A stretch of DNA of 64,000 bases. Source: an uncultured bacterium. Its GTDB lineage: Bacteria; Krumholzibacteriota; Krumholzibacteriia; JACNKJ01. The stretch is taken from contig CAVOFT010000001.1 in NCBI GenBank assembly GCA_963695095.1, positions 3,546,529 to 3,610,528 on the forward strand, given 5' to 3'. A program made the position numbers and the translations under genes. The notes beneath the pieces were generated by a model, which worked only from the letters and a program-made list of their open reading frames with translations, did not search any database and was not told the origin of the DNA. Positions within the stretch are counted from its first letter, which is position 1; every line of letters starts with the position of its first letter. Positions 1 to 64,000 of the stretch are shown here, one piece after another.

Positions 1-2
1 AG

Positions 3-866
3 GCGCTGGGCTGGCTGCCCGCCCAGCGCGAGGCGGCCCTCGCGCGACTCGCCGCGCGCCTGGCGGCGCCGGGGCCGCGGCTGGCGCCGCCCGCCGAGCT
101 CGCCCCCGGCATCAGCCCGCACGCGCCCTACAGCAGCCATCCTGCCCTCTACCGCGAGCTCTTCGCGCTGGCGCGCGAGCGCGGCCTGCCGCTCTCCACG
201 CATCTGGCCGAGACCGAGGACGAGCGCCGCTGCGAGCGCGAGCACGCCGGGTCTCTCGCCGCGTTGCGCGAGCGCCTGGGCTGGCTGGCCGAGGGGCCGC
301 GCCTGTGGAACGGGGGAGCGAGTGTCGTCGACTGGCTTCTGGATGCAGCGCCGGTGCCGGCGCTGCAGATCGTCCACGGCACCTGGCTCGACGAGGAGGA
401 GATCGCGCGGCTCGCGGCCCGGCCCGAGATCAGCGTGGCCTACTGCCCGGGCTCGGTGGCCTGGTTCCATGGCGGCGAGGACGCGCATCCCGTCCTCGCC
501 ATGCTCGCGGCCGGGCTTCCCGTCGCGCTCGGCACGGACTCGCTGGCCAGCAGCCCCACGCTGAACCTGCCGCTCACCTGCACGCTCGCGAGGCGCGCGC
601 ACCCCGAACTCACGCCCGGGCAGCTCTTGTGGATGGTCACGCGGGCGGGAGCCCTGGGCCTCGGCTTCCCGGAGCACGGCGAGCTGCGCGCGGGCGGCCC
701 GGCGGACTTCGTGGCCTTCGACCTGCCGGGGCGGCGGCGGACGGCGACCCCTGGCGTGGCCGAGGCCGTCGAGGGAGCGCTGCTCTCGGGCTATCAGGTG
801 CCGGGGCTGTCCGTGATCGGCGGCCTCGCGCACGCCTTCGCCGCCATCAAGCCCTTCCCGGTCTAG
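3..866 (+). CDS. Amidohydrolase family protein (MTA/SAH- or aminofutalosine-deaminase-like), 5'-truncated by window
   Basis: Frame open from position 3: SPHAPYS, THLAET, VHGTWL, YCPGS and LGTDSLAS metal-dependent amidohydrolase motifs. Confidence 0.8.
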   Translation, partial: ALGWLPAQREAALARLAARLAAPGPRLAPPAELAPGISPHAPYSSHPALYRELFALARERGLPLSTHLAETEDERRCEREHAGSLAALRERLGWLAEGPRLWNGGASVVDWLLDAAPVPALQIVHGTWLDEEEIARLAARPEISVAYCPGSVAWFHGGEDAHPVLAMLAAGLPVALGTDSLASSPTLNLPLTCTLARRAHPELTPGQLLWMVTRAGALGLGFPEHGELRAGGPADFVAFDLPGRRRTATPGVAEAVEGALLSGYQVPGLSVIGGLAHAFAAIKPFPV

Positions 867-2104
867 TCGGTGAGGCCGCGCCCCTCGACGCAGAGCGTCT
901 CGATGAGATCCAGCTCGCGGGCGACGCGCGCGTCCCAGGAGTCGAAGCCGGCGGCGCTGCGGCGCGCACCCGTGGCCAGGCGCGCGCGCAGGGCCTCGTC
1001 CTCGAGGACCGCGCGCAGGGCGGCGAGCAGGGCCGCGTCGTCCCCGGGCGGCACGAGGCGGCCGTTGGCGCCATCCACCACCATCTCGCCCGTGCCGGCC
1101 ACGTCGGTGGCCACGACCGGGCAGCCCATCACCATGGCCTCGCAGGTGGGGATGGACCCGTTGGAGTAGGTGTTCAGCGTGAGGAAGCAGTCCGCGGCGG
1201 CGAAGAGCGGCGGCACGGCGTCGTGGGCCACGGCGCCCAGGAAGAGGACGCGCTCGGCTTCCACCAGGCCGGCGGCCGCGCGGCGCATCCAGGCCTCGTC
1301 CTCGCCGCTGCCGGCGATCAGCACGCGCAGGGGACGCCGGCACTCGGCGAGCAGGCGCGGCAGGATGCGCATGAGCTGGCGGGTGCCCTTGAAGGGGGAC
1401 AGCCGCGCGAGGAAGAGCAGAACGGCCTCGTCCGGCGCCGCGCCCAGTTGCGCCCGCTCGCCCTCGCGATCGAGGGCCAGCTCGCCCCACTCGGTGTGAA
1501 TGCCGTTGAGCAGGTAGACGATGCGTCCGGCCGGCACGCCCGCCGCGAGGGCGGCCTCGCGCCCGCGCGTGCCGTCGTTGAGGATGACGAGCCGGTCCAC
1601 CGGGCGCGTGAGGCCGTAGAGGGTCTCCCAGTTCTTGTAGCGATACTTGAGGCGCGGCCACTGGTCGAAGAAGCCGGCCGTGTAGACGCCGAAGTGCTTG
1701 ACCACGCTCGGAATCCCCAGCTCGCGCCCGATGGCTTCCGCCGCGCGCGCACCGTGGTAGCTGAAGCCGAGCACCAACTGAGGTTTCACGGTGCGAGCAA
1801 CCCTCAGCGCGCGGCGGACCACCGGACCGCAGTACCAGCCCATCCAGAGCAGGCGCCTCAGCGGCGTGGGCAGCCAGCGCGTGCTGCGGGTGATGTCGGG
1901 AAAGGGGTGCAGCAGGAGGCGCGGGTGTCGCTCGCCCGCGTCGAAGTTGCCGCCGGCCGGCAGCACGAAGTGCAGTTCGTGGCCCGCGGCGAGCGCCCGG
2001 CGCACGAACTCGGCGTCGTCGCTGACCCCGGCCTTGCCGGGCATCGACCAGAAGTCCGCCCAGGGCGTGACGATGAGGATGCGGCGGGGCTGCCTCGGCT
2101 GCAT
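863..2104 (-). CDS. Glycosyltransferase family 4
   Basis: GT-B motifs LARLSPFKG and EAMVMGCPVVATDVAG. Confidence 0.85.
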   Translation of the reverse strand: MQPRQPRRILIVTPWADFWSMPGKAGVSDDAEFVRRALAAGHELHFVLPAGGNFDAGERHPRLLLHPFPDITRSTRWLPTPLRRLLWMGWYCGPVVRRALRVARTVKPQLVLGFSYHGARAAEAIGRELGIPSVVKHFGVYTAGFFDQWPRLKYRYKNWETLYGLTRPVDRLVILNDGTRGREAALAAGVPAGRIVYLLNGIHTEWGELALDREGERAQLGAAPDEAVLLFLARLSPFKGTRQLMRILPRLLAECRRPLRVLIAGSGEDEAWMRRAAAGLVEAERVLFLGAVAHDAVPPLFAAADCFLTLNTYSNGSIPTCEAMVMGCPVVATDVAGTGEMVVDGANGRLVPPGDDAALLAALRAVLEDEALRARLATGARRSAAGFDSWDARVARELDLIETLCVEGRGLTD

Positions 2105-2183
2105 GGGGCGAGCCTAGCATGCGGGCGGCCGGCCGGGAAGCGGGGCTTGTGGCCGCCGTGGCGCTTGCGCTAGCCTGCGAGGC

Positions 2184-2687
2184 ATGCCCACGCGCCGCGA
2201 CGCCTTGCTCTGGCCGCTCGCCCTCCTGGCCATCTTCGCAGGCGGCACGCTGCTCTTCGCGCTGCTGTGGATGCCGATCTGGCTGCGTCCCTTCGGCTGG
2301 ACCCTGCAGCGCACGGCCCTGGCCGGCCTGGTGCTCGCGCTGATTCCGCTCACCTATGGCCGGCGGCGGGCGGACGAGGCGGCGCGGCTGAGCAGGGCGA
2401 GCCGCTGCCTGCTGCGTCCCCCCGGCTGGCCGGCCCTGGCCGCGAGTAGCCTTGCCGCCACCCTGCTCGCCACGGGCGCGCAGCTCCTGCTCATCCGCAG
2501 GAATCCGGATCTCTATCTGGCGCAGTACTGGCGGGAGGAGATCTGGGCGCTCTGGCTGCTCATGCTGCCGGCCAGCGCCCTGGGCCTGAGCGGACACGCG
2601 CTCTGGGTGCACCTGCGGGCGGATGGGTTGCGCGGCGCGCCGGAACAGCCCCCGGCCGAGGCGGCACCCGAGGAGCCGCCACGCTAG
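2184..2687 (+). CDS. Hypothetical membrane protein
   Basis: 167 aa, about 4 hydrophobic segments, GC3-rich codons. Confidence 0.6.
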   Translation: MPTRRDALLWPLALLAIFAGGTLLFALLWMPIWLRPFGWTLQRTALAGLVLALIPLTYGRRRADEAARLSRASRCLLRPPGWPALAASSLAATLLATGAQLLLIRRNPDLYLAQYWREEIWALWLLMLPASALGLSGHALWVHLRADGLRGAPEQPPAEAAPEEPPR

Positions 2688-2696
2688 CGGGGCCGG

Positions 2697-3404
2697 CTAG
2701 CCCAGGCCCAGCCAGTCGTCGACGAGGAAGATCACCCGGCCGATCAGGATCGACACGCGGCCCATGATCGTGTAGCCGAAGGCGGCGCCGAAGGACACCA
2801 TCAGGAACCAGATGCCCACCCGCCCGACGCCGCCCACAACACCCTTGTGCTCGGCCGAGAAGAAGAAGTAGACGAGCACGGCCAGCACCCCGACCACGAA
2901 GACGAGGCTGGAGATCCACTCGCCCGTGCTCACGGCCTGCGTTTGCGCCTCCACCCAGATCGGCAGTCGCTCCGGGATGAAGCGCCAGAAGCTGCGGATG
3001 GTGTCGGCCGACTGCGGCAGCACCTCGCCCTGCAGCTTCTGCATCATGTTCAGGCCCGTGTAGTAGCCCACGTAGACGGCCAGCGCGAAGCGGCTCACCC
3101 AGGCGATCTTGGGGATGTAGCGCGTGTAGAGGATGAGCGCGAGCAGGAAGGGCACGACGAGCAGCCACTGCTGCGTCGTGTGCACCGGGTAGCGCTCGGG
3201 GCTGTAGGCCGGTCCGGCGTGGAAGAGCGGCGCGATCAGGTTGGGCACGAAGGTGTTCTTGAAGGTCAGGTTGATGTAGTAGCCCATGCTGATGCCGGCG
3301 AAGGCGCTTTCCGCAAACCGGAAGAAGGGGTTGTCCTTGTAGAGGAAGCTCAAGATGAAGAGCGTGAAGAGCGCTCCGACCCAGACCCAGACTTCGGTGG
3401 ACAT
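2697..3404 (-). CDS. Uncharacterised multi-TM protein, last gene of the DUF6754-like module
   Basis: MSTEVWVWVGALFTLFILSFLYKDNPFFRFAE...FLMVSFGAAFGYTIMGR; GGGAG RBS; about 6 TM. Confidence 0.75.
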   Translation of the reverse strand: MSTEVWVWVGALFTLFILSFLYKDNPFFRFAESAFAGISMGYYINLTFKNTFVPNLIAPLFHAGPAYSPERYPVHTTQQWLLVVPFLLALILYTRYIPKIAWVSRFALAVYVGYYTGLNMMQKLQGEVLPQSADTIRSFWRFIPERLPIWVEAQTQAVSTGEWISSLVFVVGVLAVLVYFFFSAEHKGVVGGVGRVGIWFLMVSFGAAFGYTIMGRVSILIGRVIFLVDDWLGLG

Positions 3405-3412
3405 AAGCTCCC

Positions 3413-4321
3413 CTACTGCCGACCGCGCTGACGCCGCTCCACGAGGAAGCCGACGTTGCCGATGATGATGAAGAGCGTGATGATCGAGTAGACGATGGAC
3501 TGCACGTCCCAGCCCTTGCCGGCGTTGTAGACGTCGGCGGCGGTCGCCGTCGCGACCCGGGGGTGCTTCTGCTCGACCAGGTACTCGTACTCCGCGGCGC
3601 CCTTGAGCCCGGGCAGGAGCGCGAACATCTGCCCCGCCTTGTAGTAGGCGAAGTACTTGGGCGCGCTCACCGCCGTGCAGCCCACCGCCACGGGCGTGCC
3701 GTACTGGGCGTTGACCAGATTCGCCCACCACTCGCCGATGATGCCGGTGGCGAAGCTCATGACGAAGGCGACGTCATCGTAGCCCTGCACCGTGTTGGAC
3801 AGCTCGTACTCGGTGACCGACGCCTGGAAGTACTCCTGGGGGAACACCGCGTGGACGTTCTCGCCCATCTGCCGCATCGTGGCCTGGCCGCCGTCCTTGT
3901 AGCCCAGGTAGACGAAGTCCTTGCCGTAGAACTTGCCGGGGAAGGCCGTGCTCTCGAGCTTGCCCGTCGCCGGGTCGATGTCGCCCACCGCGCGCTGCAA
4001 TTCCTCGAGCCCCTCGGTCACGCCGCCCAGCGGATAGAGCGCGATGCAGATCACCTTGATGTCCCGCGCCATGCAGTGCCGGATGAAGGTGTCGGCCATC
4101 GGGTCGTTCTCGGGGCCCGTCGAGGGGCCGTAGTCGAAGGAGGCGAGCACGATCGAGCCCGCCGGCAGGCTCTCGACGCGATCGTAGAGGTCCTGCACGG
4201 ACTGGGCGACATTCACCGGCAGGTTGAGCGGCGCCAGGATGGGAATCACCGCGGCGAGGCCGACGAGGAGGAAGAGCCAGCGCCGGTCGAGGTTCATCAA
4301 GCGCTGGAAGAGATCAGTCAC
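3413..4321 (-). CDS. Uncharacterised membrane-anchored protein of the DUF6754-like module
   Basis: N- and C-terminal TM flanking a soluble domain; DYGPS and GLKGAAEYE motifs. Confidence 0.75.
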   Translation of the reverse strand: MTDLFQRLMNLDRRWLFLLVGLAAVIPILAPLNLPVNVAQSVQDLYDRVESLPAGSIVLASFDYGPSTGPENDPMADTFIRHCMARDIKVICIALYPLGGVTEGLEELQRAVGDIDPATGKLESTAFPGKFYGKDFVYLGYKDGGQATMRQMGENVHAVFPQEYFQASVTEYELSNTVQGYDDVAFVMSFATGIIGEWWANLVNAQYGTPVAVGCTAVSAPKYFAYYKAGQMFALLPGLKGAAEYEYLVEQKHPRVATATAADVYNAGKGWDVQSIVYSIITLFIIIGNVGFLVERRQRGRQ

Positions 4322-4322
4322 G

Positions 4323-5009
4323 CTACTCTCCCTTCTGCAGGCCGAGGTAGGAGCGCTCGATGCCGATCAGGATGCGCAGGGCCATCGAGGCCGCGCCCAG
4401 CGCCGCCCCGATGATGATGCCGCGCTGCGCCGCCGCGTTGGGAATGTTCAGGGTCCACTGGGTGAGATCGGGCAGGAAGGGCAAGACGCGCACCACGTAG
4501 GGGTTGACGCCCAGCATGATGAGAAGCGCGGCCGCCAGCAGGATGCCCGCCTCCAGGTTGCGCACGCGGAAGGCGCGGAAGGCGGCCGAGGCCACGTAGA
4601 AGGCGAGCAGGCTGAACATCGTCGCCTGCAGCGGCTTGAAGCCGGCCTCGACGATCCAGTTGTAGGCGGCGTGCGCGTACCAGGCCGTGTTCTCCACGCG
4701 CGCGAAGGCGTCCCAGAGGCCGAAGACGGCGGTGACGATGAGCGCGGTCAGGAAGACCCCGGCGTAGGGCCAGCCCTGGCTGCGATTGGAGATCTTCTTG
4801 AGATTGACCTGGAACACGTTGACGACGCCGAGCAGGAGCGCGCCCGCGGCGAGGATCACCATCCACTGCTCGAAGGTGTCGCTGACCTGCACGACGCCGT
4901 TGCCGCCGGGATCGTCCCTGAGCACCGCCGGCGATCTGAAGAAGAAGGACAGGATCGGCAACATGCCGGCGATGAAGGTGAGCAGGAGCGGGAGTCGCTT
5001 CTTGAACAT
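4323..5009 (-). CDS. Uncharacterised multi-TM protein of the DUF6754-like module
   Basis: ATMFSLLAFYVASAAFRAFR...RGIIIG...RILIGIERSYLG; GAGGA RBS. Confidence 0.75.
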   Translation of the reverse strand: MFKKRLPLLLTFIAGMLPILSFFFRSPAVLRDDPGGNGVVQVSDTFEQWMVILAAGALLLGVVNVFQVNLKKISNRSQGWPYAGVFLTALIVTAVFGLWDAFARVENTAWYAHAAYNWIVEAGFKPLQATMFSLLAFYVASAAFRAFRVRNLEAGILLAAALLIMLGVNPYVVRVLPFLPDLTQWTLNIPNAAAQRGIIIGAALGAASMALRILIGIERSYLGLQKGE

Positions 5010-5019
5010 GCTGTCCTCT

Positions 5020-5895
5020 CTACTGCGGCATCAGCCAATCTTGCATCGCGAAGTTGCTCGTGAAGGTGACGATCAGGATGCCGACGACGATCCACACGAG
5101 CAGGATCAACTTGACGAAGTCCTGGCCCTTGACGCTGCCCAGCATGATCGGCTCGCGCGAGAGATAGGCGCTGGCCGCGTAGAGCTCCTCACCGATCAGG
5201 GTGTAGTCGCAGGTGACGACGAAGAAGGGGATCTGGGCCACCTCGGCCGTGCCCGCGATCTGGATCGCGCCCGTCGACTGTCCGGCCTCGGCCAGCAGCA
5301 GGCTCTCGGCATAGAAGGAGCCGATCAGGAAGTTCGCCGCCGGCTTCTCGCGCACCATGATCCCCGACACCGCGGCGGTGTAGGCGAACTGGTCGTAGGT
5401 GACGTAGTGCACCATCTCGTCGCTGAAGAGATCCGGCCGGCCCGCCTCCAGGTAGGCCTCCTTCACCGTCTCGCGGGCGGCGGCGTAGGTGAGCGGGTCC
5501 TTGTTGGGCACGTCCAGGGGCGTGCCGTACTCGGCCGTGTGCTTGGCGACGTGCTTGAGCACGGCGAGCGAGGCCAGGGTCTGCACCTCGTCGATGGACA
5601 TGATGCCCGGCACGTAGAGCACCTTGCGCCCCAGCTCGGTGGCGCGGCCGATGGCCTCCTCGACCGCGTTGAGACCGGCGATGCGGCGCACGTAGAGCGA
5701 GTGGCCCGTCCGCGCCATGTGAATGCTGACCAGGATCACGATCGTGAAGACGGCGAACAGGACGAGCGCGGCGAGATTCTCCATCCGGAGGCCCCAGCCC
5801 CCGCCGGGCTCCTGGGCCGCTGCCGGCCCCGCGCGCAGGACGAGCAGCAAGAGGGCGGCGCCCAGCGGCGCCAGACGGCTGCGGTGTCTGTCCAT
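5020..5895 (-). CDS. DUF6754-like domain membrane protein
   Basis: RRIAGLNAVEEAIGRATELG, FYAESLLLAE, QIPFFVVTCDYTLIGEELYAASAYLS; GAGGGAG RBS; N-terminal signal-like segment. Confidence 0.75.
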   Translation of the reverse strand: MDRHRSRLAPLGAALLLLVLRAGPAAAQEPGGGWGLRMENLAALVLFAVFTIVILVSIHMARTGHSLYVRRIAGLNAVEEAIGRATELGRKVLYVPGIMSIDEVQTLASLAVLKHVAKHTAEYGTPLDVPNKDPLTYAAARETVKEAYLEAGRPDLFSDEMVHYVTYDQFAYTAAVSGIMVREKPAANFLIGSFYAESLLLAEAGQSTGAIQIAGTAEVAQIPFFVVTCDYTLIGEELYAASAYLSREPIMLGSVKGQDFVKLILLVWIVVGILIVTFTSNFAMQDWLMPQ

Positions 5896-6027
5896 GGAAC
5901 TCCCTCGAGGTGGCGGGGACCGTGAACGATGGGCGGCGCGATGGCGCTGCCGCCGAATCCTAGCCGCGCGGCAGTGCCCGGGGCAAGGGAAACCAGGCCC
6001 CAAGGCCGGGAATCGCCGAGGTGTTGC

Positions 6028-7119
6028 TTAGTCCATGGCCGCCGGCAGCGCCTCGGCGAAGACGGCCAGTTCCGCAGGCGTGCCCACGCTGACGCGGAAG
6101 AGATCGGGAAAGCCGAAGGCCGCCAGCGGTCGCACCACGACGCCGCGCTCGAGCAGCCGGCGGCAGAGGCGCGCACAGCGCTCGGCATCCCCGACCGCCA
6201 CGGCCAGGAAGTTCGTGTGGCTGGGCAGCGCCTCGAGACCTGCGGCGGCGAGCGTCGCCCGCAGCGTCTCGAGGCCGGCCGCCGTCCCCTGCACCGTGCG
6301 GCGGAGGAAGTCCTCGTCTTCGAGTGCGGCCAGTCCCGCCACCTGGGCGAGATGGCTGGGCTCGAAGGGCAGCTTGACCTTGAGCAGGTTGCCCACCAGC
6401 TCGTCGTGGGCGAAGCCGTAGCCGATGCGCAGGCCGGCGAGGCCGTAGGCCTTCGAGAAGGTGCGCAGGGTGATCACGTTGTCGTAGCGATAGGTCATCG
6501 AGTCCGGGAAGGAGGGCTCGGCGGCCGTGAACTCGAAGTAGGCCTCGTCATAGATGACCAGGCAGCGATCCGGCACCTTGGCCATGAAGGCGTCGAACTC
6601 GGCGCGGGTGAAGATGGTCCCCGTCGGATTGTCCGGGTTGGCCAGGTAGATGATCTTCGTGTACTCGCTCACCCGCTCGCCCATGGCCGCCAGGTCGTAG
6701 CGGTGATCCGGCCGCCGCGGCACCAGGGTCAGCTTGTTGCCGCTCGCGCGGGCCAGCACCATGAAGCCGATGAAGGTGTTCTCGGCGGTGAGGATCTCGT
6801 CCTCGTCGCAGAGGAAGGTGCGCATCACGGTGGCCATGATGCCCTCGCTGCCGCTGCCCACGGCCACGTTCTCGAGTCGAACGGAGAAGCGGGCGGCCAG
6901 GGCCTCGCGCAGGGCGCGGGCCGTCATGTCCGGGTAGCGGTGCAGTTCCCCGACCGCGTCGGCGATGGCCGCCAGCGCCTTGGGCGAGGGCCCCCAGGGG
7001 TTCTCGTTGCTGGCCAGCTTGACGATGCGCTCCAGGCCCAGCTCCCGCCGCACCTCGGCGATGGGCTTTCCGGGCGAGTAGGGCTCGAGCTCCTTGATGG
7101 ACTGGGGCACCAGCGGCAT
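6028..7119 (-). CDS. hisC: Histidinol-phosphate aminotransferase
   Basis: YSPGKP, KLASNENP, NPDNPTG, DEAY and RTFSKAYGLAGLRIGY PLP motifs. Confidence 0.9.
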   Translation of the reverse strand: MPLVPQSIKELEPYSPGKPIAEVRRELGLERIVKLASNENPWGPSPKALAAIADAVGELHRYPDMTARALREALAARFSVRLENVAVGSGSEGIMATVMRTFLCDEDEILTAENTFIGFMVLARASGNKLTLVPRRPDHRYDLAAMGERVSEYTKIIYLANPDNPTGTIFTRAEFDAFMAKVPDRCLVIYDEAYFEFTAAEPSFPDSMTYRYDNVITLRTFSKAYGLAGLRIGYGFAHDELVGNLLKVKLPFEPSHLAQVAGLAALEDEDFLRRTVQGTAAGLETLRATLAAAGLEALPSHTNFLAVAVGDAERCARLCRRLLERGVVVRPLAAFGFPDLFRVSVGTPAELAVFAEALPAAMD

Positions 7120-7286
7120 GGGTGGTCTCCGGGGCGGGGGACAGGCCCGGCGGGCGTCGCCGCGGACCGCCGGCAGCTTAGCCGCTGCCCGTTCGAGCGG
7201 CAAGCCCGGTGGCTACATCGGGGTTTCGCGTCTACACTTGACCTGAGGGCCCCCCGGCCCGCTACCCCAGACAGGCGAGGGATGGC

Positions 7287-7733
7287 ATGCACGCGGAGAA
7301 ACTACGTTTCGCCGAACTGTGGAGAGAGGCGGCGGTGTGGGGTTCGGTGATCCAGATCCGCGGCGAGAGCGTGCTCTTCAAGCCCCGGACCGCCACCCAG
7401 GCCCTGTGGCTCTTCCTGGACGGCAGCGGCCCACCGCCGGCCGTGGGAGAGACGCAACTCGTTATCAATCCAGCAGTTTTCGAATGCAAGCGGATAATCC
7501 CCCGCCACGGCGATGCGGTGAAGGTGCCCTGCCTGGACCTGCACAAGGACGAGCTGGAGCGCGCCCGCGGCCGTTTCACCCGCCTGGCCGAGGGCGAACA
7601 GACCTTCGTGCTGGACGTCGGCTTCCCGCTCGTCGTCAGCGTGCTTCAGGATTGCCAGGAGCTTCGCCGCGCCCGCCCGGGCGAAATCCTGGAAATGGAC
7701 TTCGCCCCTCCGGCCCAGGGCCACCGACTCTGA
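7287..7733 (+). CDS. Hypothetical protein
   Basis: 148 aa ORF with GAGG RBS filling the gap between flanking genes. Confidence 0.55.
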   Translation: MHAEKLRFAELWREAAVWGSVIQIRGESVLFKPRTATQALWLFLDGSGPPPAVGETQLVINPAVFECKRIIPRHGDAVKVPCLDLHKDELERARGRFTRLAEGEQTFVLDVGFPLVVSVLQDCQELRRARPGEILEMDFAPPAQGHRL

Positions 7734-7928
7734 GCGATCCCCCCCGCGGGCGATGGATTCCCGGCGGGGCGGGCGCTGTGGAGTTGCTGCGCGCGAAATC
7801 CTGTACATGCTTGACATTTAAGCAGTTGTCTAGTTTCCATTGGCTTCCGGGACCTGGGCGTGCTATTCTTTCTCCACGCCTGTCACTCCGCTCGTCTCCG
7901 GCCACTCCCTGCTTGGAGGTTCTCTCTC

Positions 7929-9530
7929 ATGCTTAGTCTTTCGCGTCTGACGAAGACCGGCCTGCTGCTCGGCCTTCTGCTCGCGGCAGCAGCGCCCAGC
8001 CTCGCGGCCAGCGAGACCCCCTACCTCGATCAGAGTGCCTCCGCCATGATCGAAAACGCCGTTGCCCAGGTGGTCTTCAACGACCTCCGCAGCCTCATCG
8101 GCGAGGACGCGGCGATCGCCTGCATCGAGGCCGCCGACCGCAGCTACTGCCTGGCGCCCGACACCCCGCCGGAGGTGGCCGAGGAACTGCTGCGCAAGCT
8201 GCCCACCTGGATCGATTCCGACGGCGGCCGCTACATCCGCCAGGACCGCTGGAGCAGCACGGCCAGCGGCTACTCGGGGATCCTGGGCGACCCGATCATT
8301 CTCAGCTACAGCTTCGTGCCCGACGGCACCTGGATTCCCGGTGAAAGCCAGGGCAGCACCCTGTTCTCGACCTTCGACGCCCAGTTCGGCGACACCGAAA
8401 CCTGGAAGCAGAAGTTCCGCGATTCCTTCGCCCGCTGGGCCACCTTCATCGGCGTCACCTACGTCGAAGAGCCCACTGACGACGGCGCCGCCTTCCCGAA
8501 CAGCATCGGCATCCTGGGTGTGCGCGGCGACACGCGCGTCGCGGCGGCTAACATCGATGGCGGCAGCAACGTGCTCGCCTACACCTGGTACCCGGGCTCC
8601 GGTGGCGACATGGTCTTCGACACCAGCGAGTACTGGGCGAGCCCGACGAACAACTACCGCTTCGTCCGCAACGTCGTCATGCACGAGCACGGCCACTGCC
8701 TGGGTCTCGGTCACTGCGTGGCCAGCAACCATCAGTTGATGGAGGCCTACCTCGACCTGAGCATCGACGGCCCCCAGGACGACGACATCCGCGGCGGCAT
8801 GCGCAACTACGGCGACTACCTGGAGAAGAACAGCCTCGTCGCCGAGGCCACCGACTGGGGCCTCGTGCCCGCGGGCGCCTTCGCGCAGGAGAACGTCTCC
8901 CTGACCGCCTCCAACGACAACGACTACTTCAAGTTCACCATCGATAGCCCGCGGCTGCTGGACGTGACCCTCTCGCCCATCGGCTCCTACTACGTGCTCG
9001 AGGGCGTGGACATCAACACCGACCAGATCATGGACCTGGGCTTCGAGCTGCGCAGCGGTGACGGCTCGACGATCCTCACCACCATCAATGACGGGGGCAT
9101 GGGCGCCGCCGAGACGCTCGTCGACTACAGCTTGACGCCGGGCGACTACTGGCTGCGCGTGCGCCGCTTCGTGGGCAACGACACGCAGCGCTATCGCCTC
9201 GGTGTCAACCTGGAGGCCGTGGCGACGGCCGTCGGCGAGGCCGGCGTGCCGGCTCAGGGCCTGGCGCTGAGCGTCTACCCCACGCCCTTCAACCCGAAGA
9301 CGACGGCGCGCTTCTTCGTGCGCGAGGCAGGCAGCGTCAGCCTCGAGATCTTCAACGTGCAGGGTCGCCGGATCCAGGCCTTCGCGATGGAGGCGGCCGG
9401 CGGCGAGTGGTTGCAGGTGACCTGGAACGGCCGGGACGAGGCCGGAACCCCGGCGCCCAGCGGCCTCTACTTCCTGCGCGCGGCGAGCGGCAGCGAGAGC
9501 GAGACCGTTCGCGCCCTGCTTCTCAAGTAA
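7929..9530 (+). CDS. Secreted matrixin-like (M10) zinc metalloprotease with PPC-like domain and FlgD/T9SS-like C-terminal domain
   Basis: Signal peptide; HEHGHCLGLGH zinc motif and QLMEAY Met-turn; C-terminal YPTPFNPKT...WNGRDEAG..SGLYFLR. Confidence 0.85.
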   Translation: MLSLSRLTKTGLLLGLLLAAAAPSLAASETPYLDQSASAMIENAVAQVVFNDLRSLIGEDAAIACIEAADRSYCLAPDTPPEVAEELLRKLPTWIDSDGGRYIRQDRWSSTASGYSGILGDPIILSYSFVPDGTWIPGESQGSTLFSTFDAQFGDTETWKQKFRDSFARWATFIGVTYVEEPTDDGAAFPNSIGILGVRGDTRVAAANIDGGSNVLAYTWYPGSGGDMVFDTSEYWASPTNNYRFVRNVVMHEHGHCLGLGHCVASNHQLMEAYLDLSIDGPQDDDIRGGMRNYGDYLEKNSLVAEATDWGLVPAGAFAQENVSLTASNDNDYFKFTIDSPRLLDVTLSPIGSYYVLEGVDINTDQIMDLGFELRSGDGSTILTTINDGGMGAAETLVDYSLTPGDYWLRVRRFVGNDTQRYRLGVNLEAVATAVGEAGVPAQGLALSVYPTPFNPKTTARFFVREAGSVSLEIFNVQGRRIQAFAMEAAGGEWLQVTWNGRDEAGTPAPSGLYFLRAASGSESETVRALLLK

Positions 9531-9557
9531 GGCCTTTGCTTCATCGCGCTCCTCCCC

Positions 9558-9588
9558 AGCGGGGGCCTCGCTCGAGGCCCCCGCTTTT
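9558..9588 (+). terminator. Rho-independent terminator
   Basis: GCGGGGGCCTCG-ct-CGAGGCCCCCGC followed by TTTT after the protease gene. Confidence 0.85.
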
Positions 9589-9631
9589 CATCTTCATGCC
9601 ACCAGCCGTCTCTCGGGTAGCCCGTCGGGGC

Positions 9632-9664
9632 TCTTCATGGGATCTTTACGCGGTCTTGTTGGAT
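9632..9664 (+). promoter_or_regulatory. Pho box upstream of phoB
   Basis: 11-bp periodic units TCTTCATGGGA/TCTTTACGCGG/TCTTGTTGGAT; same CTTCAT-N5-CTTTAC core as upstream of pstS. Confidence 0.65.
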
Positions 9665-9708
9665 CTGGCATACCTTTGAGCGCCGAACTCCTGACCGGGA
9701 GGACGCCC

Positions 9709-10407
9709 ATGTCCAAGCCCAAGGTTCTCGTTGTCGAAGACGAAGCCGACATCCTCGAGATCATCGCCTACAATCTGAGCCGTGAGGGTTATCGGGTCCT
9801 CAGCAGCCGGGACGGCGAGGAGGCGCTGGACCTCGCCCGCAGCGAGGAGCCCGATCTCATCCTCCTCGATCTGATGTTGCCCGGCATGGACGGCATCGAG
9901 GTCTGCCGCCAGCTCAAGGACGAGCCGCGCGGCGCCGATCTACCCATCATCATGGTCACCGCCAAGGGCGAGGAGAGCGACGTGGTGCTCGGACTCGGCG
10001 TGGGCGCCGACGACTACATCGTCAAGCCCTTCAGCCCGCGCGAGCTGGTGGCCCGCGTCAAAGCCGTGCTTCGCCGCGGGCCGCTCAAGGAGAAGCCGGG
10101 CGCGGCGGGCGAGCGGATCGAGCGCGAGGGAGTGGCCATCGATGCCGGCAAGTTCCAGGTGCGCGTGGACGGGGAGGCGGTGCCCATCACGGCCACCGAG
10201 TTCCGTCTGCTCCACTACCTGGCGCGCCATCCGGGGCGGGTCTTCACCCGCAACCAGTTGCTCGCGCGCGTGATCGGCGATGATGCGATCGTGATCGACC
10301 GCAACATCGACGTGCACGTGCGCTCCCTGCGCAAGAAGCTGGGACCCCACCACGAGCTGATCGAGACGCAACGCGGCGTGGGCTACCGCTTCAAGGACAG
10401 CGACTGA
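9709..10407 (+). CDS. phoB: Phosphate regulon response regulator (OmpR family)
   Basis: Receiver domain (VVEDE, LDLMLP, KPFS) plus winged helix (RNIDVHVRSLRKKL, RGVGY); next to pst genes. Confidence 0.85.
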   Translation: MSKPKVLVVEDEADILEIIAYNLSREGYRVLSSRDGEEALDLARSEEPDLILLDLMLPGMDGIEVCRQLKDEPRGADLPIIMVTAKGEESDVVLGLGVGADDYIVKPFSPRELVARVKAVLRRGPLKEKPGAAGERIEREGVAIDAGKFQVRVDGEAVPITATEFRLLHYLARHPGRVFTRNQLLARVIGDDAIVIDRNIDVHVRSLRKKLGPHHELIETQRGVGYRFKDSD

Positions 10408-10411
10408 GGGC

Positions 10412-12190
10412 ATGCACCGCCGCACCTTTCTCTGGCAGCTCTACCTGGCCTTCAGTCTGGTGATCTTCCTGGCAACGGCGAGCATCCAGATCTTCAGCGC
10501 GCGCCGCATCGAGGCCAACGGCCGCACCGCCCTCGAAGAATCCCTGCGCGCCCGCGCCTTGCTCCTGGCCGACCTCGCGCGGCCCGGTCTGGCCGGCGAG
10601 TCCGTGGACAGCCTGCAGGCGGCCCTCGTCCGCCTGGGCCGGGAAACCGAAACGCGCTTCACCGTGATCGCGCCCGACGGCCGCGTTCTTGCGGAGAGCC
10701 ACGAGGATCCCGAGCGCATGGACAACCATGCCGGCCGCCCCGAGCTGCTGGACGCCCGCCAACGCGGCAGCGGCCAGGCCTCCCGCCGGAGCGACACCCT
10801 CGGCAGCGAGATGCTCTACTACGCCCTCGCCGTGCGGGATGCGGGCGGCAGTCTCGTCGGCTATGCCCGGGCCGGCATGCCCGTGGCGGCCGTCGACGCC
10901 CACCTCGCCCAGCTCCGCCGCGGCGTGCGCCTGGGCGCCGCGATCGCGGGGCTCGCCGCGCTGCTGCTCGGTTGGGCCATCGTCCACTACCTGACGCAGC
11001 CGCTGAACGAGATCCGCGGCGCCCTGCAGGCCTTCAGCGCGGGGGATTTCTCGCGCCGCCTGCATCTGCGCGGGGGCGGCGAGTTCGGCGAGCTGGCCCG
11101 CGTGCTCAACGGCATGGCCCGCGAGCTCCAGCTGCGCATCGAGCGCATCAGCGAGGAGCGCAACCGGCTGGAGGCCATCCTCGCCGGCATGGTCGAGGGC
11201 GTGATCGCCGTGGATCGCCAGGAGCGCATCCTCCACCTCAACCAGGGCGCCGCCCGCCTCCTCGAGGTGGAGCGCGCCAGCTCGATCGGCCGCCCGGCCT
11301 GGGAGGTGGCGCGGGTGCCGGCGGTGAGCGAGGCCCTGGCCCGCTGCCTCCAAGAGCAGCGCGAAGTGGAGATGGAGATCCGCCGCACCGGCGAGGACGG
11401 CAAGGAGCGCATCATCGAACTCTACGGGTCGCCGCTGGCGGGCGACGGCAGCCCCGGCGGAGCCGTGCTCGTTCTGCATGAGGTAACCGAGCTGCGCCGG
11501 CTCGAGCACATTCGGCGCGATTTCGTGGCCAACGTCTCCCACGAGCTGAAGACTCCGCTTACCGTGATCCGGGGCATCGTCGAGACGATGCAGGACGACC
11601 CGGCAATGACCGAGGAAACTCGCAGGCGCTTCCTCGCCAAGATGAAGAGCCAGTCCGACTACCTCTCGGCCCAGGTGAGCGATCTGCTCGCCCTGTCCCG
11701 CCTCGAAGGCCCCCGGGATCTGCTCGAGCGGGCGCCGCTGGACCTGGCCGCCCTGGCGCGCGAGATGGCCGCGGGGCGAGCGCCGGTGGCTGAGGGCCGC
11801 GGCATTGCCCTGGCGCTCGAGCTGCCGCCGGCGGGCCTGGTCGTGAGCGGCGACCGGCGCGCGCTGGAACAGGCCCTGGGCAATCTGCTCGACAACGCCC
11901 TCCAGTACACGCCGGCTGGCGGCCGCGTCAGCCTGCGCATTGCCGCTCGCGAAGACCGCGTGCTCTGCGAGGTGGCGGACTCGGGCATCGGCATCGCGCC
12001 CGAGCACCAGGAGCGCATCTTCGAGCGCTTCTACCGGGTGGACAAGGCGCGCTCCCGCGAGCAGGGCGGCACCGGCCTCGGCCTGGCCATCGTCAAGCAC
12101 GTGGCCCTGGCCCACGGGGGCGGCATCACGCTGAGGAGCACACCCGGTCAGGGCAGCGTCTTCACGCTGTCCTTGCCCCGCAGCGCCTGA
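10412..12190 (+). CDS. phoR: Phosphate regulon sensor kinase (HAMP-PAS-HisKA-HATPase)
   Basis: [47 protein letters not shown]. Confidence 0.9.
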
Positions 12191-12221
12191 AGCGGCCCGC
12201 AAATCGGAGCGGGGTCCCGCA

Positions 12222-12254
12222 AATTCACCCGTCCTTCATCCCGGCTTTACAGAG
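12222..12254 (+). promoter_or_regulatory. Pho box upstream of pstS
   Basis: TTCAC (12224), TTCAT (12235) and TTTAC (12246) at exact 11-bp spacing. Confidence 0.7.
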
Positions 12255-12328
12255 CCGGCGCACATTGGCTCAGCGCGACGCGCGCGCCCCCGCGGCGCCT
12301 CTCCTCCCCTCCGACCAGGAGAACGATC

Positions 12329-13334
<1,006 letters not shown>

Positions 13335-13336
13335 CC

Positions 13337-14268
13337 GTGCCGGCCGGCGCTGCGCAGGCGGCGGTGCGCGCCGATTTCAAACGGCCGCGCCGCTGGGGGG
13401 AAGAAGGCATCCGGGGCCTGCTGCTCCTGTGCGCCTTCGTGTCCGTCCTCACCACGCTGGGCATCATCCTGACGCTCAGCGCGGAGACCTTCGGCTTCCT
13501 GCGCAAGGTGCCGGTGCTCGAGTTCCTCTTCGGCACCCGCTGGTCGCCGCTGCTCGCGCCGCGCAGCTTCGGCGTGCTGCCGCTCGTGGGCGGCACCTTC
13601 ATGATCGTGGTCGGCTCGGCGCTCATCGCCATTCCCGTGGGCCTGGGCAGCGCCATCTACCTCAGCGAGTACGCCTCCGAGCGCGTGCGCAGGCTCGTCA
13701 AGCCGGTGCTGGAGATCCTGGCCGGCATCCCGACGGTGGTCTACGGCTACTTCGCGCTCACCTCGGTGACGCCGCTGCTGAAGGCGCTCATCCCCGACAC
13801 CGCAGGTCTTCAACGCGGCCAGCGCGGCCATCGTCGTCGGCATCATGATCCTGCCCATGGTGGCCTCGCTCTGCGACGACGCCCTCGCGCGCCGTGCCGA
13901 ACTCGCTGCGCCAGGCCGGGCTACGCGCTGGGCGCCACGCACCTCGAGGTCTCCACGCAGGTCGTCGTGCCGGCGCGCGCTGTCCGGCATCCTCGCCGTC
14001 GTTCGTGCTCGCCGCCTCGCGCGCCATCGGCGAGACGATGGCCGTCACCCTCGCGGCGGGCGCGACGCCGAACCTCACCCTCAATCCGCTGGAGAGCATC
14101 CAGACGATGACGGCCTACATCGTCCAGGTCAGCCTGGGCGACACGCCGGCGGGCGGCGTCGAGTACCAGACGATCTTCGCCGTCGGCGCCCTGCTCTTCG
14201 TCATCACGCTGGGCATGAACGTGCTCTCGCACCGGATCATGAAGCGCTTCCGCGAGGTCTACGAGTGA
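13337..14268 (+). CDS. pstC: Phosphate ABC transporter permease (apparent frameshifts 13800-14010)
   Basis: [20 protein letters not shown] and [15 protein letters not shown] motifs in different frames. Confidence 0.85.
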
Positions 14269-15138
14269 GCGGCGCCTGGCAGCCCCTGCCCACCCTGGGC
14301 CGCCGCCACCGGCGGGCGGCCCTCGCCCGCCGCGGGTTCGCCCTGCTCACCTGGCTGGGCGTGGCCCTGCTCGCCGTGCTGCTCTGCGCGTCGGCCGCCA
14401 GGGCTTCGCCTGGCTGGACTGGGACTTCCTCACCAGCTTCCCCTCGCGCTTCCCGGATCGAGCGGGCGTGCTCAGCCGCGCTGTCCGGCACGCTCTGGCT
14501 GATCGGCCTCACGGCGCTCATCTCCGTGCCCATCGGCGTCGCGGCGGCCATCTACCTGGAGGAGTTCTCGCGGCCGGGGCCGCCTGCGCAGCGTCATCGA
14601 GGTGAACATCGCCAACCTGGCCGGCGTGCCGTCGATCGTCTACGGCATCCTCGGCCTCGCCTTCTTCGTGCGCGGGCTCGGCCTCGGCCGCAGCGTGCTG
14701 GCCGGCGCCCTCACGATGAGCCTGCTCATCCTGCCCGTCATCATCATCGCCTCGCGCGAGTCGCTCAAGGCCGTGCCGCAGTCCTTGCGCCAGGGGGCGA
14801 TGGCCCTCGGCGCCACGCGCTGGCAGGCGGTCCGCCACCACGTGCTGCCCAGCGCCCTGCCCGGCATCCTGACGGGAGTCATCCTCTCGCTCTCGCGCGC
14901 GATCGGCGAGACGGCGCCGCTGATCATGATCGGCGCCCTCACCTACATCGCCTTCACGCCGGATGGTCCGATGGACGACTTCACGGCACTGCCCATCCAG
15001 ATCTACAACTGGGCGTCGCGGCCGCAGAAGGACTTCCACGGCCTGGCCGCCGCGGGCATCCTCGTGCTGCTCGCCGTCCTGCTCTTGATGAACGCGGCCG
15101 CCGTGGCCATCCGCTATCGCTCCCAGAGGAAATCCTGA
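14265..15138 (+). CDS. pstA: Phosphate ABC transporter permease (apparent frameshifts 14390-14590)
   Basis: [36 protein letters not shown] overlap with pstC. Confidence 0.85.
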
Positions 15139-16013
15139 TGCGCAGCGCCGCGACGAGGCCGACGATGGATAGCTCGCCCAAGCCGCAGCCCCCGGTTTCT
15201 CCCCTGCCGGCGGCGTCCGCCGCGGCCTTCCGAGCCCGGCCGCGAGAGCGCCCCTGCCCGATCTGATCCTCGAGACGAAGGCGCTGAGCATCTTCTACGG
15301 CGACAACGAAGCCGTGAAGCGCGTGAACCTTCCGGTTCACCTGCGCTCGATCACGGCCATCATCGGCCCGTCGGGCTGCGGCAAGAGCACGCTGCTGCGC
15401 GCCTTCAACCGCATGAACGAGTTCCTGGCCGAGGTGCGCATGGAGGGCGAGGTGCTCTACCGCGGGCGCAACCTCTACGCCCCGGACGTGGACCCGGTGG
15501 AGGTGCGCGCGCGCATCGGCATGGTCTTCCAGAAGCCGAACCCGTTTCCGAAGACCATCTACCAGAACGTGGCCTGGGCACCGGCGCTGAACGGCATCGC
15601 CAGCAGGCGCGAGCTGCCGGAGCTGGTCGAGACCAGCCTGCGCCAGGCGAATCTCTGGGACGAGGTGAAGGACCGCCTCGACGCTTCCGGCCTCTCACTC
15701 TCGGGCGGCCAGCAGCAGCGCCTCTGCATCGCCCGCGCGCTGGCCATGAAGCCGGAGATCATCCTCATGGACGAGCCCGCCTCGGCGCTCGATCCCATCT
15801 CCACGGCGCGCATCGAGGACCTGCTCTTCGAGCTGAAGGAGCGCTACACCATCGTCATCGTGACGCACAACATGCAGCAGGCGGCGCGCGTCTCGGACTA
15901 CACGGCCTTCATGGACCTCGGGCGTGATGGTCGAGTTCGGCGAGACCGATCAGGTCTTCACCCGCCCGCGCGAGAAGCGCACCGAGGACTACGTCACCGG
16001 CCGTTTCGGCTGA
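15138..16013 (+). CDS. pstB: Phosphate ABC transporter ATP-binding protein (apparent frameshifts near 15250 and 15920)
   Basis: [32 protein letters not shown]-terminal [10 protein letters not shown] in a shifted frame. Confidence 0.88.
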
Positions 16014-16023
16014 GGAGAGGCAC

Positions 16024-16713
16024 ATGGGCAAGCATCTGCATCGCGATCTCGAACTGCTGAGCAAGGACATCCTCACGCTCGGCGCGCGGGTGGAGGAGAG
16101 CCTCGACCTCGCCGTGCGCGCGCTCGTCGACCGCCGCGAGGATCTCGCCGATGCGCGTCCGCGAAGGCGATCGACGATCATCGATCGCGAGGAGGTGGAG
16201 GTCGAGGAGGACTGCCTCAAGATCCTGGCCCTGCACCAGCCGGTGGCGGCGGACCTGCGCTTCGTGATCACGGCGCTCAAGGTGAACAACGACCTCGAGC
16301 GCATGGGCGACCTCGCCGTCAGCGTCGCCTCCCGCGCCCGCTGGCTGGCGCGCCGGGAGCCGCTGGATGTCGCCGCAGAGGCCATCAAGGGCATCGCCTT
16401 GAACGTGCGCAGCATGGTGCACATGGGCATCACCTGCCTCGTCGAGCGCGATCCGCTCATGGCCCGCCAGGTCTGCGCCATGGATGACGAGGTGGACCGC
16501 GATCACCGCCAGATGTACACGATCCTGCAGGACCTCATGAAGGCCGACCCGCGGACGGTCAAGCGCGCCGTGCAGACCCTCTCCGCCTCCCGCCAGCTCG
16601 AGCGCGTCGGCGACCTGGCGACGAACATCGCCGAGGATGTGGTGTTCATGGTGGAGGGCGAGGTCATTCGCCACGGGCGCGAGCAGCTCGGCGAGGGCGA
16701 CGAGTCGGGCTAG
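16024..16713 (+). CDS. phoU: Phosphate signalling complex protein
   Basis: [32 protein letters not shown]. Confidence 0.92.
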
Positions 16714-16834
16714 GCGCCAAGCCCGTGAGCGGCCCCGTGGCCACGGCGACACTGGCTCAGTGCAGGGCCAGCCACGCCGGGACTCGGCGGCAGATGCAGC
16801 ATGTCGATCACGGGCTAGTGGATGCCGAGAACCT

Positions 16835-17446
16835 TCACGCGACCTCGGCCCCGGCCGGCGCCGCCGGCGACGGCTCCCCTTCCGGCGCGCCGTACAGCTG
16901 CTCGTAGACGGCCTGGACGACAGCCAGCGCGTAGGGCGCGGTGACGACGAGGCCGAGCAGGAGCGCCAGCACCCCCAGCCAGACCAGCACCGTGAGCAGG
17001 CCGGTCAGCACGAGCAGCATCAGCCATTCGCGGGCGAAGAGCAGGCGGCAAGCGCGGAAGGCGGCCGTGGCGTCCAGGCCCTGCTGCACCATGAGCGGCA
17101 TGAAGAGCAGGAAGAGGGCGTTGACGGCGAAGGCCACGGCCGCCGCGAGGAAGGGCATCCAGCCCACGAGCAGCAGCGCCAGCACCTGGGCGCCGAGCCA
17201 GACGAGGCCGCCCATGAGGAAGCGCTCGAAGCTGTTGAAGGGGGCGAAGAGGTCGGCAAGCAGTGGCCTCTCGCCGCGGGCAAGGCGGCCGAGGACGAAG
17301 AAGCTGCCCGCCACCATCATGGGCGCCAGGAAGACGGTCAGGGAGAGCAGGGCCCCGACCAGCAGGATGCCGACCAGCCGCAGGGGATCTTCGGTGAAGA
17401 GCGCCCACCCGCGCGCCAGCGCGGGCAGCAGTTCGATGCGGGGCAT
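16835..17446 (-). CDS. Hypothetical integral membrane protein
   Basis: 203 aa, 4-5 TM, AAAGGAGG RBS. Confidence 0.7.
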   Translation of the reverse strand: MPRIELLPALARGWALFTEDPLRLVGILLVGALLSLTVFLAPMMVAGSFFVLGRLARGERPLLADLFAPFNSFERFLMGGLVWLGAQVLALLLVGWMPFLAAAVAFAVNALFLLFMPLMVQQGLDATAAFRACRLLFAREWLMLLVLTGLLTVLVWLGVLALLLGLVVTAPYALAVVQAVYEQLYGAPEGEPSPAAPAGAEVA

Positions 17447-17566
17447 CTCCCCTCCTTTGCGGCTGGCACGCTAGCACCGGGGCCGGGGAGGGTCAACCGG
17501 AGAGGGCTGGACCGCCGCCACCGGGCCTGCTAGTGCTTGTGGCCTGCCCGCTCCGGAGGATGGCCC

Positions 17567-18874
17567 GTGACCGCTCGGCTCCTGCTGCGCCAGGCTGCGC
17601 TCTTTCTCGCCATCTGGATTGCCGGCATCGCCGCCGTGTACCTCGGCAAGCAGATCGTCAGCTTCAACGCGCCCTTCTTCTGGCCGATGAGCATCTTCAA
17701 GCTGCGCTGGCCGGCCCCGCTCCAGTGGCTGGCGCTGGGCGCGGCGGCGACGCTTTGCCTGCTCGCCCTGCGTCTGGAGATCTGGCGACGGGGGCGCCTG
17801 GCCATCATCCTCGCCGGCAGCCTGCTGGTGATCGTCGGCACCCTCGGCCAGGGCTGGGAGGGCGGCTTTGCCCAGCCCGTCGCCGGCATCTACGGCGGCG
17901 AGGCGCTGCAGTACTACCACGCGGCGATGGAGCTGGAGGGTCCCGGCCAGGCGCTGCACGAGTTCAACGCGCTGCAGCCCTCGCTGCGCAATCACTCGGC
18001 CACCCACCCGCCCGGCGCGCTGCTCGTTTTCTGGGCCCTGGCGAAGATGCTTAAGCAGCCGGCCCTGATCGGCCTGGCGCTGGGCATCCTCTCGCTCCTC
18101 TTCAGCGGCTTCTTTCTCCACGCCTTCCTGGCGCGCTTCCTGCCGCCGGCGCGGGCGGCCCTGGCCCTCTGGCTCTTCTTCCTGTTGCCGGCCGTGCAGA
18201 TCTACTACGTCGCCAGCCTGGACGCGCTGATCGCGGGCTGCTTCCTCGGCTGCCTGGCCTGCTTCGATCCCCGGCGCGGCTGGCTGCGCCTGCTGCCGGC
18301 GCTGGCCTTTCTGCTGCTGTCGGCCTGGCTCACCTTCGCCTTCGTCTACTTGCTGCCGGTGATCGCCTGGATCGAGCTGCGCACGCGGCGCTCGCTGCTG
18401 CGCAGCAGCGCGCTGGGCCTCGGCGCAGTGCTGGCCCTGGTCGCCCTCAAGCCGCTCGTCGGACTCGACTACTTCGGCGCCTTCTTCACCGCCACGCGGC
18501 TGGACAACCCCGCGGGCTGGCCGCCCCTCGTCGAGCCCCTGTCCTACGTCGCGACGCGGATCGAGAACGTGGCCGAGATCCTGCTCTTCCTGGGGCCCTT
18601 CGCCATCGCCCTGGCCTGGCGGAGCTGGCGGACCGGGCAGGGCGAGTGGCGGGAGTGGACGCTGGGCGCCCTGCTCAGCCTGGCGGCCGTCTTCCTCAGC
18701 GCCGCCTACAAGACCGGCGAGACGGCGCGCGCCTGCATCTTCGTGCTCCCGGCGCTCCTGCTGCCGCTCGCGGCCGCCCCCGAGCTGGCGGAGGCGCGCA
18801 CGGTCCGCCGCCTCAGCCTGCTGCTCGCCGCGCAGGCGCTGGCCATGCAGGCCTTCGGGAACTACTTCTGGTAG
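17567..18874 (+). CDS. Multi-TM protein, probable GT-C-fold glycosyltransferase
   Basis: GGAGGA RBS; about 11 TM; THPPG loop and GETAR motif; beside wzy/wzz. Confidence 0.55.
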   Translation: MTARLLLRQAALFLAIWIAGIAAVYLGKQIVSFNAPFFWPMSIFKLRWPAPLQWLALGAAATLCLLALRLEIWRRGRLAIILAGSLLVIVGTLGQGWEGGFAQPVAGIYGGEALQYYHAAMELEGPGQALHEFNALQPSLRNHSATHPPGALLVFWALAKMLKQPALIGLALGILSLLFSGFFLHAFLARFLPPARAALALWLFFLLPAVQIYYVASLDALIAGCFLGCLACFDPRRGWLRLLPALAFLLLSAWLTFAFVYLLPVIAWIELRTRRSLLRSSALGLGAVLALVALKPLVGLDYFGAFFTATRLDNPAGWPPLVEPLSYVATRIENVAEILLFLGPFAIALAWRSWRTGQGEWREWTLGALLSLAAVFLSAAYKTGETARACIFVLPALLLPLAAAPELAEARTVRRLSLLLAAQALAMQAFGNYFW

Positions 18875-20229
18875 GAGGGCGCGGGGTGCTCCCCGGTCGA
18901 ATCTTGGCCCGGAGGCGAGGCGAACCCGCGTGTACTCAGGGCGCCGATGAGGCCGAAGGTCAGCCAGACGAGGTGATCGTACATGTGCGGGTTGAAAAAG
19001 GTATCCACGACCTTCACGAAGACGACGACTCCGCAGGCGGTCGCAGCCACCCGCGCGGCAGGGCTGAGCGGAAGTCTCCGCATGCGACGCAACTCGCGAA
19101 AGACGGCGAAGTAGGGCAGGCAGTAGAGCAGGAGGCCGATCAGGCCGCCGTCCGCCAGCAAGGTGACGACGAGCGTGTGGCTCATCAGCGTCCCCGAATG
19201 ATAGACCATGTCGTGCGAGGCCAGAGGATACCAGTGCTCGCCGACCAGCGATGCGTAGGAGTAGAAGCCGCCGCCCCAGAGCCAGTGCATGCCCGCTGCC
19301 CAGATCTGCAGGCCGCTGAGCGCCAGGTACCAGCGGAACCGGCTCGAGTAGTCCTGCTCGAGTGCAGTGAAGCTGAGGGCGCGATTCAGAAGGACGCGGC
19401 CGTAGGGCGTCGCGATCGCAAGGTAGAGGACGCCTGCCAGCCCGACTCCAAAGAACCACTTCGTGTAGGGCCGCAGCCGCGGATTGCGCCAGAAGGCCAG
19501 CATTCCCAAGACCAGCATGAGCCAGGCGCTGCGCGAGTAACTGAGCAAGATCGCCCCCACGGCGACGGCGAGCACGGCCAGGATGCCGACTTTCGCCGGC
19601 CAGCGGAAGTGCGGCACGGCTAGCGCCGCTACCATGAAGAGCGACAGCACCGCGAGAAAGCCGCCCATGCTGTTTGCATCCCAGAAGGTGCCCAGGGCGC
19701 GAACGGATCCGGCATCGGGACCCTGCTTCTGCACGAAGGAAACGCCGGCCATGGTCAGGGCATTCAGGGTCTGCAGCTGGGCGGCGACGCCGACCACCAG
19801 CGCCGTGCCTACGACCGCGATCAGCAGGGCCAGCAGATGCCACTGCTCCTCGATCAGATTCGCGACGATGACCGCGAAGATCCAGAGTACCGATAGGCGA
19901 AGCACGAAGAAGCCTGCCTTCGGCAAGTCTGCGCTATAGAAGCTCGACAGCCCGGCGAAGATCATGAAGGGCAAGAACCAGAGCAGGTGCCGGGGAATGC
20001 GCAGGCGCCGGTCATTGATGGCCATGTGCACGCCGAAGGCGAGGATGATCACCACTTTGAGCAAATTGTTCGCAGTGAACAGCGTGCCCTCGATGCGGCC
20101 ATAGAAATCGAGGCTGACCGTGTAGATGCTGAAGGCCACCAGCAGGGCCGGCTGGCGCAGGGCAAGGAGGCCGGCGGCGAGCCCGAGGCAGGCCAATCCA
20201 GTCCATAGCGCTAGCTGGCCCATGTCCAT
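18862..20229 (-). CDS. O-antigen ligase/polymerase (Wzy_C) family protein
   Basis: RALGTFWDAN, LSYSRSAW, WGGG, SHT...LADGGLIGL. Confidence 0.8.
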   Translation of the reverse strand: MDMGQLALWTGLACLGLAAGLLALRQPALLVAFSIYTVSLDFYGRIEGTLFTANNLLKVVIILAFGVHMAINDRRLRIPRHLLWFLPFMIFAGLSSFYSADLPKAGFFVLRLSVLWIFAVIVANLIEEQWHLLALLIAVVGTALVVGVAAQLQTLNALTMAGVSFVQKQGPDAGSVRALGTFWDANSMGGFLAVLSLFMVAALAVPHFRWPAKVGILAVLAVAVGAILLSYSRSAWLMLVLGMLAFWRNPRLRPYTKWFFGVGLAGVLYLAIATPYGRVLLNRALSFTALEQDYSSRFRWYLALSGLQIWAAGMHWLWGGGFYSYASLVGEHWYPLASHDMVYHSGTLMSHTLVVTLLADGGLIGLLLYCLPYFAVFRELRRMRRLPLSPAARVAATACGVVVFVKVVDTFFNPHMYDHLVWLTFGLIGALSTRGFASPPGQDSTGEHPAPSYQK

Positions 20230-21422
20230 CAGGTATCGCGCAGGAGTAGTTGCAGGCCACTGCGCGCTGAACCGCCGCCGAGTCGGCTCAGCGCATCGAT
20301 GAAGAGCGCCGCTGACGACGCGGTGATCATGCTGATCAGGCCGACCAGCATGATTGTGAGGCGCTTGCGCGGCCAGGTCGGCTCGGCGGCAGCGATGGGT
20401 CGATCCAGGATCGTCAGCGTCTGAGCGTCCAGGATGGCTTCCAGGCGCGCAGCTTCTTGCGCCTCCCGCAAACTGATCTCCAGGGATTCCAGCAGCGTGA
20501 GCTCCCGCTTCAGACGGTCCCGGCCCATCCCGGCCAGCTCGCTGCGACCTGGCGAGGGCAACCGGCCACTCTGGGCATTGCTCACGGTATCGAAGTCCGC
20601 CAGGAAGCCCTCATAGACGGCGATCTCCGCCGCCAAGGCCTGACGCTCCGTGCTGGCCGGCCGTTGATCCTGTGCCAGTCGATCTCGCTGCATCCTCAGA
20701 TCCAGTAGTCGCGTCTGTAGCGGCTGCAGGAAGGCGTAGGCGATGTCCCGCTCCAGCTCCGGATCGGCGACGCCGCTGGCTGCCACCTGCCCGGCCAACC
20801 GGGCGCGGGCCTGCGCCAGGTCTACCTGCAGTTCCTGCAGACGGGCTGCGAAGAAGGCGACCCTCTGGTTGGCGTACTCGTGGATGCGATCGAGATTGGC
20901 GGCATTCGTTTCCCACAGGTAGCTCTCGGCGATGCGGGCACTCATCGCGGGATCGCGAGTCGACACGGTGACGATCAGCACTTGCAGCTGCAGCGATAGC
21001 GAGAAATGCGTGGCCTGAGTCAGCTTTGCCATGGCCCGCTGTTCGGCCCCGACCGCCCCCACAGACCCTGCCGCGACGCCGAAGAACTCGGCCAGATTCA
21101 GCGTCCGCACAATCTCGCGACGCACTCGATCGCTCACCATGAGCTCGAGGTTCGTGCTGTTGCGCGTGGTGACATCTCCAAACCTGAAGGCGCTGCGGAA
21201 GGCGCCACGCTCCAGGATGGGCATCTTGGCCGCAACCTCGCCGGTCTGCTCAGGCAGGATCGAGGCGTGGCTCTCGTAGCGGGGGGGAATCAGGAACTGC
21301 ACCACGAGCGCCGCGAGCGCGACCGCCAGCAGCACGGGCCAGAGAATCCAGGCTGCATGGCGGCGGAACACGTTGAGGAGGTCGAGCAGCGAGTAGTCGA
21401 GCGCTGGCCGCGGGGAAATCAT
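20229..21422 (-). CDS. Polysaccharide chain-length determinant (Wzz/GNVR-like)
   Basis: Two terminal TMs, coiled coil, C-terminal ILDRP...PTWPRK. Confidence 0.75.
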   Translation of the reverse strand: MISPRPALDYSLLDLLNVFRRHAAWILWPVLLAVALAALVVQFLIPPRYESHASILPEQTGEVAAKMPILERGAFRSAFRFGDVTTRNSTNLELMVSDRVRREIVRTLNLAEFFGVAAGSVGAVGAEQRAMAKLTQATHFSLSLQLQVLIVTVSTRDPAMSARIAESYLWETNAANLDRIHEYANQRVAFFAARLQELQVDLAQARARLAGQVAASGVADPELERDIAYAFLQPLQTRLLDLRMQRDRLAQDQRPASTERQALAAEIAVYEGFLADFDTVSNAQSGRLPSPGRSELAGMGRDRLKRELTLLESLEISLREAQEAARLEAILDAQTLTILDRPIAAAEPTWPRKRLTIMLVGLISMITASSAALFIDALSRLGGGSARSGLQLLLRDT

Positions 21423-21441
21423 GGTACGCTCTCGCTGGGGT

Positions 21442-22278
21442 TCATGGTCGAGCGGGCATCGTACCCGCCTTCATCGCTGCAACGAATTCGCTCAGCTCAG
21501 CGCCGAGCGCGGCGAGGTCGAGACCGCGCGGGGCCCCCGCGTGCCGGGCGATGATCTCCACCGCCGCGCTGCCGCTGATGGCGCCGGAAGCGCCGGCGGC
21601 GATGGCCTGCCGCACCTGCTCGGGCCGGCCGATGCCGAAGCCGAGCAGGGTGGGAATCGCGCTGGCGCGCCGGATGCGCCGGAGCAGGGGGGCCGCCGTG
21701 CCGGCCAGGCTGGCGTCCTTGCCGGTGACGCCCGTGCGGCTGACGACATAGAGGTAGGGCCCGCCCGCGGCCGCGATGGCCGCCAGGCGATCGGCGCGCG
21801 TGAGCGGCGTCACCATGGACACCAGCCCCAGGCCAGCGGCCGCCGCCGCCGCGCGGAAAGGCGCCGCCTCTTCCAGGGGCAGATCCGCGATCAGCACGCT
21901 GTCCGCGCCCGCGGCCGCCAGGCGCCGGCAGAAGGCCGCCGCGCCCGGCTTCTGCACCAGGTTGGCGTAGGTCAGGAGCCCGATCGGGATCTCCGCGTGG
22001 CGAGCCCGGAAGGCGGCCAGGATCTCGAGGGCGACCTCCGGCGTCACGCCTGCCCGCAGGGCTCGCAGGTCGGCGCCCTGGATGGCCGGACCGTCGGCCA
22101 CCGGGTCGCTGAAGGGAATGCCGAGTTCGAGCAGGTCGGCGCCGCCGGCCACGAAGGCCTCGAGCACGGCCAGGCTGGTGGCGGGGTCGGGGTCGCCCAG
22201 CACCGTGAAGGGCACGAAGGCGCCCTCGCGGCGCGCGGCAAGCGATTGAAACACTTTCGCATAGCGTTCACCAGCCAT
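21442..22278 (-). CDS. trpA: Tryptophan synthase alpha chain
   Basis: ELGIPFSDPVADGPAIQ, VSRTGVTG, GFGI, ISGSA. Confidence 0.95.
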   Translation of the reverse strand: MAGERYAKVFQSLAARREGAFVPFTVLGDPDPATSLAVLEAFVAGGADLLELGIPFSDPVADGPAIQGADLRALRAGVTPEVALEILAAFRARHAEIPIGLLTYANLVQKPGAAAFCRRLAAAGADSVLIADLPLEEAAPFRAAAAAAGLGLVSMVTPLTRADRLAAIAAAGGPYLYVVSRTGVTGKDASLAGTAAPLLRRIRRASAIPTLLGFGIGRPEQVRQAIAAGASGAISGSAAVEIIARHAGAPRGLDLAALGAELSEFVAAMKAGTMPARP

Positions 22279-22285
22279 GGCGCCT

Positions 22286-22314
22286 ACTCTAGCCGCAGGC
22301 AAAGGGATCATCAA
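22286..22314 (-). promoter_or_regulatory. Sigma70-type promoter for a probably leaderless trpA transcript
   Basis: TTGATG-N17-TAGAGT, then 7 nt to ATG; no RBS. Confidence 0.6.
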
Positions 22315-22338
22315 GTGCGATCCGGGAGCCGCGGCCGA

Positions 22339-23180
22339 ATGCGCAAGTACGCTATCCTGATTGGTCTGCTCATGGTAGGCGCGCTGGGGTGGCGGCTGGG
22401 TGGCCTTGGCTACAACCTGCCAGTCTGCGCCAATGTCGATGAGCGGACGGCCTTGAGCGTGCTGCTGCGCTTGAGCCCGCAGGATCCCAATCCGCACTTC
22501 TTCAACTACCCCTCATTCTACTTCTACTCGACCTGGCTTCTGACCCGCCCCTTCTGGGCCCTCGCCGATCCCCTGCTGCTGGGCCGCATCGTGAACCTGC
22601 TCGTCGGTCTCGCCCTCGGCCCGGCGGCCTTCTTCCTCGCCTGGCAGCTCTATCGCTCCCGGCTCGCCGGCGTCATTGCTGCGGCCGCCACCCTGGCGAG
22701 CAGCACCTTGACCCGCAATGCGGGCTACCTCGCCACGGATCCGCTGCTGGCGCTGCTGCTCCTGCTTGGCGCTGGGCTTCTGGCAGGCCTGACGCGCACG
22801 TCGCGCCGCTCCCCCTGGGTCGCCGCCATGCTCTGCCTGGGCCTGGCGCTGGGGACGAAGTACACGGCATTTCTCATGGTGGCCGCCTACTGGCTCTGGG
22901 CGCTCTTGCCCCGGGAGGCCTCGGCGCCCGGGAACTCTTAGCAAGCGGCCACGAGCGCCGCTCCACTCGCTGGCTGCCGGCGCTTGTGCTCCTGCTCGCG
23001 GGCACGCTCTGCGCCGGACTTGCCCTGGCGTGGCCGGAGCAGCAGTTGCTCGCTCGCCTGGGCACGGCAACCAAGGTCGATTCCGCTCTGGACGTTGCAG
23101 ACTTGGCCTGGCTCTCCGGGTTGCGCGCGAAGACCGCCTGCTCGCCGCGTTCCTGGTGATCGCCTCTCTCGCCCAGCGCC
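22339..23180 (+). pseudogene. Truncated or frameshifted family 39 (ArnT/PMT-like) glycosyltransferase
   Basis: MRKYAIL...NVDE...PHFFNYP...GTKY; stop at 22941, hydrophobic continuation in other frames to about 23180, no C-terminal half. Confidence 0.6.
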
Positions 23181-24294
23181 CGAGACGGCGCTGCTCCTGG
23201 GTAGCGCCGAAGGCCAGGCGCAGGGCATCCGGATGCAGGAGCGGATTGTGGATCCTGATCTGCGAGAGGCTCGTGGCGATGTTCGCTCCCGCCCAGTAGC
23301 GCAGGTGCAGGCGCAGGTATGCGAAGTCGAGCCGGTCGCGCTTGCGGCGCAAGCGGCGCTGGGCGCCCGCGCGCGCGGCCAGCGCCGAGGCCCGGTGTGC
23401 AGGCTCCTTGCGCAGCGCCTCGGCCCAGTCCCCGCGCAGGAGCTGCAGCGGCACGGGCTTCTGGTACATCCGCGAGGTCACCAAGCGCGACCAGTCGGGG
23501 TCGCGATCCTCGTCGAGCCCGACGGGATCCTGGAGCCACCAGAAGTCCCGGTAGAGCTCACCGCCCAGCCCACCCACCGAGACCTCGTAGGCTCCCCTGT
23601 TTTCCTGGAGCCTCAGCAGCCGGGCCGCCAGGCGCGGATGCACGCAGCCGTTGGCGGCTTCGAGTGCCGGTTGCCAGACGTCGACAGCATCTGCCGCCTC
23701 GCTGCGATCGTGCATGAGCTCGACGCCCAGCCGCTTCGCCAGCCGCCGCGCAATCGTGGGATCGGGCGTGCCCGGCTCACCGGTGACCGTGGCGGTGAAC
23801 TCGATCCCTGCGGCCTTGAGCGACAGCGCTACCAGCCGCGAGTCCAGGCCACCAGTGAGATCACAGATCACGCGCCAGCCCCGCAGGGGAGCCACCGCAA
23901 TCTGGAGGGTATCCAAGAGCATTGCTGTCGAGGGCGCGGGGGACTCCCGCCAGAGCTCATCCTCATCGGGCGTTCTCACCTGGAGTTCGCCGACTTCCTG
24001 CGCCACCCATGCTCCCGGCGGCAGGGCCAGGATGCGGGGATGGATGGCACCATCGTAGAAGACCCCGTTGCTCAGAAACGAGGCACACACTGCAGGATCG
24101 GGGAGCAGGCCATTGTGCTTGGCTAGCGCGAGCGGCGAAGGCGACACCTGCGCTGTGCCTGACAGGGCGTAGAGCGGCACGCAGGCATTGGAGTCAAGTT
24201 GCCATGCACTCCCACCTTGGGCTCTGTCTTCCCGAATCAGGAAGTGGGTCAGTGATCGCGAAAGCGCATCCCCCCAGGCTTCATGATTTAGCAT
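22513..24294 (-). CDS. Asparagine-synthase-like amidotransferase of the polysaccharide locus; sequence beyond about 23140 looks spurious
   Basis: DLTGGLDSR PP-loop, GLGGELYRDFWW and NPLL motifs. Confidence 0.65.
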   Translation of the reverse strand: MLNHEAWGDALSRSLTHFLIREDRAQGGSAWQLDSNACVPLYALSGTAQVSPSPLALAKHNGLLPDPAVCASFLSNGVFYDGAIHPRILALPPGAWVAQEVGELQVRTPDEDELWRESPAPSTAMLLDTLQIAVAPLRGWRVICDLTGGLDSRLVALSLKAAGIEFTATVTGEPGTPDPTIARRLAKRLGVELMHDRSEAADAVDVWQPALEAANGCVHPRLAARLLRLQENRGAYEVSVGGLGGELYRDFWWLQDPVGLDEDRDPDWSRLVTSRMYQKPVPLQLLRGDWAEALRKEPAHRASALAARAGAQRRLRRKRDRLDFAYLRLHLRYWAGANIATSLSQIRIHNPLLHPDALRLAFGATQEQRRLGRWAREAITRNAASRRSSRATRRARPSLQRPERNRPWLPCPGERATAAPATPGQVRRRACPRAGAQAPAASEWSGARGRLLRVPGRRGLPGQERPEPVGGHHEKCRVLRPQRQAQAEHGGDPGGAARRARQACQKPSAKQEQQRQQRIRGEVARIAGQGAARQGGGRSNDAGEPGAIELPGEEEGRRAEGETDEQVHDAAQQQGIGEGPEGAGQKPGRVEVE

Positions 24295-25413
24295 GGCTCA
24301 GCTCGCCGTAGAGGACGACCAGCCGCTCCAGCTCGCGCTCCCAGTTGAAGCGCTCGGCGACGGCCGCCCGCCCGCGCTCGCCCATGGCGCGGGCCTGCTC
24401 GGGATGCGCGTCCAGCCAGCGAATCGCCTGCACCACGGCCGCGTTGTCGGCCGGGTCCACGCAGAGGCCGCAGCCAACGCCCTCGACGAGCGCCTTCCAC
24501 ACGGGGAAGTCCGCGCAGAGCACGGGAATCCCCGCGCCCATGTACTCGAAGAACTTGGTCAGCTCCTTGCGGCGATAGTGCTCCGTGGGCGGGAAGAGGG
24601 CGAGGCCGGCCGTCCAGCCACCTTCGCTGTACTGCGCGAGGATGCGCTCGTAGGGCAGGTGCTCGCCCGCCCCCTCGATGTGCAGCCGCTTCGCGTTCTC
24701 GCCGGCCAGCGCGCGCAGCTCCGCAGCCCAGGTCGGCTTGCACCAACCGACCAGGTGCACTTCGACCTCCGGCAGCAGGTTCACCAGGTTCGCGTGCACG
24801 GCGCCGCCGCGATCCCGCCAATGGCCCCCCGTGTAGAGCAGGCGGATGCGCCCCGGCGCGGGCGGCGGCTGCAGACCCGCGGGCAGGCTGTCCAGGCGCG
24901 GGTAGTTGAGCACGAGGGTGCCGCGCGGGAAGCGGTCGGCGTAGTAGCGCTCCGCCAGCACGCAGCAGAAGGCGCGTGCGGCGAGCCGTTCAAAGCCATC
25001 GAAGAGCCCGCCGAAGAGTCGGCCGAGCAGGCGCGAAACGCGCGGCGACAGATAGTGCTTCTGGTAGAGCGAGCTGACGTTGTCCTCGTGGATGTCGTAA
25101 ACCACGCGCTTGCCGAGCAGGCGCAGCCAGAGCCCGGCGGGGATCAGCTCCGGATCGTGGATGTGATAGATGTCCGGGTCGAGCCGCCGGGCCGCGGCGA
25201 GCACGCGCCAGGGCGCGACGAGCATGCGCGCGAGCCGCCCCCGGGGGCGCCGCAGGCCGACGATCGCCACGCCGTCGCGGTCACCGCTCTCGGCGCCTGC
25301 GCAGATCAGCGTGACGGCGACGTCTCGCTCGGCGAGCCCGCGACATTCCTTGTGAAAGACTCGGGCGTCGTAGGGCGCGTGCACGCTGGTGAGATGCGCG
25401 ACCCGCAGCGGCT

Positions 25414-25417
<4 letters not shown>
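24281..25417 (-). CDS. Glycosyltransferase family 4
   Basis: [46 protein letters not shown] overlap with trpB stop. Confidence 0.88.
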
Positions 25418-26628
<1,211 letters not shown>

Positions 26629-26653
26629 GCTGCCTCCTCGCACGGGTGCGGGC

Positions 26654-26682
26654 AGCATAGCCGAAGGCGCCGCGGCCGACAA
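26654..26682 (-). promoter_or_regulatory. Sigma70-type promoter of trpB block
   Basis: TTGTCG-N17-TATGCT upstream of GAGGAGG RBS. Confidence 0.55.
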
Positions 26683-26699
26683 CGGCGGCGGCATGGGCC

Positions 26700-26880
26700 T
26701 CCGGGCCGGCGGGCGCGATGGCGTCGCCGTAGGCGTAGTTCGGCGTATCCACGCCGCTCACCCAGTGCATGTGCTCGCCGTAGTCGATGCACTGCGCCTG
26801 AAGCGGCGCCGCCGCCATGAGCAGCCGCAAGCAGCGCCAGGAACAACTTCAGCGCGCCCCCTCTCGTGCCCGCCCATCCC
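26700..26880 (-). pseudogene. Remnant 5' end of a secreted LVIVD-repeat-like protein
   Basis: Frameshifted signal peptide, then [28 protein letters not shown], ending abruptly. Confidence 0.45.
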
Positions 26881-26951
26881 CGTGTGGCCGGCCAACGGCC
26901 ACGCATTGGTTTCGCTGATCTCATCAATCATGACACAAAGGGGCGGCGCGC

Positions 26952-29573
26952 TCAGCGCAGCAGCACGGCCTTGCGCTGGGCACTCGCGCCAGGGGCACGC
27001 AGGCGCAGGAAGTAGACCCCCGCCGGCGCCGCCGCGCCGGCGGCATCGCGGCCGTCCCAGCTGACCTCGCCCGCATCGAGATCCACGGCGAGCCGCTGCA
27101 CGCGCCGGCCACGCACATCGAAGACCTCGAGCCATGCGCGCTCACCCGCGCGCCGTGAGCCCGCGCGCGCAGCCACACCTTCGATCGCGAAGCGCAACGG
27201 CGCGCGCCCGGCTGCCGGCCCAACGAACCGCAGGGAGGGCGGCCAGTCCGCGATGTCCGGCTGCTGGTAGTCCGGGTGCGCCAGGCTGGTCACGAAATCC
27301 CCGTGCCGCTCGAAGCCCACCTGCTGCAGGCCGGCGATCACGGCGACAGCGCCCGGCGCATAGGCCTTGAAGACCAGGTCCGGCGAGGACAGGCGGAGCA
27401 GTGCCCCGTCCCAGACCGCCGTGCCCGCGGGCTCCAGGCCGATGAGCAGGCGCCCCTCCCCGCGCAGGCGCCTGCCCTGGATCAGCGCCGTGCGCAGCGC
27501 GCCGGCTTCCTTCTCGATCACGCCCCAGGCGCCCGCGCCCTCGAGGCGCTCGCCCGTGGCCGGGATCGCCAGCGGCGCCGTCCCCGTGCTCACGAGGATC
27601 CGCCGCTCGCGCGCGCCGAGCGTGGTCAGCAGGCGCAGGCCCTCGGCATGGCGCTCGGTGCTGCTGGCGGGCAGCGCCGCGCCCGGCGCCACCGGCGTGA
27701 GTTGCCACAGGAAGTGGAAGTGATCGGTCGTCTGGCTGACGTAGAAGAGCTGCGTGTTGGGATCCGGGTTGCCGTTGTCGAAGGCCGAGACGCTGGTGCC
27801 CAGCCCCGCCCGCGGCGGGTCGTGCAGGAACATCCGCAGCAGGCCGCTCTCCCCGGCAATTCGCCACTGGCCGCCGCCGATCTCGCTGAGCGCAAGCCCC
27901 TCGTCGAAGTGCAGTCGCCAGCGCCAGTAGTGCCAGCCCGCGTCGGCCTTGATCAGATCATCGCGCAGGAAGAGCTCGGGCAACTCGCCCGCCTCCGCGT
28001 CGCCCGGAAAGACGAGCAGCGTGCGCGAGGCGCGCTGCATCGGGTTGCCGCCGTCGTAGCCCCAGGACCAGTCCCAGCCCGGCCAGGGCACGTCCGGATC
28101 GTTGAAGGGCGAATGCGTCGTGTAGGCCGCGGCCATGTCCACGTTGAGCGCGGAGAGAAAGGGCGACTCGATCCAGGCCGCGAGCGCCCCGTCCGTGCCG
28201 ACGCTCGATCCCGCGTTGTGCTGCCCGAGTCCGTCGGCCGTGGGCAGGTTGTGGGCCTGCGTCTGCCTGGCCGCGGCGCCGGCCCCGTTGTCGAGCGCGA
28301 AGCCGTGCCCGAAGGCCCGCAGCGTGAACTGGCCGACGTCCTCCTGCGCGTGGCCGCCCATGAAGCGGCTGCCTTCCAGCGTGAGCAGGAAGCTCGTGGC
28401 GGGATCCGCGCCCGGCCAGCCGAGCCGGTGCACGTAGAGCCCGCCGTCGGGGAAGTAGCGCCAGGGGGGCAGCACGGGCGCGTACTCGGGACCGCTGGTA
28501 TGCCAGAGCAGGGTGGCCACGGGATCGCTGTCGTGGCCGAAGTCGTGGCCCAGCGCGCCCGAGCTGCGCGCGAGCAGCCAGCGCGCGAAGGCCGGCTGCG
28601 GCCCGCGCAGGGTCGCCCATTCGAGCAGGCTGTGATGCCGCGCGAGGATGTAGTCCGCCGTGTTGCTCTCGTTGCGATTGAGCGTAGCGCCCCCACCCGC
28701 TGGCAGCATCTGGTAGGCCAGCCATTCGAGCAACTGCTGCGCCCGCGCGGCTTCCCCGCCCTCTTCGCCCTCGAGACGGCGCAGCGCCTCCCAGGTGGGC
28801 AGGAGCGTGCGCATCGACCAGGCCAGGTAGGTGATGCCCTCGCGATAGCTCCCGTCCGCGCCGAAGAGATCCCGCCAGGCCTTGGCCAGCAGGACTTCGC
28901 CCGTGGCCCGCGCCTGGAACACCAGCGGCTCCTCGGGCAGGTCCTTCTCGAGCAGCAATGACGCCAGCACGAGCTGGGCGCCCAGGGTCACGCTCTTGTT
29001 GCTGAGCAGCGGATTGTAGAGGAAGACGAGAAAGTCCGGGTCCGTGCACATCGCCTGCAGGTAGACGAGGATCTCGTCCACGATCGCCTGTCGCTCGGCC
29101 TCGCTGGCGCTGCCGAAGGCGCAGTCGTAGCCCCAGACCAGATCGTGCAGGCGCAGCGCCGGGCCGAGCACGCCGAGCCCGGCATCCGGCTCAGGTCCCG
29201 CGTTCGCGCCCAGCCAGGCCAGCGCGGCCTCCAGGGCCGCCGCGGCCTGCCCGGCTAGCGGCGGCTCGGCGAGCTGGGCGACGAGCGAAAGCTCCTCAAT
29301 GCACTGGAAGCCCCAGTAGCCATCGGCGAGCAAGAGACTCTCGGGCGGAACGGCGACCAGGCTCTCCGCCACGGCCAGGGTCGCCTGCCAGACCTCCGCG
29401 CGGCGCGCATCGCCCGCGATCTCCCCGAGCAGCGCGGGGCGCCCGGCGGCATCGAAGAGCAGTTGCGGATGGTGCTCTTCATGCGGCGGCAGCGCCCGGA
29501 CAGGAGGCGGGGCTGCCGCGCCCAGGAAGAGGGCAGCGAGTGCAAAGGTTCGAAGCAGCTGACAGACGGGCAC
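26952..29573 (-). CDS. Secreted heparinase II/III-like polysaccharide lyase with FlgD-like C-terminal domain
   Basis: Signal peptide; DGSYREGITY, GGHAQEDVGQF, TQAHN; tail WDGRDAAG...GVYFLRL. Confidence 0.7.
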   Translation of the reverse strand: MPVCQLLRTFALAALFLGAAAPPPVRALPPHEEHHPQLLFDAAGRPALLGEIAGDARRAEVWQATLAVAESLVAVPPESLLLADGYWGFQCIEELSLVAQLAEPPLAGQAAAALEAALAWLGANAGPEPDAGLGVLGPALRLHDLVWGYDCAFGSASEAERQAIVDEILVYLQAMCTDPDFLVFLYNPLLSNKSVTLGAQLVLASLLLEKDLPEEPLVFQARATGEVLLAKAWRDLFGADGSYREGITYLAWSMRTLLPTWEALRRLEGEEGGEAARAQQLLEWLAYQMLPAGGGATLNRNESNTADYILARHHSLLEWATLRGPQPAFARWLLARSSGALGHDFGHDSDPVATLLWHTSGPEYAPVLPPWRYFPDGGLYVHRLGWPGADPATSFLLTLEGSRFMGGHAQEDVGQFTLRAFGHGFALDNGAGAAARQTQAHNLPTADGLGQHNAGSSVGTDGALAAWIESPFLSALNVDMAAAYTTHSPFNDPDVPWPGWDWSWGYDGGNPMQRASRTLLVFPGDAEAGELPELFLRDDLIKADAGWHYWRWRLHFDEGLALSEIGGGQWRIAGESGLLRMFLHDPPRAGLGTSVSAFDNGNPDPNTQLFYVSQTTDHFHFLWQLTPVAPGAALPASSTERHAEGLRLLTTLGARERRILVSTGTAPLAIPATGERLEGAGAWGVIEKEAGALRTALIQGRRLRGEGRLLIGLEPAGTAVWDGALLRLSSPDLVFKAYAPGAVAVIAGLQQVGFERHGDFVTSLAHPDYQQPDIADWPPSLRFVGPAAGRAPLRFAIEGVAARAGSRRAGERAWLEVFDVRGRRVQRLAVDLDAGEVSWDGRDAAGAAAPAGVYFLRLRAPGASAQRKAVLLR

Positions 29574-29931
29574 GGTCACTCCGGACTGACCAGGGTATCG
29601 GGGACACTCCTCAATGATAGCGGATCGCCGCCCGGTACCGCGAGCCGCCGTGGAACTCCTTGCCCGCGAAGCGCTTGAAGGCCGGCGTGGGCGGCCCGCA
29701 GGCGCCCCGATTTCCCTTGACCCTGGCCGCATCGTCCCGCTTAGTTTGACTCTTGCCCCCGCAGCGGACCCGAAACTCGCAGGGGTCCGCCTCGTTCACT
29801 GGCCCGTTTGCCGGAGGGGCATTCCCCTGCCTTTGCCTGCGGCGGTCGCTCATACGAGCGGGCGAGCGCATGCGCAGGCGCCGTTTCCCCGCTTGCGCTC
29901 GATGCCCAGGGGTTCTCAGCAAGGAGTCACG

Positions 29932-30690
29932 ATGCCGTTCATCGCACAGGGTTCGGGAGGCGTCCTCGGGGACCTCGGCAATCTTATCGCGGGCACCACG
30001 CTGCTCGGCAAGTTCGTGCTCGTCATCCTCTTTGTCATGTCGGTCATCTCCTGGGCGCTGATGGTCGAGCGCGGGCGGCGCCTCGGCCGCGCGGCGCGCA
30101 GCAACGGCCGCTTCTGGGAGCAGTTCCTGCCCGCCCGCGAGGACGCCGGCGCCCTGCGCCGCCTCGGCGCCTGGGCCGAGCAGCGCGGCGAGTCGCCGCT
30201 GGCGGTGGTCTATCAGTACTTCAGCCGCGAGATCCTGCCCGGCGCCTTCGGCCAGGCCACCTCCGCCGAGCGCCTGCGCACGCTCGGCGAAGTGCTCGCC
30301 CGCGGCGTGGATCGCGTGGCCACGGCCGAGATGGGCAAGCTCGAGCGCGGCATGAGCTGGCTGGCCACCTTCACCTCGACGGCGCCCTTCATCGGCCTCC
30401 TCGGCACGGTCTACGGCATCCTCACCAGCTTCCTCGAGATCGGCCGCCAGGGCTCGGCCTCGCTGGACGCCGTGGGCCCGGGCATCGCCGAGTCGCTGGT
30501 GGCCACAGTGGCCGGCCTGGGCGTGGCCATTCCGGCGGCCGTGGCCTACAACTACTTCATCGGCAAGCTCAAGCAGCAGGACGCCGAGCTGCAGGCCCTG
30601 GGCGCGCACCTCGGCGACCTGCTCGCCCGCGAGGACCTGCGCGTCGAGACCGCCCCGGCCCCGCCGCCGGCGGCGAGGGCGCTCTCATGA
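29932..30690 (+). CDS. tolQ: MotA/TolQ/ExbB proton channel protein
   Basis: [45 protein letters not shown]. Confidence 0.9.
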
Positions 30691-31118
30691 GCGGCGCCAC
30701 CCAGACCTTCACCCGCGGCGGCCGCCACTACGGCAGCCTGGCCGAGATCAACGTCACGCCGCTGGTGGACGTGATGCTCGTGCTGCTGATCATCTTCATG
30801 CTGACGGCGCCCTTCATCGCCGGTGGCGTGGAAGTGAACCTGCCCCACACGCAGACCACGGCCAAGGCGAGCGTGGAGGGCGTGGTGATCACCGTGGACA
30901 AGCAGCGGCGCGTCTACCTCGACGAGACCCCGATCCAGCTCGCCGAGCTGAAGGACATTCTCGCCGAGATCCGGCCCGCGGGCGATGTGAGGCCGGTCTA
31001 CCTGCGCAGCGACCAGGAGGTGCCCTACGGCTTCGTGGTGCGCGTGATGGGCACGATCAAGGAGGCCGGCGTCGCCGGCCTCAGTCTGGTGGTCGACCCC
31101 GACGACGAGGTCGAATAG
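30687..31118 (+). CDS. tolR: TolR/ExbD protein
   Basis: [19 protein letters not shown]. Confidence 0.9.
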
Positions 31119-31133
31119 AGAGGCGCCGCGGCC

Positions 31134-31942
31134 GTGAAGCCCGCTCATCTCATCGCGTCCTTCTTCGGCCACCTGGTCCTCCTGGTGTTGCTCGGCATGG
31201 CCTCCACCCTGCTCAAGCAGACGCCCCCGCCGCCGCCCGACACCATCCGCATCAGCTTCGGCCAGCTGCCGCGCAGCGGCGGCAGCAAGCGCCGCGAGAC
31301 GCGCGCTCCCCAGATCAGGCCGGCGCCGCCGGCCAGGGAGGAGAGCAAGGCGGCGGCGCCCATCGCCAAGCCGAAGGAGACGCCGAAGCCCAAGGATACG
31401 CCCAAGGCGACGACGGAGACTCCCAAGCCTCCCGCGGCCAAGCCGGCCGAGGCCGTGAAGCCGGTGACGAAGAGCGAGGCCGCCCAGGCGCCCGAGAAGG
31501 TCGTGCCCGCGCCGGCCCGGGTCTGCCCGAGGGCGCGGGCACGGCGCCGGCCGGCGCCAAGGAGGCCGCCCCCGCGCCAGGCGGCGCGGCGGAGGCGGGC
31601 CCGGGGCCCGAATCCCTGGGCGGCGGCGCCAGCGTGCAAGCGTGGGGTGACTTGGGGGCCGGCGATTCCTATCTTGGTCTCGTGCAGAGCAAGATCGGCC
31701 GGCGCTGGCAGCCGAGCGCGGCGAGTACGCAGGGACGGGCCGTCCTGGAGGCCATCGTCAGCTTCAGGATCGGCGCGAACGGCGAGATCCTGGAGCCGAC
31801 GATCTTCCAGGCGAGCGGGCTCTCGGTCTACGACCGCGAGGCCCTGCGCGCGGTGGTCGAGGCGAATCCCCTGCCGCCTCCGCCCCTGCGCTTTCGCGCG
31901 GCAGGTCTCAAGATCCAGTTCAGCTTCACCTACCGCCGGTGA
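31134..31942 (+). CDS. tolA: TolA/TonB family protein (apparent frameshift near 31520)
   Basis: N-terminal TM with S..GH, Pro/Lys-rich linker, TonB_C-like domain (SGLSVYDREALRAV) in a second frame. Confidence 0.75.
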
Positions 31943-33348
31943 GCGCGATCGGGGAGGGCATGGTCAGGCAGCAGATGCAGACTGGAGGCAGCCGCCCGCG
32001 GTTCCGCAGGTGGCTCGCGCGCGCCCTCGCCGCGCTGGCCGTTCTCCTGCTCGCCCTACCGGCGAGCGCCCAGGGCGGCGGCGAGCCGGGGCCGGGGGAT
32101 GTGATCCGTCTCGGCGTGGAACGCAGCTCGGTGCCGCGCCTGCGGGTGAAGCTGCTGCCCCTGGAGGTGCTGACCAGCGCCCCCGGCGCCGCCGAGGCGG
32201 CCACCGCGATGGCCGGTCGCCTGGCCCGGGACCTTCATTACAGCGGCCTCATCGAGATCGTCCTGCCGCTGCCGCCAGGGGTCCCCTCGCCCTACAGCAA
32301 CGGCCGCGGGCCGCGGACCCAGGAGGGCGGCGCCCCCGAGTTCGGGATCACCCTGCGCCTGGAAACCGCACCGGGGGCCGGGCTCGTCTGGGTGGCACGC
32401 CTGGTCGAGCCCGGCGGCGGCTTCCGCGTGAGCAAGCGCTACACGGTGGAACTGCCTGATTTCGCGCGCTCCGTGCACCATTTCGCCGACGAAGTGATCA
32501 TGCAGCTCACGGGCGAGCAGGGCATCGCCCAGACGCGCGTGCTCTTCAGCCGCGGCAAGGGCGACGAGCGCGAGCTCTACGTGGTGGACTATGATGGCGA
32601 GAACCTGCGCCAGGTCACCCGCAACGGCAGCCTGAACCTGACCCCGCGCTGGTCGCCGGACGGCAGCAAGGTGGCCTACACCTCCTATCATGGCGGCCGC
32701 CAGCGCCTGATGCTGCTGGCCAGCGCCACCGGCCAGAGCAGCCGCGTGGGCGACTTCCAGGGCCTGAACCTGGGCCCCGCCTGGTCGCCCGACGGCAGCG
32801 AACTGGCCGTAACGCTTTCTCGTGACGGCAATTCCGAAATCTACCGGCTGAAGCCCGATGGTGCGGTCGTCCAGCGCCTCAGCTTCGAGCCCTCCATCGA
32901 GTGCAGCCCCTGCTGGGACCCCAGCGGCCAGCAGATCGCCTACACCAGCGACCGCACGGGCAGCCCGCAGCTCTACGTGATGGACAAGGTGGGCGCGAAC
33001 CGCCGGCGCATCACCTTCGAGGGCAGCTACAACGAGAGCGCGGCCTGGTCGCCGCGGGGCGACCGGATCGCCTACGTCAGCCGCCACGAGAAGCGCTTCA
33101 CCATCTTCGTGCTGGCGCCCGACGGCAGCGAGCGTCAGCAGGTGACCGTCGCCCAGGATCGCGACAATGAAGATCCCTCCTGGGCCCCCGACGGACGACA
33201 CTTGGTTGTCAGCAGCAACAGAACAGGGTATACCAATCTCTGGGTCATCGACGTCGACTCAGGGGAGGCCCGCCCCCTAACGCGGGGCAAGGGCGATGAC
33301 ACGGGTCCCTGCTGGAGCGGCGCGCCGGGGGCCGCTCGGGGCAACTAG
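31939..33348 (+). CDS. tolB: Tol-Pal beta-propeller protein
   Basis: HHFADEV...TGEQGIAQTR, repeated PxWSPDG PD40 motifs. Confidence 0.9.
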   Translation: MSAIGEGMVRQQMQTGGSRPRFRRWLARALAALAVLLLALPASAQGGGEPGPGDVIRLGVERSSVPRLRVKLLPLEVLTSAPGAAEAATAMAGRLARDLHYSGLIEIVLPLPPGVPSPYSNGRGPRTQEGGAPEFGITLRLETAPGAGLVWVARLVEPGGGFRVSKRYTVELPDFARSVHHFADEVIMQLTGEQGIAQTRVLFSRGKGDERELYVVDYDGENLRQVTRNGSLNLTPRWSPDGSKVAYTSYHGGRQRLMLLASATGQSSRVGDFQGLNLGPAWSPDGSELAVTLSRDGNSEIYRLKPDGAVVQRLSFEPSIECSPCWDPSGQQIAYTSDRTGSPQLYVMDKVGANRRRITFEGSYNESAAWSPRGDRIAYVSRHEKRFTIFVLAPDGSERQQVTVAQDRDNEDPSWAPDGRHLVVSSNRTGYTNLWVIDVDSGEARPLTRGKGDDTGPCWSGAPGAARGN

Positions 33349-33409
33349 GAGGGGGGCCAATGGCGACGACCGGCGTTGAAAGTAGAGACCCAATAACAAG
33401 GAGTTTGCG

Positions 33410-33985
33410 ATGAATGGAAGAATGATGCGCAGCCACCAGCAGCGGGGCGCGTTCACGCTGGCAGTTCTGGCCGCATTGAGCCTCCTGCTCGTGCTCGGTC
33501 TGGGTGGCTGTGGCAAGAAGCAGCAGCAGGCGGACATCAGCAGCATGCCGAGCGATATCTCGAGCGAGGAGCCGATCGCGGTTGCCGACAACGACATCCC
33601 CGTGGCCCAGCCTGCCGCCGAGCCCACCGATGTCATCACCGGTGACATGGGCCTCAAGCCCGTCTTCTTCGACTTCGACAAGCACGAGCTGACGGCCCAG
33701 GCCCGCGAGACCCTCAACGCCAGCGGCCGCATTCTCAAAGAGCTCAAGACCATGCGCGTGACGATCGAGGGCCACTGCGACGAGCGCGGCACCACCCAGT
33801 ACAACCTGGCGCTCGGTGAGAAGCGCGCGCGCGCGGCGATGAGCTACCTGGCGAGCCTTGGCATCGAGAGCGGCCGCATGGAGATCGTCTCCTACGGCAA
33901 GGAGCGCCCCTTCATGATGGGCCACGACGAAGCGTCCTGGGCCCAGAATCGTCGCGCCCACTTCGTGCCGCGCGCCGCAAAGTGA
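33410..33985 (+). CDS. pal: Peptidoglycan-associated lipoprotein
   Basis: Lipobox LGGC; FFDFD, IEGHCDERGT, YNLALGEKRA, SYGKERP, NRRA. Confidence 0.95.
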   Translation: MNGRMMRSHQQRGAFTLAVLAALSLLLVLGLGGCGKKQQQADISSMPSDISSEEPIAVADNDIPVAQPAAEPTDVITGDMGLKPVFFDFDKHELTAQARETLNASGRILKELKTMRVTIEGHCDERGTTQYNLALGEKRARAAMSYLASLGIESGRMEIVSYGKERPFMMGHDEASWAQNRRAHFVPRAAK

Positions 33986-34947
33986 TCGCTGTGGCTTCGC
34001 CCCTAGCGGCTTTTCGTGCCGGCGCGCGCGTCTTGCGCGCCGGCCTTTTCGCCCTGCTGCTCCTGGCGCCCCTGGCCTCCGGCTGCGCCTACCTGAGCGG
34101 CAAGGCCGAGCTGCAGGTGAACGAGATCGCCCAGGAAACCCGCGTGCTGCGCGGCCAGCAGCGGGATCTCACGGATGAGGTCGGGCGCATCCGCAGCCTG
34201 CTCGAGAGCGAGGGAATGGTGGGCGACGAGGAGCGCGCAGCGCTGCTCTCCCGCCTGGACGCCCTCGAGCGCGCGGTGATCCAGATGACGGCGCGCGGCG
34301 AGGAGCAGGAGGCCATGCTGAAGCGCATGGCTGCGACCCTGGACCAGCTCGCGCGCCAGGCCAGCTTCGCCCCCGGGGGCGCCACTGCCGGACCCGCGCC
34401 GGGAACGGCGCCGGGAACCGTGGCGACCACGCCGGGCGCAGCGCCCGGCGCCGAGACGCCTCCCCCGCAGGCCACGGCGCCTGCCGCAGCGACACCGGCG
34501 GCTCCGGCCCCGGCTGCCGCCGCGAGCGCCGATTCGGGCCGCGCTCAGCCCGTCGAGGAGGGCTCCACGGAGCTGGCCATCTACGATGCGGCCCGCGGCG
34601 ACTTCGCCCGCGGCAACTACGCGCTCGCCCGCGACGGCTTCGACGAGCTGCTCCGCCGCTTCCCGCGCAGCAGTCTCGCCGACAATGCCGCCTACTGGCT
34701 GGCCGAAAGCTTCTACGCCGAGGCGAAGTACCTGCAGGCCCTGGAGCGCTACGAGGAGATCCTGATCGCCTATCCCGAGGGCGACGTGCGCCCGGCCGCC
34801 CTGCTCAAGACCGGCTACTGCCGCCTCGAGCTGGGCTTCCCCGACGAGGCCGCTCGCTCTTTCGAGCGCGTGACGCTGCTCTTCCCCGAGAGCAACGAGG
34901 CGGCCATCGCCCAGCACAAGCTCAGCAGCATCCCGCGACCGCGCTAG
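33982..34947 (+). CDS. cpoB: Tol-Pal system TPR protein CpoB/YbgF
   Basis: Lipobox LASGC, coiled coil, TPR (NAAYWLAESFY); last gene of tol-pal. Confidence 0.85.
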   Translation: MIAVASPLAAFRAGARVLRAGLFALLLLAPLASGCAYLSGKAELQVNEIAQETRVLRGQQRDLTDEVGRIRSLLESEGMVGDEERAALLSRLDALERAVIQMTARGEEQEAMLKRMAATLDQLARQASFAPGGATAGPAPGTAPGTVATTPGAAPGAETPPPQATAPAAATPAAPAPAAAASADSGRAQPVEEGSTELAIYDAARGDFARGNYALARDGFDELLRRFPRSSLADNAAYWLAESFYAEAKYLQALERYEEILIAYPEGDVRPAALLKTGYCRLELGFPDEAARSFERVTLLFPESNEAAIAQHKLSSIPRPR

Positions 34948-34978
34948 CGGTGCCGCGGCTAGCGCAGCGCGGCCCTCA

Positions 34979-36364
34979 TCAGCGCAGCGCCGCGAAGAGC
35001 GCTGCGAGCTTCGCGCGGTCCTTGCGGCCCGGGGCGGACTCCACGCCGCTGGCCAGATCGAGCGCGAAGGGCAGCAGCGCCGCCGCCTCGGCAATGTTCG
35101 CCGGGTTCAATCCTCCCGCCAGGATCACCTGCCGACCGAAGCGCTCCGCGTCCTGCGCGAGCAGGTCCGCGAGCAGCGCGTAGTCGAAGCGCCGGCCCGT
35201 GCCGCCCACCTGTCCCGCGACCTTCGTATCGAGCAGGATGTAGTCGGCGACGCTATCCGGCAGCACCACGGGCTCGCTGCCCACCGGCAGCACGCGCGTC
35301 ACGAAGGTCTCGGGCAGGCGGCCCTTGACCCACTGCACATCCTTCTCGCTGTAGCCGCCGTGCAGCTGGAGGCCATGCAGGTTGCAGCGCCGGGCGATGG
35401 CTGCGACCTCTTCCAGCCGCCGCTCGACGAAGACGCCCACCTTGACGCCGGCCAGTCCGCGCACGAGGGTCTCCAGGTTCTCCGGCTCGAGGTGCCGCGG
35501 GCTGCCCTCGTGGAGGATGAAGCCGAGCCAGCTCGCGCCCGCATCGAGGGCGGCCTCGGCGTCGGCGCGGCTGGTGATGCCGCAGATCTTAACGCGCCCG
35601 TAGACCAGCTCCTTCACCTTGGCCGCCATGTCCGGCGCGGCCAGGATGCTGCTGCCGATGAGGAAGGCGTCCACCTGGGGCGCGAGCCGGCGCAGCTCGG
35701 CGTGGTGGGCGAAGCCCGACTCGCTCACGCGCAGCAGGCCCGACGGCACGCGCGGCGCAAGGCGCTCGGTGACGGTCAGGTCCGTGCGCAGGGTATCGAG
35801 GTCGCGGTTGTTGATGCCGACGATCTGGGCCCCCGCCGCGAGCGCCCGCTCGAGTTCGGCCTCGTCGTGCACTTCCACCAGGGCGGCCATGCCCAGCTCG
35901 GCGGCGGCGGCGCGCAGCTCGACGAGTTGCGCCTGCTCCAGCGCCGCCACGATGAGCAGCACGGCGTCCGCCCCCAGCCAGCGTGATTCGGTCACCTGGT
36001 AGGGATCGATGGTGAAGTCCTTGCGCAGCAGGGGCCGCGTCGTGAGCGCGCGGGCGCGGCGCAAATCCTCCGCGCTGCCGCCGAAGAAGCGCTCGTCGGT
36101 GAGCACGCTGATGCAGTCGGCGTGGCGCTCGTAGAGGGCGAGCAGCTCGTCGAGATCGAGATCGGGGCGAATCGCTCCCCGGCTCGGGCTCGCCTTCTTG
36201 ACTTCGAGGATGTAGCGCCGCCCCGGCGCCGCCAGCGCGGCACGGAAGTCACGCGTGCTCGGCGCCAGCTCGGCGGCGAAGCTGGAGAGCGGCCGCTCGC
36301 GCTTGGCGATCGCAAGCTCTTCGCGCTTCGCGGCCAGGATGCGCTGCAGCACGGACTCGCTCAC
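34979..36364 (-). CDS. trpCF: Bifunctional indole-3-glycerol-phosphate synthase / phosphoribosylanthranilate isomerase
   Basis: EVKKASPSRG, SVLTD, LRKDF, GINNRDL, then VKICGIT, LAGGLNP, DLASGVE. Confidence 0.95.
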   Translation of the reverse strand: MSESVLQRILAAKREELAIAKRERPLSSFAAELAPSTRDFRAALAAPGRRYILEVKKASPSRGAIRPDLDLDELLALYERHADCISVLTDERFFGGSAEDLRRARALTTRPLLRKDFTIDPYQVTESRWLGADAVLLIVAALEQAQLVELRAAAAELGMAALVEVHDEAELERALAAGAQIVGINNRDLDTLRTDLTVTERLAPRVPSGLLRVSESGFAHHAELRRLAPQVDAFLIGSSILAAPDMAAKVKELVYGRVKICGITSRADAEAALDAGASWLGFILHEGSPRHLEPENLETLVRGLAGVKVGVFVERRLEEVAAIARRCNLHGLQLHGGYSEKDVQWVKGRLPETFVTRVLPVGSEPVVLPDSVADYILLDTKVAGQVGGTGRRFDYALLADLLAQDAERFGRQVILAGGLNPANIAEAAALLPFALDLASGVESAPGRKDRAKLAALFAALR

Positions 36365-37380
36365 TTCAGATCCCGACTGGCTTCGACCCAGCGCTCGAGC
36401 AGGCGCAGGGGCTCGCCGGCGGCCATCAGTTCCAGGGCGCGCCGGGCGGCGGCGGCCCAGTCGTCCTCGGCGCCGGTGAGCACGAGGCCGGCCGCGGCGT
36501 TGATCGCCACCGCGCGCGCGCGCGGCCCGCGGTCCTTGCCGCCCAGCACCTCGCGCAGGATGGACGCGTTCTCCTCGGCGCTGCCCCCCGTCAGGTCGGC
36601 CGCGGCGGCGGGCGCGAGGCCGATGGCCTCGGGATCGACTTCCAGCCCGCGCAGGCCGCCGCCCTCGACGGCGATGATGCGACTCGGCCCGTGCAGGGCC
36701 AGCTCGTCCATGCCCGAACCGTGGATGACGAAGGCCCGCTCGCTGCCCATGTCGAGCAGGGCCTGGGCCATGGGCTCGAGCAGGGCCTCGCTGTAGACCC
36801 CGAGCACCTGCGCGTAGGGTCTCAGCGGATTGCTGAGCGGCCCGATCAGGTTGAAGAGCGTGCGCGTCGCCAGGGCCTGGCGCACGGGCATCACCGCCTT
36901 CATCGCCGGGTGGTAGCGCGGCGCGAAGAGAAAGCAGATGCCCAGCTCGTCGAGCAGCTTGCCATTGGCCGCGGGGCTCAGCTCGATGCGCAGGCCGAGG
37001 GCTTCCAGCACATCGGCACTGCCCGCGCGGCTGGAGACGGCGCGGTTGCCGTGCTTGGCCACGGGCTGGCCGGCCGCCGCCAGCACCAGGGCCGCCGCCG
37101 TGGAGATGTTGAAGCTGTGCTGGCCGTCGCCGCCCGTGCCGCAGGTGTCCATCACACGCTCGCGGACCGTGGGGACGGCAACGGCGGCATCCTGCAGGGC
37201 GCGCGCGGCGCCGCCGATCTCGGCGGGCGTCTCGCCCTTGATCTTGAGCGCGATGAGAATGCCGGCGATCTGCGCCGGCTCGAGGGCGCCACTCATGATC
37301 TCGCCGACGACGAGCCGCGTTTCGGCGAAGGTGAGGTCCTGCGCTTCGTAGAGCTTCTTCAGGATGAGCGCATGACTCAC
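36361..37380 (-). CDS. trpD: Anthranilate phosphoribosyltransferase
   Basis: DTCGTGGDG, FNIST, KHGNRAVSS, GPLSNP, GMDE. Confidence 0.95.
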   Translation of the reverse strand: MSHALILKKLYEAQDLTFAETRLVVGEIMSGALEPAQIAGILIALKIKGETPAEIGGAARALQDAAVAVPTVRERVMDTCGTGGDGQHSFNISTAAALVLAAAGQPVAKHGNRAVSSRAGSADVLEALGLRIELSPAANGKLLDELGICFLFAPRYHPAMKAVMPVRQALATRTLFNLIGPLSNPLRPYAQVLGVYSEALLEPMAQALLDMGSERAFVIHGSGMDELALHGPSRIIAVEGGGLRGLEVDPEAIGLAPAAAADLTGGSAEENASILREVLGGKDRGPRARAVAINAAAGLVLTGAEDDWAAAARRALELMAAGEPLRLLERWVEASRDLK

Positions 37381-37520
37381 GCAGGCCTCCACGCGGCGGG
37401 GGGGGCTGGGGTGGGCAGCGATGGGCCACACTGCGGTGGCGCTCGGCGCCGTGGGCGATTTACACCAAGGGGACCGCACTGGCGCAAGGGTTAAGTGCGC
37501 CCGGCCGTCTGACTCGGGGC

Positions 37521-37985
37521 CTAGCGCCCCTCGGGCGGCGACCCGCCCTTCGGCGGGCGCCCGCCATGGCCGGGGCCGCCGGGACCACCAGGTCCACCGG
37601 GACCGCCGCGCGGGGGTGGCGGCGGTGGCAAGTCCGGCTCCATGCGGTCGAAACGGCGCTGCTGTTCGGCATCGAGACAGGCGCGCACCTCGACTCGCAA
37701 GGAATCGGTGAGGGCCCGCAGCTCGGGCAGGAACTGCTCGCGAACGGCCTCGCTGCGCCGGCGGCCTTCGCGCAGAATGTCGTCGATCGCCTGCTGCTGT
37801 TCGGGGCTGAGCCGCAGCTCCTCGACGAGTTCCGGCGGCAGACCACCTCGCGGCGCGGGGCGCTGTTGAATCATGCGGCTGCGCTCGATCGCCGCTCCCG
37901 TGAGCGCTCCGATCGCGAAGACCAGGGCCAGGATACCCAGTGCCTGCAGGCGGAGGCGGGAGATCGATTCGAGGGGCGCGTTCAT
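37521..37985 (-). CDS. Periplasmic Spy/CpxP/heavy-metal-sensor-like protein
   Basis: One TM, L.LSPEQ and L.AEQ (LTxxQ-like) motifs, Pro/Gly tail. Confidence 0.6.
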   Translation of the reverse strand: MNAPLESISRLRLQALGILALVFAIGALTGAAIERSRMIQQRPAPRGGLPPELVEELRLSPEQQQAIDDILREGRRRSEAVREQFLPELRALTDSLRVEVRACLDAEQQRRFDRMEPDLPPPPPPRGGPGGPGGPGGPGHGGRPPKGGSPPEGR

Positions 37986-38344
37986 CGTTGCTCGCCCTGG
38001 ACCGGCAGGGCCAGTCCGTCCTCGTTGCCCGCGCTGCCATAGAGCCAGGCGCTGGGCACACCGCTGGCTTCGGCGATCAGGCTGCGCGGCGCCGAACGGG
38101 GCTGCTGCGTGAGCAAGATCGCCATGGCGCCCAGCATGAGCAGCGCCGAGCCGGCGAAGATCGGCAGGCGCCAGCGCCAGAACTGACCCCAGAGGCCGAG
38201 CGCAGCCTGGCGGCGAAGTAGCTCCGCGGTCGCCGCACGCCGAATGTCGCCCACCAGCCGCTCGAAGCGGTCGGGATCCCCTTGTGGATCGCAGCTCGAC
38301 AGGTCGCAGGGCTCCTCTTCGTATAGTCGCTCGTCAACGCTCAT
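37982..38344 (-). CDS. Putative membrane anti-sigma factor
   Basis: Small single-TM protein overlapping the ECF sigma stop. Confidence 0.55.
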   Translation of the reverse strand: MSVDERLYEEEPCDLSSCDPQGDPDRFERLVGDIRRAATAELLRRQAALGLWGQFWRWRLPIFAGSALLMLGAMAILLTQQPRSAPRSLIAEASGVPSAWLYGSAGNEDGLALPVQGEQR

Positions 38345-39023
38345 GGCTCTGTGCCTCCTTGGCTTGCGCGTCCAGCAGCGCCCGCAACCGGCGGCGCGCC
38401 TGGAAGAGGTGCTGGCGCGACATCAACTCCGAGATCCCAAGCTGTTCACTGATGCTGCGATGATCCCAACCGTCCAGATCGTAGAGCAGCAGGACGCTGC
38501 GCGGTGTCTCGGCCAGCTCGCCGAGGGCCAGCTCCAGGCGCCGGCGCAGGGCCAGGCGCGCGGGATCCTGCCGGGGATCGCCGGCGGCGGCGGCCTTGCT
38601 CGCCTCCAGGGCGTCGGCTGCCCGCAGGCGCAGGTAGTCGATGCGGTTGCGCGCAGTGTTGCGCGCGATCTGCAGAACCCAGGGCAGAAAGCGCTCCGGG
38701 TCGCGCAAGTCGTCGATGTGCTCCAGGGCGCGCAGGCAGACGTCCTGGCAGATGTCCTCGGCCTCCGCCGGCTGGCCGACGAGACCCAGTGCGACGGCAA
38801 AGAGGCTGCGGTAGTGCCGGCGCACCAGCGCGTCGAAGGCAGCCGCTTCCCCGCGGCGCACTCGAACCACCAGCAGGCCGTCGTCGCGGCTGCTGTCCTG
38901 GAAGCGGCTGCTGGCGACGGCTCGCTCCTCCTGCCTTGCCGCAACCACTTGCGGCTGGATCGGCGCCGCGGCCATCTCCACCGCCGCGGTCGCCGATCGA
39001 CAGGATCCTACGCCGCTGGACAC
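38334..39023 (-). CDS. ECF RNA polymerase sigma factor (start uncertain)
   Basis: AFDALVRRH, AEDICQD, WVLQIARN; region 4 ISEQLGIS...HLFQARRRLR. Confidence 0.88.
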   Translation of the reverse strand: MSSGVGSCRSATAAVEMAAAPIQPQVVAARQEERAVASSRFQDSSRDDGLLVVRVRRGEAAAFDALVRRHYRSLFAVALGLVGQPAEAEDICQDVCLRALEHIDDLRDPERFLPWVLQIARNTARNRIDYLRLRAADALEASKAAAAGDPRQDPARLALRRRLELALGELAETPRSVLLLYDLDGWDHRSISEQLGISELMSRQHLFQARRRLRALLDAQAKEAQSHER

Positions 39024-39038
39024 GCCGTCAACGGCTCA

Positions 39039-39737
39039 CTAACGATACAGCGTCTTGAGCGCGCTCCACGACAGCTCCGTGGCCGCCGTCGCGCCCGGCA
39101 CCAGCTCGACGTAGTCGATGCGGGCATTGCCCGTCGCATCGCCCACCGAGACGCCGCCGATCGCCAGTTCCACGCTTTGCCCTGCATAGGCGCTCAGATC
39201 CACCTCGACCGGACCCACCCAGTTCGGGTAGCTGTCGTTGGCCTGCTCGAGCGACAGCGTCCACAGCTCCGCGCCGTTGACCGCCACGTAGGCGCGATCG
39301 CCATCGGCGGGGACATCGTCGCTCGTGGGCCGGAAGGCGATGTAGTAGAAGGAGAGCAGGGACGTATCGGCCGGGATGCTCAGCGTCTGCGCCACCGCGT
39401 TGGTGACGGGCAGCGTCTCGCCCGACCCCTCGTCGTAGCAGAAGCCGCCCACCCAGAAGTCCATGCTGCCGTCGAAGGCCGAGACGTACCAGTCGCCGCT
39501 GTGATCGCCGATCCGCTCGCAGCCCACGTTGGCCGTCTCCGTCCAGGCAGAGGCGGGCGGCGGGCCCTGTTCGAAGCTGCCGTCGGCGATCAGGGTGCGG
39601 TCGCCGGCCCCGGGGCCGGGCGCCGTGATCGTGCCCGCCGGCTGCCAGCTGCCGTCGGCATCGAGGCTGCTCGCCAGCGCGGAGCCCGCAAGCAGGAGGC
39701 CGATGATGAGTGTCATCACGCGCGTTGTCCGTAGCAT
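39039..39737 (-). CDS. Secreted hypothetical protein with C-terminal SWSALKTLYR tail
   Basis: Signal peptide, DGSFE jelly-roll-like start, AAGGAG RBS. Confidence 0.75.
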   Translation of the reverse strand: MLRTTRVMTLIIGLLLAGSALASSLDADGSWQPAGTITAPGPGAGDRTLIADGSFEQGPPPASAWTETANVGCERIGDHSGDWYVSAFDGSMDFWVGGFCYDEGSGETLPVTNAVAQTLSIPADTSLLSFYYIAFRPTSDDVPADGDRAYVAVNGAELWTLSLEQANDSYPNWVGPVEVDLSAYAGQSVELAIGGVSVGDATGNARIDYVELVPGATAATELSWSALKTLYR

Positions 39738-39773
39738 GTTCCGCTCCTTGCGATGGAGGCCGCCCGTGGCGAC

Positions 39774-41306
39774 CTACTTGAGCACCATGAGTTTCTTGGT
39801 CACGATCGCGCCGTCCACGGCGAGTTGATACAGATAGGTTCCGCTGGCCAGCCCGCTGGCGTCGAAGGTGACGACGTGCTCGCCCGCCGCCTGCGCGCCA
39901 TCCACCAAGCTCGCCACCTCGCGCCCGAGGGCGTCGAACACGCAAAGCTGCACGGCGGCGGGCTGCGCCAGCGTGTAGCTGATCGTCGTCTTCGGGTTGA
40001 AGGGATTCGGGTAGTTCTGCGCGAGCGCCACGCCGGCGGGCGGCGCCTGCTCGGTCCCCGAGATGCCGAGGGCCGCCAGCCCCGGATAGCCGGTGCCGTA
40101 GCGCAGCGAGCGGGCGATCTCGCCCGTCGTGTCGAAGCTCCACTGGACGGCGCCGGCGCTATTCACCTCGAAGAGGTAGGCACTCGTGGACTCCGCGATC
40201 AAGGTGTTGCCATTGGGCAGGCGCTGGCAGGCGCCCAGATGCTGCGAGTAAAAGCCTGTCGCCGTGTAGGTCCAGGTCGGCGATGCCGGGCCATAGGCCA
40301 TGCCCGGTGCCAGGTAGTAGGTGTAGGTGCCGTCATGGGGCGGCGTGATCTCGACCACGATGGACGTGCTCTGCCCGTCACGGTTGTTGAAGGCGAGGAT
40401 GTTTCCCGCGCCGGGGTAGCCCGTCGGGATCCAGGTCGAACAGTGCACGACATCGAAGTAGTGCGTCCCGGCGGCACGGTAGTTGGCGGGATTCCCCCAG
40501 CGATAGAGGATGTCTCCACCCCGGCCCGCATTACCTCCGCTGTGGCTGGCAGCTTCGGCGGTGGTGGTGCTGTGATCGATGACGTACAGCTCGTCCAGGT
40601 TGTGCGAGGAGATGACGATCTGGTCCAGATCCGGGTTGTAGCTGATGGCGTTGGTGTGCATCCAGTCCCCACCCAGCATGCTGTTGCCGACATTGATGTC
40701 CATCAGCTCCGGATGATCGGCAACCACCCCGTAGTTGGCCTTGCTCGAATCGTGGTCTTGGATCAGGTGATCCCAGACATGCCACTGCCAGACGATGGTA
40801 CCGCTCGAGGATCCCGTCGGCTGCACTTCGACGATGTGGTCCGGCCAGATCTCGGCGGTGTGGTCCAGACCTGCCGCCACCGCTTCCGTCGAGGTCTTGC
40901 GCTCCCAGGCGATGAGCAGGACGTTGCCGTTCGGCATGGGTTCGATGTCGTGATGACTGCGCACCGAATTGCTGCTGTACCAGTACTCCCACATCAGCGC
41001 GTTGTCGGCCCCGCGCTGCTCGACGATGCCGGCGGCGGCGCCGCCGTTCAAGTTGGAATTCGTCGAAAGCGCCGGCCTGAGCACACTGCCGTCCTCGAGC
41101 AGGTAGGCAGAGTAACCGCCGCTGCGCGTGTGGATCCACGTGTGGACGACGCTGTTGTCCATGTCGAGCAGGTAGGTTCGGTTGCCGCCGTTGGGGCTGT
41201 AGAGGGTGTAGCCGTCATAGGGTGTGGCCAGCGCCGACGCGGTCGGCAGCAGGCAGCCGGCCGCCAGGAGGATGATGAGGAGTCGGTGCCGAAGTGTGGG
41301 CTGCAT
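39774..41306 (-). CDS. Arylsulfotransferase (ASST)-like protein with T9SS/FlgD-like C-terminal domain
   Basis: HHDIEPMPNGNVL, WQWHVWDH, DWMHTNAI, YRWGNP, QRLPNGNTLI; tail QNYPNPFNP. Confidence 0.8.
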   Translation of the reverse strand: MQPTLRHRLLIILLAAGCLLPTASALATPYDGYTLYSPNGGNRTYLLDMDNSVVHTWIHTRSGGYSAYLLEDGSVLRPALSTNSNLNGGAAAGIVEQRGADNALMWEYWYSSNSVRSHHDIEPMPNGNVLLIAWERKTSTEAVAAGLDHTAEIWPDHIVEVQPTGSSSGTIVWQWHVWDHLIQDHDSSKANYGVVADHPELMDINVGNSMLGGDWMHTNAISYNPDLDQIVISSHNLDELYVIDHSTTTAEAASHSGGNAGRGGDILYRWGNPANYRAAGTHYFDVVHCSTWIPTGYPGAGNILAFNNRDGQSTSIVVEITPPHDGTYTYYLAPGMAYGPASPTWTYTATGFYSQHLGACQRLPNGNTLIAESTSAYLFEVNSAGAVQWSFDTTGEIARSLRYGTGYPGLAALGISGTEQAPPAGVALAQNYPNPFNPKTTISYTLAQPAAVQLCVFDALGREVASLVDGAQAAGEHVVTFDASGLASGTYLYQLAVDGAIVTKKLMVLK

Positions 41307-41366
41307 GATTCGCCTTTCGCTGGATGCGCGGGCGCCGCTCGCTGCGGCGCCCGCCGTCTGGGGTGG

Positions 41367-43793
41367 CTACTTGATGATCAACAAGCGACCCGCCGCCGTT
41401 TCGCCGGCGGCGTGCAACCGATAGAGATAGACGCCGGCCGCGAGGCCCGCGCCGTCGAAGGACGCGCTGTGCACGCCCGCCGCCAGCTCGCCGTCGACGA
41501 GGCTGGCGACGCGGCGGCCGCCGACATCGAAGACTTCCAGGGTCGCCCGCCCCGCCGTGGGCAGGCTGAACTGGATGCGGGCCCTGCCGGCGCTCGGGTT
41601 CGGCACCGCGCGCGCCAGGTAGAGCCGCGTCGGCAGCAGCCCGTCTGCGGCCGTCGAGCCCTGGTTGGCCGCCCCGGGCGTGGGCAGCGACGTGGCCTCG
41701 AAGGCACCCGTGCCGTCGGGGATGCGCGCCCAGGACCAGTCCGTCTGCTGGGCGCCGAAGCTCAGGCTGTCCACCACGCTGAAGTCGGGGTTGGAGAGGA
41801 TCACCGCTTCGCCGCCGGCCGAGAGCTTGAAGTCCGCGTGCAGGCCCTCCTGGTCGAGGTCGGAGTCGGCCCAGACCAGCAGATAGCCGTGGGCGGGGAT
41901 GGAGACGCCGTCGGGGATCATCCACTTCGCCGGCGAGGCGAAGTTGTCGGAGAGATAAAGGCCGCCCAGCGACAGCTCGCTGTCCGTGTTGTTGTAGAGC
42001 TCCACCCAGTCCTCCGCCTCGCCGGCGGGGTCCGTGTAGCTGTCGCTGTCGGCCATGAGCTCGTTGATCGCCACCTGGCCCGCCGCGCAGGCATTGCCGA
42101 AGCCATTGTGGCGGCCGAAGGTGGGCGTGCCCTGCACGAAGTCGCCCGTGCCGTTGGGGATGCGGGCCATGGTGAGGTCGGCGGTCTGCGCGCCGAAGGT
42201 CACGGAGTCGATCAGCACTGCCTGCGTGTCCGAGAGGAGGATCTGCTCGCCGCTGGCCGAGAGCTTGAAGGCGGCGTGCAGACCTTCCTGACCGTCATCG
42301 TCGTCGGCCCAGACGATGAGGTACTCGTTCACGCCGATCACCGTGCCGGCGGGGAACTGCCACATCGTGACCGCGGCAGGATCGTCCGAAAGGTACATGC
42401 CGCTCAGGTCGACCGGCGCGTCCGTGGTGTTGTACAGCTCGATCCAGTCCTCGGCCTCGCCGGCCGGATCCAGGATCAGCGTGTTGCTGGCCGCGAACTC
42501 GTTGATGACCACGTCGCCGGGCTCGATGCTGCTCTCGCAGCTCACGCCCAGGGCGTCGAGCTGATCGGCGACGTCCACCTCGCGCGCGGTGATGAAGGCG
42601 ACGAGCCCCGGCTTGCGGTGCCCGCCCACGGTGATGTCGGTCGTCAGGTTCGTCTCGAACTGCGCGTCCGTGTACATCTTGCGCGGGTCCGCGTAGACGT
42701 AGGGCCGCACGAAGTCGGCCAGGGCCGTCACCTGCGGCAAGAGCCGCTCCGAGGAGAAGTAGTTGCTGTAGAGGCCGCAGAGCGCGACCAGGTACTCCTG
42801 CGAGAGCGTGGGATCGGCGAAGATCTTGGCCGCCAGCGGCCGGTTCGCAGTGCTGCTGACATAGGTGAGGCCGAGCGTCTCGTAGTTCTGCGCCGCGCTC
42901 CAGTAGGAGCCGAAGCTCATGCCCGTGTCCCAGACGACCCACTCCAGGCGGCCGGTGGTCTCCTCGAAGTAGAGGTAGAAGTTGCGACAGCTGCCCACGT
43001 AGGAGTCGAGGCTGGCCATCAGGATGTCCGTGGCAAGGGCGCGGTAGAGGCTGGTCAGGTTGAGCACCGGCGGCAGCGCGGTGGCCACGCTCGCCGTGTT
43101 GTTCAGCGAATCGATGACGGCGATCAGGTCGTGCCAGGTGGTCGCCACCGAGTCGCTCTTCAGCTCGTAGCGGCTGACGTAGCTGCTGGGATCGCTGCCG
43201 TACCACTTGAAGTCCGAGAGCGGCCCGCCGAGGAAGCCGTCGACGGCCTTGTAGCGGTTGCCGTCGTTGTTGCCGAAGCGGCTGGACATGAAGGTCTTGT
43301 CCACGTGCTCGACGAGGCTGTAGAAGCCCCAGTGCTCGCCGTTCAGCGACAGGTCCGCAAAGTTGCCGCGCGGGGCGGGCACGCCCGCGTCCCGGCAGAA
43401 GTCCAGGTGCAGCTTCTCGCGGATGAAGGTCGGGTCTTCCCAGCAGTTGTTGAGGTGTACGCCCTTCAGCTCGTCCCAGCGCTGATCGTCGCGGTACTCG
43501 TCGAAGGCCAGGCGGAAGGGCTTCTTGTCGTTGGGGTGCGTGTAGGAAGCGTTGCCCTTGAGCCGCACGCCGACGCTGTCGATGGCGACGCCGTCGATGG
43601 TGACCACCGCCGCGAGCATCTGCTCCAGGCCGGCCTCGTAGTAGGTGACCAGCGAGTCCCACCAGGCCACCTGCGAAAACTCGATGTTGATGTCGAGCAC
43701 CTGGGTGCCGGCGAAGACGGTATCGCCGGCCGCCAGCGCGCCCTGCGGAGCGAGGAGCAGCGCCAGGGCAAGCACGCGTGCGATGGGCCTCAT
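41367..43793 (-). CDS. CotH-family kinase with two lamin-tail domains and T9SS/FlgD-like C-terminal domain
   Basis: VGVRLKGN, DPTFIRE, NFYLY, WDTGMSFG; two INE..A...DW.ELYN domains; PNP...GVYLYRL. Confidence 0.85.
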   Translation of the reverse strand: MRPIARVLALALLLAPQGALAAGDTVFAGTQVLDINIEFSQVAWWDSLVTYYEAGLEQMLAAVVTIDGVAIDSVGVRLKGNASYTHPNDKKPFRLAFDEYRDDQRWDELKGVHLNNCWEDPTFIREKLHLDFCRDAGVPAPRGNFADLSLNGEHWGFYSLVEHVDKTFMSSRFGNNDGNRYKAVDGFLGGPLSDFKWYGSDPSSYVSRYELKSDSVATTWHDLIAVIDSLNNTASVATALPPVLNLTSLYRALATDILMASLDSYVGSCRNFYLYFEETTGRLEWVVWDTGMSFGSYWSAAQNYETLGLTYVSSTANRPLAAKIFADPTLSQEYLVALCGLYSNYFSSERLLPQVTALADFVRPYVYADPRKMYTDAQFETNLTTDITVGGHRKPGLVAFITAREVDVADQLDALGVSCESSIEPGDVVINEFAASNTLILDPAGEAEDWIELYNTTDAPVDLSGMYLSDDPAAVTMWQFPAGTVIGVNEYLIVWADDDDGQEGLHAAFKLSASGEQILLSDTQAVLIDSVTFGAQTADLTMARIPNGTGDFVQGTPTFGRHNGFGNACAAGQVAINELMADSDSYTDPAGEAEDWVELYNNTDSELSLGGLYLSDNFASPAKWMIPDGVSIPAHGYLLVWADSDLDQEGLHADFKLSAGGEAVILSNPDFSVVDSLSFGAQQTDWSWARIPDGTGAFEATSLPTPGAANQGSTAADGLLPTRLYLARAVPNPSAGRARIQFSLPTAGRATLEVFDVGGRRVASLVDGELAAGVHSASFDGAGLAAGVYLYRLHAAGETAAGRLLIIK

Positions 43794-43939
43794 GGATCTG
43801 CCTTTCGGTAGACGGTGGGCCAGCCCGAGGGCAATGGGGACTCCGGACGGCATGAGGCGGAAGCCTCAGCGGGAGCGGGCGCCGTGCGGGGAATTTCGGG
43901 TGGCGTTATCTCTTTGAGACAAGCGGCAGCGCCGAGATG

Positions 43940-44536
43940 TTAGGCGCCGTGTTCGGAAGCCCAAGCGCCGGCCCAGGCCAGGGCGTTTTCGATGAGCAGG
44001 CCCCCGCTGGGCGTGAGGATGCTCTCCGGGTGGAACTGCACGCCCACGATGGGCAGCTCGCGGTGGGCCAGGCCCATGACGAGTTCGCCGCAGCGGGCCG
44101 TGATCTCGAGCACCTCGGGGATCTCCACCCCCACCAGGCTGTGGTAGCGGCCCACGGCCATGGGGCTCTCCAGGCCGGCGAAGAGGCCGCGCCCCTCGTG
44201 CGTGACCGGGCTGGCCTTGCCGTGCACCGGCAGCGGCGCCCGGTCCACGCGGCCGCCGAAGGCCTCGACGATGACCTGGTGGCCCAGGCAGACGCCGAAG
44301 ATCGGCAGCCGCCCGGCAAGCGCCCGCACCGCCTCGAGGCAGACGCCCGCCTTCGCCGGCGTCGAGGGACCCGGCGAGATCACGAGCAGGCCCGGCGCCT
44401 CGTCGGCAATCACGGCCTCCAGATCGGCCAGGCTCACGTTCGCGCGGTAGACGAGCACGCGCGCGCCGCGCTTGGCGAACTCGTCGACGAGGTTGTAGGT
44501 GAAGGAGTCGAAGTTGTCGATCATGAGGACGGTCAT
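43940..44536 (-). CDS. trpG: Anthranilate synthase component II
   Basis: [33 protein letters not shown]. Confidence 0.95.
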
Positions 44537-46314
44537 CGCCGCGCCTCCTTGCCGCTCCGGCGCCGCCGCGCCGGCCGAGCGCCGGACTCGCCCCCGGGGG
44601 CGGGCTCCGGCAGGCCGGCCGCGAGGCCCAGGGCGGCCAGCGGCGCGCGGGCCTTGTGCCGGGTCTCGGCCGCCTCGCGCGCGGGCAGCGAGTCGTAGAC
44701 CACGCCGGCGCCGGCCCGCGCGATGGCGCGGCCTTCGCCCAGCAGCAGCGAGCGGATGACGATGGCCGTGTCGAACTCCCCGTCGAAGAGGTAGTAGCCC
44801 ACGGCGCCGCCGTAGAAGCCGCGCCGCGTGGGTTCGTAGCGGCGCAAGAGGCGCATCGCCTCCACCTTGGGGGCGCCGGTGAGCGTGCCCATGTTCATCG
44901 TCGCCAGGTAGGCGTGCAGGGGATCGAGCTCGGCGGCGAGGCGCGCCGCGCACGCGGCTGACCAGGTGCTGCACGTGGCTGTACTTCTCCACCACGAAGA
45001 GCGCCTCGGCGAGGCGGCTGCCGGGCTCGCTGACGCGGGCGACGTCGTTGCGCGCGAGGTCCACCAGCATGACGTGCTCGGCCAGCTCCTTGGCGTCCAG
45101 CTTCAGCTCGGACTCGTAGCGCGAGTCGAGGTCGGGGTCGATGGCGCCATCGCGCAGGCCGCGCGGCCGCGTGCCCGCGATGGGCCGGATGCCGAGGTCC
45201 CAGGCCGGCTCGGCGCCCGCGGCGGCGGCGCCCGCGGCGGCGGCGCCCGCGGCGCGGGTCCCGCCGCGCGGCTCACCTTGAGGGCCGTCTCCGGGCTGGC
45301 GCCGAGCAGGGTGAGCTCGCCCAGGCGCAGGAAGAACATGTAGGGGCTGGGATTCAGCGCCCGCAGGCGGCGATAGACCGCCAGCGGCTCCTCGGCCAGC
45401 GGCGCGCTGAAGCTGCGGCTGGGCACGATCTGGAAGACGTCCCCGGCGGCGATGTGCTCCTGGCAGCGCGCGACGACGGCGGCATAGGCCGCCTCGTCGA
45501 GGTCGGTCTCCACGGCGGCGGGGTCGAGCGCGGGCGCCGACGGCAGGGCGGGCAGGGCCGGCGCGCTCGCCGCGGCCTCCTCGCAGCGGCGCATGAACTC
45601 CTGGGCGAGGTGGTAGTCCTCGCTCTCGCGCAGCGTCTCGCCTTCGCGGAGAAAGACCGTGGCGATGATGCGCGTCCTGTCCTGCGCGTGGTCGACGGCG
45701 AACAGGTGATCGGCCAGCACGAAGCTGTAGTCGGGCACGGGCAGGGGGTCTGCCTGCGCCTTCGCGCGCGGCGCGGCCAGGGTCTCGAAGCACTCGACGA
45801 AGTCGTAGGCGAAGGCGCCGATGAGGCCGCCGGGCGGAAAGCCGGCGGCAAGGCCCGCCTCCAGGGGGAAAGCGCCCTGGAGGAGGCGCAGCAGGTCCAT
45901 GGGCCCGGGCGCGTCGAGGCGCTCATGCTCCTCCGCATCGAGGGCGGCCGCGCGCACGAGCAGCCGGCCGGCCAGGACCACCGGGCCGGCCTCGCCGTCG
46001 TAGACGGTCTCGAGGCCGAAGAAGTCGTTGGGGTCTTCCAGCGCCGGGCGCAGGGCGGCGAGCACGCGCTCGCCGCGGGGCGCCAGGGCTTCGAGCGCCC
46101 AGTCCAGGCCGCGGCCGCTCAGGCGCAGCGCCGGGCTCGCGCAGCCCAGGCTGCGAATGGCGTTTTCGCCGTGCAGGTCCGCGCTCTCGAGCAGGCAGGC
46201 CGCGGGCGCCGTGCCGTTCTCGCTGAGGGCCGCGAAGAGGCGCAGGGGATCGACGGCGCCGGGCAGGACCTTGACCAGCGGATGCGCGCGGCCGGCCCGG
46301 AAGCCGCCGTTCAT
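44533..46314 (-). CDS. trpE: Anthranilate synthase component I (apparent frameshifts near 45260 and 44950)
   Basis: [59 protein letters not shown] across three frames. Confidence 0.92.
45211..45253. repeat. 15-bp tandem repeat inside trpE
   Basis: CGGCGCCCGCGGCGG x about 2.9, encoding AAGAA repeats. Confidence 0.85.
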
Positions 46315-47327
46315 GCCAGGGACCGCCCCTCCAGCGCCGCCACGCGGGCCACCTGCTCCATCAGCTTGGCGAACTGGTCGGGGAAGAGGGACTGCTGGCC
46401 GTCGCTGAGCGCGCGATCGGGGTGGGGATGCACCTCGATGATGAGGCCGTCGGCGCCGGCCGCCGTGGCGGCCTTGGCCATGGGCAGCACCATGTCGCGC
46501 ACGCCCGTGCCGTGGCTGGGATCGACGATCACCGGCAAGTGCGTGCGCTCTTTCAGGTAGGGCACGGCGTTCAGGTCCAGCGTGTTGCGCGTTCCAGTTT
46601 CAAAGGTGCGGATGCCGCGCTCGCAGAGCACCACGTCGGGGTTGCCCTCGTTGAGGATGTACTCGGCGCTCATCAGCAGGTCGTTGTAGGTGGCGCTCAT
46701 GCCGCGCTTGAGCAGCACGGGCTTGCCCGCGCGGCCCAGCTCCTTGAGCAGGCGGAAGTTCTGCATGTTGCGCGCGCCCACCTGGAACATGTCGGCGTGG
46801 TCGGCCACCTGGGGAATGTCGTGCACGTCGGTGATCTCGGTGACCACGGGCAGGCCGGTGGCCTTGCTGGCGGCCGCGAGGTACTTGAGGCCCTCGCCTT
46901 CGAGGCCCTGGAAGCTGTAGGGGCTGCTGCGCGGCTTGTAGGCGCCCCCGCGCAGGATGTGCGCGCCGGCGGTCTTGACCAGGCGGGCCGCCTCGAGAAT
47001 CTGCTCCTCGCTCTCGACGGCGCAGGGGCCGGCGATCACGGTGAAGTGGCCGGGGCCGATGGCGACGCCCCCCACCTTGACGACCGAGTCGTGGGTCTGC
47101 AGCTCGCGGCTGGCCCGCTTGTAGGGGCTGAGGATGGGCAGCACGCGGTCGACGAAGGGGTGGGCTTCGAGGCTGAGCGTGGCGAGCACGCGCTCGTCGC
47201 CCAGGGCGCCCAGCACCGTGCGCTCGCTGCCGGGCATGTAGAGGGGCTTGAGGCCATGCTCGGTGATGATCGCCATGAGCGCGTCCGCCTGCTGCTTGGT
47301 GGCGGACTTCTTGAGGATGATGATCAT
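46311..47327 (-). CDS. aroF: DAHP synthase (type I-beta, N-terminal regulatory domain)
   Basis: [48 protein letters not shown]. Confidence 0.95.
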
Positions 47328-47395
47328 CGCAACCCCTGGGAGCGCCGCGGGCGGCTGGTCGAGAAGCCCGGCGGGCTAGCCGCACGGGAGGCAAC

Positions 47396-47424
47396 ACTTT
47401 AGGCGGGCGGGCGGGCGGCGTCAA
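47396..47424 (-). promoter_or_regulatory. Sigma70-type promoter of aroF-trpEG
   Basis: TTGACG-N17-TAAAGT; spacer is (CCGC)4C. Confidence 0.7.
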
Positions 47425-47532
47425 TGCCGGGGCGGGCGGCCGCATGGTGGCGCTTGGACCATGGCCGCGGTCACGGCACCCGCGGCAGGGACTCTCGGGC
47501 GCAGGCACTCGTTACGCTTGGCCATCAGTGTC

Positions 47533-47561
47533 TTGCAGTCCGGACCCCACTGGCGCATAAT
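47533..47561 (+). promoter_or_regulatory. Sigma70-type promoter facing the cassette-like genes
   Basis: TTGCAG-N17-CATAAT. Confidence 0.55.
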
Positions 47562-47704
47562 CCGCGACGTCACGCATAGGAAATCTCGGTCACGGGCTTG
47601 GCGTGGCGCGAAAAGCTGGTTGGCGCTATCCGGCTACCTGTCGCCAGGATATCGGACTATCCAGACCGGCCCACTTAGCGGATGGCGTCTCCAGGGGAGC
47701 GTAC

Positions 47705-47989
47705 ATGATTATTGTTTCTGGGCGCATCTATGTCCGGGTTGGCACCAGAGACAAGTTCCTGGTGCTATCGGCAGGGGCCATTGTACTGGCTCGCCGCACC
47801 GCCGGCTGCCACGACTTTGTAGTCGCGGCCGATCCTCTCGAATCTGATCGCGTGAATGTCTATGAAGAGTGGGAGTCGAAAGAGGCACTCAACAAGTTTC
47901 GCGGGGAGGGTCCGGGGGAAGACCTCTCGGCCTACATCGTCAAGGCTCAGGTCGGGGAGCACACTGTGCAGTCAAGCAAGAAACCGTGA
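47705..47989 (+). CDS. Antibiotic biosynthesis monooxygenase (ABM) family protein
   Basis: MIIVSGRI...GCHDF..AAD...VYEEWES; lower GC than flanks. Confidence 0.8.
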   Translation: MIIVSGRIYVRVGTRDKFLVLSAGAIVLARRTAGCHDFVVAADPLESDRVNVYEEWESKEALNKFRGEGPGEDLSAYIVKAQVGEHTVQSSKKP

Positions 47990-47996
47990 ATGAGCC

Positions 47997-48089
47997 GCCC
48001 AACAACGCATTCTAGCGGACGCCCCTCGCTTTACTTGGGGTGCACTCGTTCGCTCAGCCTATTCGGCGCTGCAACCACGGGCGTTAGCA
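47997..48089 (+). mobile_element. Degenerate integron attC-like site
   Basis: GCCCAAC (RYYYAAC) 8 nt after the ABM stop; GCGGACGCC/GGCGCTGC arms; ends GTTAGCA; 93 bp. Confidence 0.5.
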
Positions 48090-48105
48090 GCTTGAAGGGT
48101 GGCCT

Positions 48106-48306
48106 GTGCGCATCCTCGCAGGCTTGCTTCTTTCTGGAGTCGTGTCGGCCTGCACTGCTTCGCTACCGATGCAATCGGCGCCTCCTTTGCCGTCGATCCC
48201 GTTTCTGATGGCCGCCCTGGACTCCACCGTTCGGATCGAGACGTTCATTCTCGATTACGGCCCCGCCCGGTGGCGCTATGCTCAGCGCATGGGGGTCCTG
48301 GGATGA
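48106..48306 (+). CDS. Short putative lipoprotein, possibly a truncated cassette gene
   Basis: MRILAGLLLSGVVSAC lipobox-like start directly after the attC-like site. Confidence 0.35.
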   Translation: MRILAGLLLSGVVSACTASLPMQSAPPLPSIPFLMAALDSTVRIETFILDYGPARWRYAQRMGVLG

Positions 48307-49541
48307 AGATTCTGCCCGCACTGGCGATGCTCGCGCTCCTGTCCCTGCCGGCCACGGCGGCGAAGGTTGAGCTGCAGGTGATCCAATGCCCCGGCGAGCC
48401 GCCTGTCGTGCGGCGCTTGCAGCTCCAGGAGCGCTGGCGAATCGACAGCGAGGGTCCCGATGCCCCCCTGCTCGGGTTCTTCGTTGAAGGTGAGGTGGTC
48501 GTTCACGGCGGGCGCGTGTATCTGCTCGATCATCAGCTGTGCCAGATACACGTGTACAGCGACGAGGGCGAGTTCCTGACGAGCTTCCTGCGCGAGGGCG
48601 AGGGTCCCGGCGAGGTGCGGAACCCGGGCGCCATGTTCCTGCGCGCTGACGGGAGCCTCGCCATCCGGTATGGCAACCCAACGACGTTGGAGTTCGTCAC
48701 CCTCGACGGCAGGCCGCTGGGGCGCTGGCGGCTTCAGACCCTTGCCAGGATGTACCAGATCCGGGAGACGCCGCGCGGGTGGTTCGGGGTCTTCTCCGAA
48801 TTGCATGAGGGCGAGGACCCTGGCCACTACATCGACGAACTCCACGTCGCTATTCACGACAGCAGCGGCGCGCGCGTGGCCGAGTTCCACCGCGAGGAGG
48901 GGCGCCTGGAGTTTCCACGGACGAAGTTCGACGAAGCCAAGGAGTACCAGCCCTGGTACACCGCGGCCGCCATTAGCGGCCGCGAAGTCGTGCTCGCCCC
49001 GCTGCGCGATGGGTACCGGATCGAATGGCGGAATCTCCAGGGCGAGACCACACGTGTCGTGACACGCGAGTACGCGGCCCACCGACGCACCCGGGAGGAG
49101 CTCGAGGTACTCAAGTACAGCACCTACAGCGGCAGTGCGAACGGAGGGATCCGCTTCCCCGAGCAGAAGCTCTGCGACCACGACCCGGTGATCGAGAAGC
49201 TTGAACCGCTGCCGGACGGCAGCCTCCGCGTGCGCACCTCTCGCTTCGAGAAGGACCTGCCGTCCGGCATGGTCTGCCGCTTCGAGCTGCATGAACCGAC
49301 CGGCGAGCTGCGCGAGCGCGTGGAGATCTACGATCCCTCGGGCGACTACGACGTGGACTACGACATGATCGCCCTGCTGGACGACGGCCGCGCGATGGTC
49401 CTTCGCAATCTGCGCCCCGCGCGGGACGTATGGAGAAACGCCCGCATCCACCCCAAGCTCCGGGAGAAGCTGCCGCCGCCGCCGGATGAGCGCGAGGACA
49501 TCGCCTTCACGCCCATCATGTGCGATCTGGTGCCGCAGTAG
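48303..49541 (+). CDS. Secreted 6-bladed beta-propeller (NHL-like) protein
   Basis: Signal peptide; VYLLD...IHVYS..G, REGEGPGEV. Confidence 0.7.
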   Translation: MKILPALAMLALLSLPATAAKVELQVIQCPGEPPVVRRLQLQERWRIDSEGPDAPLLGFFVEGEVVVHGGRVYLLDHQLCQIHVYSDEGEFLTSFLREGEGPGEVRNPGAMFLRADGSLAIRYGNPTTLEFVTLDGRPLGRWRLQTLARMYQIRETPRGWFGVFSELHEGEDPGHYIDELHVAIHDSSGARVAEFHREEGRLEFPRTKFDEAKEYQPWYTAAAISGREVVLAPLRDGYRIEWRNLQGETTRVVTREYAAHRRTREELEVLKYSTYSGSANGGIRFPEQKLCDHDPVIEKLEPLPDGSLRVRTSRFEKDLPSGMVCRFELHEPTGELRERVEIYDPSGDYDVDYDMIALLDDGRAMVLRNLRPARDVWRNARIHPKLREKLPPPPDEREDIAFTPIMCDLVPQ

Positions 49542-49619
49542 CTCGCGCCGATCGCCGCCGCTTGCCTTCCGCCGGGATTCTCCCTATCCTCGGTCGCCAA
49601 TCCCTGCCAAGGAGGGGGC

Positions 49620-50084
49620 ATGGCGGCCAAGCCGAAGCTGCGCGACCCCGCCGACAAGGCCACGCCGGCGGCATCCGCCTCCCGCCTCATCGACGAGCGG
49701 ATCCGCGCTCTCGGCGACTGGCGCGGCGAAACCCTGGCCCGCATGCGCGCCTTGGTCCTGGGCGCCAATCCCGCGATGCTCGAGGAGGTCAAGTGGGTGA
49801 AGCCCACGAACCCCTGGGGCGTGGCGGTGTGGTCGCGCGGCGGGATCGTCTGCACCGGGGAGGTCTACGCGAAGGTCGTGAAGCTCACCTTCGCCAAGGG
49901 GGCGGCGCTCCCGGACTCGGCAGGCCTGTTCAATGCCAGCCTGGAGGGCGGCACGCGCCGGGCGATCGACATCCGCGAGGGGGAGACGGTCGACGCGCGC
50001 GCCTTCAAGGCGCTCGTGAAGGCCGCGGTGGCTCACAACGCCGCCTCGGCGCGCTCGACGAGGCGCAACTCGCCAAGTGGATGA
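49620..50084 (+). CDS. DUF1801 (YdhG-like) protein
   Basis: LGDWRGETL, EEVKW, VKLTFAKGA, FNASLEG.TRRAID. Confidence 0.85.
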   Translation: MAAKPKLRDPADKATPAASASRLIDERIRALGDWRGETLARMRALVLGANPAMLEEVKWVKPTNPWGVAVWSRGGIVCTGEVYAKVVKLTFAKGAALPDSAGLFNASLEGGTRRAIDIREGETVDARAFKALVKAAVAHNAASARSTRRNSPSG

Positions 50085-50148
50085 AGAAAGCCGCGCGGCT
50101 GCCCGGCTTCCTCGCGCCCTGAAGCGCTGCTCTATCGAGGTTCGTTCA

Positions 50149-50881
50149 ATGCCGATGCAACAGACGGTTCTTCTCCTCGGCGCCAGCGGCCGCACCGGTC
50201 GGCTGGTCATGGCGGAGCTTCTGGGCCGTGGCATGCGCGTGCGTGCCATCGTGCGTGCCCCCGCGAAGATCCCACCGGAGTCCGCAGCGAACCCCAATCT
50301 GGAGCTGGTCGAAGCCGAGCTCCTGTCGCTCAGCGATGCGGAGCTTCCAGCGCCACCTGCGCGGCTGCGATGCGGCCATCTCCTGCCTCGGTCACGTGCT
50401 CAGCTTCAAGGGCGTCTTCGGGCCGCCGCGCGACCTCGTCACGCGGGCCACGGCGAGGCTGTGCCGAGCCATCGCCGCGCTCGAGCCCGCGAGGCCGGTC
50501 AAGTTCATCCTCATGAGCAGCGTCTCGGTCCATCGCCCGGGGGGCCTCGACACCCGCCGCGGGGCTCTCGAGCGCGGATTCATGTGGATGCTCCGCGGCG
50601 CGATTCCGCCGGCCGGGGACAACCAGCGCGCCGCGAACTTCCTCCACGAGGAGATCGGGGCGGACAACCCCTTCGTGCAGTGGGTGGTGGTCCGCCCCGA
50701 CTCGCTCCTCGCCGGCGACGTTTCGGCGTACGCACTGCACGAGGGCCTCGTGAGCAGCCTCTTCGCGCCGGACCGCACGAACATGGCCAATGTTGCCCAC
50801 TTCATGGGCGAGCTGGTCGCGGACCCGCAAGCCTGGGCCGCCTGGAAGGGCAAGCTGCCCGTGATCGTCAACGTCGACTAG
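50149..50881 (+). CDS. NAD(P)H-binding atypical SDR protein (apparent frameshift near 50345)
   Basis: LLGASGRTG in one frame; CDAAISCLGH and WVVVRPDSL in the next. Confidence 0.75.
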
Positions 50882-50901
50882 CCGAGCTGGAGGTAATCGC
50901 C

Positions 50902-51477
50902 ATGGCAACCGTGCGTGAAGGCAACAAGGGAGTGCTGCTGGTCGTCGACGTGCAGGTCGGCGTGATGCGCGAGGCCTGGGACGCTCCCCGGATCATCGGC
51001 AACGTGGCGCGCGCCGTCGAGCGGGCCCGCGCCCAGGGCGTGCCCGTCATCTGGGTGCAGCACGCCAGCGAGGAGCTGGCCCAGGGCAGCCCGGAGTGGC
51101 AGTGGGTGCCGGAGCTGGCGCCTCGAGAGGGCGAGCTGCTGATCCCCAAGCACTTCAACTCCGCCTTCGAGCAGACGGCGCTCGAGGCGCAGCTCGCCAA
51201 GCTCGGCGCCACCCACCTCGCCCTGGCGGGCGCCGAGACCAACTGGTGCATTCGCGCCACGGCCTACGGCGCCCTGGAGCGCGGCTACGACCTGACGCTG
51301 ATCAAGGACGCCCATTCCACCGCGACCATCGAGCTCGAGGGCGGCGCGAGGATCGAGGCCGCCCAGGTCATCCAGGAACTCAACATCGTGATGACCTGGC
51401 TGGACTATCCCGGCCGCAAGAACGCCACCGCCACGGCCGAGCAGGTCGACTTCGCCGCCCCCGGGGGCGGGGGCTAG
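50902..51477 (+). CDS. Isochorismatase/cysteine hydrolase family protein
   Basis: LLVVDVQ, K..NSAF, GAETNWCIRAT, DAHST. Confidence 0.88.
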   Translation: MATVREGNKGVLLVVDVQVGVMREAWDAPRIIGNVARAVERARAQGVPVIWVQHASEELAQGSPEWQWVPELAPREGELLIPKHFNSAFEQTALEAQLAKLGATHLALAGAETNWCIRATAYGALERGYDLTLIKDAHSTATIELEGGARIEAAQVIQELNIVMTWLDYPGRKNATATAEQVDFAAPGGGG

Positions 51478-51523
51478 GCAGATACCTCAGCAACTCACCC
51501 GTTCAGCCCCCCCCTCCAGCTGC

Positions 51524-51552
51524 TTGCCACCCGGCTCGGTCTGGTGCATGAT
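51524..51552 (+). promoter_or_regulatory. Sigma70-type promoter of the TA pair
   Basis: TTGCCA-N17-CATGAT. Confidence 0.5.
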
Positions 51553-51611
51553 TCACGCATGAACCCGAGCGCAGAAGCTGCGGGCAAGCCCCAATCACTG
51601 GCGGGATAGAG

Positions 51612-51920
51612 ATGGTCGCGATCATCGAGGAGAGTCGGGAAGCGCTCGCTGCTTTGTGCCGCAAGTATGGAGTCGCCAGCTTGTATGTGTTCGGCTCGGC
51701 ACTACGCGACGATTTTCGCCCTGGAGAAAGCGACATCGACCTCCTCGTGGACTTCGGCAAGATGGATGGACACGCCAAGGCACACGCGTATTTTGACCTG
51801 CTGGACGAGCTCCAGAACTTGCTCGGCACTCGAGTTGACCTCGTAATGGTAGGCGCACTCAAGAACCGCTACATCGCTCGCGAGGTCGAGTCCACCAGGC
51901 GGATCGTGTATGCAGCATAA
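51612..51920 (+). CDS. MNT nucleotidyltransferase antitoxin (MntA-like)
   Basis: FGSALRDDFRPGESDIDLLVDF (GS...DxD). Confidence 0.88.
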   Translation: MVAIIEESREALAALCRKYGVASLYVFGSALRDDFRPGESDIDLLVDFGKMDGHAKAHAYFDLLDELQNLLGTRVDLVMVGALKNRYIAREVESTRRIVYAA

Positions 51921-52263
51921 TCCGGCCGCCTACTTGGCCGATGTCATCGAGGCGTGTGCCGCGATCGAGGATCTGCTTCGCAGTGTGAGCTATACCGACT
52001 ACCTGAAGACGCGGGCCGTCCGCTCGGCTGTCGAGCGTGAGTTCATCATCATCGGGGAAGCTGTCAAGAGCCTCGGCCGGGTCGCACCCGAGCTCTTCGC
52101 CGCCATCCCCGAGTCCCGCCGAATCATCGGATTCCGGAATGTGCTGACCCACGACTATGCCGGCGTGGACGACGAATCGGTCTTTGGGTCGGCGCGGAAG
52201 GACATCCCCGAGCTGAAGCGCATCTGCATCGCCCTGCTCGAGAAGGTCGATGGCATGAGCTAG
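51910..52263 (+). CDS. HEPN (DUF86) RNase toxin (HepT-like)
   Basis: AVER..IIGEA and RNVLTHDY (Rx4H-x-Y); overlaps the MNT gene. Confidence 0.88.
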   Translation: MQHNPAAYLADVIEACAAIEDLLRSVSYTDYLKTRAVRSAVEREFIIIGEAVKSLGRVAPELFAAIPESRRIIGFRNVLTHDYAGVDDESVFGSARKDIPELKRICIALLEKVDGMS

Positions 52264-52286
52264 CGCGGAGTCCCCGGGGGCGGGGG

Positions 52287-53987
52287 CTAGTCCAGCCGCG
52301 CCACCAGCACGGTGAGGTCGTCGTCCGGCGCCAGCGGCGCGCAGAAGTCCCGCGCGGCGGCCATCATGCCGGCCACGATGGCCTCCGGGCTCTCGCCGGC
52401 GAGTCGCCGCAGCAGCGCCTCGATGCGCTCCTCGCCGAACATGTCGTCGCCCTGGCTGGCTCCGGCCTCGCTGAGGCCGTCGCTGTAGATGAGCAGGGTG
52501 TCGCCGGGCGCCAGGCGGGCCACGCCGCTCTCGAAGCCGAGCCGCGGGAAGGCGCCCAGCATGGGCCCGCCGGCCTTGAGGGTCTCCAGCGCACCGTCGG
52601 CGTGCAGCAGCAACGGGTGGTTGTGCCCCGCGTTCACGTAGAGCAGCTCGCCGGTCTCGGGGTCCAGGCAGCCGAGGAAGAGCGTGACGAAGCGCCGCCC
52701 TCGCGTGCTGCGGTGCATGGCCACGTTGATCTGGGTGGCCATGGCGGTCAGCTCCATGCCCGTCTCGCCGAGCGCGCGCAGCATGGCCTGCAATTGCGCC
52801 ATGAGCAGGGCGGCGGCCATGCCCTTGCCGGCCACGTCGCCCAGGGCGATCAGCGCGCGGCCGCCGTGGCAGGGAAAGGCGTCGTAGTAATCGCCGCCGA
52901 CGGAAAGGCACTGGTGGTTCTGCCCCACGGCCTTCAGGCGGCCGAGCAGCAGCGGCTCCTCGGGCAGGAGCTGGCGCTGGATCTGCGCGGCCCGCTCCAG
53001 CTCCTCCTCGAGCCGGCGCTGCTCGGCCAGGGCCCCCGCGGCGGCGCTCTCGCGCAGGCGCACGGCCGCCAGGTGCGCGAGCAGCGTGAGGATCTGCAGA
53101 TCTTCCTCGTTCAGGGGATGCAGCGGCGACAGGCGGTCGGCATAGATCAGGCCCGTCACGCGCTCGTCGTCCCAGAGCGGCGCGCAGAGCACCGAGTGGA
53201 CGCTCTCCAGCACCACGCTCTCCTGGCCCGAGAAGCGCTGATCGCTGAGGGCGTCGCCCACGAGCAGGGCATGCCGCTCGCTCAGGGCCCGACTCAGGAT
53301 GCTGCGGCTGACGCGCGGCGGGCGGGCAGCGGCCCGGGGCGCGCGGTACTCCGCGCGGAGCTGGAGCTGCTCGGGCGATAACGCCGGCGCCTCCTCGCCC
53401 TCGCCGGCGGGCGCGCTCTTGGCCGGCAGCAGCAGGTAGGCGCGGTCCGGCGCGAGGGCCGTCCCCACCAGCTCCACGATGCGCTCGGGCAGGGCCTCGT
53501 GCGGGCAGCTCGTGAGCAGGTCGTGGGCCGCCCGGTCCAGGCGCTGGAAGACGCTCGCCTTGCCGGGCGCCGCGGGCACGGCGGGATTGCTCAAGAAGTT
53601 CTTCGTGTCGAGGCTGCGCAGGGTCTGGCCCAGCTCCTCGCCGACCAGGGTGAGGCCGCCCGGGTCCTCGGCAGGGGCAGCGGCCCCTTGCAGGCAGAGC
53701 TCCACCTCGCCCACGCGCAGGCGATCGCCGGGCGCCAGCGCCGCCTCGCCCTCCAGCGGCAGGCCATTCAAGCTGCTGCCATTGCGGCTGCCCATATCGC
53801 GGGCCCGCCAGGCGCCCGCCTCCCAGCGCAGCTCCAGGTGATGGCGGGAGACCGAGGGATCGCCCAGCGGCAGCTCGTTGTCGAGGGCTCGCCCCAGGCG
53901 GTAGCTCCGCTCGGGGGCGAGGATCAGCTCCTCCTCGGCGCCCCCGGGCGGCGTGACGACGAGCCGGTAGTGCATCGCGGGTGCCAT
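52287..53987 (-). CDS. FHA-GAF-PP2C (SpoIIE/RsbU-type) phosphatase
   Basis: FHA GR...SVSRHH...SRNGS; GAF; VGGDYYD, GDVAGKG, NAGHN, YSDGLSE, DDLT. Confidence 0.9.
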   Translation of the reverse strand: MAPAMHYRLVVTPPGGAEEELILAPERSYRLGRALDNELPLGDPSVSRHHLELRWEAGAWRARDMGSRNGSSLNGLPLEGEAALAPGDRLRVGEVELCLQGAAAPAEDPGGLTLVGEELGQTLRSLDTKNFLSNPAVPAAPGKASVFQRLDRAAHDLLTSCPHEALPERIVELVGTALAPDRAYLLLPAKSAPAGEGEEAPALSPEQLQLRAEYRAPRAAARPPRVSRSILSRALSERHALLVGDALSDQRFSGQESVVLESVHSVLCAPLWDDERVTGLIYADRLSPLHPLNEEDLQILTLLAHLAAVRLRESAAAGALAEQRRLEEELERAAQIQRQLLPEEPLLLGRLKAVGQNHQCLSVGGDYYDAFPCHGGRALIALGDVAGKGMAAALLMAQLQAMLRALGETGMELTAMATQINVAMHRSTRGRRFVTLFLGCLDPETGELLYVNAGHNHPLLLHADGALETLKAGGPMLGAFPRLGFESGVARLAPGDTLLIYSDGLSEAGASQGDDMFGEERIEALLRRLAGESPEAIVAGMMAAARDFCAPLAPDDDLTVLVARLD

Positions 53988-54059
53988 GCCCGCAGCATAG
54001 CGGAAGCGCGGAAGCCATGCTAGACTGCCGCGACCGCGCTGACCCCCAGGGAGGATTCC

Positions 54060-57000
54060 ATGTCCATTCGTGCGATTCTCGGCGGCGCCGCGCTGCTGGC
54101 GCTCGCCCTGCTCGCTTGTGCCCCCACCGGTACCCCCACTGCCGCGGCCCTGGAGCCCTTCGGCGCGCGCCATCCGGCTCTCAGCCCGGATGGCGGCCAG
54201 CTCGCCTTCTCCTGGCGCGGGGACATCTGGGTCGCGCCGGCCACCGGCGGCGCCGGGCGCCGGCTCACCGACCACCTCGCCTACGAGGCGCAGCCGCGCT
54301 GGTCCCCGGATGGCAGCGAGATCGCGTTCATGAGCGACCGCTACGGCAACGCCGACATCTTCGTCGTCGCGGCCGCGGGCGGCGTCCCCGAGCGGCTCAC
54401 GCTCCACAGCGACTACGACGAGCTCTACGACTGGAGCCCCGACGGCAAGACGCTCTACTTCAGCAGCAACCGCGAGAGCCGCGAGTTCATGCTGTACGCG
54501 GTGCCGCGGGCGGGCGGGCGGCCGGTACGCGTGATCCAGGATCAAGCCTGGAGCGCGCGGATCAGCCCCGACGGCCAGTGGATCGCCTACCTGCGCGGCT
54601 ACACCGAGTGGTGGCGGCGCGGCTATCGCGGCCCGGCCAGCCGGGACATCTGGCTGCGCGCGATGAGCGGCGGGCCCAGCGTCCACATCGTGGCCTGGCC
54701 CGGCGACGACGACAACCCGCACTGGAGCGGCGACGGCCGCGCGCTCCTCTTCCAGAGCGAGCGCGAGGACGGGGTCAAGAACCTCTGGCGGCAGGATCTG
54801 AGCTTCAGCGAAGGCAGGATCGACCCGGCCGGCCCGCCCACGCAGATCACCCATCTGGACGAGGACATGGAGTTCCTCTCGGTGAGCCGCGACGGCCGCT
54901 GGGCGGCCTACGAGTCCGCCGGCCGGCTCTGGGTGGTGGCGACGGCGGGCGGCTCGCCGCGCCTGCCGCTCATCGACTGCACCGGCGACGACAAGGCGAA
55001 CGCCGTCACGCGGCGGATGATGAGCGCAGGCGCCACGGAGTTCGCCTTCGCGCCCGGCGAGAAGCAGCTCGCCTTCGTCGTCGAGGGCGAGCTCTACGCG
55101 GGCCTCGTCCGCGAGGGCGAGCTGAAGGACTGCCTGCGCCTGACCGAAACGGCTGCCCGCGAGAAGGACATCGTCTGGCTGGACGAGAAGCAGCTGCTCT
55201 TCGTGAGCGACCGCGAGGACGGCGAGGACATCTACCTGATGCGCAGCACGGACGCCGAGGAGCCGCGGCTGGGCCGCAGCCGCTATCGGGAGACGCTGCG
55301 GCTGACCAGCGACGGCGCCACCGAATACCAGCCCCAGCCCAGCCCCGACGGCAAGACCATCCTCTACTTCAAGGACACGGGCTGGCTCTGGGCGATGGCG
55401 CCCGACGGCAGCGGGCAGCATCGGGTCATCGACGAGCCCGTGATCCTGCACTGCGACTGGTCGCCGGACAGCCGGTGGCTGGCCTACAGCACCACGAACC
55501 ACGGCAGCGCCGAGGACATCTTCGTGGTCGACGCGGCGGGCGCGCGCGCGCCGGTGAACGTCTCCAGCCACCCCAACGACGACTTCCACCCGCTCTGGTC
55601 GGGCGACGGCAAGCGCCTGGCCTGGGCCAGCCGCACCGAGGACGGCTACTACAGCGTCAAGTACCTCTGGCTCACGCGCGCCGAAGCCGAGAAGACGCGC
55701 AGCGAGCGCGAGCGCGAGGAAGAGGCCGAGGAGGACGCCAAGGCCAAGGGTGACGAGGGTGAAAAGGACGAGGAGAAGGCCGAGGAGCCCGCCGTCGTCG
55801 TGAAGATCGACTGGGAGGACCTGCCCGCCCGCACGCGCACGGTGGCCACCCTGCGCGGCTACTACTGGGACTACGACCAGAGCCCGGACGGCAAGCACTA
55901 CGCCCTGCGCAGCGACCTGCTCGAGGGGGAGATGGACCTGTGGACCGTCGACTGGGACGGCGACAAGCTGCTTCGGCTGACCAGCGACGGCGCCGATCCC
56001 GATCGCCTCGCCTGGAGCGAGGATAGCAAGAGGGTCCGCTACCTGAGCGGCGGCCGCATCCAGGAGATCGCGGGCGACCCCGAGGGCGAGAAGAAGACCT
56101 ATGGCTTCGAGGTCGCCCTCACGGTGGACGCGGCCGCGCGGCGCGCGCAGAAGTTCGCCGAGGCCTGGCGCATGCTCGGCGACGGCTTCTACGATGAGTA
56201 CTACCATGGCGCCGACTGGGTGGCCCTGCGTGCGAAGTACGCGCCCCTGGCGGCGGCAGCGGTCACCCACAACGATTTCAAGGACGTGCTCCGCCGCCTC
56301 TTCGGCGAGCTGAACGCCAGCCATCTGGGCAGCTGGGGCGGGCCGCGCGACAACGAGGGCGACGATGCCACGGGCCTGCTCGGCTTCACGCCCGACGACA
56401 GCTACATCGGCCCCGGCCTGCGCGTGGCGCGGGTGCTCAGCCGCGGTCCCCTCGATCGCGAGGAGACGCGCGTGGTCCCGGGCGATGTCATCCTCGCCAT
56501 CGACGGCCGCACGGTCGCCCCGGGCGAGAACTACTACGGGCTGCTCAATCACAAGGCCGACGAGCAGGTGGACCTGCTCGTCGCCGCGGGCGGACCCCAG
56601 GGCAAGACGCGCAGACTCACGGTGGAGCCCCGCGGCGGCGTCCGGGATCTCGCCTATCGCCAGTGGATGGACGAGACCCGCACCCTCGTCGACACGCTCT
56701 CGGACGGGCGGCTGGGCTATCTGCACATGGCCGCCATGGGCGAGGAGGACTGGCCGCGCTTTCTCGAAGACCTCTTTGCCCACGCCCGCGGCAAGGAGGG
56801 CCTGATCCTCGACGTGCGCGACAACAACGGCGGGCGCATCCACGACCAGGTGCTCACCGTGCTCAGTCGGCGGCCCTACGTGTACACGCAGAGCCGGGGC
56901 AAGCGCGAAGGGAACTTCGACGCCATCGAGCGCTGGGACAAGCCCATCGTGCTGCTCACCAACGAGCGCAGCTACAGCGACGGGGAGATCTTCCCCTGGG

Positions 57001-57293
57001 GCTTCCACGCCCTCGGCCTCGGGCGCATCGTGGGCATGCCCACCTTCGGCGCCGTGATCGGCACCAACAACGTGCCCCTGATCGACGGAACCGTCTTCCG
57101 AATCCCGAGCACAGGCTGGTGGCGCCGCAACCCCGACGGCAGCATCGGCTCGAGCCTGGAGAACGACCCGGTGCAGGTGGATGTGCGGGTGCCGGCCGTG
57201 CCCGAGGAAGCGCTGGCCGGCCGGGATGCCCAGGTGGAGGCCGGCGTGGCCGAGTGCCTGCACATGATCGAGACGGGCTGGGGGCGGGACTAG
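54060..57293 (+). CDS. Tricorn-like S41 protease (PD40 propellers, PDZ, S41)
   Basis: Signal peptide; WSPDG repeats; [23 protein letters not shown]. Confidence 0.9.
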
Positions 57294-57652
57294 AGGACCG
57301 GCGCCGGGACCCTGCGGTTCGCCTGGTCCACGTAGACCATCGCGGGCTGGAAGCCCTTGGCCTCTTCGGGCGTCATCTGGGCGTAGGCGATGATGATCAC
57401 CCGGTCGCCCTTGGCGCCCAGGCGGGCGGCCGCGCCGTTGAGGCAGATGACGCCGCTGCCACGGCCGCCCTCGATGACGTAGGTCTCCAGGCGGCTGCCG
57501 TTGTTGATGTTGACCACGTGGACCTTCTCGTAGGTGGCGAGGCCGGCGGCGTCCATGAGATCGCGGTCCACGGTAAGGCTGCCCTCGTACTCGAGGTTGG
57601 CCTCGGTGATCGTGGCCCGGTGGATCTTGCACTTGCAGAGGCTGATCAGCAT
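57290..57652 (-). CDS. panD: Aspartate 1-decarboxylase
   Basis: KIHRAT, YEGS cleavage site, [15 protein letters not shown]. Confidence 0.95.
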
Positions 57653-57701
57653 CTCGGTCCCCGCGCTTTCCGGCCCCCAAGGTCCCGGAAGAGGTGCCGA
57701 T

Positions 57702-57730
57702 AGTATAGGATGCAGTTCTGGCCCTGTCCA
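57702..57730 (-). promoter_or_regulatory. Sigma70-type promoter of panD
   Basis: TGGACA-N17-TATACT. Confidence 0.65.
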
Positions 57731-57757
57731 GATCACCCCCGGGCGATCCCTTCCATC

Positions 57758-57786
57758 TTGCCGCCTGCCAGGGATTTACCTATGCT
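57758..57786 (+). promoter_or_regulatory. Sigma70-type promoter of cca
   Basis: TTGCCG-N17-TATGCT. Confidence 0.6.
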
Positions 57787-57861
57787 CGCCCCGCTTGGCA
57801 GGCGAGCGGGGCGGCCTCGGGCCCCTGGCACCCGGCCGCCCCAGCAGCCCGGGACGACAGC

Positions 57862-59265
57862 ATGCGCAGCCTGATCCACAAGATCGCCGAGGAGATCGCC
57901 GCTGCCGGCGGTCGGGCCTACTTCGCCGGCGGCTGCGTGCGCGATGAGCTGCTCGGCCAGGCCTCCCTGGATCTCGACGTGGAAGTGCACGGCCTCCCCC
58001 TAGAGGCTCTCGAAGCGCTGCTGGCCCGGCACGGCCGGGTGCAGGCCGTGGGCCGGGCCTTCGGCGTGCTCAAGTTCCGGTCCCGGCGCGGGGAGGCCGA
58101 CTTCGGCCTGCCGCGGCGCGAGAGCCTGACCGGCCGCGGCCACCGCGGCTTCACCGTGGACCTGGATCCGAGCATCACGCCCCGCGAGGCCTGTGCGCGC
58201 CGCGACTTCACCGTCAACGCCATGCTCAAGGACGTGCTCACGGGCGAGCTGCTGGACTTCTTCGGCGGCCGCGAGGACCTGGCCGTCCGCCGCCTGCGGC
58301 ACACGAGCCCGGCCTTCGGCGAAGACCCCCTGCGCGTCTATCGCCTCATGCAGCTCGGCGCCCGCTTCCGCCTGGAGCCCGCGGCCGAGACCCTCGCCCT
58401 TTGCCGCGAGATGGAGCTGGGCGATCTCGCTCCCGAGCGCATCTTCGCCGAGTTCGAGAAGCTGCTGCTCCTGGCCGAGCAGCCCAGTCGCGGCCTCGAG
58501 ATCGCCCGTGCGGCCGGCATTCTCGCCTTCCACCCCGAGCTGGCGGCCATGATCGACTGCCCCCAGGATCCGGAGTGGCACCCCGAAGGCGACGTCTGGA
58601 CGCACACGCTGATGGTGCTGGACGCCGCCGCCCGCCTGCGCGAGGGCGAGCGGCGCGCGGACCTCGCGCTCATGTTCGGCGCCCTCTGCCACGACCTCGG
58701 CAAGCCGCCCACGACGCACCGCAAGCAGGGCCGCATCGTCAGCCCCGGGCACGCCGAAGCAGGCGAGGAGCCCGCGCGGCGTTTCCTCGGCCGCCTCACC
58801 CAGGACGCCGAACTGACCGGGGCCGTGCTGCGCTACGTGCGCTTCCATCTGCGGCCCGCGGAGTTCTACCGGGTGCGGGAGGAGATCGGCGATGCCGCCA
58901 TCCGCCGCCTGGCCACGGAGATGAACATCGCCGATCTCGTGCGCCTGGCCCGCGCCGATCACCTCGGGCGCACGAGCGCGGACGCCCTGGCCGGCGAGTT
59001 TCCCGCCGGCCAGTGGTTGCTCGACAAGGCCGCCGCGCTCGCCGTCGAAAGCCGCGCGCCGACGCCCATCCTCATGGGCCGCCACCTGCTCGAGCGCGGC
59101 TGGCAAGCGGGTCCCGCGCTCGGCTGGGCCCTCGCGGCCGCCTTCGAGGCGCAGCTCGATGGGGCCTTCGCCGACCTGGAGGGGGCACTCGCCTGGCTCG
59201 AGGGCCAGGGCTGGGGCCCGAACTCGGCGCCGCCCCGGCGCCCGCCCCTGCCGCGAAGCCACTAA
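57862..59265 (+). CDS. cca: CCA tRNA nucleotidyltransferase / poly(A) polymerase family with HD domain
   Basis: GGCVRD..DLD, RRDFTVNAM, EDPLR, ERIFAE, HPEGDVWTH, HDLGK. Confidence 0.85.
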   Translation: MRSLIHKIAEEIAAAGGRAYFAGGCVRDELLGQASLDLDVEVHGLPLEALEALLARHGRVQAVGRAFGVLKFRSRRGEADFGLPRRESLTGRGHRGFTVDLDPSITPREACARRDFTVNAMLKDVLTGELLDFFGGREDLAVRRLRHTSPAFGEDPLRVYRLMQLGARFRLEPAAETLALCREMELGDLAPERIFAEFEKLLLLAEQPSRGLEIARAAGILAFHPELAAMIDCPQDPEWHPEGDVWTHTLMVLDAAARLREGERRADLALMFGALCHDLGKPPTTHRKQGRIVSPGHAEAGEEPARRFLGRLTQDAELTGAVLRYVRFHLRPAEFYRVREEIGDAAIRRLATEMNIADLVRLARADHLGRTSADALAGEFPAGQWLLDKAAALAVESRAPTPILMGRHLLERGWQAGPALGWALAAAFEAQLDGAFADLEGALAWLEGQGWGPNSAPPRRPPLPRSH

Positions 59266-59362
59266 CTTACTTTATAACAATAGATTGCATCGTCTTTGCT
59301 GCTCCCCCCCGCCGGTGGGCCAGCGATCGAAAACGATCGTTCACTATTCGGACGAACCAGGC

Positions 59363-59406
59363 TTGACACAAATTTCACAAGAGCTAGATTGTGATCGATC
59401 GCTTAC
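59363..59406 (+). promoter_or_regulatory. Promoter and candidate operator of the TetR-cytochrome-rhodanese operon
   Basis: TTGACA-N16-TAGATT overlapped by TCACAA-N8-TTGTGA; imperfect palindrome GTGATCGATCGCTTAC at 59391-59406. Confidence 0.6.
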
Positions 59407-59441
59407 CGCATCTATGGGTCTTCAACCCTGGTTAGGTCGAC

Positions 59442-60080
59442 ATGGCCAAGAGCAGCGGAATGCAGACCGGCGGCTCCAGCCGCCGCCAGTGCCTGATCGC
59501 CTCCGCCAGCCGCCTCTTCGCCGAGCACGGCTACGAGGGCACGACCATCCGCCAGATCGCGCGCCAGTGCGGGATCACCGAGGCGGCCATCTACAAGCAC
59601 TTCGATGGCAAGGATCAGCTCTACGAGGAAGTGATCCACAGCAAGTCCCGCCAGCACGAGATCCGCGAACACCTCGCGGCGCAGACGGGGATCGCCGGCA
59701 TCGAGGACGTGCTCTTCCTGGTGGCCCGGCACATCCTGGCCACCGCGCGCGAGGACCCCGATCTCCTGCGCATGCTCCTCTACTCGAGCCTCGAGGGCTT
59801 TCGCGGCTCGACCTTGCTCTACCGCGAGTTCCGCCAGCCCTACATCGCCTACCTGCGCGAGGAGCTGCGCGAGCGCATTGCAAGCGCTGAGATCCGCCCG
59901 ATCAATCCCTTCATCACCAGCCGCTGCTTCGTGGGCATGGTGATGGACTGCGCCCTCAACGTCGAGCTGTGGAACAACCTGGAGAGCACCGCCTACTCGG
60001 CCGACGCGGTGATCCAGAACAACGTCCCCATCTTCGCCCGCGGCTTGCGCCTGGACGCCGCCGCCGAGATCGAAGCCTGA
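59442..60080 (+). CDS. TetR/AcrR family transcriptional regulator
   Basis: LFAEHGYEGTTIRQIARQCGITEAAIYKHF HTH. Confidence 0.92.
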   Translation: MAKSSGMQTGGSSRRQCLIASASRLFAEHGYEGTTIRQIARQCGITEAAIYKHFDGKDQLYEEVIHSKSRQHEIREHLAAQTGIAGIEDVLFLVARHILATAREDPDLLRMLLYSSLEGFRGSTLLYREFRQPYIAYLREELRERIASAEIRPINPFITSRCFVGMVMDCALNVELWNNLESTAYSADAVIQNNVPIFARGLRLDAAAEIEA

Positions 60081-60095
60081 GGAAGGAGAGCTGCC

Positions 60096-61505
60096 ATGCG
60101 CCGACTCCTGCCCCCCCTGCTCGTCCTCCTCGCCGCCGCCTGGCTCACGGGCTGCAGCGACGAGAAGACGCCGCCGGTGGCGGACCAGCCGACTGAACAG
60201 GACCCCTGCCTCGACTGCCATGGCGACAGGGAACTGCTGATGGCCATGCTGCCCGAGGAGGTCGCCCGCATCACCACGCGCGGCGACGGCTGAGGCGGCG
60301 ATGTGCCCGAGCTGGCAGCTTGGGAAGCGATCTACATCGGCGGCACGGATGGCGCGGCCTTCCTCGCAGATCCCAACCACGGCGCCGCGGCGCTGGCCTG
60401 CCTCGACTGCCACGGCGGCGACAGCGCCCAGGGCGACTTCGGGGACTACGCGGCCGAGCACGCGCTCGTGATCGCAACGCCCAGCGCGGCCGGCGCCTGC
60501 GACGCCTGCCACGCCGAGATTGCCGCCACGAACGCGAACAGCCTGCACACGAATCTCTGGGGCGAGAAGGCGGCGGTGGAGCGACGTGGCCAGTGCTCCT
60601 TCGACCAGACGCCCGCCGCCCAGGCCGGTTTCGCGCGCAACTGCGGCGACTGCCACACCACCTGCGGCCAGTGCCACGTGAGCCGGCCGCTCAGCGTGGG
60701 CGGCGGTTTCGTCGATGCGCACAAGTTCCGCCGCACGCCCAACATGACCGAGAACTGCACGGCCTGCCACGGCAGCCGCATCGGCCACGATTACACGGGC
60801 GAGGACCTGAGCGTGCTGCCGGACATCCATTACGCCCGCGGCCATGCCTGCGAACTCTGCCACTGGGCGGGCGAGATGCACGGCGACGGCCTGAGCACGA
60901 ACGCGTCCGGCCACTACGAGCACCGCTACGAGGTGGTCAGCATGCCGCGCTGCGAGAAGTGCCACGTGAAGGAGATCATGGACGAGGGCCACGCGGGCGA
61001 CCCCGAATGGAACGGCGACTACCACGCCGCCCACTGGGAGGGCTGGACGGGCGTGGAGCTGCAGTGCCAGGTCTGCCACAGCCAGCCCTACAAGAATTGC
61101 AGCTTCTGTCACGTCGAGGCGCCGTCGGGCTACACGATCGAGCCCAGCGTGCTGGCGCTCAAGATCGGCAAGAACACCGAGACCGACACGCGTGCCGAGT
61201 ACGACTACACCGTCGTGCGCCACGTCCCCATCCACCCGGATACCTACGAGACCTGGCCGCTGCCGCTGCCGGGCTACGCGGACGAAGCGACCTGGAAGTA
61301 CGCCTCGCCGCACAACATCCGGCGCTGGACGGCCCAGACCACGGTGGAGGCCGGGCAGAGCTGCGGCCGGAGCTGCCATGACAGCCCCGGCCAGGAGCGG
61401 GGCTTCTACCTGCGCGAGAGCGACCTCAAGGACGAGTTCGGCGTCGACCTGATCGACGCGCCGGCCAACGCGGACGTGGTGATTCGCGCGTCGGACTTGC
61501 ACTGA
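60096..61505 (+). CDS. Lipoprotein multiheme cytochrome c, probable selenoprotein (in-frame TGA 60291-60293; 469 aa if read through)
   Basis: AAGGAG RBS, lipobox LTGC; ORFs 60096-60293 and 60303-61505 share one frame; 10 CxxCH plus 1 CxxxCH; hairpin after the TGA. Confidence 0.8.
60291..60339 (+). promoter_or_regulatory. Bacterial SECIS-like element
   Basis: TGA, 12 nt, then stem CCCGAGCT-[GGC]-AGCTTGGG (60306-60324); possible lower stem CGATGTG/TACATCG. Confidence 0.72.
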
Positions 61506-61608
61506 ACACCGTCGCCGGTCCCGGACCGGCGGCCCGATCGTTGTGATGAGGAAGGGGCTCGCCCGACGAGCCTAAAACCGGGCCCTTGCCAGGGCCGAGA
61601 GAAAGCGA

Positions 61609-62643
61609 GTGAAAATGATGAAGCGATTCTGGGCACTCCTGCTCATCCCGATGCTGGCCGTGACCCTCTTCGTCGGCTGCTCCGACGACGATCCGGCCAC
61701 GCCCACGGATAACACGCTTACACCCCTCCAGGAGTTCACGGCCGTCGCCGACGCCGGCCTGGGCTACCTGAACAGCGCGGATGCGCCGGGGGTGAAGGAC
61801 TACACCTGGTTCTCCAGCCAGACCGGCGGCTTCGACGGCTTCACCATCCTGGATGTCCGCACGTCCATCGACTTCGGCAACGGCCACATCGCCGATGCGA
61901 TCAACACGAGCCTTGCCTCGCTGCTGGCCGACATCGACGCCGGCACGATCCCCGTGGACAAACCCTTCATGGTGGTCTGCTACACCGGCCAGTCCGCTGG
62001 CCATGTGGTTGCGGCCCTGCGCATGCTTGGCTACACGGCCTGGAGCTACAAGTTCGGCATGAGCGCCTGGCACACGTCGCTGGACGGGCAGTGGGAAGCC
62101 AACGCGGGCGCGGTCAACGGCGCGGCGATGGCCGATGCCGGCGTGGCCATCGAAACCGCGGTGAACACCCCGGTCACGACCTATGCCTGGCCCGACCTGG
62201 GTCTCACGGTGGACACGGCGGCCGAGGCCGTCGAAGCGCGCGTGGCCGCCACCCTGACCGCTGGCTTCAAGGCCCTGTCTTTCGCCGAGATGAATGCCTA
62301 TCCCGTTGAGGGGCTGGACCACTACTTCATCGTCAACTACTGGACGACGGACCAGTACACGGGAACGGATACCGACACGCCGGGCCACATCCCCGGCGCC
62401 TTCTGCTACGTGCCCAAGGTGGATCTCGACATGGCCGGGCTGCTGGAGTACCTGCCGACGGACATGCCCATCGTCGTCTACTGCTGGACCGGCCAGACCA
62501 GCAGCCAGGTGACCTTCGTTCTGAACTGCCTCGGCTACGAGGCCTACAGCCTGAAGTTCGGCGCCAACAACCTCTTCTGGAGCGCGCTGGGCACCAGTCA
62601 GTGGGTGGACAACGCGCCGGAGCACCCGCTGGTCACCAAGTAG
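61609..62643 (+). CDS. Tandem rhodanese-domain lipoprotein (sulfurtransferase)
   Basis: Lipobox FVGC; ILDVR..GHIADA..VVCYTGQSA and GHIPGA..VYCWTGQTS. Confidence 0.88.
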   Translation: MKMMKRFWALLLIPMLAVTLFVGCSDDDPATPTDNTLTPLQEFTAVADAGLGYLNSADAPGVKDYTWFSSQTGGFDGFTILDVRTSIDFGNGHIADAINTSLASLLADIDAGTIPVDKPFMVVCYTGQSAGHVVAALRMLGYTAWSYKFGMSAWHTSLDGQWEANAGAVNGAAMADAGVAIETAVNTPVTTYAWPDLGLTVDTAAEAVEARVAATLTAGFKALSFAEMNAYPVEGLDHYFIVNYWTTDQYTGTDTDTPGHIPGAFCYVPKVDLDMAGLLEYLPTDMPIVVYCWTGQTSSQVTFVLNCLGYEAYSLKFGANNLFWSALGTSQWVDNAPEHPLVTK

Positions 62644-62664
62644 CCTTCCCTGCTCTGCATTTCC

Positions 62665-62696
62665 GACGGGGGCCGCTGGCGGCCCCCGTTTTCATT
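62665..62696 (+). terminator. Rho-independent terminator ending the operon
   Basis: ACGGGGGCCGC-tg-GCGGCCCCCGT followed by TTTCATT. Confidence 0.85.
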
Positions 62697-62701
62697 GCGG
62701 G

Positions 62702-63601
62702 CTAGTCCGCGGCGAGCACGGGATTCGCGAGCGTGCCGATGCCCTCGATGCTGCAGCTCACCACATCGCCGGGCGCCAGGAAGACCGGCGGGTCCCGGTG
62801 CTCGCCCACGCCGCCCGGCGTGCCCGTGCTGATGATGTCGCCGGGCTCCAGCGTCATCGTGCGCGAGAGGTAGGCGATGAGAAAGGGGATGCGGAAGATC
62901 ATGCGCCCCGTGTCGCTGGACTGCCTCAGCTCGCCGTTCACCCGGCACTCGATGGCCAGCGCGTGCGGATCGGGAACGGCCTCCGGGGTGACGATCCAGG
63001 GCCCGCAGGGGCCGAAGCTGTCGAAGCCCTTGGCGCGCAGCCACTGCTTCTCGGCCCGCTGCGTGCGCCGGCCAGTGACGTCGTTGAGAATGGTGTAGCC
63101 CGCCACGCAGGCCATCGCTTCGGCCTCGCTCACGCGGCGGGCGCGGCGGCCGATCACCACGGCGAGTTCCGCTTCGTAGTCGACGCGGTCCTCGATCTCG
63201 GGATCGGGAAGCAGGATCGGCGCGCCATGGCCGACGAGCGCGCTGGCGACCTTCGGAAAGAGCAGCGGCGCCTCCGGGGCCGCCACGCCCTGCTCGTCGG
63301 CGTGCGCCTGGTAGTTGCGGCCCAGGCAGATCACCTTGCCCGGATCTGGGATGGGCGGCGCCCAGCCCGCCGCGGCCGGATCGACGAGCGCGACTGCCGG
63401 CCAAGCGCCCTGCGCCAGGGCGGCTCTGACTTCCTCGAGCCGGCCGGCGGCCAGGATTTGCCGCCAGCTCGAAAAAATTCTCGGATCCAGGCGCGAAAGA
63501 TCCAGCGCTAGCTTATCTTCCAGCAGCAGGGCCGGCCGCTCCTCGCCGCGGCCGCCCAGACTCAGAAGCCGCAGGGCGAGGCCGATCTCATGCTTCCCCA
63601 T
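62702..63601 (-). CDS. Fumarylacetoacetate hydrolase family protein
   Basis: ICLGRNY..H, DYEAELAVVIG, NDVTGR, KGFDSF, TGTPGGVG. Confidence 0.92.
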   Translation of the reverse strand: MGKHEIGLALRLLSLGGRGEERPALLLEDKLALDLSRLDPRIFSSWRQILAAGRLEEVRAALAQGAWPAVALVDPAAAGWAPPIPDPGKVICLGRNYQAHADEQGVAAPEAPLLFPKVASALVGHGAPILLPDPEIEDRVDYEAELAVVIGRRARRVSEAEAMACVAGYTILNDVTGRRTQRAEKQWLRAKGFDSFGPCGPWIVTPEAVPDPHALAIECRVNGELRQSSDTGRMIFRIPFLIAYLSRTMTLEPGDIISTGTPGGVGEHRDPPVFLAPGDVVSCSIEGIGTLANPVLAAD

Positions 63602-63745
63602 CGCGGTAACTCACTGTCACATCAATGTTTCGGTCTACGGGAACCCTCGCATCGGACGGGGTTCCGTGCTAGAATTTCCTCCGTATCGGACGCCGGCACC
63701 ACCTGCGCCCCTCGCCACCGGGGCCTGTCACCACAGCTCGGGAGC

Positions 63746-64000
63746 ATGATGCAGCGCACCCCTCGACACCCTGGCTCGGCGTCTCTGGCTGGCTTGCTGC
63801 TCGCCGCCCTCCTCGGCGCGCTGGTCGCCGGCGCCGCGGGCGCCCAGCCCAGCTTCACGCCGCTGGACAGCGGCCAGTGGACCTTCAACAAGGATTGCGT
63901 CGCCCGCGGCGACACGCTGGCAGCCGCCCTCACCTACGGCGTCCAGTTCTGGGATGTCGGCAACCCGGCCGCGCCCCTGCTGCTGGGAGACTACTATGCC
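63746..64000 (+). CDS. Secreted LVIVD-repeat-like protein, 3'-truncated by window
   Basis: GGAG RBS, signal peptide, GVQFWDVGNPAAP repeat; extended -10 TGCTAGAAT at 63667. Confidence 0.6.
   Translation, partial: MMQRTPRHPGSASLAGLLLAALLGALVAGAAGAQPSFTPLDSGQWTFNKDCVARGDTLAAALTYGVQFWDVGNPAAPLLLGDYYA

Follow-up and report, generated by a model that had tools for sequence, protein, structure and literature searches.

Within the 64 000-nucleotide stretch of bacterial DNA that we analysed (the window), positions 59363–62698 hold a promoter-like site, a TetR gene, a cytochrome gene, a gene for a tandem-rhodanese lipoprotein and a terminator, with all three genes on the plus strand. This region is best explained as one TetR-controlled operon for a putative extracytoplasmic chalcogen-reducing module, whose central component is predicted to be a lipoprotein undecahaem cytochrome c containing selenocysteine (Sec). 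The sigma-70-like promoter (59363..59390, plus strand) reads TTGACA-16-TAGATT, matching at 10 of 12 positions, and was the one promoter-like site found where shuffles gave an expectation of 0.2. It is followed by the TetR-family regulator (59442..60080, plus strand; 212 aa), with an N-terminal helix-turn-helix at residues 18–64 (PF00440, E 1.2e-18), the cytochrome (60096..61505, plus strand; 469 aa) and the tandem rhodanese (61609..62643, plus strand; 344 aa), in which PF00581 matches two stretches (E 1.5e-18). The intergenic gaps are 15 and 103 nt. An intrinsic terminator at 62665..62698 (plus strand) comprises an 11-bp G+C stem (62665–62690) and a UUUUCAUU tail; its hairpin folds at -29.5 kcal/mol (z -4.37), and none of 200 shuffles folded equally well. 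This terminator is absent from the output of the consensus scanner, whose sole listing is a weak minus-strand site at 61639–61620. The initial annotation had described three co-directional genes between one promoter and one strong terminator, and every one of these elements was found. From the short gaps and the conserved gene order we infer that the three genes are co-transcribed; TetR precedes the cytochrome in 55 of 81 loci.

Under translation table 11 the cytochrome gene is split into two ORFs in the same frame, one of 65 aa (60096–60293) and a leaderless one of 400 aa (60303–61505), which are joined by the TGA at 60291–60293 (plus strand). The 65-aa ORF holds one CxxCH and the signal peptide, which the 400-aa ORF does not have; attachment of c-type haem requires export. 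Read through the TGA, the protein has a lipobox (LTGC-SDEK, Cys20), ten CxxCH motifs, one CxxxCH motif (CGRSCH) and, in the context RGDG-U-GGDVPE, a Sec at residue 66 within a G-U-GG motif. We consider it almost certain, on sequence evidence, that UGA66 is decoded as Sec. Two further points are strongly supported: all eleven c-type haem motifs lie in one exported lipoprotein, and this cytochrome belongs to a widespread, unannotated selenoprotein family.

The initial annotation had taken the TGA for a real Sec codon, an assignment that motif conservation, Cys homologues, a covarying hairpin and the Sec machinery all uphold. Among 61 genomes of relatives searched, 21 gave a match, and in 20 of these one TGA lies inside the cytochrome frame. 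Of 88 other loci, 85 retain the G-U-GG motif; Trp (L026) and Arg (L103, L107) occur as variants at site 66. The distant homologues P0128, P0130, P0162, P0209 and P0183 show Cys-Gly-Gly in the UGA column. When residues of Sec/Cys-type cytochromes were compared with those of the others in search of a partner for Sec66, only positions 66 and 67 differed. A SECIS-like hairpin (60306..60324, plus strand) begins 12 nt past the UGA, its centroid structure having an 8-bp stem and a GGC triloop. Taken alone, the hairpin of the window is not stabler than shuffles (z -0.37 and 0.40), and an Rfam scan of 59200–62800 at E <= 10 returned five chance-level matches and no SECIS family. The case for a SECIS rests on comparison between loci, where 87.7% of cells are paired as against 24–53% when the structure is slid. 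Pair 20–30 is compensatory (AU in 31 sequences, CG in 27), and a second register of the hairpin, seen in 18 sequences, is 95.1% paired with three pairs changed on both sides.

The genome encodes a Sec machinery in which tRNA-Sec (71.9 bits), SelB (336.8), SelA (429.8) and SelD (342.4) all score over their curated cut-offs, and its selD itself carries one TGA. Since TGA also ends tetR, the cytochrome gene and 35 of 89 orthologues, it is not generally a sense codon. In databases the gene is routinely entered in truncated form: among the matches listed, 118 of 120 homologues cover no more than 85% of the cytochrome query, so these entries begin after the TGA, and entry P0231 is the 65-aa piece annotated as a separate protein.

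The partner of the cytochrome bears the lipobox FVGC-SDDD (Cys24) and two active-site loops, CYTGQS (Cys124) and CWTGQT (Cys292), and all three cysteines are invariant in 29 aligned orthologues. Two earlier observations are thereby borne out, namely that both rhodanese domains retain their active-site Cys and that both structural proteins are predicted lipoproteins with similar starts after the lipid-bearing Cys. Thiosulfate sulfurtransferases are the best match of the rhodanese profile, and comparison with structures reached generic sulfurtransferases only (best 1yt8_A, E 8e-18). A survey of cytochrome–rhodanese linkage, named beforehand as a check that could refute the proposal, placed a double rhodanese directly downstream of the cytochrome in 80 of the 82 loci that could be tested; the two loci that lack it are the two Sec-to-Arg variants. 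The cytochrome and the double-rhodanese lipoprotein therefore very probably form a conserved module, a conclusion in which we place high confidence. P0124 is a continuous cytochrome–rhodanese protein and apparently a true fusion. It was accepted as a fusion together with P0123 only, in which a cytochrome homologue is joined to an inner-membrane cytochrome b domain. P0122, a candidate fusion of a cytochrome with four rhodaneses, was rejected: a lipoprotein signal peptide lies inside it, so it is probably a gene call running through a stop. P0125, with low-complexity sequence around the Sec region, is doubtful as a fusion.

An AF2 model of the cytochrome (mean pLDDT 87.6, pTM 0.84) has as its nearest fold the octahaem tetrathionate reductase OTR (1sp3_A), with a VIA-align Z of 8.1 and rmsd of 4.2 A over 252 residues (model residues 92–469), a Z at which, the tool cautions, a match can reflect a common arrangement; the next match reaches only Z 4.2. 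Foldseek against the PDB with this model gave no match at E <= 0.001, and searches of the PDB by sequence, with protein or profile query, returned local haem-motif matches only, with no full-length relative and without reaching OTR. Against NCBIfam no family matched at E <= 0.01, neither ExtKL (NF040886) nor TIGR04315. Database homologues carry a precomputed match to PF22113 (MtrC/MtrF domain II/IV). Ten non-motif His are conserved in the family, against eleven haem motifs, and the aligned cytochromes have no conserved Cys outside these motifs. Counting the borderline fold match of the model to OTR, the conserved His and the precedent of MccSep (see below), the cytochrome is best explained as a redox enzyme rather than a plain wire.

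We give roughly even odds to the pair being an extracytoplasmic reductase of polysulfide, sulfur or another chalcogen, fed by a rhodanese carrier. The rhodanese would bind, as a Cys persulfide, the sulfane sulfur of polysulfide, elemental sulfur or a persulfide derived from thiosulfate, or the selenium analogues of these, and hand it to the cytochrome. There the selenolate of Sec66, in a Gly-rich loop after haem 1, would attack the S–S (or S–Se) bond, and the haem chain would deliver electrons from a donor encoded elsewhere, releasing sulfide or selenide. The Sud/Psr system of Wolinella succinogenes is similar in that a periplasmic rhodanese-like protein delivers polysulfide sulfur to a terminal reductase; it differs in that Psr is a molybdoenzyme and Sud a soluble single-domain dimer, with neither cytochrome nor Sec.

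The closest precedent is MccSep, or ExtKL (GSU2937-2936), of Geobacter sulfurreducens, a cytochrome proven to reduce polysulfide and selenite (Mihara et al., Sci Adv 2026, PMC13510729) and reported there to prefer polysulfide over selenite and to be inactive on thiosulfate and tetrathionate. As described in that report, MccSep likewise is an exported multihaem cytochrome c with an in-frame UGA read as Sec; its annotation is split over two ORFs, a SECIS-like hairpin lies past the UGA, and its cluster also holds a rhodanese-like lipoprotein (ExtH) and an outer-membrane channel (PMC13510729). However, there is no detectable sequence relation between the two cytochromes: searched genome-wide, NF040886 scores no higher than 35.9 bits, against a cut-off of 250, and does so at a different locus. 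MccSep has five haems where the present cytochrome has eleven motifs, and is described as periplasmic and soluble rather than a lipoprotein (PMC13510729). Sec325 of MccSep belongs to an Ig-like domain at the C-terminus (PDGUPTP), whereas Sec66 follows haem 1 near the N-terminus (G-U-GG). MccSep also has a haem-ligating Cys239 (PMC13510729), and its mechanism is not directly transferable because the present family conserves no non-motif Cys that could serve as such a ligand. The likeness to the Geobacter ext cluster pointed out in the initial annotation is thus one of analogy and not of homology, given the missing NCBIfam match, the haem number and the position of Sec.

Structurally, the AF2 model lies closest to OTR of Shewanella oneidensis (PDB 1sp3), though no match exists at the sequence level. 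OTR has eight haems, no Sec and no lipid anchor, and does not have the N-terminal haem-plus-Sec extension; we know of no rhodanese partner of OTR. It is discussed as a multihaem enzyme with sulfur and nitrogen oxyanions as substrates (PMC13510729, Discussion).

Whether the module is linked to an electron conduit differs between genomes. As noted earlier, no gene for a porin or quinol oxidase accompanies the three genes in the window. Searches of the window's genome (completeness 93.5%) found no MtrB-like barrel, using one protein and a 26-sequence profile, and no DmsE-family decahaem (TIGR03508) above cut-off; a NapC/NirT-type cytochrome is present. In contrast, 28 of 52 related loci carry an MtrA-like decahaem and an MtrB-like barrel upstream of the Sec cytochrome, so that the earlier description of the module as 'minimal' holds for the window's genome and fails in these relatives. 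The decahaem belongs to the DmsE family (202.7 bits, cut-off 192.2), and a model of the barrel (pLDDT 83.3) matches MtrB best (6r2q_B, E 3.6e-17, TM 0.63). At these loci no lipoprotein cytochrome other than the Sec cytochrome is encoded; the latter occupies the place of MtrC in MtrCAB of Shewanella (PDB 6r2q), but it is not an MtrC homologue by any comparison made. On the cell surface, it would replace MtrC. Of 80 cytochromes, 62 have two or more acidic residues at positions +2 to +6, as do 22 of the 27 rhodaneses, resembling the surface-lipoprotein export signal SDDDD/SDDFE, a rule established for Bacteroidota only (PMC5080379). By this resemblance both lipoproteins may be located on the cell surface; the fusion of P0123 to an inner-membrane cytochrome b means that such a location is not general and may not hold here.

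We tentatively suggest, as a possibility that we hold to be rather less than even, an undescribed class of cell-surface selenoenzyme in which the Sec undecahaem lipoprotein and the double rhodanese respire insoluble elemental sulfur, polysulfide or selenium extracellularly. The Sec cytochrome would replace MtrC on an MtrAB-type conduit, or be wired otherwise as in the window's genome; Sec66 would be the distal ligand of, or the nucleophile beside, the one haem without a conserved histidine; and the Cys pair of TetR would sense sulfane sulfur. If this were true, extracellular chalcogen respiration would be common in lineages labelled Krumholzibacteria, Eisenbacteria, Latescibacteria, KSB1 and Calditrichia.

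Other functions are compatible with parts of these data. The pair could be a thiosulfate/tetrathionate enzyme: cleavage of thiosulfate by the rhodanese would yield sulfite and a persulfide, and this persulfide, or else tetrathionate, would be reduced by the OTR-like cytochrome. Alternatively, the pair could work on the thiosulfate/tetrathionate couple as TsdA does. We judge this rather unlikely. Against it, MccSep is reported inactive on either compound, though it is of a different family (PMC13510729); in its favour, a 2026 review table gives the octahaem family TIGR04315 as sometimes Sec-containing. The best fold match of the model is to the tetrathionate reductase, yet its Z of 8.1 is borderline; the rhodanese profile does favour thiosulfate sulfurtransferases, but TIGR04315 itself gave no match at E <= 0.01 and the cytochrome has eleven, not eight, haem motifs. 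A selenium-specific module, which would reduce selenite or elemental selenium or mobilise selenium with the rhodanese as its carrier, is unlikely: the lineages in which the Sec cytochrome is frequent were first found in sulfidic settings, and the locus holds nothing selenium-specific, even though the organism does use Sec (tRNA-Sec, SelA, SelB, SelD). Rhodaneses are reported to carry selenium as well as sulfur (PMC9369223), and MccSep to reduce selenite too, albeit with polysulfide preferred (PMC13510729).

We regard it as improbable that the pair works in the oxidative direction, drawing electrons at the envelope from sulfide, polysulfide or thiosulfate and sending them inward into the respiratory chain. 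Either direction of electron flow is possible in multihaem cytochromes and Mtr/Pio-type conduits, and cytochrome b561-type fusions such as P0123 are seen in quinone-reducing enzymes, but no Sox or Dsr neighbours occur in the window or in the surveyed loci. Moreover, the sole characterised Sec multihaem cytochrome is, by its report, a reductase (PMC13510729). There is similarly little to recommend a generic extracellular electron-transfer cytochrome, analogous to MtrC and acting on metals or electrodes, with Sec and rhodanese serving protection or maturation. The conduit in 28 of 52 relatives, with the Sec cytochrome as their only lipoprotein cytochrome, and the precomputed PF22113 matches would suit it; the rhodanese link (80/82), the loss of the rhodanese together with Sec in both Arg variants and the rhodanese fusion are unexpected for a metal reductase, and the conduit was not found in the window's genome. 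Lastly, the absence of any selenoprotein (two separate genes, a pseudogene or UGA readthrough by a near-cognate tRNA) is very improbable, as the two ORFs of table 11, their separate annotation in databases (P0231) and the Trp (L026) or Arg (L103, L107) variants are outweighed by the frame and flanking motif conserved in 85 of 88 loci, the Cys homologues, the covarying hairpin, the complete Sec machinery and the leaderless downstream ORF.

Relatives of the cytochrome are encoded by 422 stretches in contigs taken from one genome per species, and 776 clusters (90% identity) scored E <= 0.001 among 8000 scored candidates; the predicted three-gene operon recurs in many uncultured bacteria. We found no published description of this cytochrome family in the literature. 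Multihaem selenoenzymes have, by the MccSep report, been experimentally proven only since 2026 (PMC13510729), and with the present family there would be a second class, unrelated to MccSep and apparently widespread. Because gene callers split it at the UGA, it is invisible in the annotations and metabolic reconstructions of several uncultured phyla. The fixed pairing with a double rhodanese, often with an MtrAB-like conduit, provides a concrete and testable hypothesis for sulfur or selenium respiration, and the family opens up a new context for studying Sec beside haem.

The regulator matched no NCBIfam equivalog above cut-off, and clues to its role come from the DNA upstream and from two of its own residues. 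Directly 3' of the -10 element lies an imperfect operator-like palindrome, GTGATCGATCGCTTAC (59391..59406, plus strand), a candidate operator at the transcription start that TetR would bind. Upstream of tetR in close relatives, the -35, the spacer word TTCACAAG and the -10 are conserved. Of 57 distinct tetR-upstream regions, 31 contain the motif GTnAnCGnTnnnTnAC, where 200 shuffles gave a mean of 0.045; a subset of these regions had itself served to define the motif. Among 54 distinct orthologous ORFs, at least 95% retain Cys162 and at least 95% retain Cys170, a pair in the ligand domain through which TetR may sense the substrate.

Read with translation table 11, the cytochrome gene of the window (60096–61505, + strand) falls into two same-frame ORFs of 65 and 400 aa separated by a TGA at 60291–60293, the first encoding a signal peptide, a lipobox (LTGC) and one CxxCH motif, and the second lacking any leader. 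Reading through the TGA gives a protein of 469 residues with selenocysteine (Sec) at position 66, ten CxxCH motifs and one CxxxCH. Five lines of evidence indicate that this is very probably one gene in which the UGA encodes Sec. The gene is present in 21 of the 61 same-class genomes searched, the window's own genome (93.5% complete) included, and 20 of these 21 show exactly one TGA in the matched frame. Besides the window, we collected 88 distinct loci from the same-class genomes and from the best 80 of 422 hits in one-genome-per-species contigs, and in 85 of them the TGA lies within the motif [DE]-G-U-G-G-x-[VI]-x-x-[LV]-E-x-W. One locus has TGG (Trp) instead (L026:117-1628, equal to L067), followed by Val-Gly on a contig that stops before any rhodanese could show, and two have Arg (L103:4955-6196 and L107:5974-7341), with Arg-Gly-Gly replacing Sec-Gly-Gly. 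More distant full-length database homologues (P0128, P0130, P0162, P0209 and P0183) carry Cys-Gly-Gly at the exact Sec column.

A hairpin whose 8-bp stem is capped by a GGC loop (60306–60324, + strand) begins 12 nt after the UGA. Taken as a single sequence, the window's hairpin is no more stable than its shuffles, and no matching family was found in Rfam. Across 74 distinct sequences, 87.7% of cells are paired, compared to 24–53% after shifting the 3' arm by 1–3 columns. At columns 20–30, 31 sequences form an A-U pair and 27 a C-G pair, column 30 being the synonymous third position of an Ala codon. In 18 sequences the hairpin adopts a second register one codon further 5', with 95.1% of cells paired and three pairs changed on both sides. 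The window's genome also encodes tRNA-Sec (71.9 bits), SelB (336.8 bits), SelA (429.8 bits) and SelD (342.4 bits), all above their curated cut-offs; its selD gene (G000:C1:69142-70107) itself holds a single in-frame TGA, which gives the organism at least one selenoprotein besides the cytochrome. TGA serves as an ordinary stop as well, terminating tetR, the cytochrome gene and 35 of 89 orthologues. Databases carry the expected mis-annotation, with the protein split at the UGA: 118 of the 120 best homologues listed cover no more than 85% of the query and thus begin after the UGA, and the 65-aa head is a separate entry (P0231).

The cytochrome gene is the second of three co-directional genes on the plus strand, preceded by a TetR-family regulator (59442–60080) and followed by a two-domain rhodanese (61609–62643), with intergenic gaps of 15 nt, holding the ribosome-binding word GGAAGGAG, and 103 nt. 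The sole sigma-70-like site of the operon region, TTGACA-16-TAGATT (59363–59390, + strand; 10 of 12 matches, 0.2 sites expected), lies upstream of the genes. Hairpins in the 103-nt spacer lack a U-tract, and its structure is not significant when folded against shuffles (z −1.73). The putative operon is closed by a terminator with an 11-bp G+C hairpin and U-tract (62665–62698, + strand; −29.5 kcal/mol, z −4.37), which none of 200 shuffles equalled in stability and which a consensus terminator scanner did not report. On the 5' flank is a CCA-adding/poly(A) polymerase-type gene (57862–59265; PF01743 and PF01966) and on the 3' flank a convergent fumarylacetoacetate-hydrolase-family gene (62702–63601, − strand). 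Further upstream, very long ORFs overlap on opposite strands (52287–57680, − strand, and 54060–57293, + strand); the plus-strand ORF has 1077 aa and a GC3 of 0.94, and the C-terminal end of the minus-strand reading resembles, by eye, an FHA-GAF-phosphatase protein.

The cytochrome matches only generic multihaem signatures in Pfam (PF14522 and PF14537) and no family of NCBIfam release 20 at E ≤ 0.01. The cytochrome-type selenoprotein families listed in a 2026 review, namely ExtKL (NF040886), the GSU2204 family (NF041027) and the octahaem tetrathionate-reductase family (TIGR04315) (PMC13188914), are therefore excluded for it, and the best NF040886 score across the whole genome (35.9 bits, cut-off 250) falls at an unrelated place. 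MccSep/ExtKL of Geobacter is described as a soluble periplasmic protein with five haems, one of them ligated by Cys239, and with its selenocysteine, Sec325, within an Ig-like domain at the C-terminus (Mihara et al. 2026, PMC13510729); the window cytochrome has none of these features. Two alignments of the family, one with 20 members and one with 84, show no conserved Cys outside the haem motifs and ten conserved non-motif histidines for the eleven haem motifs, so that one haem may have another sixth ligand or none. An AlphaFold2 (AF2) model, built from 84 sequences, has high overall confidence (mean pLDDT 87.6, pTM 0.84), with moderate pLDDT (63–71) in the Sec loop. Foldseek returned nothing for this model at E ≤ 0.001. 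VIA-align, run against 48 161 chains, placed the octahaem tetrathionate reductase of Shewanella (OTR, 1sp3_A) first (Z 8.1, rmsd 4.2 Å over 252 residues, model residues 92–469), followed by hydroxylamine oxidoreductases, MtrA and OcwA (Z 3.5–4.2); the segment with haem 1 and Sec (residues 33–91) lies outside the OTR match. Because sequence profiles of the cytochrome do not reach OTR, the relation of the modelled structure to it is one of fold resemblance, not membership.

The rhodanese (344 aa, lipobox FVGC) keeps the Cys in the loops of both domains (CYTGQS and CWTGQT), and all 29 orthologues compared share its Cys24, Cys124 and Cys292; its solved structural relatives are generic sulfurtransferases only. 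The initial annotation had proposed a neighbourhood survey of cytochrome–rhodanese co-occurrence, and this bears out the pairing: 82 of the 88 loci extend 700 nt or more past the cytochrome gene, and 80 of these have a double rhodanese immediately after it on the same strand. The remaining two are exactly the Sec-to-Arg variants, L107 retaining a short single-domain rhodanese match only, a coincidence that is suggestive, although n is just 2. Where at least 2.2 kb of downstream sequence is available, two double-rhodanese units occur in 33 loci, one in 22, three in 2 and none in 2. In many relatives the rhodanese is thus a longer single ORF, with four domains in several loci (e.g. L089:7485-9323, 613 aa) and apparently six in L041:7523-10255. 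One database homologue, P0124, is a continuous cytochrome–rhodanese protein with no internal leader; the apparent fusions P0122 and P0125 were set aside as doubtful gene calls. The JGI label 'thiosulfate/3-mercaptopyruvate sulfurtransferase' sits on many bare cytochrome homologues, which fits with cytochrome–rhodanese fusions.

The locus thus encodes one predicted exported, haem-rich selenoprotein, a conserved rhodanese partner with two catalytic domains and a dedicated regulator. We postulate that the rhodanese would carry sulfane sulfur (or selenium) as a persulfide, that Sec66 would attack this persulfide, and that the resulting Se–S intermediate would then be reduced by the haem chain. The Sud/Psr system of Wolinella follows the same logic of transfer from a rhodanese-like carrier to a terminal reductase. 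For the Sec66 and haem steps, the proposal takes its logic from MccSep (PMC13510729). We regard polysulfide or sulfur reduction as the function with evenly balanced confidence, the remaining weight being spread over thiosulfate/tetrathionate chemistry, a selenium-specific role, an oxidative direction and a generic electron-transfer role. Full-text literature searches on this Sec-cytochrome/rhodanese family returned MccSep and reviews, but no description of the family itself.

Clustering all ORFs of the best 80 of 422 loci revealed two more recurrent genes upstream of tetR in relatives (e.g. L043:2244-3149 and L043:3166-5058). The first encodes a decahaem protein of ~305 aa with ten CxxCH motifs, which belongs to the DmsE family (TIGR03508, 202.7 bits; cut-off 192.2) and also resembles the GSU2203 family (197.6 bits, below the cut-off of 325). 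The second encodes a protein of 600–630 aa with a C-terminal Phe and weak matches only, to NF041027 (GSU2204 (seleno)protein family). Its AF2 model is an all-beta barrel (pLDDT 83.3) that most closely resembles MtrB from the Mtr complex (6r2q_B; E 3.6e-17, TM 0.63), TonB-dependent receptors giving a TM of ~0.4. Of 52 loci whose upstream sequence reaches 4 kb or more, 28 hold both genes, always along with TetR; the lipoprotein cytochrome that adjoins the MtrAB-like pair there is the Sec cytochrome. Another homologue, the 959-aa metagenome protein P0123, starts immediately behind the Sec position and carries, as a fusion, additional haem domains and a membrane domain of the cytochrome b561 type (PF01292), a hint that some organisms couple it directly to quinol. 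With MtrAB-like pairs in some loci and this fusion elsewhere, the family is wired in more than one way. The window's own genome yielded no MtrB-like barrel with one protein query or with a profile, and no DmsE-family decahaem reaching the cut-off; the initial annotation was right to remark that no electron donor is encoded beside the genes. NapC/NirT-type cytochromes are present elsewhere in this genome. Two clusters of large multihaem cytochrome frames (1181, 544, 929 and 672 aa) are found at G000:C1:1494100-1497150 and C1:3480200-3486750, one of them adjoined by a NapC/NirT-type match (3483034–3483306), and these clusters are candidate electron donors.

The surface-lipoprotein export signal of Bacteroidota is described as a polar residue followed by acidic ones (SDDDD, SDDFE, K-(D/E)2) (Lauber et al. 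2016, PMC5080379). After the lipid-anchor Cys, both mature N-termini of the window are acidic (C-SDEK in the cytochrome, C-SDDD in the rhodanese), and at least two acidic residues are present at +2 to +6 in 62 of 80 cytochromes and 22 of 27 rhodaneses. The related loci are labelled Krumholzibacteriia, Eisenbacteria, Latescibacterota, KSB1 and Calditrichia, all kin of Bacteroidota. Given this kinship and the resemblance of the acidic residues to the export signal, surface exposure of both lipoproteins is a reasonable prediction.

Of 81 loci with sufficient sequence on the 5' side, 55 encode TetR ahead of the cytochrome, and the order TetR, cytochrome, rhodanese is kept in 17 of 20 same-class loci. 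Close relatives keep the promoter elements with a palindromic word immediately after, which in the window is GTGATCGATCGCTTAC (59391–59406, + strand), a candidate TetR-binding site. The pattern GTnAnCGnTnnnTnAC, itself derived from a subset of the same regions, occurs in 31 of 57 distinct tetR-upstream regions against a shuffle mean of 0.045. In the ligand-binding half of TetR, Cys162 and Cys170 form a Cys-x7-Cys pair (RCFxGMxxxCA). Each Cys is retained in 95% or more of the 54 distinct orthologous ORFs; that this pair acts as a thiol-based sensor is speculation. Another operator-like word, GAAAACGATCGTTCAC, precedes the −35 element at 59329–59344; it matches 8 of the 9 specified pattern bases and could be a second TetR site.

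Follow-up and report, generated by a model that had tools for sequence, protein, structure and literature searches.

A probable selenocysteine-containing 11-heme cytochrome c lipoprotein encoded beside a tandem-rhodanese gene in an uncultured bacterium

Multiheme cytochrome selenoproteins have been established experimentally as an enzyme class only with MccSep, in 2026. As described in PMC13510729 (with its reference 58) and in PMC5877670, MccSep is a selenocysteine (Sec)-dependent polysulfide reductase with several hemes, and its gene is neighboured by that of ExtH, a rhodanese-like lipoprotein; according to PMC13510729, the protein has five hemes, carries U325 in a C-terminal Ig-like domain and has homologues that are recognized by five conserved heme motifs. 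The other system close to the locus described below is the octaheme tetrathionate reductase (OTR) of Shewanella oneidensis (PDB 1SP3). Its catalytic Lys-ligated heme is heme 2, Lys ligation of the active-site heme having reportedly been described by Mowat in 2004, and we know of no rhodanese partner of this enzyme. The oxyanions of sulfur and nitrogen that serve as its substrates react at a heme in the N-terminal module (PMC9250108).

The locus lies in a window, that is, the whole stretch of DNA analysed, of 64,000 nucleotides from an uncultured bacterium of the Krumholzibacteriota. It shares many traits with MccSep (ExtKL, GSU2937-2936 of Geobacter sulfurreducens, model NF040886): in both cases a multiheme cytochrome c with one Sec is split at a UGA in annotation, a SECIS-like hairpin follows just downstream, the tripeptide D-G-U is present, Cys-type relatives exist and a rhodanese-like lipoprotein (in Geobacter, ExtH) is encoded in the neighbourhood. 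From its description (PMC5877670; reference 58 of PMC13510729), ExtH of the extHIJKL cluster resembles the partner found here in being a rhodanese-domain lipoprotein whose gene neighbours that of a Sec multiheme cytochrome; an ExtI-like porin gene, part of the Geobacter ext cluster, is absent from the three-gene module found here.

There are differences as well: MccSep has five hemes and is soluble in the periplasm, whereas the protein described here has 11 and is a lipoprotein, and Sec is residue 325 in the former and residue 66 of 469, in an N-terminal loop, in the latter. The original prediction had described MccSep as having fewer hemes and a more C-terminal Sec, in agreement with the five hemes and U325 given in PMC13510729. 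The use of five conserved heme motifs as the homologue criterion argues against inclusion of the 11-heme family in the MccSep set. Moreover, NF040886 gave no match at the locus at E 1 (hmmscan), and genome-wide it matched other places only, at best with 35.9 bits against a cut-off of 250; together with the differing heme number and Sec position, this bears out the distinct Sec-cytochrome family that had been proposed. On sequence grounds, the locus is thus a member of a second, unrelated and larger-bodied family of multiheme cytochrome selenoproteins, and a literature search found no description of an 11-heme Sec cytochrome family. MccSep also requires a conserved heme-ligating Cys239, in contrast to the present family with no invariant non-motif Cys (the two families are not alignable, and a non-homologous equivalent may exist); because a conserved non-heme Cys like C239 is missing here, the MccSep mechanism is not transferable as it stands.

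The in-frame UGA and its conservation

The following features, all on the + strand, define the gene and its 5' part:

60083 to 60088, + strand: Shine-Dalgarno-like AAGGAG, 7 nt before ATG 60096, read from the sequence
60096 to 61505, + strand: almost certain gene of a selenocysteine multiheme cytochrome c lipoprotein, 469 residues with Sec66; true stop TGA 61503-61505
60096 to 60155, + strand: lipoprotein signal peptide with lipobox L-T-G-C, Cys20 codon at 60153-60155
60207 to 60221, + strand: first heme-binding motif CLDCH (residues 38-42), located upstream of the UGA; C38, C41 and H42 invariant in alignment A1
60291 to 60293, + strand: in-frame TGA within the motif G-D-G-U-G-G, decoded almost certainly as selenocysteine (U66); TGA conserved in homologues

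Two open reading frames, 60096-60293 (65 codons plus TGA) and 60303-61505 (400 residues, GTG start), lie in the same frame, with only the TGA at 60291-60293 and the three sense codons GGC GGC GAT between them (context TRGDG-*-GGDVP). This is the layout originally predicted, as is the content of the upstream part, in which ribosome-binding site, lipoprotein signal and first heme motif were all found. The locus is almost certainly a single gene, 60096-61505, in which the UGA is decoded as selenocysteine to yield a membrane-anchored 11-heme product, and that it is a real selenoprotein gene can be held with very high confidence.

A homologue was found in 21 of 61 related genomes; 19 of these genes are complete and collinear across the UGA site, 18 with TGA at the same column and one with TGG, and the remaining two matches are contig-end fragments that also have one TGA. 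Among the best 80 of 563 relatives in public MAGs, 77 have TGA, and TGT (locus L086), TGC (locus L087), both Cys codons, and TGG occur once each. This TGA is found again, with frame and spacing unchanged, in homologues down to ~36% identity, and the alignment reveals conserved coding sequence on both flanks of the TGA, with [D/E]-G-U-G-G as the conserved motif round the site. In relatives lacking the TGA, the column is filled differently: Cys stands in the loop in at least 13 database representatives, by our own reading of the segments, four have His (G-x-G-H), and at least six relatives have Trp, with at least five independent origins on the tree. The expectation that homologues would have TGA or Cys at this position is therefore borne out, with frame and spacing fixed. 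A part of the original prediction that has to be revised is the placement of Sec in a Gly-rich linker: the G-U-G-G loop is invariant and is filled by Cys, His or Trp in relatives, which makes a functional site more likely than a linker.

The TGA also recurs in further sequence data, as had been proposed for verification: a public contig that is 100% identical over 60167-60327 retains it, though this contig may come from the source sample. Public contigs cover the locus in patches, and two DNA runs contain 0.06 of the sampled words.

Gene callers make exactly this split, into a monoheme lipoprotein of 65 residues and a cytochrome of 400 residues that has no leader, and a GAGG at 60292-60295 lies 7 nt before GTG 60303, as would suit two separate genes; a mutation or assembly break could likewise have interrupted one gene. 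Both possibilities are exceedingly improbable in view of the recurrence of TGA, frame and spacing in 18 of the 19 complete genes and in 77 of the best 80 of 563 relatives, the conservation of residues on both sides, the Cys in place of TGA in two loci and at least 13 database representatives, and the retained TGA in the identical public contig. Furthermore, c-type heme attachment requires export; the export signal is found only in the upstream part, and the 400-residue part, without a signal peptide as originally pointed out, nevertheless has ten heme sites. The GAGG is not needed as a ribosome-binding site for GTG 60303 to explain the second frame, because databases show exactly such truncated calls for relatives.

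The Trp forms were also considered as a mark of genomes that have lost Sec, an idea rejected for the Trp-type relative G051, whose genome still has selA. Given Trp in at least six relatives and selA in the G051 genome, some form of the protein can do without the Sec residue.

The SECIS-like hairpin and the Sec machinery

Downstream of the UGA, one structural element is of importance:

60306 to 60324, + strand: SECIS-like hairpin, 8-bp stem 60306-60313/60317-60324 with a GGC loop at 60314-60316

Bacterial SECIS elements, as modelled in bSECISearch, have a short apical loop that starts with G and lies ~20 nt after the UGA. The hairpin at the locus has these SECIS-type traits: it follows directly downstream of the UGA, and its apical loop is small and starts with G. 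Its 5' arm (60306-60313, CCCGAGCT) starts 12 nt after the TGA and pairs with the 3' arm (60317-60324, AGCTTGGG), precisely where the 8-bp stem with a G-first GGC loop had been placed originally. The codon usage agrees with the prediction that the GCA and GCT codons of the hairpin are rare for this gene: its 56 Ala codons comprise 29 GCC, 23 GCG, three GCA and one GCT at a GC3 of 0.93, and GCA 60315 and the sole GCT (60318) are adjacent within the hairpin.

None of 200 synonymous recodings of this stretch of the gene kept an 8-bp stem. The folding energy near the UGA has z = -1.86 versus dinucleotide shuffles and z = +0.33 versus synonymous recodings in this gene, and across 78 genes the median z of -0.9 is unremarkable; since such z-scores discriminate poorly in a GC-rich gene, we rely on the specific stem, its covariation and its shift in register. 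In clade A (12 sequences), 93.8% of the cells pair, compared with 26-54% when the partner is slid, and one stem pair alternates in a compensatory manner between CG (seven sequences) and AU (five). In clade B (6 sequences), pairing is 100% versus 44-58% slid, with two compensatory pairs, and the stem is positioned 3 nt further 5' than in clade A, so that two registers exist. Conservation of the hairpin in homologues, proposed originally as a check, is thus found together with covariation in both clades. In the 78 TGA genes, a contiguous stem of at least 6 bp is present in 60 and the first loop base is G in 69, the median share of synonymous recodings that retain an equally long stem being 0.035; the other 18 genes have no contiguous 6-bp stem, most of them displaying, by eye, a 4+3 stem with one mismatch. 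An Rfam search near the UGA matched no family and returned chance-level rows only.

The genome encodes all four components whose presence had been suggested as a check: profile searches detected selA (357.6 bits), the SelB wing domain (40.2 bits, cut-off 23.2) and selD (342.4 bits), and a tRNA-SeC(tca) gene is present. The selD gene itself has one in-frame TGA, and selA was found in all five relatives tested. With SelB and tRNA-Sec attached to the hairpin that starts 12 nt after the UGA, the ribosome would insert Sec at 60291-60293.

Alternatively, a near-cognate tRNA might read through the UGA and insert Trp, Cys or Arg, perhaps as a regulated means of choosing between a shorter and a longer product. 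The Trp codon (TGG) at the column in at least six relatives of at least five independent origins would suit such a read-through, and a hairpin in a GC-rich gene could merely slow termination. Even so, this reading is very improbable: the hairpin covaries and has the SECIS hallmarks, the full Sec machinery is present here and selA in 5/5 relatives tested, selD of this genome has an in-frame TGA too, and the alternation of Sec and Cys is a classic selenoprotein signature.

Hemes and the OTR-like body

With Sec as the residue decoded at the UGA, the 469-residue product would leave the cytoplasm through the Sec pathway, receive its lipid at Cys20 and take up eleven c-type hemes, at ten CxxCH motifs and one CxxxCH motif. 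Selenocysteine would sit in the invariant G-U-G-G loop, between heme 1 and an OTR-related body, to which two further features belong:

60369 to 61502, + strand: predicted OTR-like multiheme body with heme motifs 2-11, residues 92-469, based on structure and profile matches to 1sp3_A
61362 to 61379, + strand: CxxxCH site CGRSCH, presumed eleventh heme, residues 423-428

A lipobox-like x-x-[GAS]-C precedes heme motif 1 in all 19 family genes, with C20 invariant; Pfam LPAM_1 matches the signal peptide with E 0.19, under its cut-off. Of the ten further heme motifs predicted downstream of the UGA, the number stands, whereas not all are canonical: nine are CxxCH and one is CxxxCH, which gives ten CxxCH and one CxxxCH for the whole protein. 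At the place of residues 423-428, 18 of the 19 genes have CxxxCH and one has CxxCH; C427 and H428 are invariant, and C423 is nearly so (>=90%) in alignment A1. The same alignment contains ten invariant non-motif His for the 11 heme sites; apart from the lipobox, heme motifs and Sec column, it shows no Cys that is invariant. Several CxxCH motifs, matching distal His and an export signal, as expected of a multiheme cytochrome c, are all present; the Pfam families Cytochrome_C7 (29.7 bits) and Cytochrom_c3_2 (28.6 bits) are both barely over their cut-offs, and NCBIfam has no family for the cytochrome at the locus.

An AF2 model computed with a 92-sequence alignment reached a pLDDT of 87.1 (with a 19-sequence alignment it was unusable, at 40.7). 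Its best structural match is OTR, 1sp3_A, with Z 8.9, an rmsd of 4.1 and 258 residues aligned, between model residues 92-469 and chain residues 1-432; this Z is barely above the aligner's usual background of 7-8, and the next match has Z 4.3. The family profile matches 1sp3_A with E 1e-11 in collinear stretches. Foldseek against the PDB detected nothing (best E 1.2), a PDB profile search with a shallow alignment nothing below E 0.013, and in the ESM Atlas the homologue P0007, a natural Cys form, matched only clusters of the generic 'cytochrome c family' type. Judged from model and profile, the body is predicted to be a remote relative of OTR. The likeness to OTR thus comprises the fold match and the collinear profile match; the enzyme differs in having eight hemes instead of 11 and in lacking the N-terminal heme-plus-Sec extension and the lipobox. 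TIGR04315, the OTR family model (cut-off 375 bits), has no match at the locus at E 1.

The rhodanese module and possible functions

The cytochrome gene is flanked by two genes on the same strand:

59363 to 59390, + strand: sigma-70-like promoter match, TTGACA-16-TAGATT, 10/12, weak and by consensus only, upstream of tetR
59442 to 60080, + strand: TetR-family regulator (PF00440, E 1.2e-18), stop 15 nt before the cytochrome start
61609 to 62643, + strand: tandem-rhodanese lipoprotein (PF00581, E 1.5e-18, two stretches), true start possibly ATG 61615 or 61618

In 18 of 19 loci, the gene immediately upstream, in the same orientation, encodes a TetR homologue (a count that includes the window's own genome, at 100% identity), with 43-80% identity in other genomes, and a rhodanese homologue is encoded directly downstream in 18 of 19, the contig of the nineteenth ending there. 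tetR, cytochrome and tandem-rhodanese genes form a conserved module. Both rhodanese domains have a C-x-T-G-Q loop in the translation, and fused cytochrome-rhodanese proteins exist (P0063, P0039). The promoter match is weak, one being observed versus 0.5 expected in shuffles. The cytochrome gene would be transcribed together with the upstream regulator gene, and its product would work with the lipoprotein encoded downstream: a Sec-containing 11-heme lipoprotein cytochrome acting with a rhodanese partner is very probably the best overall explanation of the locus. The fixed pairing provides a directly testable two-protein system for asking how a heme enzyme is reached by sulfur that is insoluble or bound to a carrier, which the authors of PMC13510729 leave open.

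The protein is best regarded as a putative reductase that depends on Sec and acts on sulfane-sulfur, thionate or selenium compounds. Electrons from the heme chain would break a bond between two chalcogen atoms, Sec acting as nucleophile in analogy to MccSep, and the substrate would be sulfane sulfur or polysulfide from a rhodanese persulfide, or tetrathionate, thiosulfate or selenite. Neighbourhood, remote fold match and analogy tentatively point to the sulfane-sulfur/polysulfide type, which is a reasonable possibility and far from assured.

In TsdA, in SoxAX and at heme 2 of MccSep, S-S chemistry is done by a chalcogen-bearing residue placed on, or next to, the distal side of a c-heme; at the present locus, the contact between Sec66 and a heme is putative. 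Sec66 might be the distal axial ligand of one heme, a natural His/selenolate c-heme that opens to attack the rhodanese-delivered persulfide. The deficit of invariant non-motif His (ten for 11 heme sites), the lack of a conserved free Cys and the alternation of Sec with Cys (13) and His (4), typical of a metal ligand, argue for such a role, which we consider doubtful all the same. If it were true, the recurrent Trp forms would be enzymes turned plain electron carriers. To our knowledge, a natural selenolate-ligated heme has no precedent.

A tetrathionate or thiosulfate oxidoreductase like OTR or TsdA, with Sec replacing an active-site Cys or the Lys ligand and the rhodanese handling thiosulfate, would accord with OTR as the nearest solved structure, with rhodaneses being thiosulfate sulfurtransferases by family name, with the Sec forms of TIGR04315 listed in the review PMC13188914 and with the relation that PMC13510729 draws between Sec/His-Cys heme chemistry and the reverse of TsdA and SoxAX. 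The lack of a TIGR04315 match at the locus even at E 1, the three hemes more than in OTR and the N-terminal extension with Sec make this activity rather unlikely. Still less probable is a module that handles selenium, be it by selenite or tellurite reduction or by Se delivery with the rhodanese as selenium carrier. Selenite is also reduced by MccSep, albeit as a poorer substrate (PMC13510729), the Geobacter ext cluster with ExtH and ExtI is tied to selenite and tellurite reduction in PMC5877670, and the rhodanese has a weak, sub-threshold match to the rhodanese domain of the selenouridine synthase MnmH (24.5 bits, cut-off 266); such MnmH matches reflect generic rhodanese similarity, however, and there is little selenium in the environment to sustain a respiratory role.

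In public databases, the family members appear only as 'hypothetical proteins' with truncated N-termini, or under the wrong label 'thiosulfate sulfurtransferase'. A probable enzyme of sulfur or selenium respiration is therefore overlooked when the metabolism of these uncultured lineages of sediments and wetlands is reconstructed, and their selenoproteins are undercounted. As anticipated for annotation pipelines, which would split the gene, of the 120 top-ranking database homologues, 118 span no more than 85% of the read-through product, and 33 of 150 representatives among the matches listed start, by our own count, just after the Sec column. Relatives occur in at least 563 species-level genomes, with record titles that name Krumholzibacteriota, Calditrichota, Eisenbacteria, Gemmatimonadota, Phycisphaerae and others.

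One frame across an in-frame UGA

The start and the downstream hairpin of the cytochrome gene lie as follows:

60096, + strand: start codon ATG, with an AAGGAG box in front
60306-60313 pairing with 60317-60324, + strand: SECIS-like hairpin with loop GGC, from sequence and fold

Translation from 60096 begins with MRRLLPPLLVLLAAAWLTGC... and proceeds through a lipobox and the first heme motif, CLDCH, to the TGA at 60291-60293. Past this codon the frame stays open as far as the TGA at 61503-61505; the original prediction that the two listed ORFs share one frame, with a single TGA between them, is thus confirmed (the second starts at GTG 60303, 3 codons past the first TGA). The read-through protein comprises 469 residues and carries 10 CxxCH motifs and one CxxxCH motif (CGRSCH, residues 423-428).

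A six-frame search found homologues in 21 of 61 related genomes: 19 complete genes, which were extracted, and two fragments at contig ends, with one TGA apiece. All complete genes open with a lipoprotein signal and the first heme motif, and a single alignment column, in the motif [D/E]-G-U-G-G-x-[V/I]-P-x-[L/V]-E-x-W, holds TGA in 18 of them and TGG in one (genome G051). A pattern scan of species-representative genomes yielded at least 563 relatives, the best 80 of which have TGA in 77 cases (68 by script, nine on inspection) and TGT, TGC and TGG in one each. The two sets partly overlap (locus L031 is the contig of genome G008, and the L055 sequence equals L015). The prediction had left open whether homologues carry TGA or Cys at the site; TGA predominates in both sets, and Cys occurs in two loci as well as in 13 database representatives. 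It had also named two genes with variable spacing or frame as the contrary outcome, and both are invariant across the column in all homologues. With frame and spacing this constant, the locus is extremely unlikely to be a pseudogene or two separate genes, or to owe its TGA to faulty assembly. The same TGA is present in a public contig identical over 60167-60327, which may derive from the source sample.

The components needed for decoding, selA (357.6 bits), a SelB wing domain (above cut-off), selD (342.4 bits) and a tRNA-SeC(tca), are all encoded in the genome, as the prediction called for. The window gene is almost certainly a genuine selenoprotein gene. Its product is a multiheme protein that is exported, held by a lipid anchor, made by recoding of the UGA and linked to a rhodanese; the hidden selenoprotein was correctly observed, and its interpretation is supported.

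Outside the window, selD (C1:69142-70107) is itself of the Sec type, because one in-frame TGA lies inside its TIGR00476 match. ARAGORN also reported a 'tRNA-???' with a four-base anticodon (gcat; C1:736525-736612) and an unusually long tRNA-Met of 98 nt (C1:2368409-2368506). A further public contig of low depth (217 nt, depth 3; record 6 of run X2) joins 60053 straight to 60167 and omits 113 nt, which include the tetR end, RBS, start codon and signal peptide; both of its flanks match the window without a difference, and 10 nt at the joint fit either flank. The joint may reflect a deletion carried by part of the population, or it may be an artefact of assembly.

The hairpin downstream of the UGA

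The hairpin lies exactly where it had been predicted. The rare Ala codons claimed for its stem are also present: GC3 of the gene is 0.93, and just four of its Ala codons end in A or T, of which two are neighbours in the stem: GCA at 60315 and, at 60318, the gene's single GCT. In the alignments, the hairpin is conserved as a structure and not as a sequence. In one clade of 12 genes, 93.8% of cells pair, compared with 26-54% for slid partners, and a GAG/GCU to CCG/GCG double change preserves one pair (CG in seven genes, AU in five). In a second clade of six genes, the stem is 3 nt closer to the UGA, 100% of cells pair (44-58% when slid), and two pairs are compensatory.

Among 78 TGA genes, 60 have an unbroken stem of 6 bp or more and 18 an interrupted stem only; the first loop base is G in 69, and in 67 the distance from the U of UGA to the loop downstream is 20 or 23 nt. 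The median share of synonymous recodings that keep an equally long stem is 0.035, and none of 200 does so for the window gene. On the other side of the argument, total folding energy is ordinary (median z -0.9; window gene +0.33); a separate folding test of the window hairpin region gave z = -1.86. No Rfam model applies near the UGA.

The hairpin is lost in the one Trp form of that set and absent from one Cys form (L087). The other Cys form (L086, TGT) retains a full 8-bp hairpin after the codon, with loop GUU, possibly a 'fossil' SECIS left by a recent Sec-to-Cys change.

Family, fold and gene neighbourhood

In Pfam the cytochrome matches generic c7/c3 heme repeats only; in NCBIfam it matches nothing. 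A review of selenoproteomes lists three cytochrome selenoprotein families, ExtKL (NF040886), GSU2204 (NF041027) and OTR-type (TIGR04315) (PMC13188914); none of their models matches the cytochrome (hmmscan, E 1), and genome-wide searches with NF040886 and TIGR04315 gave matches elsewhere only, in keeping with the predicted distinction from the Geobacter selenoprotein MccSep/ExtKL.

The AF2 model is confident (pLDDT 87.1, pTM 0.84; 92-sequence alignment). Foldseek found nothing with it; a structural search against representatives ranked the octaheme tetrathionate reductase (OTR) of Shewanella, 1sp3_A, first (Z 8.9, rmsd 4.1 Å over 258 residues; model 92-469 against chain 1-432), the next-best structure having Z 4.3, and the family profile matches 1sp3_A in collinear stretches at E 1e-11. 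Based on these two matches, the body is a distant relative of OTR. The body has two more hemes than OTR, and an N-terminal extension of ~90 residues in front of it holds heme 1 and the Sec loop. OTR is described as an outlier in structure, with its open-coordination heme in the N-terminal module (PMC9250108). OTR-like tetrathionate/thiosulfate chemistry is a live rival to the mechanism proposed below.

The cytochrome start follows the stop of a TetR gene by 15 nt, and a gene for a lipoprotein with two rhodanese domains begins ~100 nt past the cytochrome stop. Of the 19 loci, 18 have TetR upstream (exception L022) and 18 have the rhodanese downstream (the L015 contig terminates there). The conserved module comprises these three genes, since the outer neighbours, a CCA-adding-type enzyme and a fumarylacetoacetate hydrolase-family gene, are common to the closest relatives only. 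Loci L009, L013 and L014 have a second rhodanese paralogue after the first (further tblastn matches). The spacer 61506-61608 contains a GC-rich inverted repeat (~61512-61532), read from the sequence; a simple scan called no terminator in it.

Protein databases hold 775 relatives with E <= 1e-20; among the 120 best, all but two (118) span no more than 85% of the read-through protein. Annotation does split the gene, as predicted: by manual count, 33 of 150 listed cluster representatives begin no more than a few residues past the Sec column. The only names that the database relatives bear are 'hypothetical protein' and 'thiosulfate/3-mercaptopyruvate sulfurtransferase', which JGI gives to many truncated members of the family, perhaps by transfer from cytochrome-rhodanese fusions, such as P0063 (715 aa, rhodanese C-terminal) and P0039 (455 aa, rhodanese N-terminal). 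Full-text searches on Sec multiheme cytochromes, OTR and Krumholzibacteriota yielded the MccSep/ExtKL work and the 2026 review, but no description of an 11-heme lipoprotein with an N-terminal Sec. The family is apparently uncatalogued in the databases and literature covered; the gene belongs, as a member of an apparently new family, to the multiheme cytochrome selenoenzymes, a class established only recently.

Putative role of Sec66 and its replacements

The function of the cytochrome we infer by analogy with MccSep, whose U325, in a D-G-U-P loop next to a His/Cys heme, is described as cleaving polysulfide and as essential for sulfur respiration (PMC13510729). Following this logic, donors in the periplasm or the membrane would feed electrons into the heme chain, and a persulfide on the rhodanese active-site Cys would carry the sulfane sulfur or the selenium. 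At neutral pH Sec66 would be deprotonated and would attack the chalcogen-chalcogen bond; the adjacent heme would then reduce the Se-S adduct, releasing sulfide. Selenite reduction is another live rival to this mechanism. Unlike MccSep, the window family has no conserved free Cys.

The alignment shows 11 heme sites and only 10 invariant non-motif His, and the Sec column of non-TGA relatives, read by eye from printed sequence segments, holds Cys in 13, His preceded by Gly in four, Trp in five and in L015, and other residues in the rest. The missing His, and the Cys and His that fill the column, leave room for Sec66 itself as a heme ligand.

A FastTree tree was made of the body, omitting the Sec loop; of its 92 rows, 39 come from truncated database calls whose state is unknown. 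On this tree six changes are required for the six Trp forms, well-supported branches force at least five of these changes, and one Pro form is nested in a Sec clade. selA is present in four of four TGA-type genomes tested and also in G051, so losing the Sec system does not by itself explain Trp. In the G051 gene (L015:114-1628) and in L055, where TGG replaces TGA, Ala and Val have taken the place of the flanking Gly residues, and the hairpin is decayed.
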